Shown: positions 1-48,548 of the stretch, in pieces | Numbering within the stretch: the first letter of the stretch is position 1 | Layout of the letters: each line of letters opens with the position of its first letter | Assembly (NCBI GenBank): GCA_017510225.1 | Contig: JAFWNS010000016.1 | Coordinates: forward strand, 1-48,548 | Direction of reading: 5' to 3' | From: Bacilli bacterium | GTDB lineage: Bacteria > Bacillota_I > Bacilli_A > RF39 > UBA660 | Length of the DNA stretch: 48,548 nucleotides | Translations under genes and position numbers: made by a program | Notes under the pieces: model-generated | What the model saw: only the letters and a program-made list of their open reading frames with translations | Databases searched by the model: none | What the model was told of the DNA's origin: nothing

Positions 1-17
1 ATTCTTTTAAAAAACAT
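1..17 (-). CDS. 5' end of a gene running off the left edge (MFFKR...)
   Basis: Minus strand reads GAGGTGACTT-ATG TTT TTT AAA AGA; good RBS, only 5 codons visible. Confidence 0.5.
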
Positions 18-84
18 AAGTCACCTCTAGTTAGTTATTATGTTTTTTTATATAAAAAAAGAACAAATATCTTTGTTTGTTCGA

Positions 85-113
85 TTGTTTTTAATGTATA
101 TAAGTAGTATACT
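85..113 (+). promoter_or_regulatory. Putative sigmaA promoter of the small hydrophobic-peptide gene
   Basis: TTGTTT(85-90)-17 nt-TATACT(108-113); predicted start ~120 coincides with the start of the fold-back repeat. Confidence 0.5.
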
Positions 114-174
114 TTAATTAGGAATACTTAATAGTTGGGTGATGCCAAACTTCATCATGAAGGGAGGCGATAAT

Positions 175-258
175 ATGACTAAGAAAGATTTTTTAATTCT
201 TTCATTAATCACTACTATCTTGCTTTTAATATTATTGCTTTTTACAGTACTAATATAA
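175..258 (+). CDS. 27-aa single-TM hydrophobic peptide, putative type I toxin (MTKKDFLILSLITTILLLILLLFTVLI)
   Basis: Read manually, below the ORF-track cutoff; strong RBS AGGGAGG at 161-167; ~22-residue uncharged hydrophobic stretch. Confidence 0.75.
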   Translation: MTKKDFLILSLITTILLLILLLFTVLI

Positions 259-291
259 AAGAAATCACCTAACTAATGCTTAGTTAGGTGA
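252..291 (-). terminator. Intrinsic terminator of the antisense RNA
   Basis: Perfect 12-bp stem TCACCTAACTAA(265-276)/TTAGTTAGGTGA(280-291), followed on the minus strand by TTTCTTTT. Confidence 0.7.
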
Positions 292-362
292 AACCAAATT
301 TATGGCAACACTCAACCGGCAAAATTAAGTGTTCCTTTTTATTGTATGCAAGTTTCCTTGAC
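252..362 (-). ncRNA. Putative antisense antitoxin RNA (~110 nt) convergent with the toxin mRNA
   Basis: Bounded by a near-consensus minus-strand promoter (369-397) and a minus-strand hairpin plus U-tract (252-291). Confidence 0.6.
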
Positions 363-368
363 ATATTA

Positions 369-397
369 ATAATACCATAAATACTCTATTTTGTCAA
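369..397 (-). promoter_or_regulatory. sigmaA promoter with extended -10 driving the antisense RNA
   Basis: TTGACA-17 nt-TATTAT with TG one base upstream of the -10. Confidence 0.7.
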
Positions 398-439
398 AAT
401 AGATAGACCTTATACATATACTTATTTAGAGGTGAAAAT

Positions 440-1105
440 ATGAGGGAATATACTGTTAAAGCTGGAGATACAATTTATGGTATAAGTAAACAATTTGGAG
501 TATCCGCAATGGATATATATAACTTAAATAATTTAACTAATTCTAATATAAAAGTTGGTCAAGTATTAAAAATACCTACTAATAGTGGAACTAATCCATC
601 TAATATGTTTTATTATACTGTTAAAAAAGGAGATAGTTTGTATTCTATTGCTAGGATTTATAATACTACAGTAAATGAAATTATAAAATTAAATAATTTA
701 AAGAGTACTAATTTATCTATAGGTCAAACTTTAAGAATACCTGAAACTAATGAATCTGTTACTACTATGCCTCCTTCTTTTATTAATTATACTGTTAAAA
801 AAGGAGATAATTTATATAGTATTGCGAAAAACAATAATATTAGTGTTGATACTATAATACAAGATAATGCTTTAAATACTAATAATTTGTTTATTGGACA
901 AGTTTTAAAAATAAGAACTGATAATAGTGTTGTTGAAGAATGTTTTGGTAGTAGTTACAGTCCTACTACTAATACTTATACTGTTAAAAAAGGCGATAGC
1001 CTGTATTCTATTTCTAAGAAATTTAATACTACTGTTAATGATTTAATTAGTAAAAATAATTTAAAAAGTACTAATTTATCTATAGGTCAAATATTAAAGA
1101 TATAG
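440..1105 (+). CDS. Four-LysM-domain peptidoglycan-binding protein, no catalytic domain; probably spore-associated
   Basis: Four YTVKxGD(T/S/N)(I/L)Y.I......GQ.L.I repeats; RBS GAGGTG; first gene of the operon with sleC-like genes. Confidence 0.9.
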   Translation: MREYTVKAGDTIYGISKQFGVSAMDIYNLNNLTNSNIKVGQVLKIPTNSGTNPSNMFYYTVKKGDSLYSIARIYNTTVNEIIKLNNLKSTNLSIGQTLRIPETNESVTTMPPSFINYTVKKGDNLYSIAKNNNISVDTIIQDNALNTNNLFIGQVLKIRTDNSVVEECFGSSYSPTTNTYTVKKGDSLYSISKKFNTTVNDLISKNNLKSTNLSIGQILKI

Positions 1106-1115
1106 AGGTGATTAT

Positions 1116-1514
1116 ATGAAAGATGTATATATAGATGATGAAGTATTAAAGAATGATTCTAGTTATTTAGAGTTTATTAATAATAATCCAGGTTTTGGTT
1201 ATTTAAAAATACGTGCTTCTTCTATTAATGAAGCAATACCTGTTAGTGATATTAATATAAGAGTTAGTAAAGTAATTGGTAATAATAATGTTATTTTTTA
1301 TGAAGGAAAAACAGATAATTCTGGAATGATTAATGATATAGTACTTCCTGCTCCTAGAGCTATTTCTAATGATGAAGAGGTACCTAAATTTACAGAATAT
1401 AAATTAGAAGCTATAAAAGGAAATATGAGGCAAGAATATACTATATCTATTTGTTGTTCTATAACTATTATTCAATATATTAATGTAATACCTAGTATTG
1501 GAGATGTTTCTTAA
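1116..1514 (+). CDS. Small protein resembling the N-terminal pre-pro region of SleC-type spore cortex-lytic enzymes
   Basis: GYLKIRAS...AIPV...KTDNSG....I.LPAP pattern; stop overlaps the next start (TAATG). Confidence 0.6.
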   Translation: MKDVYIDDEVLKNDSSYLEFINNNPGFGYLKIRASSINEAIPVSDINIRVSKVIGNNNVIFYEGKTDNSGMINDIVLPAPRAISNDEEVPKFTEYKLEAIKGNMRQEYTISICCSITIIQYINVIPSIGDVS

Positions 1515-2857
1515 TGGCAATTAAATATCCTGTTATACCTGAAGAAATAACTGTTCATTTAGGTAAACCAGATGAAGCAGCATCTAATATTACTGTTCCA
1601 TTTGTAGATTATATTTCTAATGTTGCTTCTAGTGAACTATACCCTACTTGGCCTACTAATTCTTTAAAAGCTAATATATTAGCTATTGTATCTTTTGCAA
1701 TGAATAGAATTTATAATGAATGGTATCATACTAAAGGTTATAGTTTTGATATAACATCTAGTCCTATATATGATCAAACTTATATACCTAATAGAAGTAT
1801 TTATGAAAATATTAATAATATAGTCACTGATGCTTTTAATGATTATGTATATAAGGAAGGTCAAATACAACCATATTTTACAAGATATTGTGATGGTAGA
1901 AAAACTACTTGTAATGGGCTTTCACAATGGGGTACTGTTACTTTAGCTAATCAAGGTAAGAATCCATTACAAATACTTAAAAATTATTATGGTAATGATG
2001 TTAATATTAAATATAATGCCCCTATAGGAGGATCTACTGTTAGTTATCCTGGTTATGAAGTTGGACTTGGAGATGTTGGTAATCCTGTTAGAGCAATCCA
2101 AAGAGATTTAAAAAGAATTAAATTAAATTATCCTGCTATACCTACTATTACTGGAGAAGATGGTGCTTATGATTCTTCTACTGAAGATGCTGTTAAAAAG
2201 TTTCAAGAAATATTTTCTCTACCTATAACTGGTATAGTAGATAAAGCAACTTGGTATAGAATTAAATATATTTATAATAGTGTTAAAAAACTATCTGATA
2301 TTTATTCTGAAGGATTATCTCCTGAAGAAGCAGATTTTTCATTTAAAGATGTTGTTAAGTATGGAGATACTGGTATAGAAGTAGAATTTATTCATTATTA
2401 TTTAGGAGCTATTGCTTTTTTAGATAATGATATACCTAATTTAAAAACTAATTCTGTATATAATGATAATACTAAAACTATGGTATTGGCTTTTCAAAAT
2501 AAATATGGATTACCTGCTACTGGAGAAGTAACTTATACTGATTGGAATCTATTAAAAACTACTTATGATAAATTATTAAAAACTATACCTAGTGAGTATA
2601 GTGAATATGCAAATTATTTATATCCAGGATATTTTTTAAGTAAAGGTATGAATAATAGTGATGTATTAAGATTACAAAGATTTTTACTTAAAATATGTAA
2701 ATATGATAAATCTATACCAGGAGTTAGAGTTAATGGAGTATTTGATGATTTAACAGAAAGCTCTATTAGAAAAATACAAAATGATTATAATATTATAGAA
2801 ACTGGTTTAGTAGGACCTCTCTCTTGGGAAAAGATAGTAGAACTTTCTAAAAGATAA
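1514..2857 (+). CDS. sleC: SleC-like spore cortex-lytic enzyme (SpoIID/LytB-type catalytic domain plus peptidoglycan-binding domains)
   Basis: IPEEITVHLG, DYISNVASSELYPTWP, NRIYNEWY, YCDG, SQWG, ILKNYYG; three PG-binding_1-like repeats (AVKKFQ..F.L..TGIVD..TW). Confidence 0.8.
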   Translation: MAIKYPVIPEEITVHLGKPDEAASNITVPFVDYISNVASSELYPTWPTNSLKANILAIVSFAMNRIYNEWYHTKGYSFDITSSPIYDQTYIPNRSIYENINNIVTDAFNDYVYKEGQIQPYFTRYCDGRKTTCNGLSQWGTVTLANQGKNPLQILKNYYGNDVNIKYNAPIGGSTVSYPGYEVGLGDVGNPVRAIQRDLKRIKLNYPAIPTITGEDGAYDSSTEDAVKKFQEIFSLPITGIVDKATWYRIKYIYNSVKKLSDIYSEGLSPEEADFSFKDVVKYGDTGIEVEFIHYYLGAIAFLDNDIPNLKTNSVYNDNTKTMVLAFQNKYGLPATGEVTYTDWNLLKTTYDKLLKTIPSEYSEYANYLYPGYFLSKGMNNSDVLRLQRFLLKICKYDKSIPGVRVNGVFDDLTESSIRKIQNDYNIIETGLVGPLSWEKIVELSKR

Positions 2858-2883
2858 AAAAAAGAAGATAAATCTTCTTTTTT
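2858..2883. terminator. Bidirectional terminator between convergent sleC-like and trxB
   Basis: AAAAAAGAAGAT-AA-ATCTTCTTTTTT inverted repeat. Confidence 0.6.
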
Positions 2884-3772
2884 ATTTCATTTCATTAATA
2901 GCAGTAGTAGCAGCAATACTTCCATCACTAACTGCAGTAGTTAATTGTCTTAAATCTTTATTTCTACAATCACCTGCTACATAGATACCATCTATATTAG
3001 TATGTACTCCATCATTAGTTTCTATATAACCATTACTATCTATATTAATAATATTTTTAAATATTTCATTTTTAGGTTCTTGTCCAATAGCTATAAATAA
3101 ACCATTTACTTTAATATTTCTAATATTATTTTCTTTATCTATAACATCTATACTTTCTAAAGTATCTATACCATTAATACTTTTAATAGTAGAATTTAAT
3201 ACTAATTCTATATTATCTTTAGTTTTAATTTCTTCTACAAATTTACTTTCTCCTCTAAATTCATCTCTTCTATGAACTAAATATACTTTATTTACAATAT
3301 TAGATAAATACAAACTATCTTCTAAAGCAGTATTTCCTCCACCAACTACCATAACATCTTTATCTTTATAAAAAGCTCCATCACAAGTAGCACAATAAGA
3401 TACTCCTTTACCAATAAAGTCTTCTTCTTTATCTATATTTAGTTTTCTATTATTAGAACCAGTCGCAATAATAATAGCTTTAGTATTATATTTATCTTTA
3501 TTAGTAGTAACTTCTTTTTTATCATTTATATTTATAACTGTCTCTATTTTAATTTCTCCACCTAAATCTTTTACTTGATTATATAAATTAGTAGAAAAAT
3601 CAAATCCACTAATACTTTTAATACCTGGATAATTTTCTATATTAGAAGCATTTACTATTTGTCCTCCATAAGTTTTAGCTTCTAATACTAAAACTTTTTT
3701 ATTAGCTCTTAAAGCATAGATTGCAGCAGTTAAACCTGCAGGTCCTGCTCCTATAATTATAATATCGTACAT
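2882..3772 (-). CDS. trxB: Thioredoxin reductase
   Basis: GAGPAG FAD motif, GVSYCATCDG active site, VVGGGNTA, AGD. Confidence 0.95.
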   Translation of the reverse strand: MYDIIIIGAGPAGLTAAIYALRANKKVLVLEAKTYGGQIVNASNIENYPGIKSISGFDFSTNLYNQVKDLGGEIKIETVININDKKEVTTNKDKYNTKAIIIATGSNNRKLNIDKEEDFIGKGVSYCATCDGAFYKDKDVMVVGGGNTALEDSLYLSNIVNKVYLVHRRDEFRGESKFVEEIKTKDNIELVLNSTIKSINGIDTLESIDVIDKENNIRNIKVNGLFIAIGQEPKNEIFKNIINIDSNGYIETNDGVHTNIDGIYVAGDCRNKDLRQLTTAVSDGSIAATTAINEMK

Positions 3773-3781
3773 AACAACCTC

Positions 3782-4321
3782 CTATAATAATTCTTTTATT
3801 TCATCTTCCATAATACTAGGATCTTCTATAGGAGAATACCTAGATACTACATTACCTTTTTTATCTACTAAAAATTTAGTAAAATTCCATTTAATATCAT
3901 TTTTATTTTTATAAGTAGAACTAATCTTTTCTATACCTTTCATAGTTACTTTATGTTTCATACCTTTAACTATATCTTCTTTAGCATTATCTTTTAAATA
4001 TTTAAATAGTTCTATTTCATTTTCTCCATTAACATCAATCTTATCAAATTGATCAAAACTAGTATTATATTTAAACTGACAAAATTCATGTATTTCATCA
4101 TTAGTGCCTGGAGCCTGTTTACCAAATTGATTACATGGAAAATCTAATATTTCTAAACCTTTATCATGATATTTCTTATATAAAGTTTCTAACCCTTCAT
4201 ATTGAGGTGTAAACCCACACCCAGTAGCAGTATTAACTATTAATAATACTTTATCTTTATAATCACTAATCTTTACATCCTTACCATTTCTATCTTTAAC
4301 TACATAATCATAAATACTCAT
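3782..4321 (-). CDS. gpx: Glutathione peroxidase family protein (Cys-type, likely thioredoxin-dependent)
   Basis: NTATGCGFTPQY, FPCNQF, WNFTKFLV motifs. Confidence 0.95.
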   Translation of the reverse strand: MSIYDYVVKDRNGKDVKISDYKDKVLLIVNTATGCGFTPQYEGLETLYKKYHDKGLEILDFPCNQFGKQAPGTNDEIHEFCQFKYNTSFDQFDKIDVNGENEIELFKYLKDNAKEDIVKGMKHKVTMKGIEKISSTYKNKNDIKWNFTKFLVDKKGNVVSRYSPIEDPSIMEDEIKELL

Positions 4322-4332
4322 GATATTCCTCC

Positions 4333-5229
4333 TTATTTTAAAGCTTCCTTTACTAGTTTTAATGCAGCCTCTCTTGTTTCTGCTGTTGCGATAAATCTAT
4401 TATTATGACAGAAGATTGCTCCTTTTACTCCTGTTATATCTTCTAGTTTTTTATGAGCTAACCCAGCCCATTTCTCTGGAAGTAATAATCTGTCGGTATG
4501 ATCTTCTAATGATTTAGGTACTGTTTTAATAGCATATCCTTCTCTATTAGATGGATATACTACAAACATTATATTATTTCCTTTAGGATTAGTAAGTATT
4601 GCATCTTCATATGGTAAATACTTATCTAATTCTAAATATAATTCTTCATTTTTATCTATTAATTTATTTACTTCTTTTTTACCTTTTACTCTTCCTACTA
4701 CATTATATACAGTTTCAGATAATATTTCTTTAGCTAGTTTTTCTGCTTTTAAGAATTGTTTATTTTCTTCTTGTTCTGTATAAAAACTTGGATTATAAGC
4801 TCTTATAATATCACTTATAGTTTTTACTTTATAGTTTGCTTCTATTATAGGAAATATTCCATTATCAATAGCATCTATTCCTTCTATTAATTCTTTATCT
4901 ATTAGTTTAAAGACTTCATCTATATCCTCTATATTTTTATTTTTTAAATAATCTTTTCCAAATTCTTTCCATAATAGTCCGATAGATGAATATTTTATAC
5001 CATTTTCTCTTGTTTCTACATCTTCTTGATGGTGGTCAAACTTTCCTCTACCTATATCATATACAATTGTATCTTTTGATATATTTTTATCCACTCTTGT
5101 TACTCTTATTACTTTTATATCTTTTTTATATAATTCTAAAAAGGCAGTTGCGAATACTTCATCTGCATGTATAGTACCACAATGAGTAATACAATTAGCT
5201 TCCTTCTGTGTTTTTACTAGTTTAATCAT
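4333..5229 (-). CDS. MYG1 family (DHH-like) hydrolase/exonuclease
   Basis: THCGTIHADEV, YDIG.GKFDHHQ, YSS.GL.W, IDAIDNG, WAGL, FCH..RF motifs. Confidence 0.9.
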   Translation of the reverse strand: MIKLVKTQKEANCITHCGTIHADEVFATAFLELYKKDIKVIRVTRVDKNISKDTIVYDIGRGKFDHHQEDVETRENGIKYSSIGLLWKEFGKDYLKNKNIEDIDEVFKLIDKELIEGIDAIDNGIFPIIEANYKVKTISDIIRAYNPSFYTEQEENKQFLKAEKLAKEILSETVYNVVGRVKGKKEVNKLIDKNEELYLELDKYLPYEDAILTNPKGNNIMFVVYPSNREGYAIKTVPKSLEDHTDRLLLPEKWAGLAHKKLEDITGVKGAIFCHNNRFIATAETREAALKLVKEALK

Positions 5230-5351
5230 ATTACACCTCTTTCCTATCTAGTATTATACATTATTTTTAATTTTTATGTAAAGTGATAATTATAATATAT
5301 ATAATTTATTAGTATTGATGGTATAATATATATAGTATATGGGGTGAATAT

Positions 5352-7943
5352 ATGTATAGAAAGAAAATAGAAGATGTTTATAAAGAATTGAACTCTTCTA
5401 AGAAGGGGCTTACTAATAAACAAGTTATAAGACGAAAAAAAGAATTTGGTAAAAATAAGATTGAGAATAAACATAAAACTACTAAATGGCAATTGTTTTT
5501 AAATCAATTTGACAATTTAATGATTAAATTATTACTAATAGTTTCTGTTATATCTGGAATATATTCATTTATGGCAGGAGAAAGTCTTACTGATACTATT
5601 CTTATTATTATAATTGTATTACTTAATGTATTAATGGGATATGTTCAAGAGGCTAAAGCAGATGCTTCTATTGAGTCTTTGCAAAAAGTAGAAAGAACTA
5701 ATTGTAAGGTTAAAAGAGATGGTAAAGATATAATAATTAATGTAGAAAATTTATTACCTGGTGATATTTTATATTTAGAAGCTGGTGATAAGATTCCTGC
5801 TGACGCACGAATTATTGAATGTAGTAATTTATGTGTAGATGAATCTCTACTTACTGGTGAAAGTGTTCCAGTTAGTAAAGATGATAAAGTTATAAAAAAT
5901 GAAGTATTAATTAATGATAGATATAATATGGTATATTCTGGGTGTGATGTTACTTCTGGTAAAGGTTTAGTTATAGTGACTGATATTGGTATGAATACTG
6001 AACTTGGTAAAATAGCTAATACTTTAACTGAAAAGAAAGATGTACCTACTCCACTACAAAAGAAAATTACAGAGATTAGTGAAGGTTTAACTAAGATAGT
6101 TAGTGTAATTATAGTATTTGTAGTTGTATATAATATATTTGTTTTAAAAAGCAGTTTAATTAGTGTTGTTATGTTAGCGATTAGTTTGATGGTATCTGCA
6201 GTACCTGAAGGATTACCTGCAGTTATTACTATTTCACTTTCTATTGGAGTTAATTCTTTAGCTAAAAAAAGAACTATTGCTAGAACATTATCTTCTGTTG
6301 AAACTTTAGGTAATGTAGAAGTTATTTGTTCTGATAAGACTGGTACTATTACTCAGAATAAGATGACTGTTACTAAGATATATATTAATAATAATGTTAT
6401 AGATGAAAAAGATTATAAATATGAGAAAGATAATTTATTAGTAAAAGCTATGATGTTAGCAAATGATACTAGTTATATAAAGAAAAAATTAATTGGTGAT
6501 CCTACGGAGACTGCTTTAATAGAATGTTTAATTAATCATAATATTAGTTATGATGAAATGATGTCTCATAATAGAAGAGTTGGTGATATTCCATTTGATT
6601 CTATTAGAAAGATGATGAGTGCTTTATATACAGATGGTAAAAATATGAGATTGTATTCTAAAGGTAGTTTAGAATCTATTCTTTCTAAAAGTAAATATAT
6701 ATTAATTGGTGGTAAAAAAGAAAAATTAGATAAAAAGAAAAAAGATGAGTTATTTAAAATAGAAAAGAAATTGTCTACTAAAGCTTTAAGAGTACTTGCT
6801 TTTGCTTATAAAGATACAGCTGATTTAGAAGAAAAAGATTTAGTGTTTATAGGTATGGTTGGTATGATAGATCCTCCTAGAGATACTGTTAAGAAGTCTA
6901 TAGAAACATGTTTAGCTTGTGGTATTACTCCTATTATGATTACTGGTGATAATTTAACTACAGCTATGGAAATAGCTAAAAATGTTGGATTAGCTAATGA
7001 AGATTCAGTTGGTATAGAAGGAAAAGATATAGCTAAACTATCTGATTTAGAACTTACTCATGTAGTATTAAAATATAGTGTATATGCGAGAGTATCTCCT
7101 GAAGATAAAGTTAGAATTGTTACAGCATTACAGCACAATAATAAAGTAGTTGCAATGACTGGTGATGGTGTTAATGATGCACCTTCTATAAAACTTGCTG
7201 ATATTGGTATTGGAATGGGTAAAACAGGTACTGAAGTTACTAAAAGTACTGCTGATATTTTATTACTAGATGATAGTTTTTCTACTATTGTAGATGCTAA
7301 TTATGAAGGTAGAAGAATATTTGATAATATTAGAAATGTCATTATATATTCCCTATCTAGTAACTTTGCAGAAATATTTATAGTAGTAGCTGGTATGTTT
7401 TTTGCAGTCAATGCCCTACTTCCTATTCATATCTTATATATTGATTTAGTTACAGATGCTGGTCTTTCTATATTACTGGCCTTTGAAAAAGCATCTTCTG
7501 ATGTTATGAAAAGACCTCCACGTAAGAGTACAAGTAAATTCTTTACTCCATGGGTAAATGCTCAACTTATATTCTCTTCTTTATTAGAAGGTTTAGTAGT
7601 ACTTATGTGTTTCTTATTTGGAATGAATTATGGTATAGGAGTTGCTCAAACTATGGCATTATTATGTTTAATAGTACAAGAAACATTCTATTCAATAAAC
7701 TGTCGTAATTTAAAACAACCTATATATAAACAAGGTTGGTTCTCTAATAAATATTTCAATATTGGATTAATTGCTATTATAATTATACAAGTATTAACAT
7801 TTATTACTCCTGCTAGAAAATTACTTCATATACATATGTTAAATATAACTCAAATAGGTATTGTATTTATATTTAATATAGTTATATTTGTATTAATAGA
7901 ATTAGCTAAAGGATTTATTAATAAATATTTTAAAGATGAATAA
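5352..7943 (+). CDS. Cation-transporting P-type ATPase (type II, Ca2+-like)
   Basis: TGES, PEGL, DKTGT, GDPTE, DPPR, TGDGVND motifs; multiple TM segments. Confidence 0.95.
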   Translation: MYRKKIEDVYKELNSSKKGLTNKQVIRRKKEFGKNKIENKHKTTKWQLFLNQFDNLMIKLLLIVSVISGIYSFMAGESLTDTILIIIIVLLNVLMGYVQEAKADASIESLQKVERTNCKVKRDGKDIIINVENLLPGDILYLEAGDKIPADARIIECSNLCVDESLLTGESVPVSKDDKVIKNEVLINDRYNMVYSGCDVTSGKGLVIVTDIGMNTELGKIANTLTEKKDVPTPLQKKITEISEGLTKIVSVIIVFVVVYNIFVLKSSLISVVMLAISLMVSAVPEGLPAVITISLSIGVNSLAKKRTIARTLSSVETLGNVEVICSDKTGTITQNKMTVTKIYINNNVIDEKDYKYEKDNLLVKAMMLANDTSYIKKKLIGDPTETALIECLINHNISYDEMMSHNRRVGDIPFDSIRKMMSALYTDGKNMRLYSKGSLESILSKSKYILIGGKKEKLDKKKKDELFKIEKKLSTKALRVLAFAYKDTADLEEKDLVFIGMVGMIDPPRDTVKKSIETCLACGITPIMITGDNLTTAMEIAKNVGLANEDSVGIEGKDIAKLSDLELTHVVLKYSVYARVSPEDKVRIVTALQHNNKVVAMTGDGVNDAPSIKLADIGIGMGKTGTEVTKSTADILLLDDSFSTIVDANYEGRRIFDNIRNVIIYSLSSNFAEIFIVVAGMFFAVNALLPIHILYIDLVTDAGLSILLAFEKASSDVMKRPPRKSTSKFFTPWVNAQLIFSSLLEGLVVLMCFLFGMNYGIGVAQTMALLCLIVQETFYSINCRNLKQPIYKQGWFSNKYFNIGLIAIIIIQVLTFITPARKLLHIHMLNITQIGIVFIFNIVIFVLIELAKGFINKYFKDE

Positions 7944-7967
7944 ACCTAAATATAGGTTTATTTTTTT
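7941..7967 (+). terminator. Intrinsic terminator after the ATPase
   Basis: TAAACCTA-AATA-TAGGTTTA followed by a T run. Confidence 0.55.
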
Positions 7968-7983
7968 GCATCAAAAAAGGAAG

Positions 7984-8628
7984 TTATTTACTTCCTATAG
8001 TATTTTCTTTTTCATTAGTATCATCTTGTTTATTAAACATTTCCTTTAATTCATTATTTTTCTCTCTTTGACTTCTAACATATTCTGTATGTTCTTTCAT
8101 TGCTTCTTCATATGTTTTATCACTTATACCATAAGCTATTGGCATTAATCTCTCAATAAGATCTTCTTTATAAGGTTCTTCTCTAAAATGTCTAGCCATT
8201 GAAAAGCCCATAAGTTCATTTAGTTTTCTGAAAGCTTTAAAAGTATCTATAATCTTTCCAAAAAACTTATGTGGTTTTGTTTCCTCTTTTGTACGTGGAA
8301 GAATATCTTTATCTATATTCTTTCCTTCTTTAAGAACTTTTATTCTATCTATATATTCTTTATAATTTCCTTCCTCTAAAAACTTTTTACCTATATTACT
8401 AGTAATCATATTATTAAAGTTTTCTCTTAAATCAATATACTCTTTATACTCATCAGATTCATGATCTATATTATCTAATATATCTTCCATTTCTATACTA
8501 TCTTTATCTAAAGATTCTAATATATTAATTATATTATCATAATTATTAGTTCTAAATAAATCTTTTATTCTAATAGTAGATTGTTTTATTCTTTCATTAT
8601 AATCAATAAGTCTTTTATTTTTTTCCAT
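7984..8628 (-). CDS. Orphan helical protein (214 aa) with C-terminal ELKEMF motif
   Basis: RBS AGGAG, upstream TGTTATAAT; no recognisable family. Confidence 0.8.
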   Translation of the reverse strand: MEKNKRLIDYNERIKQSTIRIKDLFRTNNYDNIINILESLDKDSIEMEDILDNIDHESDEYKEYIDLRENFNNMITSNIGKKFLEEGNYKEYIDRIKVLKEGKNIDKDILPRTKEETKPHKFFGKIIDTFKAFRKLNELMGFSMARHFREEPYKEDLIERLMPIAYGISDKTYEEAMKEHTEYVRSQREKNNELKEMFNKQDDTNEKENTIGSK

Positions 8629-8693
8629 TATAACTCTCCTATCTATATAATTTATTATAACATAATATTTATAAATAAAAAAAGAACGTATTT

Positions 8694-10181
8694 CTACATT
8701 CTTCTTCCGCTTGTTATTTCAAAATCATCAGTATCATCATTTTCTTCAGCAAGCATACCCTCTAATTCAGAACCAGATTCTGGTTGATTAGGATTTATAT
8801 GAACTTCTTCATCATCATACTCTTCACTATCATATTCATTATCATATTCTTCACTGTCATATTCATCATCATAAGGTATTTCATCATCTTCAAACATTTC
8901 AGGTTTTTCTGTTAAATATTCTCTATAAGTTTGCTCAAATCTATCAATTAATGTATGTGAATATCTATTTCTTAATTCGTCACCTTTTTCTCCATGAAGA
9001 TCATTAATAACTTGTTTGAATTCTTCTGGTGGTAACATCCAAATCATTGCTTGAACATCTACTGCATCATCAAGATCTACCCAAGATGATCTAACCCATC
9101 CTGATAATTTCTTAACTGTATTCTTAACTAAAGATACTCCTGCAGTAAGAACATTGAATCCAAATACTCCTTCTTTTAAATCTTTATGGAATTCTTTACC
9201 TAATTTAATATTTCTAGCTTTATATTTTTTATCTGATTTTTTATCTATTGGTACAATTCTCTTCATTTGATCTAATATTTCTTCTGTTGATCTAATCTCT
9301 CTTCTTTCTTCTTGTTCATTTTGTTCGTTTGGAGTATTGTCATTCTCATTCTCAACTTCATCTTCATTCTCATTATTATTTTCGCTTCCATATTGATCTT
9401 CTGCTTCTATCTGATTTATTTTTTCTTGATCTTGCTTGATTTCTTCATTTATTTTTTCATATTCAGCTTCCAATCTAGCTCTTTCTTCTTCTGGTGTTTC
9501 TTCTTCATCTTCACTATTAGATGAATCCCCAGAATCTGATGTAGATGAATTTTCTACTGCTTCTTTATTCTTTTCTTCTTCATCTTCTTCTACTTCTTCA
9601 TTATCTGCTGAATCATTATTATCTTCATCTGTAGAATTATCACCAGGAGTTTCTACAACTTCTTCTTTATTATCATTTTCTTTTGCTTTTTCTTCTTCTT
9701 TTTCATTTTCTATTTCTGTTTGATCTTCTTTTTTGTTTTCTAATTCAGCCATAATACTTTCAGGAACTATTTTATTTATTTCATCTAATAGTTCTTGTTG
9801 ATACTTTTTGCAGCCTTCAATTATATTAGCATAATCTTCTTTTAAATAGTCAGTTGGAGCATTTTCTTTTTCTTTTTTATATTCTTCTATCTTTTTATTA
9901 TATTCTTCTATTATATTAAATTTATCTTCAACTTCTTTTTGTATTTTCTTAGCATTTTCTATATCATTATTTATTTCATCACTAACATCATACAAATGAC
10001 TATTTTGTATTATTTCACTACTAACGTAGTCTCCTCCTACTTCACGCTCACCAACTTCATTATCATTAGGTCTATTTGCAATTATTTCATCATTAGCTGC
10101 AATTTGATCCTCAATTTTCTTTAATGATTCTTCCAAATTAGCTATATAATTATCGAATTCTTGATTATAATCTTCTAACAT
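8694..10181 (-). CDS. Very acidic coiled-coil orphan (495 aa), paralog of 10525..13179
   Basis: Shared block KIEEY...ENAPT..LK..Y...IE..KKYQ.ELL..IN...PES.MA; RBS GGAGTG; upstream TGATATAAT. Confidence 0.85.
   Translation of the reverse strand: MLEDYNQEFDNYIANLEESLKKIEDQIAANDEIIANRPNDNEVGEREVGGDYVSSEIIQNSHLYDVSDEINNDIENAKKIQKEVEDKFNIIEEYNKKIEEYKKEKENAPTDYLKEDYANIIEGCKKYQQELLDEINKIVPESIMAELENKKEDQTEIENEKEEEKAKENDNKEEVVETPGDNSTDEDNNDSADNEEVEEDEEEKNKEAVENSSTSDSGDSSNSEDEEETPEEERARLEAEYEKINEEIKQDQEKINQIEAEDQYGSENNNENEDEVENENDNTPNEQNEQEERREIRSTEEILDQMKRIVPIDKKSDKKYKARNIKLGKEFHKDLKEGVFGFNVLTAGVSLVKNTVKKLSGWVRSSWVDLDDAVDVQAMIWMLPPEEFKQVINDLHGEKGDELRNRYSHTLIDRFEQTYREYLTEKPEMFEDDEIPYDDEYDSEEYDNEYDSEEYDDEEVHINPNQPESGSELEGMLAEENDDTDDFEITSGRRM
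8814..8867. repeat. 2 x 27-bp tandem repeat encoding (D/N)EYDSEEYD
   Basis: ATCATACTCTTCACTATCATATTCATT / ATCATATTCTTCACTGTCATATTCATC. Confidence 0.8.
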
Positions 10182-10231
10182 TTTATCACTCCATTTGTCA
10201 ATTTTTTATATTATATCACATTTGATATATT

Positions 10232-10510
10232 TTAACCATATTTTTCTTGTATTTGACTTACAATATCTTTTACAAGTTCCATTTCTTTTGGATCAGTTAT
10301 ATCTTCGAACTTTTCAGGTCCAAATAATGGATCATATTTTGATACATATATATTTAATTCTCCATTAGGACCAGTTGTATTATCAGTATAACCAATAATA
10401 GGTTTATCTACGTCTCCTCCATCATATGTAAATAATAAATCACATACAGTAGGTTTTCCATCAATTATAAGTTCTAATTTTTCATCTTGAATATCTTCAA
10501 ATTCACTCAT
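10232..10510 (-). CDS. DUF1292 (YrzB-like) small acidic protein
   Basis: DG....CD.LFT......K..IGYTD.....G..NIY.S.YD......I....EM.LV pattern; RBS GGAGG. Confidence 0.8.
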   Translation of the reverse strand: MSEFEDIQDEKLELIIDGKPTVCDLLFTYDGGDVDKPIIGYTDNTTGPNGELNIYVSKYDPLFGPEKFEDITDPKEMELVKDIVSQIQEKYG

Positions 10511-10524
10511 ATATATCCTCCTAA

Positions 10525-13179
10525 TTACATAGCTGCTTGATATTCATAGTCATCAGTCTTTTCATCATCTTCATCAAGCATAGTATTCATTTCTTTTTTC
10601 TTCTCTCGTTCTGCTTTTTTTCTAGCAGATTCTTCTAGTATATTTTCAAGGTCTCCATTAGTAACTGCTATAATACTCTCTAACTCTTCTCTTTCTTCTT
10701 CTGTTAAATCTTCTATGTTTTTACCTTTCGTTATTTCTTGAACCCTTCTATTATTATCTCCCATCACAGTTGCATTTAAGAATGCCATAATTGTAGGAAA
10801 AATAACAGGTTGTATATCAGGTGCTGCTGTAAGTAAAGTTTGAATCTCTGGAATTTTAGCAACTGTAGTTTCTGTTAATTGTGTACCAATTTTATATACT
10901 GATCTAAAACTACTAACCATATCACTCATGAATGAAGTCGGATTATTTACAATGTCCTGTAACACTTGTATTTGTGGATCATAGTCAAATCGTCCTTTAT
11001 AGAATTTATCAGCTCTCATAAATTTTGTTATAATATCTGGTATTTGTGATGTAATAGTTTTTGTTGTTTGATCTACAATATGTTGTACGTGGCCAAATAT
11101 GCCATCTGCTGGAAGATTCTTAGAATAGTTTGTTATACCGTGATTTATTCTGTATAGTGTTTCAACAGTATCATGAGCTCCTCCAGGACCAGTATCTGCT
11201 AGTCTATATCCTGAACTACCTATTGGGTTCTTAGGATCAAATGCATTACCATACTCAACTACACCCTGATGATTTACATTATCATATTGTAATTGTTGTT
11301 CTACTTTAGGAGCTAATTTGTTTGGATCAGTAATATTTTGTATTTGTCCTCCTTGAGCTCTAACGTTTTTAGCAACAGCTTCATTATATTGATTACCAGC
11401 ATTTATATCGTGATTTCCTCTATTTATTTCACCTTTTTGTGCAATGTATTCTGATTCAACTCGTTTTGCTTCCATCATATTACTTACATTTTGGTAAATA
11501 GATACACCAATAGCTACTTCTGTACCTATTGCCATAAAGTATCTAAGTAGTGGATCATTTCTGAAATCTAACATTTCTGGCATAACTTTATACTTATAAC
11601 TTCCAGATTCTGCCATTCCAAAAATTGTTCTTTTCTGTTTAGTATTCTCTTGTTTATACATTTCATTTTCAACGAAAACTTTGATAGCTCCTAAATCATC
11701 GCCTGCATCAATGGCTTTATTTAGTTTTTTGATTTTTGCTTCCATTTCGTTATTAAACTCATCAACAGCAGCATCTTTTAAATTAGTTCTTTTACTAAAT
11801 ATTTTTCCTTGTTGATTTTGCTGAGATTTTATTGCTTTAGAAATTTCAGCTAATGAATGCATGCCATCTCCATGCATATTCCTATCTAATTGTCTTCTGT
11901 CCTCCAATAGTTTTTTTACTTTTTCTGTTGCTCCTTCAGACAATTCTTTTATTTCTGCTTCTATTTGTTTACGTTCCTGTGGGTCTTTTGTTTCTTCTAA
12001 TTTTACTTTTAAATCTTCTATTTTATCATATCTACCTATTATATCAGTATATAAGGATGAAATTTCTAATCTAAGTGGAGCGTTTTTCTTCTTTTCTATA
12101 TATTCTGATAACTTCTGCATTACTAATGGCATAATCGGCTGAAAAGACCTCATGCTATTTGCTTCTGAACCAGTTAACTCCTTATATAAAATTTCCATTT
12201 CTTCATCACTTAAATTATCTAGTTTTTTTGCTATTTCATCATATGTTTTTGCATCAGATGGATGAAAAATTCTTAGAAATTTGTTAATTCCTTTATATGC
12301 AATACTTCCAGCAGTAAATAAAAGTCCAGCTCCTACTCCTGCAACATTATATATAGTATTGTGATGCGATATTAAATCCTTCATAGTATTAGTAACACTC
12401 AAACGTGATTTTTCAACAACATTAGATCGTGTAATAGTGAAATCATATGGTTTTCCATCTTCATCTCTTATTACAGAATTTAGAATTTCATAAGCTGATT
12501 TTCTAACTTTCTTTGCATTAGTTTCAATGTTTTCGTTTTGTTCTGGAGTTACTTTTATTGGTCTTGGTTGTTTTTCAATTTTTACTTCTTCTTCTTTAGG
12601 TTCTTTTACTTCAACACCTAATTCTTTTAATCTATCTTCTATTTCTTTCTTTCTTTTTTCTTTTTCTTCTATACTTCTCTTTAATCTTTCTCTTTCTGGT
12701 TCTTCCTTTACTTCTTCTTTATTTTCTTCTTTTCTATCTTCTTCTACTTTGTTTTCATCTGTTTCTTTTTCATTATTATCTTCTTTGTTTCCTTCTAATC
12801 TTTCATTAATAGCAGCCATTACACTTTCAGGCATTTTTCCATTTATTCTATTTAATAATTCTTTTTGATACTTCTTAAAATCTTCTATTAATTGACCATA
12901 ACCATTTTTTAGATGCTCTGTCGGAGCATTTTCCATACGTTTAGTATAATCTTCTATTTTTCTATTATACTTTTCTATTTCTGCGAAAATATCCCTTATT
13001 TCTTGTTCACTTGCTCTTAGATTTTCTATTTCTTGTCTAAGCGCTTCTGCCTCATTTTCTAACCATTTATTATGGTCTAAATCATCAGATATAGCATTAT
13101 TTGGATTTTCATACTCTTCCAATCTTGCTTCTAATTCTTCTATATACTTTTCTAATTCTTCCGTATATATTCCTAACAT
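10525..13179 (-). CDS. Large orphan coiled-coil protein (884 aa) with internal hydrophobic segments
   Basis: Long ORF starting 2 nt after the upstream DUF1292 stop; no signal peptide; homologous to 8694..10181. Confidence 0.85.
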   Translation of the reverse strand: MLGIYTEELEKYIEELEARLEEYENPNNAISDDLDHNKWLENEAEALRQEIENLRASEQEIRDIFAEIEKYNRKIEDYTKRMENAPTEHLKNGYGQLIEDFKKYQKELLNRINGKMPESVMAAINERLEGNKEDNNEKETDENKVEEDRKEENKEEVKEEPERERLKRSIEEKEKRKKEIEDRLKELGVEVKEPKEEEVKIEKQPRPIKVTPEQNENIETNAKKVRKSAYEILNSVIRDEDGKPYDFTITRSNVVEKSRLSVTNTMKDLISHHNTIYNVAGVGAGLLFTAGSIAYKGINKFLRIFHPSDAKTYDEIAKKLDNLSDEEMEILYKELTGSEANSMRSFQPIMPLVMQKLSEYIEKKKNAPLRLEISSLYTDIIGRYDKIEDLKVKLEETKDPQERKQIEAEIKELSEGATEKVKKLLEDRRQLDRNMHGDGMHSLAEISKAIKSQQNQQGKIFSKRTNLKDAAVDEFNNEMEAKIKKLNKAIDAGDDLGAIKVFVENEMYKQENTKQKRTIFGMAESGSYKYKVMPEMLDFRNDPLLRYFMAIGTEVAIGVSIYQNVSNMMEAKRVESEYIAQKGEINRGNHDINAGNQYNEAVAKNVRAQGGQIQNITDPNKLAPKVEQQLQYDNVNHQGVVEYGNAFDPKNPIGSSGYRLADTGPGGAHDTVETLYRINHGITNYSKNLPADGIFGHVQHIVDQTTKTITSQIPDIITKFMRADKFYKGRFDYDPQIQVLQDIVNNPTSFMSDMVSSFRSVYKIGTQLTETTVAKIPEIQTLLTAAPDIQPVIFPTIMAFLNATVMGDNNRRVQEITKGKNIEDLTEEEREELESIIAVTNGDLENILEESARKKAEREKKKEMNTMLDEDDEKTDDYEYQAAM

Positions 13180-13181
13180 AA

Positions 13182-13466
13182 TTATTCTCCTAACTGAACT
13201 GCTTCATCAATTTGTTCTAATACTTCTTGAACTAATTTCATCTCTTCTTCTGTCTTAATATTTTCTAATTGATCATTATCTTTTGATCTATCATATGAAC
13301 CTACATATATATTTTTTCTACCATTAGATCCAAATGATCCATCACTATAACCAACATATAATTTATTAGTATCATCACCCTCAAAAGTAAATAATACATC
13401 GCATTCTACTTCTTTACCATCTTTAATTATTGTAATTTTTTCATCTTTATCCAAAAATTCCATCAA
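13182..13466 (-). CDS. DUF1292 (YrzB-like) small acidic protein
   Basis: DGKEVECDVLFTFE.DDTNK.YV.YSD...NIYV..YD...LENI.TEEEMKLVQEVL; RBS AAGGAGG. Confidence 0.85.
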   Translation of the reverse strand: MMEFLDKDEKITIIKDGKEVECDVLFTFEGDDTNKLYVGYSDGSFGSNGRKNIYVGSYDRSKDNDQLENIKTEEEMKLVQEVLEQIDEAVQLGE

Positions 13467-13525
13467 TAATTCCTCCTTTATTATCCTATATATATTTTAC
13501 CTAATTACTTATTTATATTCAACTA

Positions 13526-13984
13526 TTAACTGTCAATATTTACATCAATATTTACATTGTTTACATCTTTTGTCTTTATATGTAATTTATATAATGTATT
13601 TTCTTTCTTTTTACCAGCAACTTTTAATTTAACTTCATTCTTACTATTTAATAAATTCTTTTTATCTTTTTCCTTAAATAATTCTAATTTAGTATCATCA
13701 TTACATATAAATCCCATTTTATATTTAACATCTTTTTTAGCGACTTTTTTATTTCTATAATTAATTATTCTAATAACATAATACATTTCATTATTCTTTA
13801 GCTTTTTAGCTTCTACTCTAAAGTCTATATTTAATTTATCTTTTTCTATTGGTACAACAATATCTGCTTTTTCTTTAGTTTTACTACTTACTTTTAAACT
13901 TATTAATTTAATTACTAATCCTAATACTAATATTAATAATAATATAAATATTACTAATAAAACTTTCTTTGGTATCTTTTTCAT
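13526..13984 (-). CDS. Membrane-anchored Lys-rich beta-type protein, unknown function
   Basis: N-terminal basic plus hydrophobic helix; RBS GGAGG. Confidence 0.75.
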   Translation of the reverse strand: MKKIPKKVLLVIFILLLILVLGLVIKLISLKVSSKTKEKADIVVPIEKDKLNIDFRVEAKKLKNNEMYYVIRIINYRNKKVAKKDVKYKMGFICNDDTKLELFKEKDKKNLLNSKNEVKLKVAGKKKENTLYKLHIKTKDVNNVNIDVNIDS

Positions 13985-13992
13985 ATATCCTC

Positions 13993-15312
13993 CTACTTAA
14001 TTACCTTATCTATAATATCTTTTATTTTATTCTCTATTTGTTTTTTATTCTCTTTAGGTAAACTACTAGCTAATTTAGATTCTGATACATCGACTCTTAT
14101 CTTCTTAGCTTTAACTATTGTATTATTAAAATTAATAAGTATATTATAAATTCCTGTATTATCTTTTTCTCCATTAAGAGATATATTTATATTCTTTTTA
14201 TATTTTTTCTTATTTACTTTATGTTTACTAATATTTATAGAAACAGTATTTTTTAAACCTCTATCTTTTATGTAAAATACTATCTTCTTTTTATTTTTCT
14301 TTCTAGATAAACTGAAATTACCTATCTTAGTATCTTTTTTATTATAAATATTAATATTTAATCTTTTTTCTTTATTAGAAATATCTCCTCTAAATCTTAT
14401 ATTATTATTTCTATATAATTTAAATTCATTATCTTTATATATTAATTTATATTTATTATACTTGATTTCATACTTATTAGGACTATAAGTAAATCTATCT
14501 GTATATATAGTTATATATAGTTTTTTATCTTTCTTTAAAAAGTTAATATCTTTTACTTTCTTTTTAAAGAAATCTCTATCAAAACCCTTTATTATTTCTT
14601 TAGCTTTTTTATCCTCTTTTAAATCATCTAATGTATCTTTATAAGTTTCATTTAATCTTTTATTATCTAATACTAAAGTTATCTTAGTATAGTTATTATT
14701 CTCTTGCTTAGAAAAATATTTATCATCTAAGTTCTTTATAAAATATTTATTGAAAGTATCTTTTAAATATATTAAATTATTAGTTTCTTTAGTATCACTA
14801 TTTAATGTTTCAAAATATGTATTATTACCATTATTTATATAAGTATCAGTTATATCATTTATATAATAATACTCTGTATTATCTTTTATTAAATATTTAC
14901 CTGTTATTAAATCTTTCTTATTAACAGTACTATTATAATCTATATATAATTCTTTGTTTTTTCTATTAGAAGTGTAATTTATATTAGCTTTTGTATTATT
15001 ATAATTAGTTATTAAATTAGTTATAATTTCATAGTATTTATTATTATATTTTTTATTATCTTCTATCTTACCTGTTGTATTAATACTTAAATTAGATACA
15101 AGAGTAAAATTTTTAAATTCTGATTCAAGTTCTTCTATATTAGAAAATGAACTAGTTAAATTATTGATTGATTCTAAAAATATTCTTTTGGAATTACTTA
15201 AATATAATAGATAAGTACCTAATAATATTACTATAATACTAATTACTATTAATATTTCTATAATCCTTCTATTAATTGGTTTTTTCTTTTTCTTCTTAGC
15301 CATAATTTTCAC
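13993..15312 (-). CDS. Membrane-anchored Lys/Asn-rich protein, unknown function (likely start ATG 15303)
   Basis: Poly-Lys N-terminus then TM helix; beta-rich extracellular region. Confidence 0.75.
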   Translation of the reverse strand: MKIMAKKKKKKPINRRIIEILIVISIIVILLGTYLLYLSNSKRIFLESINNLTSSFSNIEELESEFKNFTLVSNLSINTTGKIEDNKKYNNKYYEIITNLITNYNNTKANINYTSNRKNKELYIDYNSTVNKKDLITGKYLIKDNTEYYYINDITDTYINNGNNTYFETLNSDTKETNNLIYLKDTFNKYFIKNLDDKYFSKQENNNYTKITLVLDNKRLNETYKDTLDDLKEDKKAKEIIKGFDRDFFKKKVKDINFLKKDKKLYITIYTDRFTYSPNKYEIKYNKYKLIYKDNEFKLYRNNNIRFRGDISNKEKRLNINIYNKKDTKIGNFSLSRKKNKKKIVFYIKDRGLKNTVSINISKHKVNKKKYKKNINISLNGEKDNTGIYNILINFNNTIVKAKKIRVDVSESKLASSLPKENKKQIENKIKDIIDKVIK

Positions 15313-15367
15313 TCCTATTATATATACTAAATTATATCAAAAAAAAAGAGATTTGTCGATTATCTCT

Positions 15368-15871
15368 TTAATTAATATTGGATGTTAAAATAGTTATTTG
15401 ATATATAAAATCTTTAGATAAAATATTCTTATTTGGAGATAGAACATTAAGTTCTAATTCTATTTCATCTCCTGGTTCTATTACTTCTCCTACAATGTCA
15501 TTATATTTTATAGTTACAAGATCTTTTGAGTAATTAGTTCTTTCGATAATATTATCTATTTGAGCAGATAAACTACCAGTATTTTTTATAACTATTATAT
15601 AAGATACTGAGTCTTTATTATTCTTTAGATTTAATGAAAACTTAGCCGTTTTCTTATTATCAGTTATTTCAGAGTTGGTTGTAATATGTTTATTAGAACC
15701 ATTAATAACATTACCTTTTATTATTTTAGTAATATTTACTTCATATTTTTCTTTTGTTTTCTTTACAGAATTATATCTCATAGATAAATATATAAAACCT
15801 ATACCTACAAATACTATAGTTATACTTAAAAGTAATATTATAGTTGTTTCTAGTTTTATTTTTTCTCTCAT
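15368..15871 (-). CDS. Membrane-anchored Ig-like beta-sandwich protein
   Basis: Start MREKIK after RBS GAGGGG; TM helix; Y.IVIKNTG...A.I and IEPGD.I.L.L.V motifs. Confidence 0.7.
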   Translation of the reverse strand: MREKIKLETTIILLLSITIVFVGIGFIYLSMRYNSVKKTKEKYEVNITKIIKGNVINGSNKHITTNSEITDNKKTAKFSLNLKNNKDSVSYIIVIKNTGSLSAQIDNIIERTNYSKDLVTIKYNDIVGEVIEPGDEIELELNVLSPNKNILSKDFIYQITILTSNIN

Positions 15872-15872
15872 A

Positions 15873-16709
15873 TTAACACTTCCCCTCTTTAGAACTATTA
15901 TTTTGATAACAGAATGAATATATATCTTTATCAATAGTAAATTTTATATATGCATAAACTTTACTATCTTTTATGTAATACCAGCTATCAGAATCAGGAT
16001 ATAAATTATTATAAGCAGGTATATCACTTATTTTAATATTATTACCATTAATATCTTGATTAACTATATTATTAGATTTTTGATATTTAAGTAATTTATT
16101 ATATATATTATCTGCATATTCTTTTATCTTTTCTTTAGATAATTTTACAGTTTTTTTAGATTTTTTGTTTTTATTATTCAATATATCTTGTGAGTATATA
16201 CTTAAATTTATTAGTATTCTACTTTCTTTAGTATCTTTAAATTTAAATTCTTTACCTTTTGTTTTTAATTTACTTTTCTTTATATTTATTTTTATATTAT
16301 TATTTTTCTTTATAATCTTTTTAGTGCTTTTTACTAATTTATACTTATCATAGATAATAATATTTAAAGACTTAGAAATAGGTTTAGTTTTATTAAATTC
16401 TTTTATAGTATTTTTAAGTACTACTTTATAATTTTTGTTTTTATATTTTATATTACCTATAAATGTAGATTTATCATTTAGACATAATGTAGTTAATACT
16501 TTGTTTTTATCATCTACTACGATAGCAAAGTCTTCTCCACTATCATAGTTAAATTCTATCATAGTTTTATAGTTTTTATATTGTGCAATATTTTCTAATC
16601 CATGTTTTTTTAATTCTTTTGGTAATTCTTTACTTAGTTTATAGCCGCAAAAACCTATAATAATTAGAATTATTACTAATATTTTTAATCCTTCTTTATG
16701 TTTCTTCAT
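15873..16709 (-). CDS. Membrane-anchored protein with weak similarity to the RsgI-type extracellular domain
   Basis: TM helix; FAIVVD.KNKV....CLN.. resembles the RsgI juxtamembrane domain; weak. Confidence 0.55.
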   Translation of the reverse strand: MKKHKEGLKILVIILIIIGFCGYKLSKELPKELKKHGLENIAQYKNYKTMIEFNYDSGEDFAIVVDDKNKVLTTLCLNDKSTFIGNIKYKNKNYKVVLKNTIKEFNKTKPISKSLNIIIYDKYKLVKSTKKIIKKNNNIKINIKKSKLKTKGKEFKFKDTKESRILINLSIYSQDILNNKNKKSKKTVKLSKEKIKEYADNIYNKLLKYQKSNNIVNQDINGNNIKISDIPAYNNLYPDSDSWYYIKDSKVYAYIKFTIDKDIYSFCYQNNSSKEGKC

Positions 16710-16720
16710 ATAAAATACCT

Positions 16721-18865
16721 CTAACTAGAAAATTTAGGTTTTAATGTTAGTTTAATTTCCATACCTTTAGTTATTTCAGTATTAGGACTAATACTTTGAT
16801 TAGTAACATAACCTACTCCATCTAATTTAACTTTTATACCTAGTAATTCTAATATATCTTTTGCTACTTTAGAAGATAGTCCTTTTACATTAGGTACTTT
16901 TTGATGGGAATCGTTTGTTATTAAATAGACTATATCTTTAGTAGTAATAGTTTTCTTAGCACTTGGATATTGTTTAATTACTTTATTTCCTTTACCAATT
17001 ACTTGGTATTTAATACCATTACTATTTAATATATTTTGAACTGTATCTAGTTTTTTATTTACTAAACTAGGTAATTTATAATCTTTTACTTCTATTCCTT
17101 TTGCAGGTTTATCATGACCATAGTATTTAGATACATTATTAACTATATCTTTAACTGCATTAGATAATGGTGTTTGACTTCCACCTGCTGGTTTTTTAAC
17201 TGAAGCATATATAATTATTTGAGGATTACTCTTTGGGTATATTCCAGAAAATGATGCGATTACATTATGTTTCCCTTCTTCATATCCTGCACCATGTTTT
17301 TTAGCTATTTGGGCAGTTCCTGTTTTACCAATTAATTCTCCGCTTTCAATTCTAAAACCACTACCTGTATTGCCTAGACCATTAACACAATCATTCATTA
17401 AACTAATCATCTTACTAACAGTCTGTGAAGAAGCAACTCTTTCTATAGTTTTTCTTTTATTTTTTAAAACAACTTCTTTAGTATCTGGATCTACTATTTT
17501 ATCTACTATATATGGTTCTAGTACCATTCCATCATTAGTAAGTGGTGATAGAGCTTTTACATTTTGTATAGGTGTTGTCGTAATACCTTGACCGAATCCA
17601 GCATTATATATTTCTGTTTCATATTTAAAATCTATACTACCTGCATCTTCATATGGTAAAGTTATACCTGTTTTTCTTCCAAAACCTAATCTTTTAAAAT
17701 ATTTTCTTAGCATAATACTACTCATATGGCGATTAATTAAGTTAATAACTCCAACGTTACTACTCATAGCATAACCTTTATCGAAAGTTATATCACCCCA
17801 ACCAGTACGATCCCAGTCACCTATTTCTGTTCCATCTTTAGTTTTATATACTCCTGAGTGATATGTTTCTGAACCATTATAAACACCATTTTCCATAGCT
17901 GCCATATAAGTAAATGTTTTCATAGTTGATCCTGGTTCATATGGAGAAGATACTAAATAATCTAAATAATTTTTCATATCTTTTTTATTTGGATCAAATG
18001 ATGGAGATGTTGAAGTTGCGAGTATTGCACCTGTTTTAGCATCCATTATAGTTATATGAAACCATTCAAATCCATAAGTAGTTTTAGCTGTTTGAATAGC
18101 TTGTTCTACAAAGAATTGTATATTACTATCAATTGTTAAATAGATATCTTTTCCTTGTGTAGCATCTTTTTTATCTACTTTAGTATCAGCTATCTTATAA
18201 CCTTTTAAGTCTTTTTGATAAGTAATATATCCTTCTTCTCCTCGTAATATCTTATCATAATACTTCTCTATACCCATTTCTCCTGTAGTATCTTCATTAT
18301 TGTTATCATCTACTGATGTAGTGGCATATCCAATTGTATATGAAGCAAAATCTCCTTTAGGATAATATCTTTTATAACTTTCTACAAAATCTAATCCTGG
18401 TAGATTTAAATCCATTATTTTATTCTTAGTTATTTCATTTAATCCTCTACCTTTAGAACCAAATTCAACTTGATATACTCCTTCTTTACTTAACTTCTTT
18501 AATATATCCATTTTAGACATTCCAAGTATAGGAGCTAGTGCTTCTGCAGTTTCTTCTTTATTAACTACATGTTGTGGTTTTTTCTTATTAGTAGTTCTTT
18601 TAGGATCTAAATAAGCAATTAATTTATAGGAAGCAACATTTTGAGCTAAAGCATCTTTGTTTTTAGAATAAATACTTCCTCTTTCAGATGGTATTATTTC
18701 TTTTTTAGTAGTTCTCTGACTAGCTAATTTCTTTAAATTGATTCCATCTATATTAGTAGATAAACCTAATTGTAATAATCTTAAAATCATTATAGCAAAC
18801 AAAAAAAGAGAAAATAGTATAACAATCTTAGAATATTTTATATTATTTCTCTTTTTCTTTCCCAT
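16721..18865 (-). CDS. pbpB: Class B penicillin-binding protein with two PASTA domains (PBP2B/FtsI-like)
   Basis: RG.I, KRYYP, EPGSTMK (SxxK), SSN, GKTGTAQ; two C-terminal PASTA repeats; follows ftsL. Confidence 0.92.
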   Translation of the reverse strand: MGKKKRNNIKYSKIVILFSLFLFAIMILRLLQLGLSTNIDGINLKKLASQRTTKKEIIPSERGSIYSKNKDALAQNVASYKLIAYLDPKRTTNKKKPQHVVNKEETAEALAPILGMSKMDILKKLSKEGVYQVEFGSKGRGLNEITKNKIMDLNLPGLDFVESYKRYYPKGDFASYTIGYATTSVDDNNNEDTTGEMGIEKYYDKILRGEEGYITYQKDLKGYKIADTKVDKKDATQGKDIYLTIDSNIQFFVEQAIQTAKTTYGFEWFHITIMDAKTGAILATSTSPSFDPNKKDMKNYLDYLVSSPYEPGSTMKTFTYMAAMENGVYNGSETYHSGVYKTKDGTEIGDWDRTGWGDITFDKGYAMSSNVGVINLINRHMSSIMLRKYFKRLGFGRKTGITLPYEDAGSIDFKYETEIYNAGFGQGITTTPIQNVKALSPLTNDGMVLEPYIVDKIVDPDTKEVVLKNKRKTIERVASSQTVSKMISLMNDCVNGLGNTGSGFRIESGELIGKTGTAQIAKKHGAGYEEGKHNVIASFSGIYPKSNPQIIIYASVKKPAGGSQTPLSNAVKDIVNNVSKYYGHDKPAKGIEVKDYKLPSLVNKKLDTVQNILNSNGIKYQVIGKGNKVIKQYPSAKKTITTKDIVYLITNDSHQKVPNVKGLSSKVAKDILELLGIKVKLDGVGYVTNQSISPNTEITKGMEIKLTLKPKFSS

Positions 18866-18879
18866 AAATAAATCACGTC

Positions 18880-19179
18880 CTATTTATCCTCAGTTACTGT
18901 CTTTATATTATTATTATTATAACTCAATCCTTCCGTTTCTGCAACTTCTTGTATCTTAGTAAGTGAGGCTAACTCATTTATAGTCATAGCTAAACTCTCA
19001 TTAGTCTTTTGTTGCTTTTCAATCTTTTGTTTTTGCTTTTCTACTTGATAGTTAACACTAGCAAGTGTTGCTTTAGAAAAAACAATCGATACTGGAGATA
19101 CCACCAATAAAAAAATTGCTAAAGTATATATTAATCTTTCAAATTTTGACATTTTTAACCTCTTCTTTACTTTTCTCAT
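18880..19179 (-). CDS. ftsL: Cell division protein FtsL
   Basis: Basic N-terminus, TM, coiled coil, EL.S...I...A...GL; lies between rsmH and pbp. Confidence 0.9.
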   Translation of the reverse strand: MRKVKKRLKMSKFERLIYTLAIFLLVVSPVSIVFSKATLASVNYQVEKQKQKIEKQQKTNESLAMTINELASLTKIQEVAETEGLSYNNNNIKTVTEDK

Positions 19180-19193
19180 ATTTTATCTCCCTC

Positions 19194-20123
19194 TCATTTT
19201 ATTTTTTCTATTACTCTAAGCTTTGCACTTCTAGAGCGTGGATTATTTTCTATTTCTTCTAAACTAGGCTTTATGGCCTTATTTATGACTAATTTAAAAC
19301 TAGGTAGATATTCTTCTGGTATGTTAGGGAGTCCTTGTACTCTTTTATCTACCAAAGTTTTTTCTTTAAATATATTTTTTACAATTCTATCTTCTAAAGA
19401 ATGAAATGTAATTACTGCAATTCTTCCACCTACTTTAATTAAATCTAGAGCTTGTTCTAGAGCTATAGGAATAACATCTAATTCTTTATTTACTTCTATT
19501 CTTATAGCTTGAAATATCTGCTTAGCCGGATGCTTATCTACTCTAAATTTCATAGGTACAGCAGTCTTTATAATATCAACTAATTCTAAAGTAGACTCTA
19601 TTTCTTTTTCTTCTCTATACTCTACTATTTTCTTAGCTATGTTTCTAGCAAACTTAGCTTCTCCATACTTACTAAATATATTAGTTAATTCTTCTTTAGA
19701 ATAGTTATTAACAATTTTCTTTGCACTTATAGGATTATCTTTATCCATTCTCATATCAAGTGGTGCATCTTTATGATATGAAAAACCTCTACTAGAATCA
19801 TCTAGTTGTGGAGAAGATACTCCTAAATCAAATAAAATACTATCTACTTCGTATACATCTTTTTTATTTAACTCTTCCTTTAAATTCTTAAAGTTACTTT
19901 TAATGATAGTGAAGTTAGTACCAATAGACTTAAGTCTATCAGTACTATGCCGAATTGCTTCACTATCTTGGTCGAAGGCGAATAAGTGCCCCCTAGATAT
20001 TCTTTTCAAGATGCAACTACTGTGTCCACCATAGCCTAATGTACAATCTACAACAATACTATCTTCTTTTAAGTTTAACGCTTCAATAGATTCGTTTTTA
20101 AGCACACTAATATGTTTTTCCAT
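19194..20123 (-). CDS. rsmH: 16S rRNA m4C1402 methyltransferase
   Basis: HISVL, DCTLGYGGHS, DLGVSSPQLD, PLDMRM, FHSLEDR, NPRSRSAKLR. Confidence 0.97.
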   Translation of the reverse strand: MEKHISVLKNESIEALNLKEDSIVVDCTLGYGGHSSCILKRISRGHLFAFDQDSEAIRHSTDRLKSIGTNFTIIKSNFKNLKEELNKKDVYEVDSILFDLGVSSPQLDDSSRGFSYHKDAPLDMRMDKDNPISAKKIVNNYSKEELTNIFSKYGEAKFARNIAKKIVEYREEKEIESTLELVDIIKTAVPMKFRVDKHPAKQIFQAIRIEVNKELDVIPIALEQALDLIKVGGRIAVITFHSLEDRIVKNIFKEKTLVDKRVQGLPNIPEEYLPSFKLVINKAIKPSLEEIENNPRSRSAKLRVIEKIK

Positions 20124-20560
20124 TATAGATCGACGCTCGCATTAAATAAATTTTCAGCTATGTCAGACATGTTGTCCTTAGCAGAATCGAAATAAGCATT
20201 CCATAAATCTTTAGACCATATTTCTAACCGATCTCCTGTACCAATAACAACACAATCTTTCTTGATGTCGGCATAAGAGATTAAAGGGGAGGTAATATTA
20301 ATACGACCTTGCTTATCAAACTCTGCCACAGTGGCACCAGATAAAAAGAAACGAGTAAAACTACGGGCATCTTTTTTTGTAAAAGGTAGAGTTTCTAGTT
20401 TATCTACTATCTTGTCAAAAGATTTTTTAGGGTAAACAAAAAGACAATGTTCAATACCACGAGTAACTATGAATTCGTTACCTAAATCTTTTCTAAATTT
20501 AGAAGGAATTATAAGTCTTCCTTTATCATCAATAGAATGATGATATTCTCCCATAAACAT
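20123..20560 (-). CDS. mraZ: Transcriptional regulator MraZ
   Basis: MFMGEY.H.IDDKGR, DKQGRI, RLEIW; true start ATG at 20560. Confidence 0.97.
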   Translation of the reverse strand: MFMGEYHHSIDDKGRLIIPSKFRKDLGNEFIVTRGIEHCLFVYPKKSFDKIVDKLETLPFTKKDARSFTRFFLSGATVAEFDKQGRINITSPLISYADIKKDCVVIGTGDRLEIWSKDLWNAYFDSAKDNMSDIAENLFNASVDL

Positions 20561-20566
20561 AGAAAT

Positions 20567-20594
20567 CCCCCACTTTCTACCACTTGTCACCACT
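20567..20594 (-). promoter_or_regulatory. MraZ-binding direct repeats
   Basis: AGTGGTGACA-AGTGGTAGAA-AGTGGGG: three GTGG boxes with 10-bp period directly upstream of mraZ. Confidence 0.85.
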
Positions 20595-20674
20595 GACTAA
20601 TTATATTCTACCGAATATAAAAGAAAAAGTAAATACGAAATAAAAAGTTTTTTTAAATTTTACACTTCTTTACA

Positions 20675-20702
20675 AAAAAATAAGTTAGCCTTAGCTAACT
20701 TA
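20675..20702 (-). terminator. Terminator of the TPR gene
   Basis: TAAGTTAGC-TAAG-GCTAACTTA then T7 on the minus strand. Confidence 0.65.
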
Positions 20703-22313
20703 GTCTAAATTATACTTTTTATTAAACATTTCTATACGTGACATTTTCTTAACTTTAGGTTTCTCTTTCTTTCTTTCTTCACCATATCTATTAGAAATTG
20801 GATACATAGTTATAATATTTTTAGTATCAGGTATTACTATTACTTTAATCATACTACACTCTTCTCCATCTCTAGTCTTACCTATATTATCCATTTCTAT
20901 ATAATAGCAATCAGCTAGTCCTTGAAGTTCTCTTTTTTCAGGAACTATTTTAGTTTTAACATCTAATATTAATTCTTCTAAATTAATATCATCATTAAAT
21001 ACTGATCTATCAAAATCTTCCCCATAATGGTTCTTTTCTATATGTTCATAAGCTTCTTTTTCATCATAATTAATATATTGTCCTAAACTATAAGAATATG
21101 AATCTTCTAACTTAATATGTTTATTTTTTTCTTTATCTAATATTACTTTTATTTTTAAAGCTTCTTCTTTATCTTTAGAAAAGATAGATTCTTTTATAGC
21201 TTTTTCATAATAATAATTAGCATTTTTAAAATCTTTTTTTCTTATATGAATATATATTAAATTAATTATTGAAGGTTTTCTATATCTTCTATTATGACTT
21301 GATTTAATAAGATTACTAGCTGCATCATTAAATTTTCCTTCTTTAAAATCTAACATTCCTATATTAAAAGCTATCTTACCATCTTTCTTTTCTTTATTGG
21401 CATCTGCTTTAGATTTCTCATAATATTGTCTAGCTACTTCATATTCATTCATCTTTGCATATATTTGTCCTTTAGCTAGATATATCTCACCATTTATAAC
21501 TTCTCCTTTTTGAAGTAATTCATCACATATATTTAAAGCTTTATCGTAATTCTCAAATTCCATTTCTAATTCCATTAGCTTTAACATTGCAGTACGATAA
21601 ACATTATCTCTAGGGCCACTTAAAGAATTTTCATAATACTCTTTAGCTAAATCATAATTATTAAAAGCTGCTTCTATATTACCTTTTTGAATGAGTACTC
21701 TACGATTAAATATATTACTATCAGCTTCTTTAATTTGACTAACATAATTAAATGCATCTATTGTTTTACTTTCTTCTAAAGCAATACTTGATAATTCTAA
21801 AAGAGCTGCACCTTGATGCTCATCTTTTACACTTAATAATATTTCTTTAGCTTTTTCTATTTTACAATCTTCTCTATAAATTTGAGCTAAAGATACTTTA
21901 GTTAATCCTTCATTATATGGACTTTCTTTAATTACTTTTTTATAAATACTTTCTGCTTTTTCTATATTACCATTTTTCTTTTCTAAATTACCTATTTTAT
22001 ACATGGCACTATATTGATTATCAGAATCCATATGTATTAATCTTTTTACTTGTTTTTTAGCTTCTTCTTCTTTATTTAATCCAATTAAAATAGTTACATA
22101 TAAGTTTATACCATATTCATCATCATGATATTCATATAAATAATCTTCTATTTCCCCTAAAGCTTTAGGATATTTACGTTCTTGAACTAATTTTTTAATA
22201 GAATTATATTTATTTTTCTTTTTTTGTTCCTTTTCTCTTTGACTAATATTATGATGTTTATTTTTATGATATCTATTTTTGTTTCTCATACTTCTATAGC
22301 CATTTCTACCCAT
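20700..22313 (-). CDS. TPR-repeat protein with C-terminal toxin-RNase-like domain
   Basis: Many TPR-like helical repeats (e.g. IYLAKGQIYAKMNEYEVARQYYEKS); C-terminal HIEKNH...SVF...IG...IKVIV....NIITMYP. Confidence 0.8.
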   Translation of the reverse strand: MGRNGYRSMRNKNRYHKNKHHNISQREKEQKKKNKYNSIKKLVQERKYPKALGEIEDYLYEYHDDEYGINLYVTILIGLNKEEEAKKQVKRLIHMDSDNQYSAMYKIGNLEKKNGNIEKAESIYKKVIKESPYNEGLTKVSLAQIYREDCKIEKAKEILLSVKDEHQGAALLELSSIALEESKTIDAFNYVSQIKEADSNIFNRRVLIQKGNIEAAFNNYDLAKEYYENSLSGPRDNVYRTAMLKLMELEMEFENYDKALNICDELLQKGEVINGEIYLAKGQIYAKMNEYEVARQYYEKSKADANKEKKDGKIAFNIGMLDFKEGKFNDAASNLIKSSHNRRYRKPSIINLIYIHIRKKDFKNANYYYEKAIKESIFSKDKEEALKIKVILDKEKNKHIKLEDSYSYSLGQYINYDEKEAYEHIEKNHYGEDFDRSVFNDDINLEELILDVKTKIVPEKRELQGLADCYYIEMDNIGKTRDGEECSMIKVIVIPDTKNIITMYPISNRYGEERKKEKPKVKKMSRIEMFNKKYNLD

Positions 22314-22340
22314 GTTATTATCCCCCTTTAAAGCTCTGCT

Positions 22341-22369
22341 ATTATAACATATTTTACGTTATAAGTCAA
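22341..22369 (-). promoter_or_regulatory. sigmaA promoter of the TPR gene
   Basis: TTGACT-17-TATAAT with extended TG. Confidence 0.7.
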
Positions 22370-22381
22370 AAAAATATCTAA

Positions 22382-24151
22382 CTATTTGTTAGATATTCTT
22401 TTCTTAGTTTCTATTTCATTTTTAATTAAATCAACAAACTCATCAACTTTAACTGTAGTAGTATCTTTTTCTCCATGTAATCTATAACTTATAGAGTTAC
22501 TATCTTTTTCTTTATCTCCTAGTATTAAAGTATATGGTACTTTAGCAGTTTGTGCTTCTCTTAATCTATAACCTAATTTTTCATTACGATTATCTAATTC
22601 TACTCTTATACCTTCTTTATGTAATAAATCATATACTTTTTCTGCATACTCTCCTTGGAATTCAGCATTAACAGGGATAACTCTAACTTGAATAGGTGCT
22701 AACCATGTTGGAAGATTTCCTTTAGTTTCTTCTAAGTAGTAAGCGATTGTTCTATCTAGAGAACCAAATACTGCTCTATGAAGAACAACTGGTGTTTGTT
22801 TAGATCCATCAGGTGCAACATAAGTTAAATCAAATTTAGCAGGTAAACAAAAATCAATTTGACAAGTTGATAAACTAAATTCATTTCCAACTGCAGGTTT
22901 TACTTGAACATCAAGTTTAGGTCCATAGAAAGCTGCATCTCCTATCATTTCTCTATATGGAATACCGATATCATCTAATATCTTACGAAGTGCATTTTCG
23001 GCATTATCCCACATTTCATCATCTGGATAAAATTTAACTTTATCTTCTGGATCACGTAGTGCTAAATCAAATTTATAATCAGTGATTCCTAAATCCTCAT
23101 AGCACTCTAATATTAAATTAACAACATCTTTAAACTCTGACTCAATTTGTTCTGGAGTACAGAATATATGTGCATCATTTTGACAGAAAGTACGAACTCT
23201 TTCAATACCTTTTAAAGATCCTGAAGTTTCATAACGACAGTCTCTAGCTATTTCAGCTATTCTTAATGGTAAATCACGATAAGAATGAATATCATTTCCA
23301 TACATTACCATATGATGAGGACAGTTCATTGGACGAAGTACATATTCTTCATCTTCTACTTCCATAATAGGAAACATTGCATCCTTATAATGATCTAGGT
23401 GTCCACTAGTTTTATATAATTCAACATTTCCTAGAGGTGGAGTTTGTACATGTAAATATCCTCTTTTAATTTCTTTATCTCTAATATAAGTTTCAAGTTC
23501 ATTCCATAAAGTAAATCCATTAGGTAAATACATAGGTAATCCTCTACCTACTAAATCACTCATCATATAAATACCTAAATCTTTACCTATTTTTCTATGG
23601 TCTCTTTGTTTTGCTTCCTCTAATTCTTCTAAATGCTTTTCTAAATCTTCTGGATTCTCAAAACAAATACCATAGATTCTTTGAAGCATTTTATTTTTAG
23701 CATCACCTTTCCAATAAGCTCCACTAACTTTTAATAATTTAAAGTTCTTTAATTTCTTAACTGTATCTAGGTGAGGTCCTCTACATAAATCTGTAAAGTC
23801 TCCTTGAGTATAACAACTAATTACATTTTCATCTTCATCCATTCTAGATATTAAATCTATTTTATATGGATCATCTTTAAACATTTCTAAAGCTTCTTCT
23901 TTAGAAATTTCATTTCTTACTATTCTTTTTCCATCTTTAGCAATTTTTTTCATTTCTTTTTCGATTTTTACTAAATCATCTTCTGTAATAACTTGATCTC
24001 CTAAATCAATATCATAATAGAATCCTTCTTCTATTACAGGTCCAACCCAAAACTTAGCATCCGGATATAAATGCTTTACAGCTTGAGCAAGTAAATGTGC
24101 ACATGAATGGTTCATTACACTTAATTTTTCATCTTCTTTAATATTTATCAT
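22382..24151 (-). CDS. thrS: Threonine--tRNA ligase (lacks the N-terminal TGS domain)
   Basis: HSCAH, DLCRGPH, GAYWKGD, RDHRKIG, PMNCPHH, AAFYGPKLD. Confidence 0.97.
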   Translation of the reverse strand: MINIKEDEKLSVMNHSCAHLLAQAVKHLYPDAKFWVGPVIEEGFYYDIDLGDQVITEDDLVKIEKEMKKIAKDGKRIVRNEISKEEALEMFKDDPYKIDLISRMDEDENVISCYTQGDFTDLCRGPHLDTVKKLKNFKLLKVSGAYWKGDAKNKMLQRIYGICFENPEDLEKHLEELEEAKQRDHRKIGKDLGIYMMSDLVGRGLPMYLPNGFTLWNELETYIRDKEIKRGYLHVQTPPLGNVELYKTSGHLDHYKDAMFPIMEVEDEEYVLRPMNCPHHMVMYGNDIHSYRDLPLRIAEIARDCRYETSGSLKGIERVRTFCQNDAHIFCTPEQIESEFKDVVNLILECYEDLGITDYKFDLALRDPEDKVKFYPDDEMWDNAENALRKILDDIGIPYREMIGDAAFYGPKLDVQVKPAVGNEFSLSTCQIDFCLPAKFDLTYVAPDGSKQTPVVLHRAVFGSLDRTIAYYLEETKGNLPTWLAPIQVRVIPVNAEFQGEYAEKVYDLLHKEGIRVELDNRNEKLGYRLREAQTAKVPYTLILGDKEKDSNSISYRLHGEKDTTTVKVDEFVDLIKNEIETKKRISNK

Positions 24152-24333
24152 CTTTTCATTCCTCCATTTTCTTTTTGTTCATATTCTTTCATCATTGCTT
24201 TCGCAAGTTCTCTTCTACATTTTTTAATTTCTTGTCTTACTCTTTCTTGTTCTTCTTCGCTTAATCTTCTAACTCGAAAAGCTTCAAAACGAAGTTCACG
24301 TAACTCTTCTTTTAACTCCGTCGTGGTTTTCAT
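24148..24333 (-). CDS. 61-aa charged helical protein (MKTTTELKEEL...GGMKR) overlapping the thrS start
   Basis: RBS GAGGTG 6 nt before ATG 24333; ATGA overlap with thrS. Confidence 0.7.
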   Translation of the reverse strand: MKTTTELKEELRELRFEAFRVRRLSEEEQERVRQEIKKCRRELAKAMMKEYEQKENGGMKR

Positions 24334-24344
24334 AAATATCACCT

Positions 24345-24550
24345 CATAAAATAAAAAAAGGATAGTACAGGAGTGCAATATGCACGGTACCATCCTTTGT
24401 TTAACTTAATCTTATAACGGCATTACCGGAATTACTTTTCATAATTCTACTCGAAAGGTAGTAATAAATTAATCTTTAATTCGTTCTCACCAACCACGAA
24501 CTCTCTTTATAAAGTTTTTAATTTATCTTGTCCTTTGTCTTTGTATTTAC
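24345..24550 (-). promoter_or_regulatory. Threonine T-box riboswitch
   Basis: AGAGAG...GGTGAGA stem I apex, ACT/ACC specifier region at 24457-24462, GCCGTTA, T-box AAGGATGGTACCGTG, then hairpin plus U tract; promoter TTGAAA-16-TATAAT at 24557-24584. Confidence 0.9.
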
Positions 24551-24589
24551 ATGTTTATTATAACACTATTTTTATTATTTTCAAACATT

Positions 24590-25372
24590 TTATCTCTTAT
24601 TCCAAGAACTTGGAACATTCATAACAGATTGTAGTCCATAAAATCCTTGTGAATATCTAACTCTTCCATAATTAAAGAAACTTCCTAAATCAGCACATCT
24701 ACCATCACTACTAAATGAATTACAATCAAGTAAAGCAATATGTAAGTGTGTTCCATAAGCTACACCAGTAGATCCCATATAACCTAATCTATCATTAACA
24801 GTTACATGTTTACCTATATATATTCCTTCTTCATATCTAGATAAGTGAACATATTGTGATGTATATAAATTACCATTTATACTATGATTTACGGTTACTA
24901 TTAAAGCTCCTGCATAATCAGTATATATATTAGAAATAATACCATCAGCAACTGGATATATGGCTTCAGCTTCTCCTCTTGGACTAACTATATCTAATGC
25001 ATAATGAGAATAATCTACTCCTCCAGATACAGCACCCACTTCACAAGGTAAATACCATATTCTAGTATTAACAGGTTTTACTTCATTATTTTTAATAACT
25101 GGTAAATTAACTTCTTTAGGTGACTCACTATTTATTTCTTTATTATAATTATTAATTATTTCAGTAAGTCCACTCTTTTCAGTTTCCTTTTTATTACCTA
25201 CATTTGCGGTTGCCATATCTTTAACATTGACATTTTCATAACTAATATCATATTCAGCATTACCTTCATGTTCATATAGATACATTTCTATACCACTAGA
25301 AATCATTATAAGGGCAATTGATACGGTAATCATTAATTTACCTCTTAATATGTATTTGTCTAAATTTGACAT
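24590..25372 (-). CDS. Membrane-anchored M23 family metallopeptidase
   Basis: HYALD (HxxxD), YVHL, GYMGSTG...GTHLH; N-terminal TM. Confidence 0.9.
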   Translation of the reverse strand: MSNLDKYILRGKLMITVSIALIMISSGIEMYLYEHEGNAEYDISYENVNVKDMATANVGNKKETEKSGLTEIINNYNKEINSESPKEVNLPVIKNNEVKPVNTRIWYLPCEVGAVSGGVDYSHYALDIVSPRGEAEAIYPVADGIISNIYTDYAGALIVTVNHSINGNLYTSQYVHLSRYEEGIYIGKHVTVNDRLGYMGSTGVAYGTHLHIALLDCNSFSSDGRCADLGSFFNYGRVRYSQGFYGLQSVMNVPSSWNKR

Positions 25373-25430
25373 AAAAAACACCCCACCGGAATGGGGCTTA
25401 TAATAACATATTTTACTAAAAAAGTCAATA

Positions 25431-26333
25431 TTATCGCCTGTTCTTACTTACTAATTCTAAGTTTTCAGTTAACTGTTTTATTCTTTCAATTATTCTTCTA
25501 GCTTTAACTTTATCTACACCAGAAGTAGTAATAGATAAAGATTTTTCTAATTCTTTTAGTGTTAAATTAGAAGTAAAAAATGTAGGTAGATTACTTTCCA
25601 TACGATATTGAAGTATAGGTCCTAAAACTTCATCTCTAGACCAACTACTACAGTTTTCTGCACCAATATCATCAAGTAATAATAATGGTACTTTTTTAAT
25701 ATATTCAAATTTTTCTTTATAATCTGTTTGAAATGATGCTTTCAAACTTCTTAAAAACTCTGGATAATATACAAGTACTGATTTAATGTCTTTTTTAGCC
25801 ATTTCATTGAAAAGAGCTGCTATTAAATAAGTTTTACCACTACCAAACGATCCATTTAAATATAATCCTTTAGGTTTATCTTTTTTATCATAGTTCTTCA
25901 TAAACTCATTAAAATATTTAAGTATAGGAAGCCTAGCTGAATCATCTTTATAAATATTCTTAAATGAAGCTTCACTAATCTCTTTAGGCATATCATATAA
26001 TTCAACATTTTCTTTATATAAATTATTTTTAATTTCTTTTTGTTTTTTAGGACATGCAATATATGAAAAAGTAATTATATTATTATCTTTTTCTGGAGTA
26101 TATTTATAACCAACTATATTATTCTTACAAGTAGTAATGCTTTTACACTTACTACAATTTTTCTCTTCACAAAAACTTTCTTCTAAACTAGAAGTATATT
26201 TCATAAGTATTTCATCTTTAATATTTAAACTATCAACATAGTCTTTAAACTCTTTATTACTACATGCATCTTGATAATCATGTACTAAAGCAGTCTCATC
26301 TACTTTATCAATAACATTTTTTACTTTCTTCAT
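25431..26333 (-). CDS. dnaI: Primosomal helicase loader DnaI
   Basis: N-terminal Cys Zn site, GLYLNGSFGSGKT, LLDDIGAE..SSWSRDEVLG.ILQYRM, TFFTSN. Confidence 0.95.
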   Translation of the reverse strand: MKKVKNVIDKVDETALVHDYQDACSNKEFKDYVDSLNIKDEILMKYTSSLEESFCEEKNCSKCKSITTCKNNIVGYKYTPEKDNNIITFSYIACPKKQKEIKNNLYKENVELYDMPKEISEASFKNIYKDDSARLPILKYFNEFMKNYDKKDKPKGLYLNGSFGSGKTYLIAALFNEMAKKDIKSVLVYYPEFLRSLKASFQTDYKEKFEYIKKVPLLLLDDIGAENCSSWSRDEVLGPILQYRMESNLPTFFTSNLTLKELEKSLSITTSGVDKVKARRIIERIKQLTENLELVSKNRR

Positions 26334-26383
26334 ATTACCACCACTTAATATAATTTTATCTAAAATAATTATTTTTGTCCATA

Positions 26384-28456
26384 CTAATTTCCTGTAGTTA
26401 TTTTATATGTGTCAAGATTAATTGTTATTGTACCTAGTTTGTCTGTTCTTAAATAGTTAATATTATATTTATTTAATTTTTCTATTGTTTCTAAATGAGG
26501 ATGTCCAAATCTATTATTTCTTCCACATGAGATTAAAGCTAATTTAGGATTTGTTTTTTCTAATAAATCTTCACTTGTAGAAGTTCTTGATCCATGATGC
26601 CCTAGTTTTAATATATCTATATTTTTAATATTATAATTATTTAATATATATTCTTCACTTTTAACAGATGCATCTCCTGTAAATAACATCTTTAAATTAT
26701 TATAAGTTATATAGTATATAGAACTACTATCATTTTCATCTTCTAAATCTGTATTTAATTCTAAAAAATTAAAATTGCCTATATTAAAATTAGTTCCTTC
26801 TTTAGATATATAAATATTATTATGTTTCTTTATAATTTGTTTTTCTAAATAATTAATTTTATTATCATTTATATAAACTTTATCTACTTTAAAATTATTA
26901 ATTAGATTTAATGCTTCTCCTAGATGATCATAATCACCATGAGTAAGAATTATTATATCTATTTTTTTAATACCTAAAGATTTAAGTAATGGTATAGTTA
27001 TATTTTTTACTAATGAATTATTATTTTGTCTCTTCATCCATTTATCTTTTATAAAAGACATATTCCCTCCTGTATCTATAAGTACTGTTTTATTATTAGA
27101 ATGAAGTATAAAAGAATCTCCCTGTCCAATATCAAGCATCTTTATATAATTATCATTTTTATAATATGGATATAAATAATGAATAATTATTAATAAAAAT
27201 AATGGTATATATAATAGTCTTTTATTTTTATTAAGACCAATAAAAAAGATTATTATAAATATAAAATATAATATATAAATAATTATGTTTAGTTTTGGAA
27301 ATATAAATTTAAAAGTATTTATTTTATTTAAGTATAAGGAAGTTATTTCTAATATATTAATTAATATATTATATAGTGGTTTTAGAAAGTTGAAGATGTA
27401 TGTTAGAAGTGATAATGGGAATATTATAATACTTATTAATGGTACATAGAATAAATTATATATAATACTTAGTATGTTTATTTGATAGAAATTATATAGT
27501 GTAATTGGAATACTAGATACAAAAGATAGGAATGATGTTACTAGTAATTTCTTTAGATAATTATTGTATCTATTTATAAACTCTCCCATTAATATTAAAG
27601 TTAGACTAATAGTAAAAGAATACCAGAAAGCTACTTCATAAATATAGAATGGTTCTATTAATAAAGAAATAGATAAAGTTAAAATAAATATGTTATATCC
27701 TTTAATATAAAAATAATATATTTTATTAATAGAAAATAATATAAAGAATAATACTCCTCTAAGTATAGATGGAGAAAGTCCTGTTAGAAATAAATATAAT
27801 AATAGAATAATACAAGTAATTAAATATCTTTTGTTTTCAGATATCTTTAATTTCTTTAGAATAGATAATATAATTCCTCCAAGTAAACTTGTATGCATCC
27901 CGCTTAAAGCAAATAAATGAGATATACCATTATTTTGATAAGACTCTTTTATTTCTTGTTTTAAATATCTTTTATCTCCTAATATAAAAGTATTTAAATA
28001 TGGATTATTATTTAGACTATTAATTATACTTTGTTTTAATAAATAATAAATATTATTAGTATTAGATATTTTTTTAATAGAATCTATTTTTACTGTTTTA
28101 TATATATGTTTATATTCTAAATACTTTTTATAATTAAAAGTATTTTTTGTAGTATTAGAACCTATATTATTAATAGTTCCATTAATACTTATTTTATCTC
28201 CTAGATGAAAACTATCTTTATAATATTTTAATTCTTTTTTAGATTTAAAATAATAATTACCTATATATTTATTATTAGATTTTAATGTTAAAGATAATTT
28301 GTTTCCATCGATAACTTGATCTAGGATAATTGATTCTTTTATCTCTATATTATTTTTTTTATTTAAATTAATTCTAATTAGTGATATTAATAATACTAAT
28401 ATAATTATAACTATATATAAATGATTAGATAGTAAGACGGTCCTTAATTTTAGCAA
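26384..28456 (-). CDS. comEC: DNA uptake channel ComEC/Rec2
   Basis: GISHLFALSGMH, SPS.LR, DIGQGD, THGDYDH, GHHGS, ISCG.NN.FGHP. Confidence 0.95.
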   Translation of the reverse strand: MLKLRTVLLSNHLYIVIIILVLLISLIRINLNKKNNIEIKESIILDQVIDGNKLSLTLKSNNKYIGNYYFKSKKELKYYKDSFHLGDKISINGTINNIGSNTTKNTFNYKKYLEYKHIYKTVKIDSIKKISNTNNIYYLLKQSIINSLNNNPYLNTFILGDKRYLKQEIKESYQNNGISHLFALSGMHTSLLGGIILSILKKLKISENKRYLITCIILLLYLFLTGLSPSILRGVLFFILFSINKIYYFYIKGYNIFILTLSISLLIEPFYIYEVAFWYSFTISLTLILMGEFINRYNNYLKKLLVTSFLSFVSSIPITLYNFYQINILSIIYNLFYVPLISIIIFPLSLLTYIFNFLKPLYNILINILEITSLYLNKINTFKFIFPKLNIIIYILYFIFIIIFFIGLNKNKRLLYIPLFLLIIIHYLYPYYKNDNYIKMLDIGQGDSFILHSNNKTVLIDTGGNMSFIKDKWMKRQNNNSLVKNITIPLLKSLGIKKIDIIILTHGDYDHLGEALNLINNFKVDKVYINDNKINYLEKQIIKKHNNIYISKEGTNFNIGNFNFLELNTDLEDENDSSSIYYITYNNLKMLFTGDASVKSEEYILNNYNIKNIDILKLGHHGSRTSTSEDLLEKTNPKLALISCGRNNRFGHPHLETIEKLNKYNINYLRTDKLGTITINLDTYKITTGN

Positions 28457-29108
28457 ATACTGCGTCTCCTATACCTTTTATATTTTTAATTTCATCTATT
28501 GTTTTAAAAGTATTTTTATTTCTATAAGAAATAATATCATTGGCTTTAGCTTCTCCTATACCAGATAACGTCATTAATTCTTCTTTAGTAGCAGTATTTA
28601 TATTTACTTTAGAATTATTATCTTTAGTAGTTTTATCTCCATCTATACAAGCATCATTCTTTAGAGAATTTGAATCTTTTTGTTTGCACATTTCTATTAG
28701 GCTAGCTTCTATTTCTTTAGTTCTTTTAAAATTATTTACTTCATAATTACTATAAATTATAATTACCATTTCATCAGTAATCTTTTTACTTAAATTAATT
28801 ACAGAAGTATTAGCTTTATCAGTTAATCCTCCAGCCATTTCTATAACATCTATTACTCTAGAATTAGTTTTTAATTCATATATACCTGGAACATTTACTT
28901 CTCCTTTTATATCTACTATTACTTTTTTAGGAGTAGTCTTTTTCTTTTTAACTGTTTCTTTTCTAGATAGTAATAATTCTTTTTTATTAGTATTTTTAGT
29001 TTTAGTATTTAGTATTTTAGATATTGTAAATATAGTAGTAGATAGAATTAAAATAAATACAATAATTCCAATAGTTATTTGTTTTCTATAACGATATTTA
29101 AAAGTAAT
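28425..29108 (-). CDS. comEA: Competence DNA receptor ComEA (TM, SLBB, HhH); apparent ATT start
   Basis: Frame stays open 90 codons upstream of the track start and encodes a TM helix and VDIKGEVNVPGIYEL...RV.DVI; C-terminal VNINTA..EEL.TL.GIG..KA..II.YR. Confidence 0.9.
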   Translation of the reverse strand: MTFKYRYRKQITIGIIVFILILSTTIFTISKILNTKTKNTNKKELLLSRKETVKKKKTTPKKVIVDIKGEVNVPGIYELKTNSRVIDVIEMAGGLTDKANTSVINLSKKITDEMVIIIYSNYEVNNFKRTKEIEASLIEMCKQKDSNSLKNDACIDGDKTTKDNNSKVNINTATKEELMTLSGIGEAKANDIISYRNKNTFKTIDEIKNIKGIGDAVFAKIKDRLTI

Positions 29109-29152
29109 AATTACACCTCCTATTTAAATTATTGTATAAAAAAAGAAAAGTT

Positions 29153-30247
29153 CTACACTTCTCTTGGTTTTTTTATTAATTTTTTTGCTTCTTCTTTAGG
29201 AAGACCATGGTGTGCTTGTTGCATCAATTCTTTTTCCATTTCAAATATATTACCTGGATCTTCTATTTTACAACCTGCACTTCGAATACTTCCTCCACCA
29301 CCCATATGATCCATTATTTTTCCTACATCGATTTTTCCTTTACTTCTTGCGGACATATAGATAGCATCTGGATTAATATAACCTATTACAATAGCAGCAT
29401 CTACTGTTCTAAAACTTATCATTCTATCTGCAGTTTGCGCTAAAACAACTTTTTTATATTTTTTAGTTGGATCATTTCTATTTAAAGTAATGGATATATT
29501 ATAACCTTTAAGTAATATATCATCTTCATCAAAATATGGATCTCCATACTCTACCATTCTTGTATTATGGTCATCATGTATAAGTAAAGATATTTCTTTA
29601 TCTACATCTATTTCTGATGCGAATAATTCTTCAACATTATCTACATCTGCACCTCTATTAAGTAACTTTTTAACAGCATCATATGTATTAGCAGATGTAT
29701 TCTTTTTAAATCTTTTAGTATCTAATCTAATACCAGAAAGTAAATAGTTAGCAGTATCTTCACTATGTTTTACTTTTAAACAACTAAGTAGGTATGTAAC
29801 TATTTCACTAGCACTAGAAGCATTATCATCAATATATTTCTTTTCTGTTTCAATAGTTCTAGCGCTTTCACCATGATGATCTATTATTAAAATATCTTTA
29901 AAATCATCTAAATAATCTCTTACGGATACTAGAGCTTGATTATTAGTATCAGTTACTATTAATGAAGATGCGCTATCTTTTAATTCTTCAAACTTATCTA
30001 TATCAATAATATTACATCTTTCTTTTTCTTTATCTATAATTTGTTTAACACCGGGTTCTAATTCAATATCATTATCATTAACTATTATATAAGACTCTAT
30101 ACCAAATTTTTGGCACAATTCACTAAGACCTATTGCAGACGCAATAGCATCATAATCTGGTTCATCATGACCTACAATAAATATCTTAGAAGATGTAGTA
30201 GAAATATCTACAAACATATCTTTTAAGGATTTTATTGACTTTCCCAT
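29153..30247 (-). CDS. Stand-alone DHH/DHHA1 phosphoesterase (GdpP catalytic-region-like)
   Basis: GH..PD.DA, IIDHH, SSASE, LDT..F, SARS, MGGGG. Confidence 0.88.
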   Translation of the reverse strand: MGKSIKSLKDMFVDISTTSSKIFIVGHDEPDYDAIASAIGLSELCQKFGIESYIIVNDNDIELEPGVKQIIDKEKERCNIIDIDKFEELKDSASSLIVTDTNNQALVSVRDYLDDFKDILIIDHHGESARTIETEKKYIDDNASSASEIVTYLLSCLKVKHSEDTANYLLSGIRLDTKRFKKNTSANTYDAVKKLLNRGADVDNVEELFASEIDVDKEISLLIHDDHNTRMVEYGDPYFDEDDILLKGYNISITLNRNDPTKKYKKVVLAQTADRMISFRTVDAAIVIGYINPDAIYMSARSKGKIDVGKIMDHMGGGGSIRSAGCKIEDPGNIFEMEKELMQQAHHGLPKEEAKKLIKKPREV

Positions 30248-30297
30248 AATAATCCCCCTTATATGGCTTCATATTATAACATAAAATTACTAAAAAA

Positions 30298-31854
30298 TCA
30301 ATTTCTAGCAATATTCTCAGCTTGTTTTATACCATCAATTGCAGACGTAGTAATACCTCCAGAATATCCAGCACCTTCACCACAAGGATATATTCCTTCT
30401 ATATTAGAAATACCTTTTTCATTACGTTTAATCTTTATAGGAGATGAAGTCCTAGATTCAATACCTAACATAATAGTATCATTCCTATCAAAACCTTTAA
30501 TCTTCTTACCAAACATTGGCAAAGCTTCCTTTATAGAATCGTATACATAGTCTGGTAATAGCTTGTTTAAGTCACTAAATTTATAATTACCTTTAATACA
30601 AGGATCATAGTTAAATTTAGTACTAACTTTTTTATCTATAAAATCTTTATATAATTGTACTGGTATATTACCTTCCCCTAATTTATAAGCTTGTCTTTCT
30701 AATTCTCTTTGGAATTTCACTCCATCAAATAATTCTTTTCCATAGTCATTTTTATTAACAGTTACAACAATAGCGCTATTAGAATTTTTACTATCTCTTT
30801 TATAATCACTCATACCATTTATTACTAATCCATCTTTTTCAGTAGATGAGTTTACTACATATCCTCCTGGACACATACAAAATGAATATACTCCTCTACC
30901 TTTTTTAGTATTATATGTTAGTTTATAACTAGCGGGATTTAGTTTTTTATAAGATTCACCATATTGAGATTTATTTATCATAGATTGAGGATGTTCTACA
31001 CGAAGTCCTACTGCGAATGGTTTGGATTCCATACAAATACCTTTTTTATGTAACATTTCAAAAGTGTCCCTTGCACTATGACCGATTGCAAGAACTAAAC
31101 TGTCACATTCTATTTCGTTATTATTTACAATTACACCACATACTTTATTATTCTTTATCTTAATATCAGTAACTAAACTATTAAATAGAAATTCTCCACC
31201 CATATTTATTATTTTATGTCTAATATTTTTTACTACTTCTCTTAATTTGTCTGTTCCAATATGAGGAAGTGCATCATAAGCTATTTCTTTAGGTGCACCA
31301 TTTTCTATAAATATAGAAAACACTTTATTACCTCTAGCTTCTTTATCTTTTGTTAATGTATTTAATTTTCCATCAGAAAAAGTACCTGCTCCTCCTTCTC
31401 CAAAACAGACATTACTATTTATATTTAAATTATTATTTTTCCAAAATTCTTCTACAGTTTTTACTCTGTCTTCTATTTTTTCTCCACGTTCTATAATTAT
31501 AGGTTTGTATCCTGCTTCAGCAAGAACATAACCACAAAATAGTCCAGCTGGACCACTACCTACTATAACTATTTTTTTATCTTTATTATTTATTTTAGGA
31601 AAAGAATAGTTTTTACTTATACTTTTAAATATATCTTTAGAATTTATTTTCTTTAAAATAATATCTTCACTCAAAACTTCTACATCTAATTCATATACAT
31701 ATAAAATATTATTTTTATCTCTTGCATCAATAGATTTTTTTATATATTTAATATCTTTTATATTAGATTCTTTTGTTTTTAATAATTTAGATACTTTCTT
31801 TTTTAAATCTATTTCTTTATCTATTGGAACTCTTACTTGTCTTAATCTAATCAT
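30298..31854 (-). CDS. FAD-dependent oxidoreductase, uncharacterised family
   Basis: GSGPAG, SN..FGEGGAGTFSDGKL, PHIGTD, FCMCPGG, GEGAGY.GGI; start MIRLRQ overlaps the upstream stop. Confidence 0.9.
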   Translation of the reverse strand: MIRLRQVRVPIDKEIDLKKKVSKLLKTKESNIKDIKYIKKSIDARDKNNILYVYELDVEVLSEDIILKKINSKDIFKSISKNYSFPKINNKDKKIVIVGSGPAGLFCGYVLAEAGYKPIIIERGEKIEDRVKTVEEFWKNNNLNINSNVCFGEGGAGTFSDGKLNTLTKDKEARGNKVFSIFIENGAPKEIAYDALPHIGTDKLREVVKNIRHKIINMGGEFLFNSLVTDIKIKNNKVCGVIVNNNEIECDSLVLAIGHSARDTFEMLHKKGICMESKPFAVGLRVEHPQSMINKSQYGESYKKLNPASYKLTYNTKKGRGVYSFCMCPGGYVVNSSTEKDGLVINGMSDYKRDSKNSNSAIVVTVNKNDYGKELFDGVKFQRELERQAYKLGEGNIPVQLYKDFIDKKVSTKFNYDPCIKGNYKFSDLNKLLPDYVYDSIKEALPMFGKKIKGFDRNDTIMLGIESRTSSPIKIKRNEKGISNIEGIYPCGEGAGYSGGITTSAIDGIKQAENIARN

Positions 31855-33073
31855 TATTAACACTTCTTCCTGCAAGTATTCCACTTAACCAAGCAATTGT
31901 TAGATTATAACCACCACATAAACCTACTATATCTAGTAGTTCTCCTGTTATATATAAATTACTTACTATTTGTGACTCCATTGTTTCTAAATTAACTTCT
32001 TTTAATGAAACTCCTCCACTACAAGTTTGTGCTTCTTCAAAACTATTTGTATCAATTATATTTAGTGGGAATTCTATTAAATTATTTATTAAAGTATTTT
32101 GTTTTTCTTTAGATAATTCTGTAAATAGTTTGTTACTATCTATATTAGATTCTTTTAAAATAATATTTACTAATTTATAATTAAGTATTCTTTCTAATAC
32201 TTTAGATATAGATAAATCTAGTTTCTTAGTCTTATATATTAACCACTCTATATATTCTTCTTTTTCTATATAATCTAAGAATGGTATAAAGTTTATTTTA
32301 ATTATTTCTTGTTTTTTATTATCTAATCCTTTTACTATTAATCCTGATAAATTAAAAGTACATATACCACTAATACCATATTTAGTAAATTGAGCTTCAC
32401 CGTATTCTTCTTTTAATAATTTATTATTTTCATATAAAGATAGTTTTACTTCACTTCTTACACCTGTCCATTCTTTTAAATACTTAGCATCACTTTTAAC
32501 ACCCATTAAATTAGGATATACTTTTTCTATTTTATGACCAAATTTTTCTAAGAATTTATAACCCATACCTGTACTTCCTGTTTTAGGATATGAGTATGAT
32601 CCAGTAGAGATTATTACTTTATCACAAGTAATAGTTTCTTTATCTGATTTTATTATAAATTTATTATTTTCTTTTTTAATATCTTCTACTAAAAAATTGT
32701 TTTTTATAATAACTCCACTTCTTTTTACTTCTTCTACTAATGCATTTTTAATAGTTACTGCTTGATTAGAAAATGGATAATATAAGTTATCTTTTATTTT
32801 AGGAGTAATTTCTAGCTCATCAAAAAACTTTAATACTTTGTATATATTCTTAGTATTAATAAATTCTTTTATTAAATTATTATCATTACTATAATAATTA
32901 CTTAAATCTTGATTACTATTAAAGTAATTACATCTACCATTACCAGTTATTAGTAATTTCTTACCACAATCTTTATTTCTTTCTAGTAAAATTACTTCAT
33001 TGTTTTTATTCTTACTAATAATAGAACTTACTAGACCAGAAGCTCCTCCACCAATAATAACTATTTTATCCAT
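31847..33073 (-). CDS. HI0933/BaiN family flavoprotein
   Basis: GGGASG, GKKLLITGNGRCN, YPKTGSTG.GY, FT.YG.SG, GELLD..G.CGGYNL..AW.SG. Confidence 0.92.
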   Translation of the reverse strand: MDKIVIIGGGASGLVSSIISKNKNNEVILLERNKDCGKKLLITGNGRCNYFNSNQDLSNYYSNDNNLIKEFINTKNIYKVLKFFDELEITPKIKDNLYYPFSNQAVTIKNALVEEVKRSGVIIKNNFLVEDIKKENNKFIIKSDKETITCDKVIISTGSYSYPKTGSTGMGYKFLEKFGHKIEKVYPNLMGVKSDAKYLKEWTGVRSEVKLSLYENNKLLKEEYGEAQFTKYGISGICTFNLSGLIVKGLDNKKQEIIKINFIPFLDYIEKEEYIEWLIYKTKKLDLSISKVLERILNYKLVNIILKESNIDSNKLFTELSKEKQNTLINNLIEFPLNIIDTNSFEEAQTCSGGVSLKEVNLETMESQIVSNLYITGELLDIVGLCGGYNLTIAWLSGILAGRSVNND

Positions 33074-33147
33074 AATACCACCACTTTTTTTACTAAATTA
33101 TATCATATTTTTCCAAATAAAAAAGAAAATATAAGTAAATATATTTT

Positions 33148-35046
33148 CTATTTATTTTTTTCTATTGGTTCATATACTGTACCAGTAAACCATACTTCAC
33201 CACTATTTTTATCTCTTATTATAAACATATATGGTTTATCAAATGTTAAATCTATTTTTTCTATTGGTACATCAAATAAGTAATCAAATCCTCCACTTGT
33301 AGAACCTAATCCACCCATCTCAGTTGCGGCAGCAGCTTTAATTCCATCATTAGAGAATTCTATATTAGCCTTATGAGAAGCACTATCTATAAAAGCTTCT
33401 TTCTTAGTTAAATTAGATAAATCTGCTTTACCTTCTTCAAATACATTTTTAATTCCTAATTTCTGTAAATCTTTCTTTAATTCTAAAGTATAATCAAATT
33501 TAAAGAATGGTATATATCCTTTAATTATAGTAACTACTCCATCTTTAAAACTTTCCTTTTTTAATTCTTTTAAATTCTTTATAATCTTATTTAATTTCTT
33601 TGCATTAGTTTTTTCTACATATTTATCTAAATCTTCATTTTTAGGCATAATACCTACATATTGTAGAGTAGTTCCATCATATGTTTTTAAATCTTTAGCA
33701 AATACTTTTACATTTTTATCATCATGGAATAAGAAATCCGATGATTTATCTGATTTATTATAATTTTCTTTTAGATCTTTAATAAATCCATCTACATATT
33801 TATCTACATCTTTTTCTTCTGGATTATCATTTGTCCAATTCTTTCCATCCTCAGTATTTAACCATTTTTTATACTCATCACTAACTGTTTTTCTTATTTT
33901 ATCTTCTCCTAATTCTTTAACGATATTATAACGGTTATATACTGCACCTATTTCTGCAGATTTAATATTATCTTTACCATCAAATTTTAATGAGTGATAG
34001 TCAGATTCATCAAATATTATAGGTATAGCCCATGTAAATCTGTATCCATCTTCACCTTTTTCGTGATCATATCCTCCACCATAATCTAGGCATTGTACTT
34101 TACTTCCACTAGCACATTGAATTTGATAATTCCAATTCATATCAATCGCTAAAGCATTAGTAAGTACGAAATCATATTTAGAAACACTATCATCAAATAA
34201 ATCTTTTATTAAATTAAATGTTTTTTCACTAACCCATTTATTTAGAGCATCTGGTGTTTTAAATGAATCATATATAACTTCTGCATTATATTTTTCTTTT
34301 AAATTATCTGTATATTCTACTTTTACTGAATCTTTATAACTATCTTTTATAAACATAGCATTTGCGAAAGACATATTCTTATTATTATTGTATTTTTTAG
34401 CTTTATAGTCACCTATAATATCTGTAATTTGATCTTTTGAATCTCCATTAGCTCCTTCTTTTAACATCGCTAATGCATATTTAATTGAAAGTGGACTATA
34501 TATTTTATTATTATCTTTATTTTCTATTTGTAAAAACTTTAAATCAAAATCAGTTAAATCATTACTAGAAATTCTATAAGCTGATTGTTTTTCTGGTGTT
34601 GTTACTGATTCTTTTTGTGAATTAGTTAAATAGAAATATACTCCTACTCCAATTCCAACTAGTAATAAAAGTATAATAAATACTATTATTGGTTTCTTTT
34701 TACCTTTCTTCTTTGGTTTATCAGTAGCATCACCTACTTCTTCTATTGTAGAACTCGGAAGTGTCTCATTAAGTGTTGTTTCTATAGGTGTCGTGTTTTC
34801 TACTGATGTTTCTTCTACTGTAGGTAATTCCTCTACCGGATTCTCTGCTGGTATATTTGGTTCCTCTATAGTACTTTCTCCTACTGGAGTTTCCTCTGGT
34901 ATAGTTGATTCCTCTACAGTACTTTCTTCTGCTGGTGTTTCCCCTGTTTCAGTATTTTCTACTGGTTCCTCTAATACTTCTTCTTTTTCTTCTAGCACTT
35001 CTTCTACTTCATCATCTAATACCTCTGGTTTATTTTCTTCTTCCAT
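33148..35046 (-). CDS. Membrane-anchored serpin with acidic repetitive N-terminal region
   Basis: YSPLSI..AL.ML..GA, N.WV...T...I, NALAI...W, ADLSNL, HKA.IEF...GIKAAAAT hinge, FDKPYMFIIRD....WF.G.V..P. Confidence 0.9.
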   Translation of the reverse strand: MEEENKPEVLDDEVEEVLEEKEEVLEEPVENTETGETPAEESTVEESTIPEETPVGESTIEEPNIPAENPVEELPTVEETSVENTTPIETTLNETLPSSTIEEVGDATDKPKKKGKKKPIIVFIILLLLVGIGVGVYFYLTNSQKESVTTPEKQSAYRISSNDLTDFDLKFLQIENKDNNKIYSPLSIKYALAMLKEGANGDSKDQITDIIGDYKAKKYNNNKNMSFANAMFIKDSYKDSVKVEYTDNLKEKYNAEVIYDSFKTPDALNKWVSEKTFNLIKDLFDDSVSKYDFVLTNALAIDMNWNYQIQCASGSKVQCLDYGGGYDHEKGEDGYRFTWAIPIIFDESDYHSLKFDGKDNIKSAEIGAVYNRYNIVKELGEDKIRKTVSDEYKKWLNTEDGKNWTNDNPEEKDVDKYVDGFIKDLKENYNKSDKSSDFLFHDDKNVKVFAKDLKTYDGTTLQYVGIMPKNEDLDKYVEKTNAKKLNKIIKNLKELKKESFKDGVVTIIKGYIPFFKFDYTLELKKDLQKLGIKNVFEEGKADLSNLTKKEAFIDSASHKANIEFSNDGIKAAAATEMGGLGSTSGGFDYLFDVPIEKIDLTFDKPYMFIIRDKNSGEVWFTGTVYEPIEKNK

Positions 35047-35148
35047 ATATTATCCTCCTATTATATATAATATATCTATACATATTATTATAGTCAATTG
35101 TTTTACTTATATTATTATTCTATTTACGTAAAACAAAAAAAAGAACTA

Positions 35149-36300
35149 TTAAGTTCTTCTTTTTCTTCTTTTTGTTTCTCTACTTAAACCACTTTCTACA
35201 CTTACTCTTTGTACTACAGTTAGGGCGGCAATTAAACAGATAGTAAAACTTCCTCCATAACTCATAAATGGAAGTGGTACTCCTGTCATTGGGATTAGTC
35301 CAAATAAACCTAATAAGTTTATTGCGATATGTAAGAATATATAAATAGCTATTCCATAACACATCATGGCCCCACTATTACTCTTACTTTTTCTACCGAT
35401 TGCAAGTATTCTATATAATAAGAACATATATGCAAGTAATATAGCTATACCAAACCATACGCCCATTTCTTCTACTATAATTGCGAAGATAAAATCTGTA
35501 TATGGTTCTGGTAAATACAAATACTTTTGAGTTGAGTTACCTAGACCTACTCCAGTAAGTCCACCATTATTAATCGCAATATATCCATTACATACTTGAT
35601 TACCAGTAGATAATAATCTCTTACATGGATTCCTATAATTAAATCTTTCATTTTGTCTATCTTGTAATACTTTACTACCTAGTGTTTTATAACCTAATGC
35701 AGCAAATACTAATAAACCTACTCCTAGGAATAATAGTTTAAACTTGATTGATTTAGATACTGGAGATGAGAAAAACATTGCCCCTATAATAGATGTGTAT
35801 ATTATAGTAGTACCTAAGTCTGGTTGAATAAAAATCAATAAACATATAATCATACATATTCCTATTGGGAATAAACTTTTCATATAAGTTTTTAATCCTT
35901 TAGAATTCAAATCATAATATCTAGCTAACCAAATGATACTTATAACTTTCGCAAATTCACTTGGTTGAATACTAATAAATCCTAAATCAAACCAAGAAAT
36001 CGCTTGATTTTTAGCTCTTCCTAGTACTAATAAGCATACTAAAGAAGCTATTACTATCAGTAATAATCCCCAGGATAATTTACCATATGTTTTAGTAGAC
36101 ATTTTTATCATTATAAAAAATAATATTAACCCTGTTATTAAGAAAAATAATTGTTTTAAGAAATAATTATATGGACTAACGGCATGTGACATATAAGCAG
36201 TAACATTAGATGATGAGAATACTGCGATTAATCCCACGACAAAAAGTAATATAGTTATTAATAATAAAGGTTTATCTAAGTTCTTAAATACTTTCTTCAC
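35149..36300 (-). CDS. ftsW: SEDS family peptidoglycan glycosyltransferase (FtsW/RodA/SpoVE)
   Basis: IQPSEFAK, QPDLGT, YLPEPYTDFIFAII.EE.G, PMTGVPLPFMSYGGS; paralog identity uncertain. Confidence 0.85.
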   Translation of the reverse strand: MKKVFKNLDKPLLLITILLFVVGLIAVFSSSNVTAYMSHAVSPYNYFLKQLFFLITGLILFFIMIKMSTKTYGKLSWGLLLIVIASLVCLLVLGRAKNQAISWFDLGFISIQPSEFAKVISIIWLARYYDLNSKGLKTYMKSLFPIGICMIICLLIFIQPDLGTTIIYTSIIGAMFFSSPVSKSIKFKLLFLGVGLLVFAALGYKTLGSKVLQDRQNERFNYRNPCKRLLSTGNQVCNGYIAINNGGLTGVGLGNSTQKYLYLPEPYTDFIFAIIVEEMGVWFGIAILLAYMFLLYRILAIGRKSKSNSGAMMCYGIAIYIFLHIAINLLGLFGLIPMTGVPLPFMSYGGSFTICLIAALTVVQRVSVESGLSRETKRRKRRT

Positions 36301-36422
36301 TATATCACTCCATTCTAATATAATAATATCATATTTTCATAGTTTTTTATAGGTTGTTTTCATTAACAATATTTTTATCTTTACATATTTTATAGTAGAT
36401 TATGTAAAGGAGGCTATCTATT

Positions 36423-36566
36423 ATGTATTATTATGGTGGAGGAAGTAGTTGTTGTGGTAATAGTATGCCATACTACACTACTTGTGGAAACAATAATAAC
36501 TATGCCATTATCTTAGTATTATTTATTTTATTAGTTATTATAGTTGGTACTCGTTTTAATGATTAA
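36423..36566 (+). CDS. YjcZ/SscA family small sporulation protein (47 aa)
   Basis: Read manually: MYYYGGGSSCCG...YAIILVLFILLVIIVG; RBS AAGGAGG; upstream AACA...CATATTT resembles a mother-cell sigma promoter. Confidence 0.85.
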   Translation: MYYYGGGSSCCGNSMPYYTTCGNNNNYAIILVLFILLVIIVGTRFND

Positions 36567-36569
36567 TTT

Positions 36570-36596
36570 GTGTATAGATATCTATACACTTTTTTT
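36570..36596 (+). terminator. Intrinsic terminator
   Basis: GTGTATAGATATCTATACAC palindrome followed by a T run. Confidence 0.65.
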
Positions 36597-36650
36597 GACT
36601 AAGTTTTTTATGTGTGCTATAATATGCTTTGATTGAGGGCTGGTGGTAGT

Positions 36651-37199
36651 ATGCTTAAAACAAAAGATATTTTAGACGAAAAAGATAAAAGATTAAGAGA
36701 AATTAGTAAAGAAGTTAAGTTTCCACTTACTAAAAAGGATAAAGAATTAATTAATACTATGATGGAATATTTACGTAATTCTCAAATTGAAGAATTAGCT
36801 GAGAAATATGATTTAAGACCTGGTATGGGAATGGCTGCTATACAGTTAGGTGTTCCTAAAAGATATTTTGTAGTTGTTAATGAAATTGATGAAGGTGAAT
36901 TTGAAGAATATGTTTTAATTAATCCTAAGATTATTAGTAATTCTATGGAAAAGATATATGTTGAGATGGGTGAAGGCTGTTTAAGTGTTAATAGACCTGT
37001 TGATGGTATTGTCCCAAGATTCGCTAGAGTTACAATGGAAGCGTATGACATGGATGGTAAAAAAATTCATGTTAGAGGACGTGAAGAATTAGCTATTGCC
37101 TTCCAACATGAACTTGATCATTTAAATGGTATTATGTTTACTGATCATATAGATAAAAAAGATCCATTCAAAGATAAAGACCAGATGAGAGCCATCTAG
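36651..37199 (+). CDS. def: Peptide deformylase
   Basis: GMGMAAIQLG, EGCLSV, QHELDHLNG. Confidence 0.97.
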   Translation: MLKTKDILDEKDKRLREISKEVKFPLTKKDKELINTMMEYLRNSQIEELAEKYDLRPGMGMAAIQLGVPKRYFVVVNEIDEGEFEEYVLINPKIISNSMEKIYVEMGEGCLSVNRPVDGIVPRFARVTMEAYDMDGKKIHVRGREELAIAFQHELDHLNGIMFTDHIDKKDPFKDKDQMRAI

Positions 37200-37206
37200 T
37201 CTTTTT

Positions 37207-40143
37207 TTATTGCATTTTTACACTTACAAGTTTTGATACACCTGATTCTTGCATAGTAATACCATAAAGTGTATTAGCATATTCCATAGTTTTCTTTTTA
37301 TGTGTAATTATTAAGAATTGTGTTTTATTTTTATAATGATCTAAGTATGTTCCAAATTGTGAAACATTTGCTTCATCTAGAGCAGCTTCTACTTCATCGA
37401 ATAAACAGAATGGAGTACTTCTAACATTAAGTATTGCGAATAATAAAGATATTGCTGTTAATGTTTTTTCTCCTCCTGATAATAATGAAATAGTAGTTAG
37501 TTTCTTACCTGGAGGTGAAGCAACTATTTCTACTCCTGTAGTAAGTAAGTTATCTGGATCAGTTAGTTTTAAGTCAGCACTACCTCCTCCAAATAATTCT
37601 CTAAATACACCTTTAAATTCACTTCTTATTTCTATAAATGTATTTTTAAATTCATCTCTCATTACAGAATCCATTTCATTCATTATATCAAGTAATGTAT
37701 TTTCTGCATTTAATAAATCTTCTCTTTGGTTAGTTAAGAACTCATATCTAGTATTAACTTTTTCATACTCTTCTATAGCATCTAAGTTAACCATACCAAT
37801 TCTTTTAATATTTGCTCTATAACCATTAACTTTTACTCTAGCTTCTTCTGGATCTATATCTAATTTATAATTAGCTTTAGCTTTCTCAAAAGTCATTTCA
37901 TATTCTTCACTTAGAGTAGTTAGCATATTATCTATTTTTACATCTAATCTATTTATTAATATTTCTTTTTCCCTAGATACTTTTTCTAAATTGCGTAATT
38001 TAGAATTCTCTAGTTTTAATGAAGCAGTCTTCTCTTCTATCTTTTCTTTTAACTTATCTATTTCTTTAGCTAAATTACTAAGTTTATTAGAAACAGTTTC
38101 TTTTATAGTATTAGCTTCATAATATTTCTCTATTAATTCTTTTTCTTTTTCATCAATAGAATTATTTATTACTGAATCTAATCCTTCTAAGTCCTTATTT
38201 ACTTCATCTAAAGATTTATCTACTTTGTCTACTTCTTCTTTTTTAGAATTATATTGTTCTTTATAAGAAACTTTCTTTCTAGATGATTTAAATAATTTAT
38301 CTTCTAAGTTAGTAATAGATTCATCTATTTCTTTAACTTCAGTAGATATATCTTCTTTTTCTTTATTTAGTAATTCTAATTTGTTTTTAAAATTATTTAA
38401 TTCTTGTTTTATTAGTACTACACTTTTTACTTTAGAAGTAGATCCTCCTGACATAGATCCACCTACATTAATAACATCTCCATCTAAAGTAACTATTCTA
38501 TATTTTCTATTTACTAGTCTAGATAATCTATTAGCACTATCTATATCAGTAGAGACTAAAACATTACCTAATTGATTTTTAATTATATTTTGATATGTAG
38601 TATCATAATCTACTAAATCACTTAATACACCAATAAAATCTTCATTATTAGTAATTAAATCTAATGTATTATTATCAACATAACGCTCTTTAATTACTGA
38701 GATTGGGAAGAAAGTCGCTCTTCCTAGGTGATTATCTTTTAAATAATTAATTGCATTCTTAGATGAATTCTCATCTTCTGTTACTACAAAGTTTTTAGAT
38801 GCAGATATCGCAATATTTAAAGCTTTAGTATATTTATCATCTACACTTAATAAATTACCTATAGTATTATGAATTCCTTTTAAAGAATTTTCTTTTAATA
38901 TACTTCTAACTGAATGAGGTAAATCTAAGTTCTCATCTATTTCTCTTTGTAGTGAACTTATTTTATGATTAGTAGAAATTAATTCTTTTTCATGATTAGA
39001 ATATTCATTATTTAACATATTTTTCTTTGTTTTTAAATTATTAATTTCTTCTTTTAATCCATCATATTCTTTATCTTCATTCTTAGATTTTTTAATTATT
39101 ATATCTAATTCATCTTTTAATATAGTAAGTTTAGATTCTAATTCATTCTTAGATTCTAATTTTTCTTTTAATTCTTCTTTATTTTTATCTTCTTTATCTT
39201 TAGTTTTATTTCTTAAAGCAAGTAATTTTCTTTCTCCATTAATCTTTTCTACTTCTGCAGTTGTATTTACTAATGTTTTTGAAAGATCAATTCTTTTCTT
39301 TTCAAGTTTTTCTAATTTATTAGTATCATCTATAGTAGATGCATCATTTTTAGAAGTAGTTGTACTAATATTTAGTATTTCACTATCTACTTTATCTTTT
39401 TCTTTTTTAGCATTTTCTAATTCTTGTGTTTGATTTTCTATATCATATGCAAGTAAAGCTATTTCATATTTATCTAATCCTTCTTTATTTTCTAAATATA
39501 TTTTAGCTTTTCTACTTTGTTCTTTTAGTGGACCAACTTGCATATCTAACTCAGTAATAATATCATTTACTCTATCTAAGTTATTATGAGTTCTATCTAG
39601 TTTTCTTAAAGCTTCTTCTTTACGTTTTTTATATTTTAATATACCTGATGCTTCTTCAAAGATAATTCTTCTATCACTAGGTGAATTACTAAGTATTTTA
39701 GATACTTCTCCTTGAGATATAATATTAAAAGATTCTTTTCCCATACCTGAATCTAATAATAAATTAGTTATATCTTTTAATCTACATTTTTCTCCATTTA
39801 AATAATATTCATTTTCTCCACTACGATATATTTTTCTTTTAATAGATATATCAGTATATGGAATATTTATATATTTATCACTATTATCAAATATTAATTC
39901 TACAGAGGCAACATTTAGAGGATTTCTTGATTTACTTCCAGAGAAAATAACATCACTCATTGATCCTTCACCACGTAAGGATTTAACTGATTGTTCTCCT
40001 AATACCCATCTAACAGCATCTACTACATTACTTTTACCAGATCCATTAGGTCCAACTATACAAGTAATTTTATCATCAAGATTTAACTCTAATTTATCTG
40101 CAAAAGATTTAAATCCACTTGTTACTATTTGTTTTAAATACAT
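37207..40143 (-). CDS. smc: Chromosome segregation ATPase SMC (short-arm, ~978 aa)
   Basis: GFKSFA, GPNGSGKSN, hinge GRATFFP / VTLDGD, LSGGE, FDEVEAALDEAN. Confidence 0.95.
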   Translation of the reverse strand: MYLKQIVTSGFKSFADKLELNLDDKITCIVGPNGSGKSNVVDAVRWVLGEQSVKSLRGEGSMSDVIFSGSKSRNPLNVASVELIFDNSDKYINIPYTDISIKRKIYRSGENEYYLNGEKCRLKDITNLLLDSGMGKESFNIISQGEVSKILSNSPSDRRIIFEEASGILKYKKRKEEALRKLDRTHNNLDRVNDIITELDMQVGPLKEQSRKAKIYLENKEGLDKYEIALLAYDIENQTQELENAKKEKDKVDSEILNISTTTSKNDASTIDDTNKLEKLEKKRIDLSKTLVNTTAEVEKINGERKLLALRNKTKDKEDKNKEELKEKLESKNELESKLTILKDELDIIIKKSKNEDKEYDGLKEEINNLKTKKNMLNNEYSNHEKELISTNHKISSLQREIDENLDLPHSVRSILKENSLKGIHNTIGNLLSVDDKYTKALNIAISASKNFVVTEDENSSKNAINYLKDNHLGRATFFPISVIKERYVDNNTLDLITNNEDFIGVLSDLVDYDTTYQNIIKNQLGNVLVSTDIDSANRLSRLVNRKYRIVTLDGDVINVGGSMSGGSTSKVKSVVLIKQELNNFKNKLELLNKEKEDISTEVKEIDESITNLEDKLFKSSRKKVSYKEQYNSKKEEVDKVDKSLDEVNKDLEGLDSVINNSIDEKEKELIEKYYEANTIKETVSNKLSNLAKEIDKLKEKIEEKTASLKLENSKLRNLEKVSREKEILINRLDVKIDNMLTTLSEEYEMTFEKAKANYKLDIDPEEARVKVNGYRANIKRIGMVNLDAIEEYEKVNTRYEFLTNQREDLLNAENTLLDIMNEMDSVMRDEFKNTFIEIRSEFKGVFRELFGGGSADLKLTDPDNLLTTGVEIVASPPGKKLTTISLLSGGEKTLTAISLLFAILNVRSTPFCLFDEVEAALDEANVSQFGTYLDHYKNKTQFLIITHKKKTMEYANTLYGITMQESGVSKLVSVKMQ

Positions 40144-40223
40144 ATTATTCACCTATTATCAATTATACTATATTTAGACATATTTTCCAAATATTTTATT
40201 GCTATTTAAGCAAAAAAAAAGAA

Positions 40224-40760
40224 TTAAGTATTCTCTTCTTCAATTATAATTGAATTGATTAATCTAAATATATCTTTTCTTATATCATCACTTTTAATAT
40301 TCTCATCTAAATTAGCATAACCAGATATTTGAATACACTCTTTCTTATCTATAAATACTAAACAATCTATATTTTCAAAGTTATCTTCATTATATTTATA
40401 ATAATATACTGTATATAATCCTACTTGCTTTTCTTCTACATCTGTAGTAGTTTTATTTTGTTTTTTTACTTCTTTTGCTTGCTTTTTAAAATATTTTATT
40501 TCATAATCTTTTGAATTTATAATTTCTGTCATATTAGCACTTATATTAGCTGATGATTTTTCATGTGAAAGATTTAGAGAATTATCATATTCTCCAGTAT
40601 CTACATCAGCATCACTTTTTATAGCTTCCCAGTTTCTAGGTACTTCTACAGATATATTATAATCATTATTCTTAATAAATTCTCTATATCTATATGAAAC
40701 TTTACTACATCCAACTAAAAATAATGTCATAATTATTAATAATAATACTTTCTTCTTCAT
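40224..40760 (-). CDS. Lipoprotein, unknown function (possibly PsbP/DUF1795-like fold)
   Basis: Lipobox LVGC after MKKK-hydrophobic leader; VPRNW motif. Confidence 0.75.
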   Translation of the reverse strand: MKKKVLLLIIMTLFLVGCSKVSYRYREFIKNNDYNISVEVPRNWEAIKSDADVDTGEYDNSLNLSHEKSSANISANMTEIINSKDYEIKYFKKQAKEVKKQNKTTTDVEEKQVGLYTVYYYKYNEDNFENIDCLVFIDKKECIQISGYANLDENIKSDDIRKDIFRLINSIIIEEENT

Positions 40761-40842
40761 ATATATTCCCCTTTATTATATATAAAGTATATAAGAAAAT
40801 ATTAATTTTAGCAATATCTAAATAATAAAAAAGTCAAATATT

Positions 40843-41829
40843 TTATTTGACTTTCTTAGGAATTGCTTCATTTATTTCTTTTATTAGAGTTTTTACTCTC
40901 TTAGGACTTAATCCATAATCCATAGGTAGACCTATATATGTTTCAAATTGATTTAAATCAGCAACATTACCATTTTCTAAGAATACTTGATAATGACATT
41001 TAAGATCAGCATCATCTATATCTTTAGCATATAAATAGTTATATGGTAAATTCTCACTTTCTACAACTGCTTTTTCTAAGTCTTTCCTATCAATTCCTGG
41101 AACATCCTTAGCAAATCTATAACAGAATTCTGGATCTTTAGATTCAGTAATTACTTTTTTAAATTTATTTATATCAGATTCAGGTATGCCTCTTGCAAAT
41201 TTATAACAATACTCTGGATCAAGACTTTCCATAACCACTTTTTCATGAGAATCTATATCTGCGCCCAATACACTAGCAGCAAATAAATAATTATATTTAG
41301 CATTCTTACTATTTGCAACTGCTTTACCATGCTCTTTTACATTTGTATATTTAATACTTCTTGCGAATAAATAGTTATATTTTGGATCACCACTTTTAAT
41401 TATAATTTGTCCTAATCTAGCTTTATTAGCACCTTCTACATCTTTAGCAAAGAAATAACAATATTTAGCATTCCTACTTTCAATAACTGCTTGTTCATGA
41501 GCACCAACATCTACTCCTTCTATATCTTTAGCACAATAATAATTATACCTAGGATTTTTACTATCTATAATTACTTGAGCGTGCTTTTCTATATCTGCAT
41601 CTTCAAAATCTTCTAACAAATAATAATTATAAGCAGGATTTTTATTGTCTAATATTATTTTTTCATGCTCTTTAAAATTTGCTCCCTTAATATTTTTTAG
41701 AAACTTATAAGATAAATAATCATTTTTAGTAGCTAATATAAGTTGTTCAAAATTATCAACTACATATTTATCCCCATATTCTTCTTTTAATCTTTCTATT
41801 AAATTCACTATTTTATGTTTTTTTTCCAT
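40843..41829 (-). CDS. Orphan 28-aa tandem-repeat (alpha-solenoid) protein
   Basis: About 9-10 copies of AD...H...VI.SK.P.YNY.FAKDI.G. Confidence 0.85.
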   Translation of the reverse strand: MEKKHKIVNLIERLKEEYGDKYVVDNFEQLILATKNDYLSYKFLKNIKGANFKEHEKIILDNKNPAYNYYLLEDFEDADIEKHAQVIIDSKNPRYNYYCAKDIEGVDVGAHEQAVIESRNAKYCYFFAKDVEGANKARLGQIIIKSGDPKYNYLFARSIKYTNVKEHGKAVANSKNAKYNYLFAASVLGADIDSHEKVVMESLDPEYCYKFARGIPESDINKFKKVITESKDPEFCYRFAKDVPGIDRKDLEKAVVESENLPYNYLYAKDIDDADLKCHYQVFLENGNVADLNQFETYIGLPMDYGLSPKRVKTLIKEINEAIPKKVK

Positions 41830-41880
41830 AATAATCCCTCTTTCGACACATTATTATAACATTTTATTTAAAATTTTCAA

Positions 41881-42732
41881 TTATTTATCATAACTTTCAC
41901 TTAATAATTCATCTAAAGTTAAAAAAGTATAGCCTCTAGATTTAATATAATCTATTACTGTAGATAGTTCTATTTCAGTAGATGAATTTGTTGGTATAGA
42001 TATAATTGAAGCATTTTGTAATTTGTTTTTTATTTCTTTATATGGATAGTTTCCTACTTTAATAGTAGGTAGTATTGTATGCAGTTTTAATCTAGAACAT
42101 AATTCTATTAATTCTTTATTATCATAGTCTGCATAACAGTATTTAGCAGTCTTTCCTGTAATATTATTTAAATAATTAATAGATGAAGAAAAATAGATTT
42201 CTTTATAAGAATTATCATAATTTAGTATTTCTAATTCTGAAAGTTTAAAACTATTTACTAAATCTAAATTATTTTCTAAAAATAATCCATCTATAAATAT
42301 AGTAGATTTTATATTTTTGTTTACTAAAATATTATTTATGTTTTTAATATTTTCTATATCAGTATTATTTTCTATTTTAAATACTAAAGATACAGACTTT
42401 TTTTCATTATTACCTACTGTTATATATTTATCATATATATTATTTATAGATATATTAGGTTTTGTTTCTTTAAATACAGTTAATACTTCATTATAATTAC
42501 CATATTTTTTCATTTTTCTATAACTTTTTTTATAATCTATTTTTTTCCCATTAATACCAGGTATTATAGTATTATTAACTACTTTAGCATTCATAGCTTT
42601 TTTATAATACTTATTATTACTTTTTTTTATTTCTTTCATTATAGGATCTGTTTCTCTTATAATATCAATCGTTTTATTTGTATAATAAAAACTGAATATA
42701 GTTAGAAAGATTACTATTAATACTTTTTTCAT
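41881..42732 (-). CDS. YlxY-like polysaccharide deacetylase family sporulation protein, catalytically degenerate
   Basis: N-terminal TM, AMNA......IIPGING, I..GN..KK.VSLVF, T.FIDG, IKSRGYTFLTLDELLSE; downstream of pnp as in B. subtilis. Confidence 0.75.
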   Translation of the reverse strand: MKKVLIVIFLTIFSFYYTNKTIDIIRETDPIMKEIKKSNNKYYKKAMNAKVVNNTIIPGINGKKIDYKKSYRKMKKYGNYNEVLTVFKETKPNISINNIYDKYITVGNNEKKSVSLVFKIENNTDIENIKNINNILVNKNIKSTIFIDGLFLENNLDLVNSFKLSELEILNYDNSYKEIYFSSSINYLNNITGKTAKYCYADYDNKELIELCSRLKLHTILPTIKVGNYPYKEIKNKLQNASIISIPTNSSTEIELSTVIDYIKSRGYTFLTLDELLSESYDK

Positions 42733-42763
42733 ATAATCACCTAGTAGATTATATGAGTATTTA

Positions 42764-42792
42764 TTGACTTTTATTAAGTTTTAGTGTATAAT
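42764..42792 (+). promoter_or_regulatory. sigmaA promoter of the orphan at 42821
   Basis: TTGACT-17-TATAAT. Confidence 0.7.
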
Positions 42793-42820
42793 AAGTCTGC
42801 TTTTTGAGAGGGGGAATATA

Positions 42821-43192
42821 ATGACTAATTTTGAAATTATGAAAAATTTCATTAATTCTTTGGATGATGATGATGAGATTATGAGTATGCAAGAAGAATA
42901 TGAATTATCAGACAATGATAAATCAAAATTAATAAAAGGTATAATAGAAAAATCAATTGATTTTGATTCTAAGGGAAAAGTTTTAGCTTTAGAAGAATGG
43001 AAAGAAATATATAAAGATACTATGATTATGGTTACTTCTTCAGCTTATGATATTTCTACTGGTAAAAAAAGACCTAGACCTAAGAATTTTATTAATAAGT
43101 ATATTGATTTAACTATTGAAAAACTAGATATTAATAATGATGATAATTATGAAATTGAAGATAGTTATGATGATGGAAACATAATAAAATAA
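42821..43192 (+). CDS. Acidic orphan protein (123 aa)
   Basis: RBS GAGGGGG, own promoter, shared terminator with pnp. Confidence 0.75.
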   Translation: MTNFEIMKNFINSLDDDDEIMSMQEEYELSDNDKSKLIKGIIEKSIDFDSKGKVLALEEWKEIYKDTMIMVTSSAYDISTGKKRPRPKNFINKYIDLTIEKLDINNDDNYEIEDSYDDGNIIK

Positions 43193-43220
43193 AAGACTTT
43201 TAAAAGTCTTTTATTTTTTT
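43187..43220. terminator. Bidirectional terminator between the orphan and pnp
   Basis: AAATAAAAGACTTT-TA-AAAGTCTTTT inverted repeat flanked by A/T tracts. Confidence 0.6.
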
Positions 43221-45376
43221 TCTTTTTTAGTTTTTGGTTTAGGTAGAGCATCTTTTCTTGAGAAGTTTTGACGACCACGTTTATCTGCTCCTAGAGCTTT
43301 AACGATTATTTCGTCTCCTTCATTTACAATGTCTGTAACTTTATTAACTCTTTCGTGTGCAAGTTGAGATATATGAACTAAACCTTCACATCCAGGCCAT
43401 ATTTCTACGAAACATCCAAAGTCTTCTACTTTAACAACTTTAGCATTATAGATTTCTCCTACTTCTACTTCTTTAATTACATCTTCAATCATAGCTTTTG
43501 TTTTTTCAATTACATCTTTATCTGTATGATAGATAATTACTCTTCCATCTTCTTCTAAATCTACTTTAACAGCATTTACATTAGTAACTTCTGTAACATT
43601 AGAAGCTTCACAAATAATCTTAGTAATCATTTCTCCACCACGACCGATTACTTCTTTTATCTTATTAGGATCAATTCTAAATGTTTCCATCTTAGGAGCA
43701 TATTTAGATACTTCTTTTCTAGGTTCTTTAATTTGTTTAGCAATTACTTTTAATATTTCTAATCTTGCTTTTTTAGCTTGCGCTAAAGCTTCTTTTAAAA
43801 TATCTTTTGTAATACCACTAATCTTAATATCCATTTGAAGTGCAGTAATACCATCTTTAGTACCAGCAACTTTAAAGTCCATATCACCTAAGTGATCTTC
43901 CATACCTTGGATATCAGTTAAAATAGTATAATCATCTTCATGAGTAATTAATCCCATTGCGATACCTGCAACTGGGGCTTTAATTGGAACTCCTGCAGCC
44001 ATTAATGACATACATCCAGCACAAATACTTGCTTGTGATGATGATCCATTTGATTCTAATATTTCAGAAACAATTCTAATTGTATATGGGAATTCTTCTT
44101 CACTTGGAATAACTTGTAGTAAAGCTTTTTCACCTAAAGCTCCATGTCCTACTTCTCTTCTTCCAGGAGCACCATATCTTCCTGTTTCACCTACTGAAAA
44201 TTGTGGGAAGTTATAGTGTAACATAAATCTTTTTTGATCTTCTAATCCAAGACCATCTAGGATTTGATGTTCTCCTAAAGCACCTAATGTAGTTACTGAT
44301 AAACTTTGAGTTTCACCTCTAGTGAATAATGCAGAACCATGAGTTCTAGGTAACATATCGATATCAGTAGATAATTTTCTTATCTCATCCATCTTACGTC
44401 CATCAGCACGTTTCTTTTCTTTAACTACAATACTTCTAAATAATTTATATTCTATATCAGATAAAACCATATTTACTTTAGCAAGTAATTCTTTTAATTC
44501 AATATCTTTTAAATATTCTTCATTTTCTTCTGTATAGATTTCAATTATTTCTTCTTTAACTGCATCTATAGCAGCATATTTTTCTAACTTGTCTTTAATA
44601 CGTAAAGCTTTATCCATTTTCTTAGTTGCAAGTTTTTCTATACGTTCAATCATTTCCTTATCAGGTGTTAATGTTTCATATTCCATTTTTTCTTCCCCGA
44701 TATCTTTAATGATCTTTTCTTCAAACTTAATTAATTCTTTAATTGCATCATGTCCAACCATTAATGCTTCTAACATAATATCTTCAGGTACTTCTTTAGC
44801 GCTAGATTCAACCATATTAATAGCATCTTTAGTACCAGCAACTGTTAATTCTAATTCTGATTTTTCTAATTCTTCTGGAGTTGGATTAATGACAAATTTA
44901 CCATTTACACGTCCAACTTTAACTCCAGCAATTGGTCCATTAAATGGAATCTTTGAAATTGAAGTTGCTAGAGATGATGCAAACATTGCAGTTAATTCAG
45001 GTGAACAATCTTGGTCAACTGATAATACTGTTGATATTATTTGTACTTCATTTTTAAATCCTTCTGGGAATAATGGTCTCATTGGACGATCAATCATTCT
45101 AGCAGCAAGTGTAGCTGCTTCACTAGGACGTCCTTCCCTTTTAATGAATCCACCAGGTATTTTACCTACTGAATATAATTTTTCTTGATAATTTACTGTT
45201 AGTGGAAAGAAATCAGATAATAAGTTAACATTCTTAGATACTACAGCAGCAGTTAATACAACTGTATCATTATATCTTACTAATACTGCACCATCAGCTT
45301 GTTTTGCTAATTCTCCTGTTTCTACTACTATTTTTCTTCCATGAAATTTTAATTCATATGTCTTTTTCTTCTTCAT
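43211..45376 (-). CDS. pnp: Polyribonucleotide nucleotidyltransferase
   Basis: [46 protein letters not shown] and S1 domains. Confidence 0.98.
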
Positions 45377-45444
45377 ACTTCTACCTCTTTTATATTATAT
45401 TTGTCTACTTTATTTCTAAAAAAATAGACACTGAAAAAACGTGT

Positions 45445-45714
45445 CTACTTTCTTAATCCTAATTTTTTAATTACTTCACGATAACTTTGAATATCTTTCT
45501 TAGCTAAGTATTTTAATAAATTCTTACGTTGTCCAACTTTCTTAAGAAGACCTCTACGTGAATGATAGTCATGAATGTGTACTTTTAAATGTTCAGTTAA
45601 ATCGTTAATTTCTTTTGTTAAAATAGCGATTTGTACTTCTGTTGAACCAGTATCATTCTTACTCTTAGCAAATTCTTTAATGATTTTTGCTTTTTCATCT
45701 TTACTTAATGCCAT
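45445..45714 (-). CDS. rpsO: 30S ribosomal protein S15
   Basis: [27 protein letters not shown]. Confidence 0.98.
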
Positions 45715-45738
45715 AATAAAACTTCCTTTCTTTAAAAT

Positions 45739-45790
45739 TCACCAATACTAAGTAAAAAGTCGGAAAATCTTTAAACCTGGAATTGGTAAG
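45739..45790 (-). promoter_or_regulatory. Putative S15 autoregulatory leader RNA
   Basis: TTACCAAT...AAAGATTTTCCGACTTT...ATTGGTGA nested stems just upstream of the rpsO RBS, resembling the Firmicutes S15 leader. Confidence 0.6.
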
Positions 45791-45831
45791 CAAATATAAT
45801 ATACTAAATTTTTAATGATTTGTAAAGTCTT

Positions 45832-46896
45832 TTACTTACTTTTTCTATTTTTATATTCACTATTAAAATACACTTTATTTTCTCTAGGATAAACATAACT
45901 ATAATTACCCTCTATATTTCTCATTAAACTCATATAATAATTATCAAATAAATCATTAGCTTCATCTATTTCTTTATAACCTTCATTGTTTTTCTTTAAA
46001 TAATACTTTCTAAGTGTATATAATTCACCTGTCAATTTTTCTTTCTGTTTATTTGATAGTTTTTCATTAGTTATATTCTCTAAATAATAGTCAATATTAT
46101 AAATTAATTCTTGTGCATCTGTAGGTTTTCCTCCTATTTTTGCCATTTCATTATAAATACATGTCATATCATTAGTTGAATATGCTTTTAATACTGTATC
46201 ACTTCCAACTATTTCACATAACATTTTAACTAAACTTATATATTCATCATATGTCATATTTGGTTTATTTAAATATTCTGACGCTAATAACTCAGTCATT
46301 CCTTCATATATAAATTTAGGCCCAAAAGCACTATTATTATGTATCGCATGAATTGCTTCATGAAAAAATACGTGCTGTTCCCAATATGGATTTGTATCTT
46401 CTATATAAATATCATTTCCATCCCAATAACCAGCAAGCCCTTTTTCTTTTAGATTTTTTTTGTGTTTTATATCTAAATTTAATAAATTAGTATATGCAGA
46501 TTCTTTATCTATATAAGGATTATCTTCTATCAAATCAGCTAATCCATAAAAATTTGCTTTTTCATCTGGAGTAAGTTTTTTATTTCTTTCTATTGAATCA
46601 AAAAATAATATACTACTTTTTTGTTTTTCTTTTATTTTAATATTATATTTTTTTTCAATATTTTTAATTATATTTTCTTGATCTTTTTTACTTATAGTAA
46701 GTTTTCTTCCAGAATAAATATTATAAGTATCTTTTGTATATCTATCTATATTATTTATAGATACTCCTATTAAGGTAGCTGATGAAATCCATAGAATTGT
46801 ATTAAATATAAATATTCTTGATTTTTCTTTAGCTAATTTCATAGGAGATTTAGTACTTATTTTATTCTTTTCTATATTTAAGTTTTTAACATCCAT
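45832..46896 (-). CDS. Membrane-anchored orphan zinc metallopeptidase-like protein (gluzincin-type)
   Basis: TM near the N-terminus; AGYW, HEAIH, then EGMTELLA. Confidence 0.75.
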   Translation of the reverse strand: MDVKNLNIEKNKISTKSPMKLAKEKSRIFIFNTILWISSATLIGVSINNIDRYTKDTYNIYSGRKLTISKKDQENIIKNIEKKYNIKIKEKQKSSILFFDSIERNKKLTPDEKANFYGLADLIEDNPYIDKESAYTNLLNLDIKHKKNLKEKGLAGYWDGNDIYIEDTNPYWEQHVFFHEAIHAIHNNSAFGPKFIYEGMTELLASEYLNKPNMTYDEYISLVKMLCEIVGSDTVLKAYSTNDMTCIYNEMAKIGGKPTDAQELIYNIDYYLENITNEKLSNKQKEKLTGELYTLRKYYLKKNNEGYKEIDEANDLFDNYYMSLMRNIEGNYSYVYPRENKVYFNSEYKNRKSK

Positions 46897-46905
46897 ATAA
46901 TCACC

Positions 46906-47763
46906 TTACTTAGTATTAAAATTCTTCCATGTCTTTAACATATCTTTATCTCTTTCATATATTCCAAGTAATTTATCTTTATATTTAAATATTACTTTAT
47001 CTTTTATTTTATATTTATTATTTATTTTTACTCCATTAGATATTTTTTTATATAAATTATCTTCTATTTCTATTACAGGATAATCTAGGGCTTCATCTAT
47101 AGAATATAATTTATAATTATTATTTCTTATATCATCTAAAGTATATGAATTTTCTATATTAAACTTACCTAATTTAGTTCTAATTAGTTTAGTCATAGTA
47201 GCATAAGTATTTAGACTTTCTCCAATATCATTAATTAAACTTCTAATATAACAACCTTTAGAAACTAAAGCTTTAAACATAAATTCATTTCTATCTGTAC
47301 TTAATAATTCTATTTCTTTAATAGTTACTTTCTTTTTTGGCAATTCTACTTCTTCATTATTTCTAGCATACTCATATAATTTTTTACCATTTACTTTTAC
47401 TGCTGAATAGATTGGTACTTCTTGCATATATGTTTTTTTATAACTAGAGATAATTTTATCTAATTTTAAATTATCTTTTACAGGTTTATTGTCTATTACT
47501 TTGCCTTCTATATCATAAGTATCAGTTTTAATACCTAGAATAGCACCAGCAATATATTCTTTATATTCTGCAGTTAATAATTCTGATATTTTAGTAGCAT
47601 TTCCTATAGTCACAACTAAAACACCTTCTGCAAGAGGATCTAATGTACCAGTATGACCAATCTTTTTAGTATTAAATATTTTGCATATTTCATTTACTAC
47701 ATCCCTAGATGTCATACCCTTTTTCTTATTAATAACTAGTACACCATTTATTTTTTCTTTCAT
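46906..47763 (-). CDS. truB: tRNA pseudouridine(55) synthase
   Basis: KIGHTGTLDPLAEGVL, TDTYD..G, P.YSAVKVNGKKLYEYAR, SKG.YIRSL. Confidence 0.97.
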   Translation of the reverse strand: MKEKINGVLVINKKKGMTSRDVVNEICKIFNTKKIGHTGTLDPLAEGVLVVTIGNATKISELLTAEYKEYIAGAILGIKTDTYDIEGKVIDNKPVKDNLKLDKIISSYKKTYMQEVPIYSAVKVNGKKLYEYARNNEEVELPKKKVTIKEIELLSTDRNEFMFKALVSKGCYIRSLINDIGESLNTYATMTKLIRTKLGKFNIENSYTLDDIRNNNYKLYSIDEALDYPVIEIEDNLYKKISNGVKINNKYKIKDKVIFKYKDKLLGIYERDKDMLKTWKNFNTK

Positions 47764-47764
47764 A

Positions 47765-47824
47765 TTATCTTATTCCTTTAGTAAGATTTTCTTCTTCTAA
47801 AAAATTATAATTATCTAAATCCAT
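47765..47824 (-). CDS. 19-aa upstream mini-ORF (MDLDNYNFLEEENLTKGIR)
   Basis: RBS GAGGTGG; stop lies 1 nt before the truB ATG. Confidence 0.4.
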   Translation of the reverse strand: MDLDNYNFLEEENLTKGIR

Positions 47825-47859
47825 GGTACCACCTCATCTGTTTTAATTATATCATAATA

Positions 47860-47894
47860 AAAGTAGCGGACAATTAATTTTGTCTACTACTTTA
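47860..47894 (-). terminator. Terminator after polC
   Basis: AAAAGTAG.GGACAA...TTGTCTACTACTTTT imperfect inverted repeat. Confidence 0.6.
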
Positions 47895-47896
47895 CA

Positions 47897-48548
47897 CTAA
47901 AATAGTGATAATTGATTAGAGTCTGGTAAATCTTTTAATATATCCATCTCTTTCATTTTTTCTATTAGTGTTTGAGATATTTTAGCACGATGTTGGATAT
48001 CTTCTATACTAATAAATGGTTTCTTTTTTCTTTCTCTTACTATATTATGAGCAACTGTATCACCTAATCCATCTATAGAATTAAATGGTGGATATATCTC
48101 ATTATCATTTTTAACTACCCAGTCAGTTGCTTCACTATTGTATAGGTCTACATTTAAGAATTTAATTCCACGAGCAGTAGCTTCCAATCCTATTCTTAAA
48201 CTTTCTAATTGATTCATCTCTTTATTAGAAGCTTCATAACCCTTTTCTTCTATTTCTTCTATTTTTTTCTTTATAGAGTCATATCCCTTAATCATAGAAT
48301 CTATTTCTACATCTACTGCTTTTGATGAATACCAAGAACTATAGAAATATACTGGCATATGTACTTTATACCAAGCTATTCTAAAAGCTGAGATAACATA
48401 AGCTGCAGCATGAGCTTTAGGGAACATGTATTTAATCTTTTGACAAGATTTTATAAACCATTTAGGTATGTTTCCTTCTTCCATTATCTTGACATATTTT
48501 TTCCATACATCTGGATCTTTAGATGCTCTACCTTTACGTACAAACTCC
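47897..48548 (-). CDS. polC: DNA polymerase III PolC, C-terminal part (runs off the right edge)
   Basis: VRKG, SC.KIKYMFPKAHAAAYV..A.RIAWYKVH.P, LPDSNQLSLF. Confidence 0.97.
   Translation of the reverse strand, partial: EFVRKGRASKDPDVWKKYVKIMEEGNIPKWFIKSCQKIKYMFPKAHAAAYVISAFRIAWYKVHMPVYFYSSWYSSKAVDVEIDSMIKGYDSIKKKIEEIEEKGYEASNKEMNQLESLRIGLEATARGIKFLNVDLYNSEATDWVVKNDNEIYPPFNSIDGLGDTVAHNIVRERKKKPFISIEDIQHRAKISQTLIEKMKEMDILKDLPDSNQLSLF

Follow-up and report, generated by a model that had tools for sequence, protein, structure and literature searches.

A DUF1292 protein and a large unnamed protein form a conserved two-gene module in uncultured gut Bacilli

Gene order and the tandem cassettes

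The window analysed here is the whole 48,548-nt stretch of contig JAFWNS010000016.1 (assembly GCA_017510225.1). The locus of interest lies on its minus strand and comprises the following features.

16721..20593, minus strand: pbp2B (714 aa), a ftsL/divIC-like gene (99 aa), rsmH (309 aa) and mraZ (156 aa), identified with Pfam
13526..16709, minus strand: four genes whose products (152, 439, 188 and 278 aa) carry a hydrophobic helix at the N-terminus, lying between pbp2B and D1, from the open reading frames
13182..13466, minus strand: D1, a DUF1292 paralog ("D1 type") of 94 aa, net charge -13
10525..13179, minus strand: BIG884, a full-length member of the large-protein family, 884 aa
10232..10510, minus strand: D2, a divergent DUF1292 paralog, 92 aa
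8694..10181, minus strand: BIG495, a truncated paralog of BIG884, 495 aa
7984..8628, minus strand: P214, a 214-aa orphan, the final gene ahead of the terminator and possibly a member of the unit
7978..7996, minus strand: a terminator-like hairpin immediately 3' of P214, from a pattern scan

All ORF coordinates and the minus-strand order D1, BIG884, D2, BIG495, as given by the first-pass annotation, were confirmed, with P214 following. Upstream of D1, the genes mraZ-rsmH-ftsL-pbp2B form the start of a division and cell-wall cluster, with Pfam matches to Transpeptidase, PBP_dimer and PASTA, DivIC, Methyltransf_5 and MraZ, and are followed by the four membrane-protein genes, for which Pfam and NCBIfam returned no family above cut-off. 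From 7996 to 20681, the pattern scan of the minus strand found no further site of the terminator type. D1 begins with a TTG codon, an ATG lying one codon further in, and the ATG of BIG884 stands 2 nt after the D1 stop, with a GGAG sequence within the last codons of D1. P214 had no homolog by phmmer at E up to 0.01 among the fetched loci (L010-L154) and the ORFs of its own genome, and nothing above cut-off in Pfam, NCBIfam, PHROGs or PADLOC; at its place, the closest relative (G003) carries a 99-aa ORF whose C-terminal end resembles P214.

Since metagenome contigs from four runs of four studies span the junction between the two cassettes (10039-10572), the tandem arrangement is not an assembly artefact. 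These contigs are fragmented and of low depth, near-identical in sequence and arrangement, and contain no structural variants; JGI metagenomes, searched for strain variants by exact match to a 26-nt pattern and with a protein query of 240 aa, gave zero matches. A DNA-level trace of recent cassette duplication was likewise absent, the comparison yielding only GAA-type repeats of low complexity and a single match of 33 nt at 82%.

The paired proteins and their linkage across genomes

D1 matches the Pfam family PF06949 (DUF1292/UPF0473) with 32.9 bits (E 1.2e-7) against a gathering cut-off of 24. D2 has no Pfam match at E up to 0.1, and the NCBIfam model PRK13678 matches it below threshold; because it is 45% identical to D1 across 89 residues (E 2e-25), the two are paralogs, as the first-pass annotation had stated, and D2 is assigned to DUF1292 solely through its likeness to D1, itself failing the PF06949 cut-off. 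D1 shares 70% identity with its ortholog in G002, groups with the G002 and G001 proteins in the DUF1292 tree (support 97/96) and has a median identity of 54.5% to its relatives. The pattern G-[RK]-[KRE]-[NRKT]-[IV] is matched by 66 of the 70 D1-type proteins, D1 reading NGRKNIY and D2 NGELNIY at this position. The AlphaFold2 model of D1 (pLDDT 78.4) shows four strands, arranged as a sheet or small barrel, and a C-terminal helix. Its fold search returned only weak likeness to SH3/Tudor-type barrels (best Z 5.7, for VIA, rmsd 2.7, 50 aligned residues); the best Foldseek match was not significant (E 0.054), and in the ESM Atlas the nearest structural cluster, and the only one, was DUF1292 itself (TM 0.76).

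In BIG884, whose net charge is -37, an acidic linker (about 134-223) joins a helical N-terminal region (residues 1-133) to a conserved helical domain (224-812), behind which comes an acidic tail. BIG495, with a net charge of -96 and 31% Asp+Glu, retains the helical N-terminal region and has an acidic tail as well; its acidic linker is longer, and of the conserved domain no more than the first ~130 positions are left. Both N-termini, as read from sequence, are acidic helices lacking a hydrophobic signal-like stretch, in agreement with the earlier remark that neither protein has a Sec signal. The collinear blocks reported between the two proteins hold in part: the N-terminal 184 residues are significantly alike (38% identity, E 2e-17) and the MAFFT alignment is collinear, whereas the remaining blocks are not significant in pairwise BLAST. 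Those blocks fall within the first part of the family-conserved domain, where a profile built without BIG495 matches it at positions 4-134 (E 8.8e-7). The ~480-aa C-terminal extension attributed to BIG884 is real but represents the remainder of the conserved domain, so that BIG495, in which ~430 domain positions are missing, is truncated and BIG884 is not extended. BIG884 has the ancestral build and BIG495 is an old truncated copy.

The large proteins had been called orphans, which is accurate insofar as nothing above cut-off was found in Pfam, NCBIfam, PHROGs or PADLOC. They do have relatives, however: a profile of BIG884 residues 224-812 retrieved 304 clusters among 1.84 billion proteins. 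The family was defined by profile A2 (561 positions, built from four sequences, BIG884 being one of them); the score of BIG884 against A2 is circular because BIG884 sits in the profile. By phmmer, BIG884 matches same-genus proteins of 946 and 1140 aa (E 4.7e-27 and 1.5e-24). Judged from these comparisons, BIG884 is a full-length and BIG495 a partial member of the family. PADLOC-DB 2.0, which covers systems described by 2023, matched none of nine locus proteins at E up to 0.01. A phage tape-measure-like origin was considered and rejected, with no PHROG match below E 0.005 and synteny conserved.

The AlphaFold2 model of BIG884 is all-helical, with pLDDT of about 78-98 for residues 224-550, 81-94 for residues 1-130 and low values elsewhere. 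A fold search with the whole 884-residue model gave no significant match, the best (Z 9.4) being confined to the N-terminal hairpin and the matches being generic helical hairpins; Foldseek with the whole model gave no significant match either (best E 0.087), the ESM Atlas returned unnamed clusters only, and sequence searches of solved structures with D1, BIG884 and the profiles of both reached no match below E 0.01. In none of the 70 D1-type loci did BLAST match the first 223 residues of BIG884. Three weakly hydrophobic segments are positionally conserved across 50 members of the family, with Kyte-Doolittle 19-residue means of 1.2-1.87; for the most part they fall short of the hydropathy usual in membrane helices, positive charges flank them on either side, and the model places them within helices of a soluble-looking domain.

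Linkage of the two genes was assessed from both sides. A DUF1292 ORF lies directly upstream of the large gene in 17/17 family loci fetched, namely 12 loci from 11 genomes of seven genera, those of G001, G002 and G005, and both copies of the window. From the DUF1292 side, a same-strand ORF starts at -25 to +24 nt in 69/70 D1-type loci, at least four of which come from genomes already counted among the 17, and this ORF is a large-family member in 53 of the 57 cases where it is complete. Because of these two counts, the two-gene module, a DUF1292 protein with its own large partner, is strongly supported, as first proposed. The pair stays joined in other gene neighbourhoods (G079, G121, G088 and G096), while pbp2B or at least one of the four membrane-protein genes is homologous upstream of it in 60/70 loci. 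Of the 149 genomes sampled from the family, 11 have the large protein, and the syntenic place in G003 lacks the pair, though the four membrane-protein genes are kept there. Short large-family forms of 367, 381 and 387 aa occur elsewhere, each with its own DUF1292, those of 367 and 387 aa in two other species. The pair is a conserved two-gene module in a lineage of uncultured, small-genome gut Bacilli, in which an acidic D1-type protein of about 90 aa is encoded ahead of a large helical one whose N-terminal region varies and whose C-terminal domain, about 560 residues long, is conserved; of the broader first-pass interpretation, the module and some diversification stand, while the orphan status and duplication as a feature of the system do not.

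The duplication itself belongs to this species, since no other locus of the 70 holds two large-family genes. A tandem duplication took place here long ago, leaving D1 and BIG884 with the full build and D2 and BIG495 reduced, D2 having drifted; in the trees, D2 and both large copies lie on long branches, with unresolved placement. The term "diversifying" has some support from these very long branches and from a strain mosaic with a 52%-identical relative, P0002, which is 100% identical to BIG884 over residues 1-120, 38-62% identical over 241-560 and 10-32% identical over 561-840. Such a sharp strain mosaic would be unusual for a cytoplasmic housekeeping scaffold.

Whether the second cassette still works bears on what counts as the system in this genome. 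D2 and BIG495 may be a decaying, functionless remnant, in which case the system here would be one pair; the extent of the domain loss in BIG495, the absence of the clade motif and of a Pfam-level score in D2, the position of both on the longest branches and the lack of any second double locus all fit this reading. We nevertheless regard it as somewhat unlikely, given that a frame of 495 codons has been kept open in DNA of ~26% G+C, that the arrangement recurs near-identically in the contigs of the four studies, and that short forms persist in other genomes; since these retain their own DUF1292, a short form may work.

DUF1292 paralogs and their partners elsewhere in the lineage

To our knowledge no function has been assigned to DUF1292/YrzB, a protein that Firmicutes conserve widely, major pathogens among them. 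In Bacillus, Listeria, Staphylococcus and Enterococcus, YrzB/UPF0473 is encoded in the cluster ireB-ruvX-DUF1292-mltG, which is connected with cell-wall regulation; the ruvX-mltG neighbourhood is typical of the family and not part of its definition. The source genome holds such a canonical copy on another contig (C35), between ruvX and mltG and with a spacing similar to that of the pair. D1 and D2 lie outside this neighbourhood, behind pbp2B and the four membrane-protein genes. D1 resembles YrzB in passing PF06949, in size, in acidity and in its predicted strands-plus-helix build; unlike YrzB, D1 and D2 form a clade of their own with the motif G-R-K-N-I-Y, occupy another locus and always precede a large unnamed protein instead of mltG. 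Among the texts returned by a full-text literature search, no function was found for the family and no title or abstract dealt with it, and yrzB is labelled "putative anti-sigma factor" in a table of one article (PMC3814617).

The family is expanded in this lineage, with five or six paralogs per 1-Mb genome. Within genus g1, 14 of the 15 non-canonical DUF1292 genes are followed by an ORF at -7 to +19 nt, the fifteenth lying at a contig end; in other genera of the family and a genome of the sister family (G025), the count is 14/14 at -16 to +23 nt, setting aside a fifteenth DUF1292 ORF with no downstream ORF in the fetched DNA. Among 30 genes scanned downstream of DUF1292, 27 had no Pfam family above cut-off and three encoded MltG. 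Each of the other paralogs, at the loci of yutD, rplQ and cysteine desulfurase, is followed by an unnamed acidic protein different from the rest and retains its own partner family across a genus. By sequence comparison the partner families are mutually unrelated, hhalign assigning a probability of 0.5% to the match between the large family and the yutD-locus partners. A motif common to the partner families was also sought and discarded, as an ad hoc basic-motif pattern matched one family and BIG495 only.

Proposed role and alternative readings

The reading that we tentatively put forward, with rather less than even confidence, is that of a dedicated small DUF1292 partner acting with an accessory, envelope-associated helical scaffold. 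The DUF1292 protein would be made just ahead of its partner through coupled translation, as the 2-nt gap and the internal GGAG at the D1-BIG884 junction suggest, and may serve as a putative dedicated binding partner, either holder or adaptor, of the large, highly charged helical protein. The latter would be a scaffold tethered to the membrane through its weakly hydrophobic helices and working beside the co-oriented septal wall-synthesis genes. This envelope link is proposed because the pair shares its strand with pbp2B and the first terminator-like site comes after P214, because a division or membrane-gene context occurs in most D1-type loci, and because of the three hydrophobic segments; the absence of the pair in G003 and the short forms in several species suggest that the scaffold would be non-essential. 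Other DUF1292 paralogs would do likewise for their own unrelated acidic partners. As D1 is conserved and the BIG884 N-terminal 223 residues have no BLAST match, docking at the N-terminus would be structural and not sequence-specific.

Gene neighbourhood by itself shows no division role. EzrA, DivIVA/GpsB and MapZ are Firmicutes division and elongation scaffolds with long helical or disordered cytoplasmic parts, and the comparison with them is one of build: BIG884 is similarly long and helical, has weak membrane-association features and is co-oriented with ftsL and pbp2B, whereas the large protein has no sequence or fold match to them and the pair is dispensable in G003. Neither BIG884 nor BIG495 matched PF06160 or PF05103 (EzrA/DivIVA). 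A role for the large protein as substitute for a missing division scaffold was rejected, since each of the five genomes of the genus has EzrA, DivIVA and GpsB-like genes at other loci.

Congruence of the partner phylogenies had been suggested as a check, and a mirror-tree analysis of 22 loci gave no specific signal between DUF1292 and the large protein: the correlation between them (r = 0.56) did not stand out from those of the large protein and of DUF1292 with the neighbouring 439-aa protein (r = 0.69 and 0.41, respectively). This outcome suits the view that the two genes share an operon for expression only, the small ORF setting the translation rate, or serve one pathway without contact, and the tight spacing or overlap in 69/70 loci fits pure translational coupling equally well. 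The canonical DUF1292 is similarly spaced between ruvX and mltG, where we know of no binding. Linkage without contact is nonetheless an unlikely account: the D1-type proteins form a distinct conserved clade with a motif of its own that goes with the large-partner family, paralogs keep their own partner families across the genus, as expected of specific pairs, and a leader ORF serving coupling alone would not need 54% protein conservation.

The hydrophobic segments and the strain mosaic could instead indicate that the conserved domain is membrane-inserted and partly extracellular, as a phage receptor, decoy or surface antigen, with DUF1292 serving the cytoplasmic part; diversifying selection, loss and truncation would then shape the conserved domain. 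The break in the P0002 mosaic at about residue 240, just ahead of the first hydrophobic segment at 276, is in line with exposure, as are the patchy distribution, the loss of the pair in G003, the recurrence of truncated forms and the very long branches of both copies. We consider such a topology improbable: BIG884 lacks clear membrane-helix hydropathy (maximum 1.43) and carries positive charges on both sides of the first segment, the conserved domain does not change unusually fast (among other species its pairwise identity averages 40%, vs 29% for the 439-aa protein), PADLOC and PHROGs gave no match, and the mosaic comes from a single strain comparison.

Export or insertion of the large protein by a type VII-like EssC ATPase, with DUF1292 as a putative factor that targets the substrate or keeps it secretion-competent, is given a similarly small chance. 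The genome does encode such an ATPase, a 1537-aa FHA and FtsK/SpoIIIE protein encoded on contig C30; behind it come an ORF of 85 aa without a Pfam match, which we take to be YukD-like, and two small ORFs. EssC-like ATPases occur in 10/11 genomes with the large protein vs 67/138 without it, a figure confounded by descent because the genomes with the closest EssC are the closest relatives; in G079, which carries the pair, no EssC was found at E 1e-40. A DUF1292 that carries a Cys-rich insert is encoded 84 nt upstream of EssC in G022, but such adjacency was seen in one of about 12 genomes checked by coordinates, and wherever both the pair and EssC can be placed, they are not close to each other. 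In G002 they share one contig, with EssC at 421-597 kb and the pair at 146 kb, more than 270 kb apart; in G000, G064, G088 and G103 they lie on separate contigs, as they do in the source genome (pair on C3).

Type VIIb substrates comprise LXG toxins with Lap/DUF3130-type helpers, and WXG100 pairs, and T7 chaperones are helical. The pair resembles these systems in that a small gene lies directly ahead of one whose product is large, lacks a signal peptide and has a helical N-terminus and hydrophobic segments, in the presence of an EssC-like ATPase gene, and in that the N-terminus is constant and the remainder variable between strains. It differs in that the variable part stays homologous and is not swapped for another domain, in that the small partner is predicted to consist mostly of strands, in its position away from the EssC locus and in having no conserved downstream immunity-like gene; Pfam gave no WXG100 or LXG match at E up to 0.1 for D1, D2, BIG884 or BIG495, although BIG884, whose fold matches were generic helical hairpins, may bear a distant likeness to such domains.

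The dedicated-partner and scaffold proposal can be generalised, at present as a speculative and rather unlikely extension, to DUF1292 as a putative family of paralog-specific, co-translationally supplied holders or adaptors whose clients are long, highly charged and either helical or disordered. Each paralog in these gut Bacilli would have captured its own client, the large family in one case and at least three other acidic families in the others. The lineage amounts to a natural experiment, in that every non-canonical paralog with downstream DNA in hand is joined to a different large acidic protein, which makes the hypothesis that DUF1292 binds a specific large client directly testable. Should binding fail, a well-defined conserved pair would remain, with no new mechanism. 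The work also brings to light a protein family, so far unnamed and at least 304 sequence clusters in size, whose genes adjoin those for septal wall synthesis in abundant but uncultured bacteria of gut and rumen. If the holder or adaptor function were true, the canonical YrzB would likewise serve an unrecognised client, perhaps the neighbouring MltG or the IreB pathway, and this would be the first function for a protein conserved across Firmicutes.

The two-gene module and its linkage

The window is contig C3 of a genome of 850 kb (64% complete, ~25% G+C), and carries a co-oriented minus-strand gene row running from mraZ to a terminator-like hairpin, with no further terminator-like site found on the minus strand within 7996-20681. 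The row starts with mraZ, rsmH, an ftsL/divIC-like gene and pbp2B (Pfam), continues with four membrane-protein genes (278, 188, 439 and 152 aa), each with an N-terminal hydrophobic helix and none with a family above cut-off, and proceeds in this order:

13182-13466, minus: D1, a DUF1292 paralog of 94 aa
10525-13179, minus: BIG884, a large helical protein
10232-10510, minus: D2, a DUF1292 paralog of 92 aa
8694-10181, minus: BIG495, a large helical protein
next in the row, minus: a 214-aa orphan
7996-7978, minus: the terminator-like hairpin

The BIG884 start codon lies 2 nt from the D1 stop codon, with GGAG within the end of D1. For the 278-aa membrane protein (15873-16709, minus), matches to Epsilon_antitox (23.2 bits, E 9.1e-5; cut-off 25) and a choline-binding repeat stayed below threshold, both being probably due to chance or composition. 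Elsewhere in the window of this small gut bacterium, a 632-aa serpin-domain protein (33148-35046, minus; Pfam E 2.3e-46) adjoins ftsW/rodA.

Linkage was counted from both genes. A large-family profile (BIG884 residues 224-812 plus three same-genus orthologs) matched 11 genomes from 7 genera among 150 other sampled genomes of the order, all of them in the window's own family (11/149 sampled genomes). A DUF1292 ORF stood directly upstream of the large gene in 12/12 loci fetched from these genomes, as well as in the related genomes G001, G002 and G005 and in both window copies, giving 17/17 in total. The reverse count, a D1 scan with one genome per species, returned 70 D1-type loci, at least four of them from genomes already counted on the large-gene side; all came from uncultured bins of the gut or rumen, under the labels Bacilli, 'Mycoplasma sp. 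CAG:877', Tenericutes, Erysipelotrichaceae or Candidatus Faecimonas intestinavium. A same-strand ORF started -25 to +24 nt after DUF1292 in 69/70 loci, and 53 of the 57 complete downstream ORFs (13 more were cut by a contig end) matched the profile, the other four encoding a distant DUF1292 in one case and shorter proteins of 365, 583 and 588 aa in the remaining three. The neighbourhood was a division cluster or membrane genes in 60/70 loci; the pair lay in other neighbourhoods in G079, G121, G088 and G096, with both genes still together. Given these counts upstream and downstream, the two-gene module proposed by the first-pass annotation is real, and homologs of the large protein do not mostly occur without an adjacent DUF1292.

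Duplication, truncation and loss of the cassettes

The tandem cassettes described by the first-pass annotation were likewise borne out: D1 scores above the Pfam DUF1292 cut-off; D2 does not, but it matches D1 at 45% identity (E 2e-25), and the N-terminal 184 residues of BIG884 and BIG495 are 38% identical (E 2e-17). The further blocks aligned between the two large proteins lacked pairwise significance; they are nevertheless collinear in the alignment and correspond to the first ~130 positions of the family-conserved domain, over which a family profile built without BIG495 matched it (E 8.8e-7). BIG884 has the full family build. BIG495, with an overall net charge of -96, has kept just the helical N-terminus, an acidic linker of greater length, those first ~130 domain positions and the acidic tail; comparable short forms occur in two other species. 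D1 is typical of its clade, sharing 70% identity with its G002 counterpart and grouping with G002 and G001 (support 97/96), whereas D2 sits on a long branch, unresolved in the tree, and has lost the G-R-K motif found in 66/70 loci of the D1 clade.

Only low-complexity repeats were left at the DNA level, so either the duplication happened long ago or drift of the second copy was rapid. The arrangement is not an assembly error, since the cassette junction is spanned by contigs of four runs, one from each of four studies; 12 studies of animal gut metagenomes contain the stretch, and no RNA data set was among those listed as containing it. No second large-family gene was found in the 70 D1-type loci besides the window, and among the species examined the tandem duplication is confined to this one. 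The pair is dispensable, being absent at the same place in the closest relative, G003 (whose fast-changing 439-aa neighbour is 68% identical), where only a 99-aa ORF was found. At another G003 locus (L024, G003:C1, 4965-5883), an 85-aa DUF1292-like ORF and a 225-aa helical ORF, the first running into the start of the second, sit between MYG1-like and glutathione peroxidase genes; the window has nothing at the corresponding place.

The large-protein family and other DUF1292 pairs

Word matching against 5.8 billion proteins turned up the database protein P0002 (857 aa, 52% identity) as sole relative, and BIG884 as query against 41 related genomes gave matches in three besides its own, a weak match in G020 (E 5.9e-4) being left out of the family. 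The large proteins are nonetheless not the orphans they had been taken for: the profile retrieved 304 clusters at E <= 1e-3 among 1.84 billion representatives, 193 of them at E <= 1e-30. All names on record read 'hypothetical protein' and come from metagenome bins of Bacillota or Mycoplasmatota, which we tentatively place in GTDB order RFN20, and a Pfam scan of 26 family proteins gave no credible match. The proteins listed measure ~750-2000 aa and differ greatly in the length of their N-terminal part, and in nearly all of them, short fragments aside, the conserved domain lies near the C-terminal end.

Four members (P0019, P0020, P0068 and P0098) have an N-terminal stretch resembling J domain helices II-III (e.g. 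...LLGIDPN..SE.ELK.A...) but lacking the HPD motif; the locus copy of P0019, the one of the four scanned, gave no match to Pfam DnaJ. Across 50 members, a conserved YGNE.T.M..EY motif is followed by a C-terminal acidic tail of ~20 residues, often ending in a basic residue and small ones (...RAA, ...KAA, ...KAV), an ending reminiscent of a C-terminal tag for degradation or recognition. BIG884 (C-terminus at 10525-10600) ends in ...YQAAM.

Median identity of relatives to the window proteins was 68% for PBP2B, 54.5% for D1, 29-32% for the four membrane proteins and 23.5% for the BIG884 domain, and in none of the 70 loci did BLAST match the first 223 residues of BIG884. At 22 loci of other species, mean pairwise identity was 40% for the large-protein domain versus 29% for the 439-aa neighbour; the domain is not unusually fast among those species, and its acceleration is specific to the window's lineage. 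Identity between P0002 and BIG884 is 100% over residues 1-120, 88-95% to 240, 38-62% to 560 and 10-32% to 840, a sharp mosaic that suggests recombination.

The genome holds six DUF1292-like genes, one canonical (ireB-ruvX-DUF1292-mltG) and five each directly before an unnamed acidic or helical protein. Two of the five are D1 and D2; the others, at C35:1626-3459, C46:1216-2846 and C47:4079-4703, have the same loci in G001-G005:

behind a gene we take to be yutD-like: DUF1292 and a 402-aa partner
behind rpoA-rplQ: DUF1292 and a 119-aa partner
behind a cysteine desulfurase-like gene: DUF1292 and a 445-aa partner

The partners at these three loci contain 14-40% Asp+Glu, some being also Lys/Arg-rich, and matched no Pfam family; partner families are mutually unrelated. 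The 20 DUF1292 ORFs of G001-G005 comprise five canonical copies, 14 with a partner at -7 to +19 nt and one at a contig end. Across other genera of the family and G025, a genome from the sister family, a partner lay at -16 to +23 nt in 14/14 non-canonical copies with downstream DNA, and the order yutD-like gene, DUF1292, partner is conserved over many genera of the family. A Pfam scan of 30 genes downstream of DUF1292 left 27 without a family above cut-off; three were MltG. Among 13 genomes from other families of the class, 13/15 DUF1292 ORFs lay behind ruvX and none of the 15 had a partner of this kind.

Structure models and proposed role

The AlphaFold2 model of D1 has four strands and a C-terminal helix (pLDDT 78.4, pTM 0.63); its nearest solved folds are small barrels of the SH3, Tudor and chromo types, all weakly matched (best Z 5.7, with 50 aligned at rmsd 2.7), and the best Foldseek E was 0.054. 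BIG884 was modelled as all-helical except for one hairpin (pLDDT 73.1), confidently at 1-130 (a bundle of long helices) and 224-550, and poorly for the linker and much of 556-884; a fold search that barely covered the central domain gave no significant match. Three weakly hydrophobic segments keep their position over 50 family members, most falling below the usual membrane-helix level.

An unlikely rival reading would link the pair to secretion. The genome has a type VII-like locus (C30:2722-8035, L084) with an EssC-type gene (1537 aa, FHA and FtsK/SpoIIIE), an 85-aa ORF without a Pfam hit, presumably YukD-like, and two small ORFs (64 and 76 aa); EssB and EsaA genes were not recognised among the ORFs listed on C30. 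EssC-type genes occur in 77/149 other sampled genomes of the family, some with two or three copies, and in 10/11 genomes with the pair versus 67/138 without, a co-occurrence that is not independent evidence because the pair-bearing genomes are nearest relatives. Against the link, the two genes never lie near EssC where both could be placed, and neither product carries a WXG100 or LXG domain. In G022, a DUF1292 of 118 aa whose insert is Cys-rich, with many CxC and CxxC (L066, G022:C21, 4986-5342, minus), lies 84 nt upstream of an EssC-type gene on the same strand, the sole such adjacency in ~12 genomes whose coordinates were compared. PADLOC and PHROGs searches of the locus proteins gave no match. 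That the large protein stands in for a missing scaffold is ruled out, because EzrA, DivIVA and GpsB-like genes are all present.

Full-text literature searching, within the text it reached, found neither a function for DUF1292 nor a publication on the pair. From the coupling, the paralog-partner fidelity and the neighbourhood, we infer that the DUF1292 protein would act as a putative dedicated small binding partner of the large helical protein, which may itself be an accessory, envelope-linked helical scaffold.
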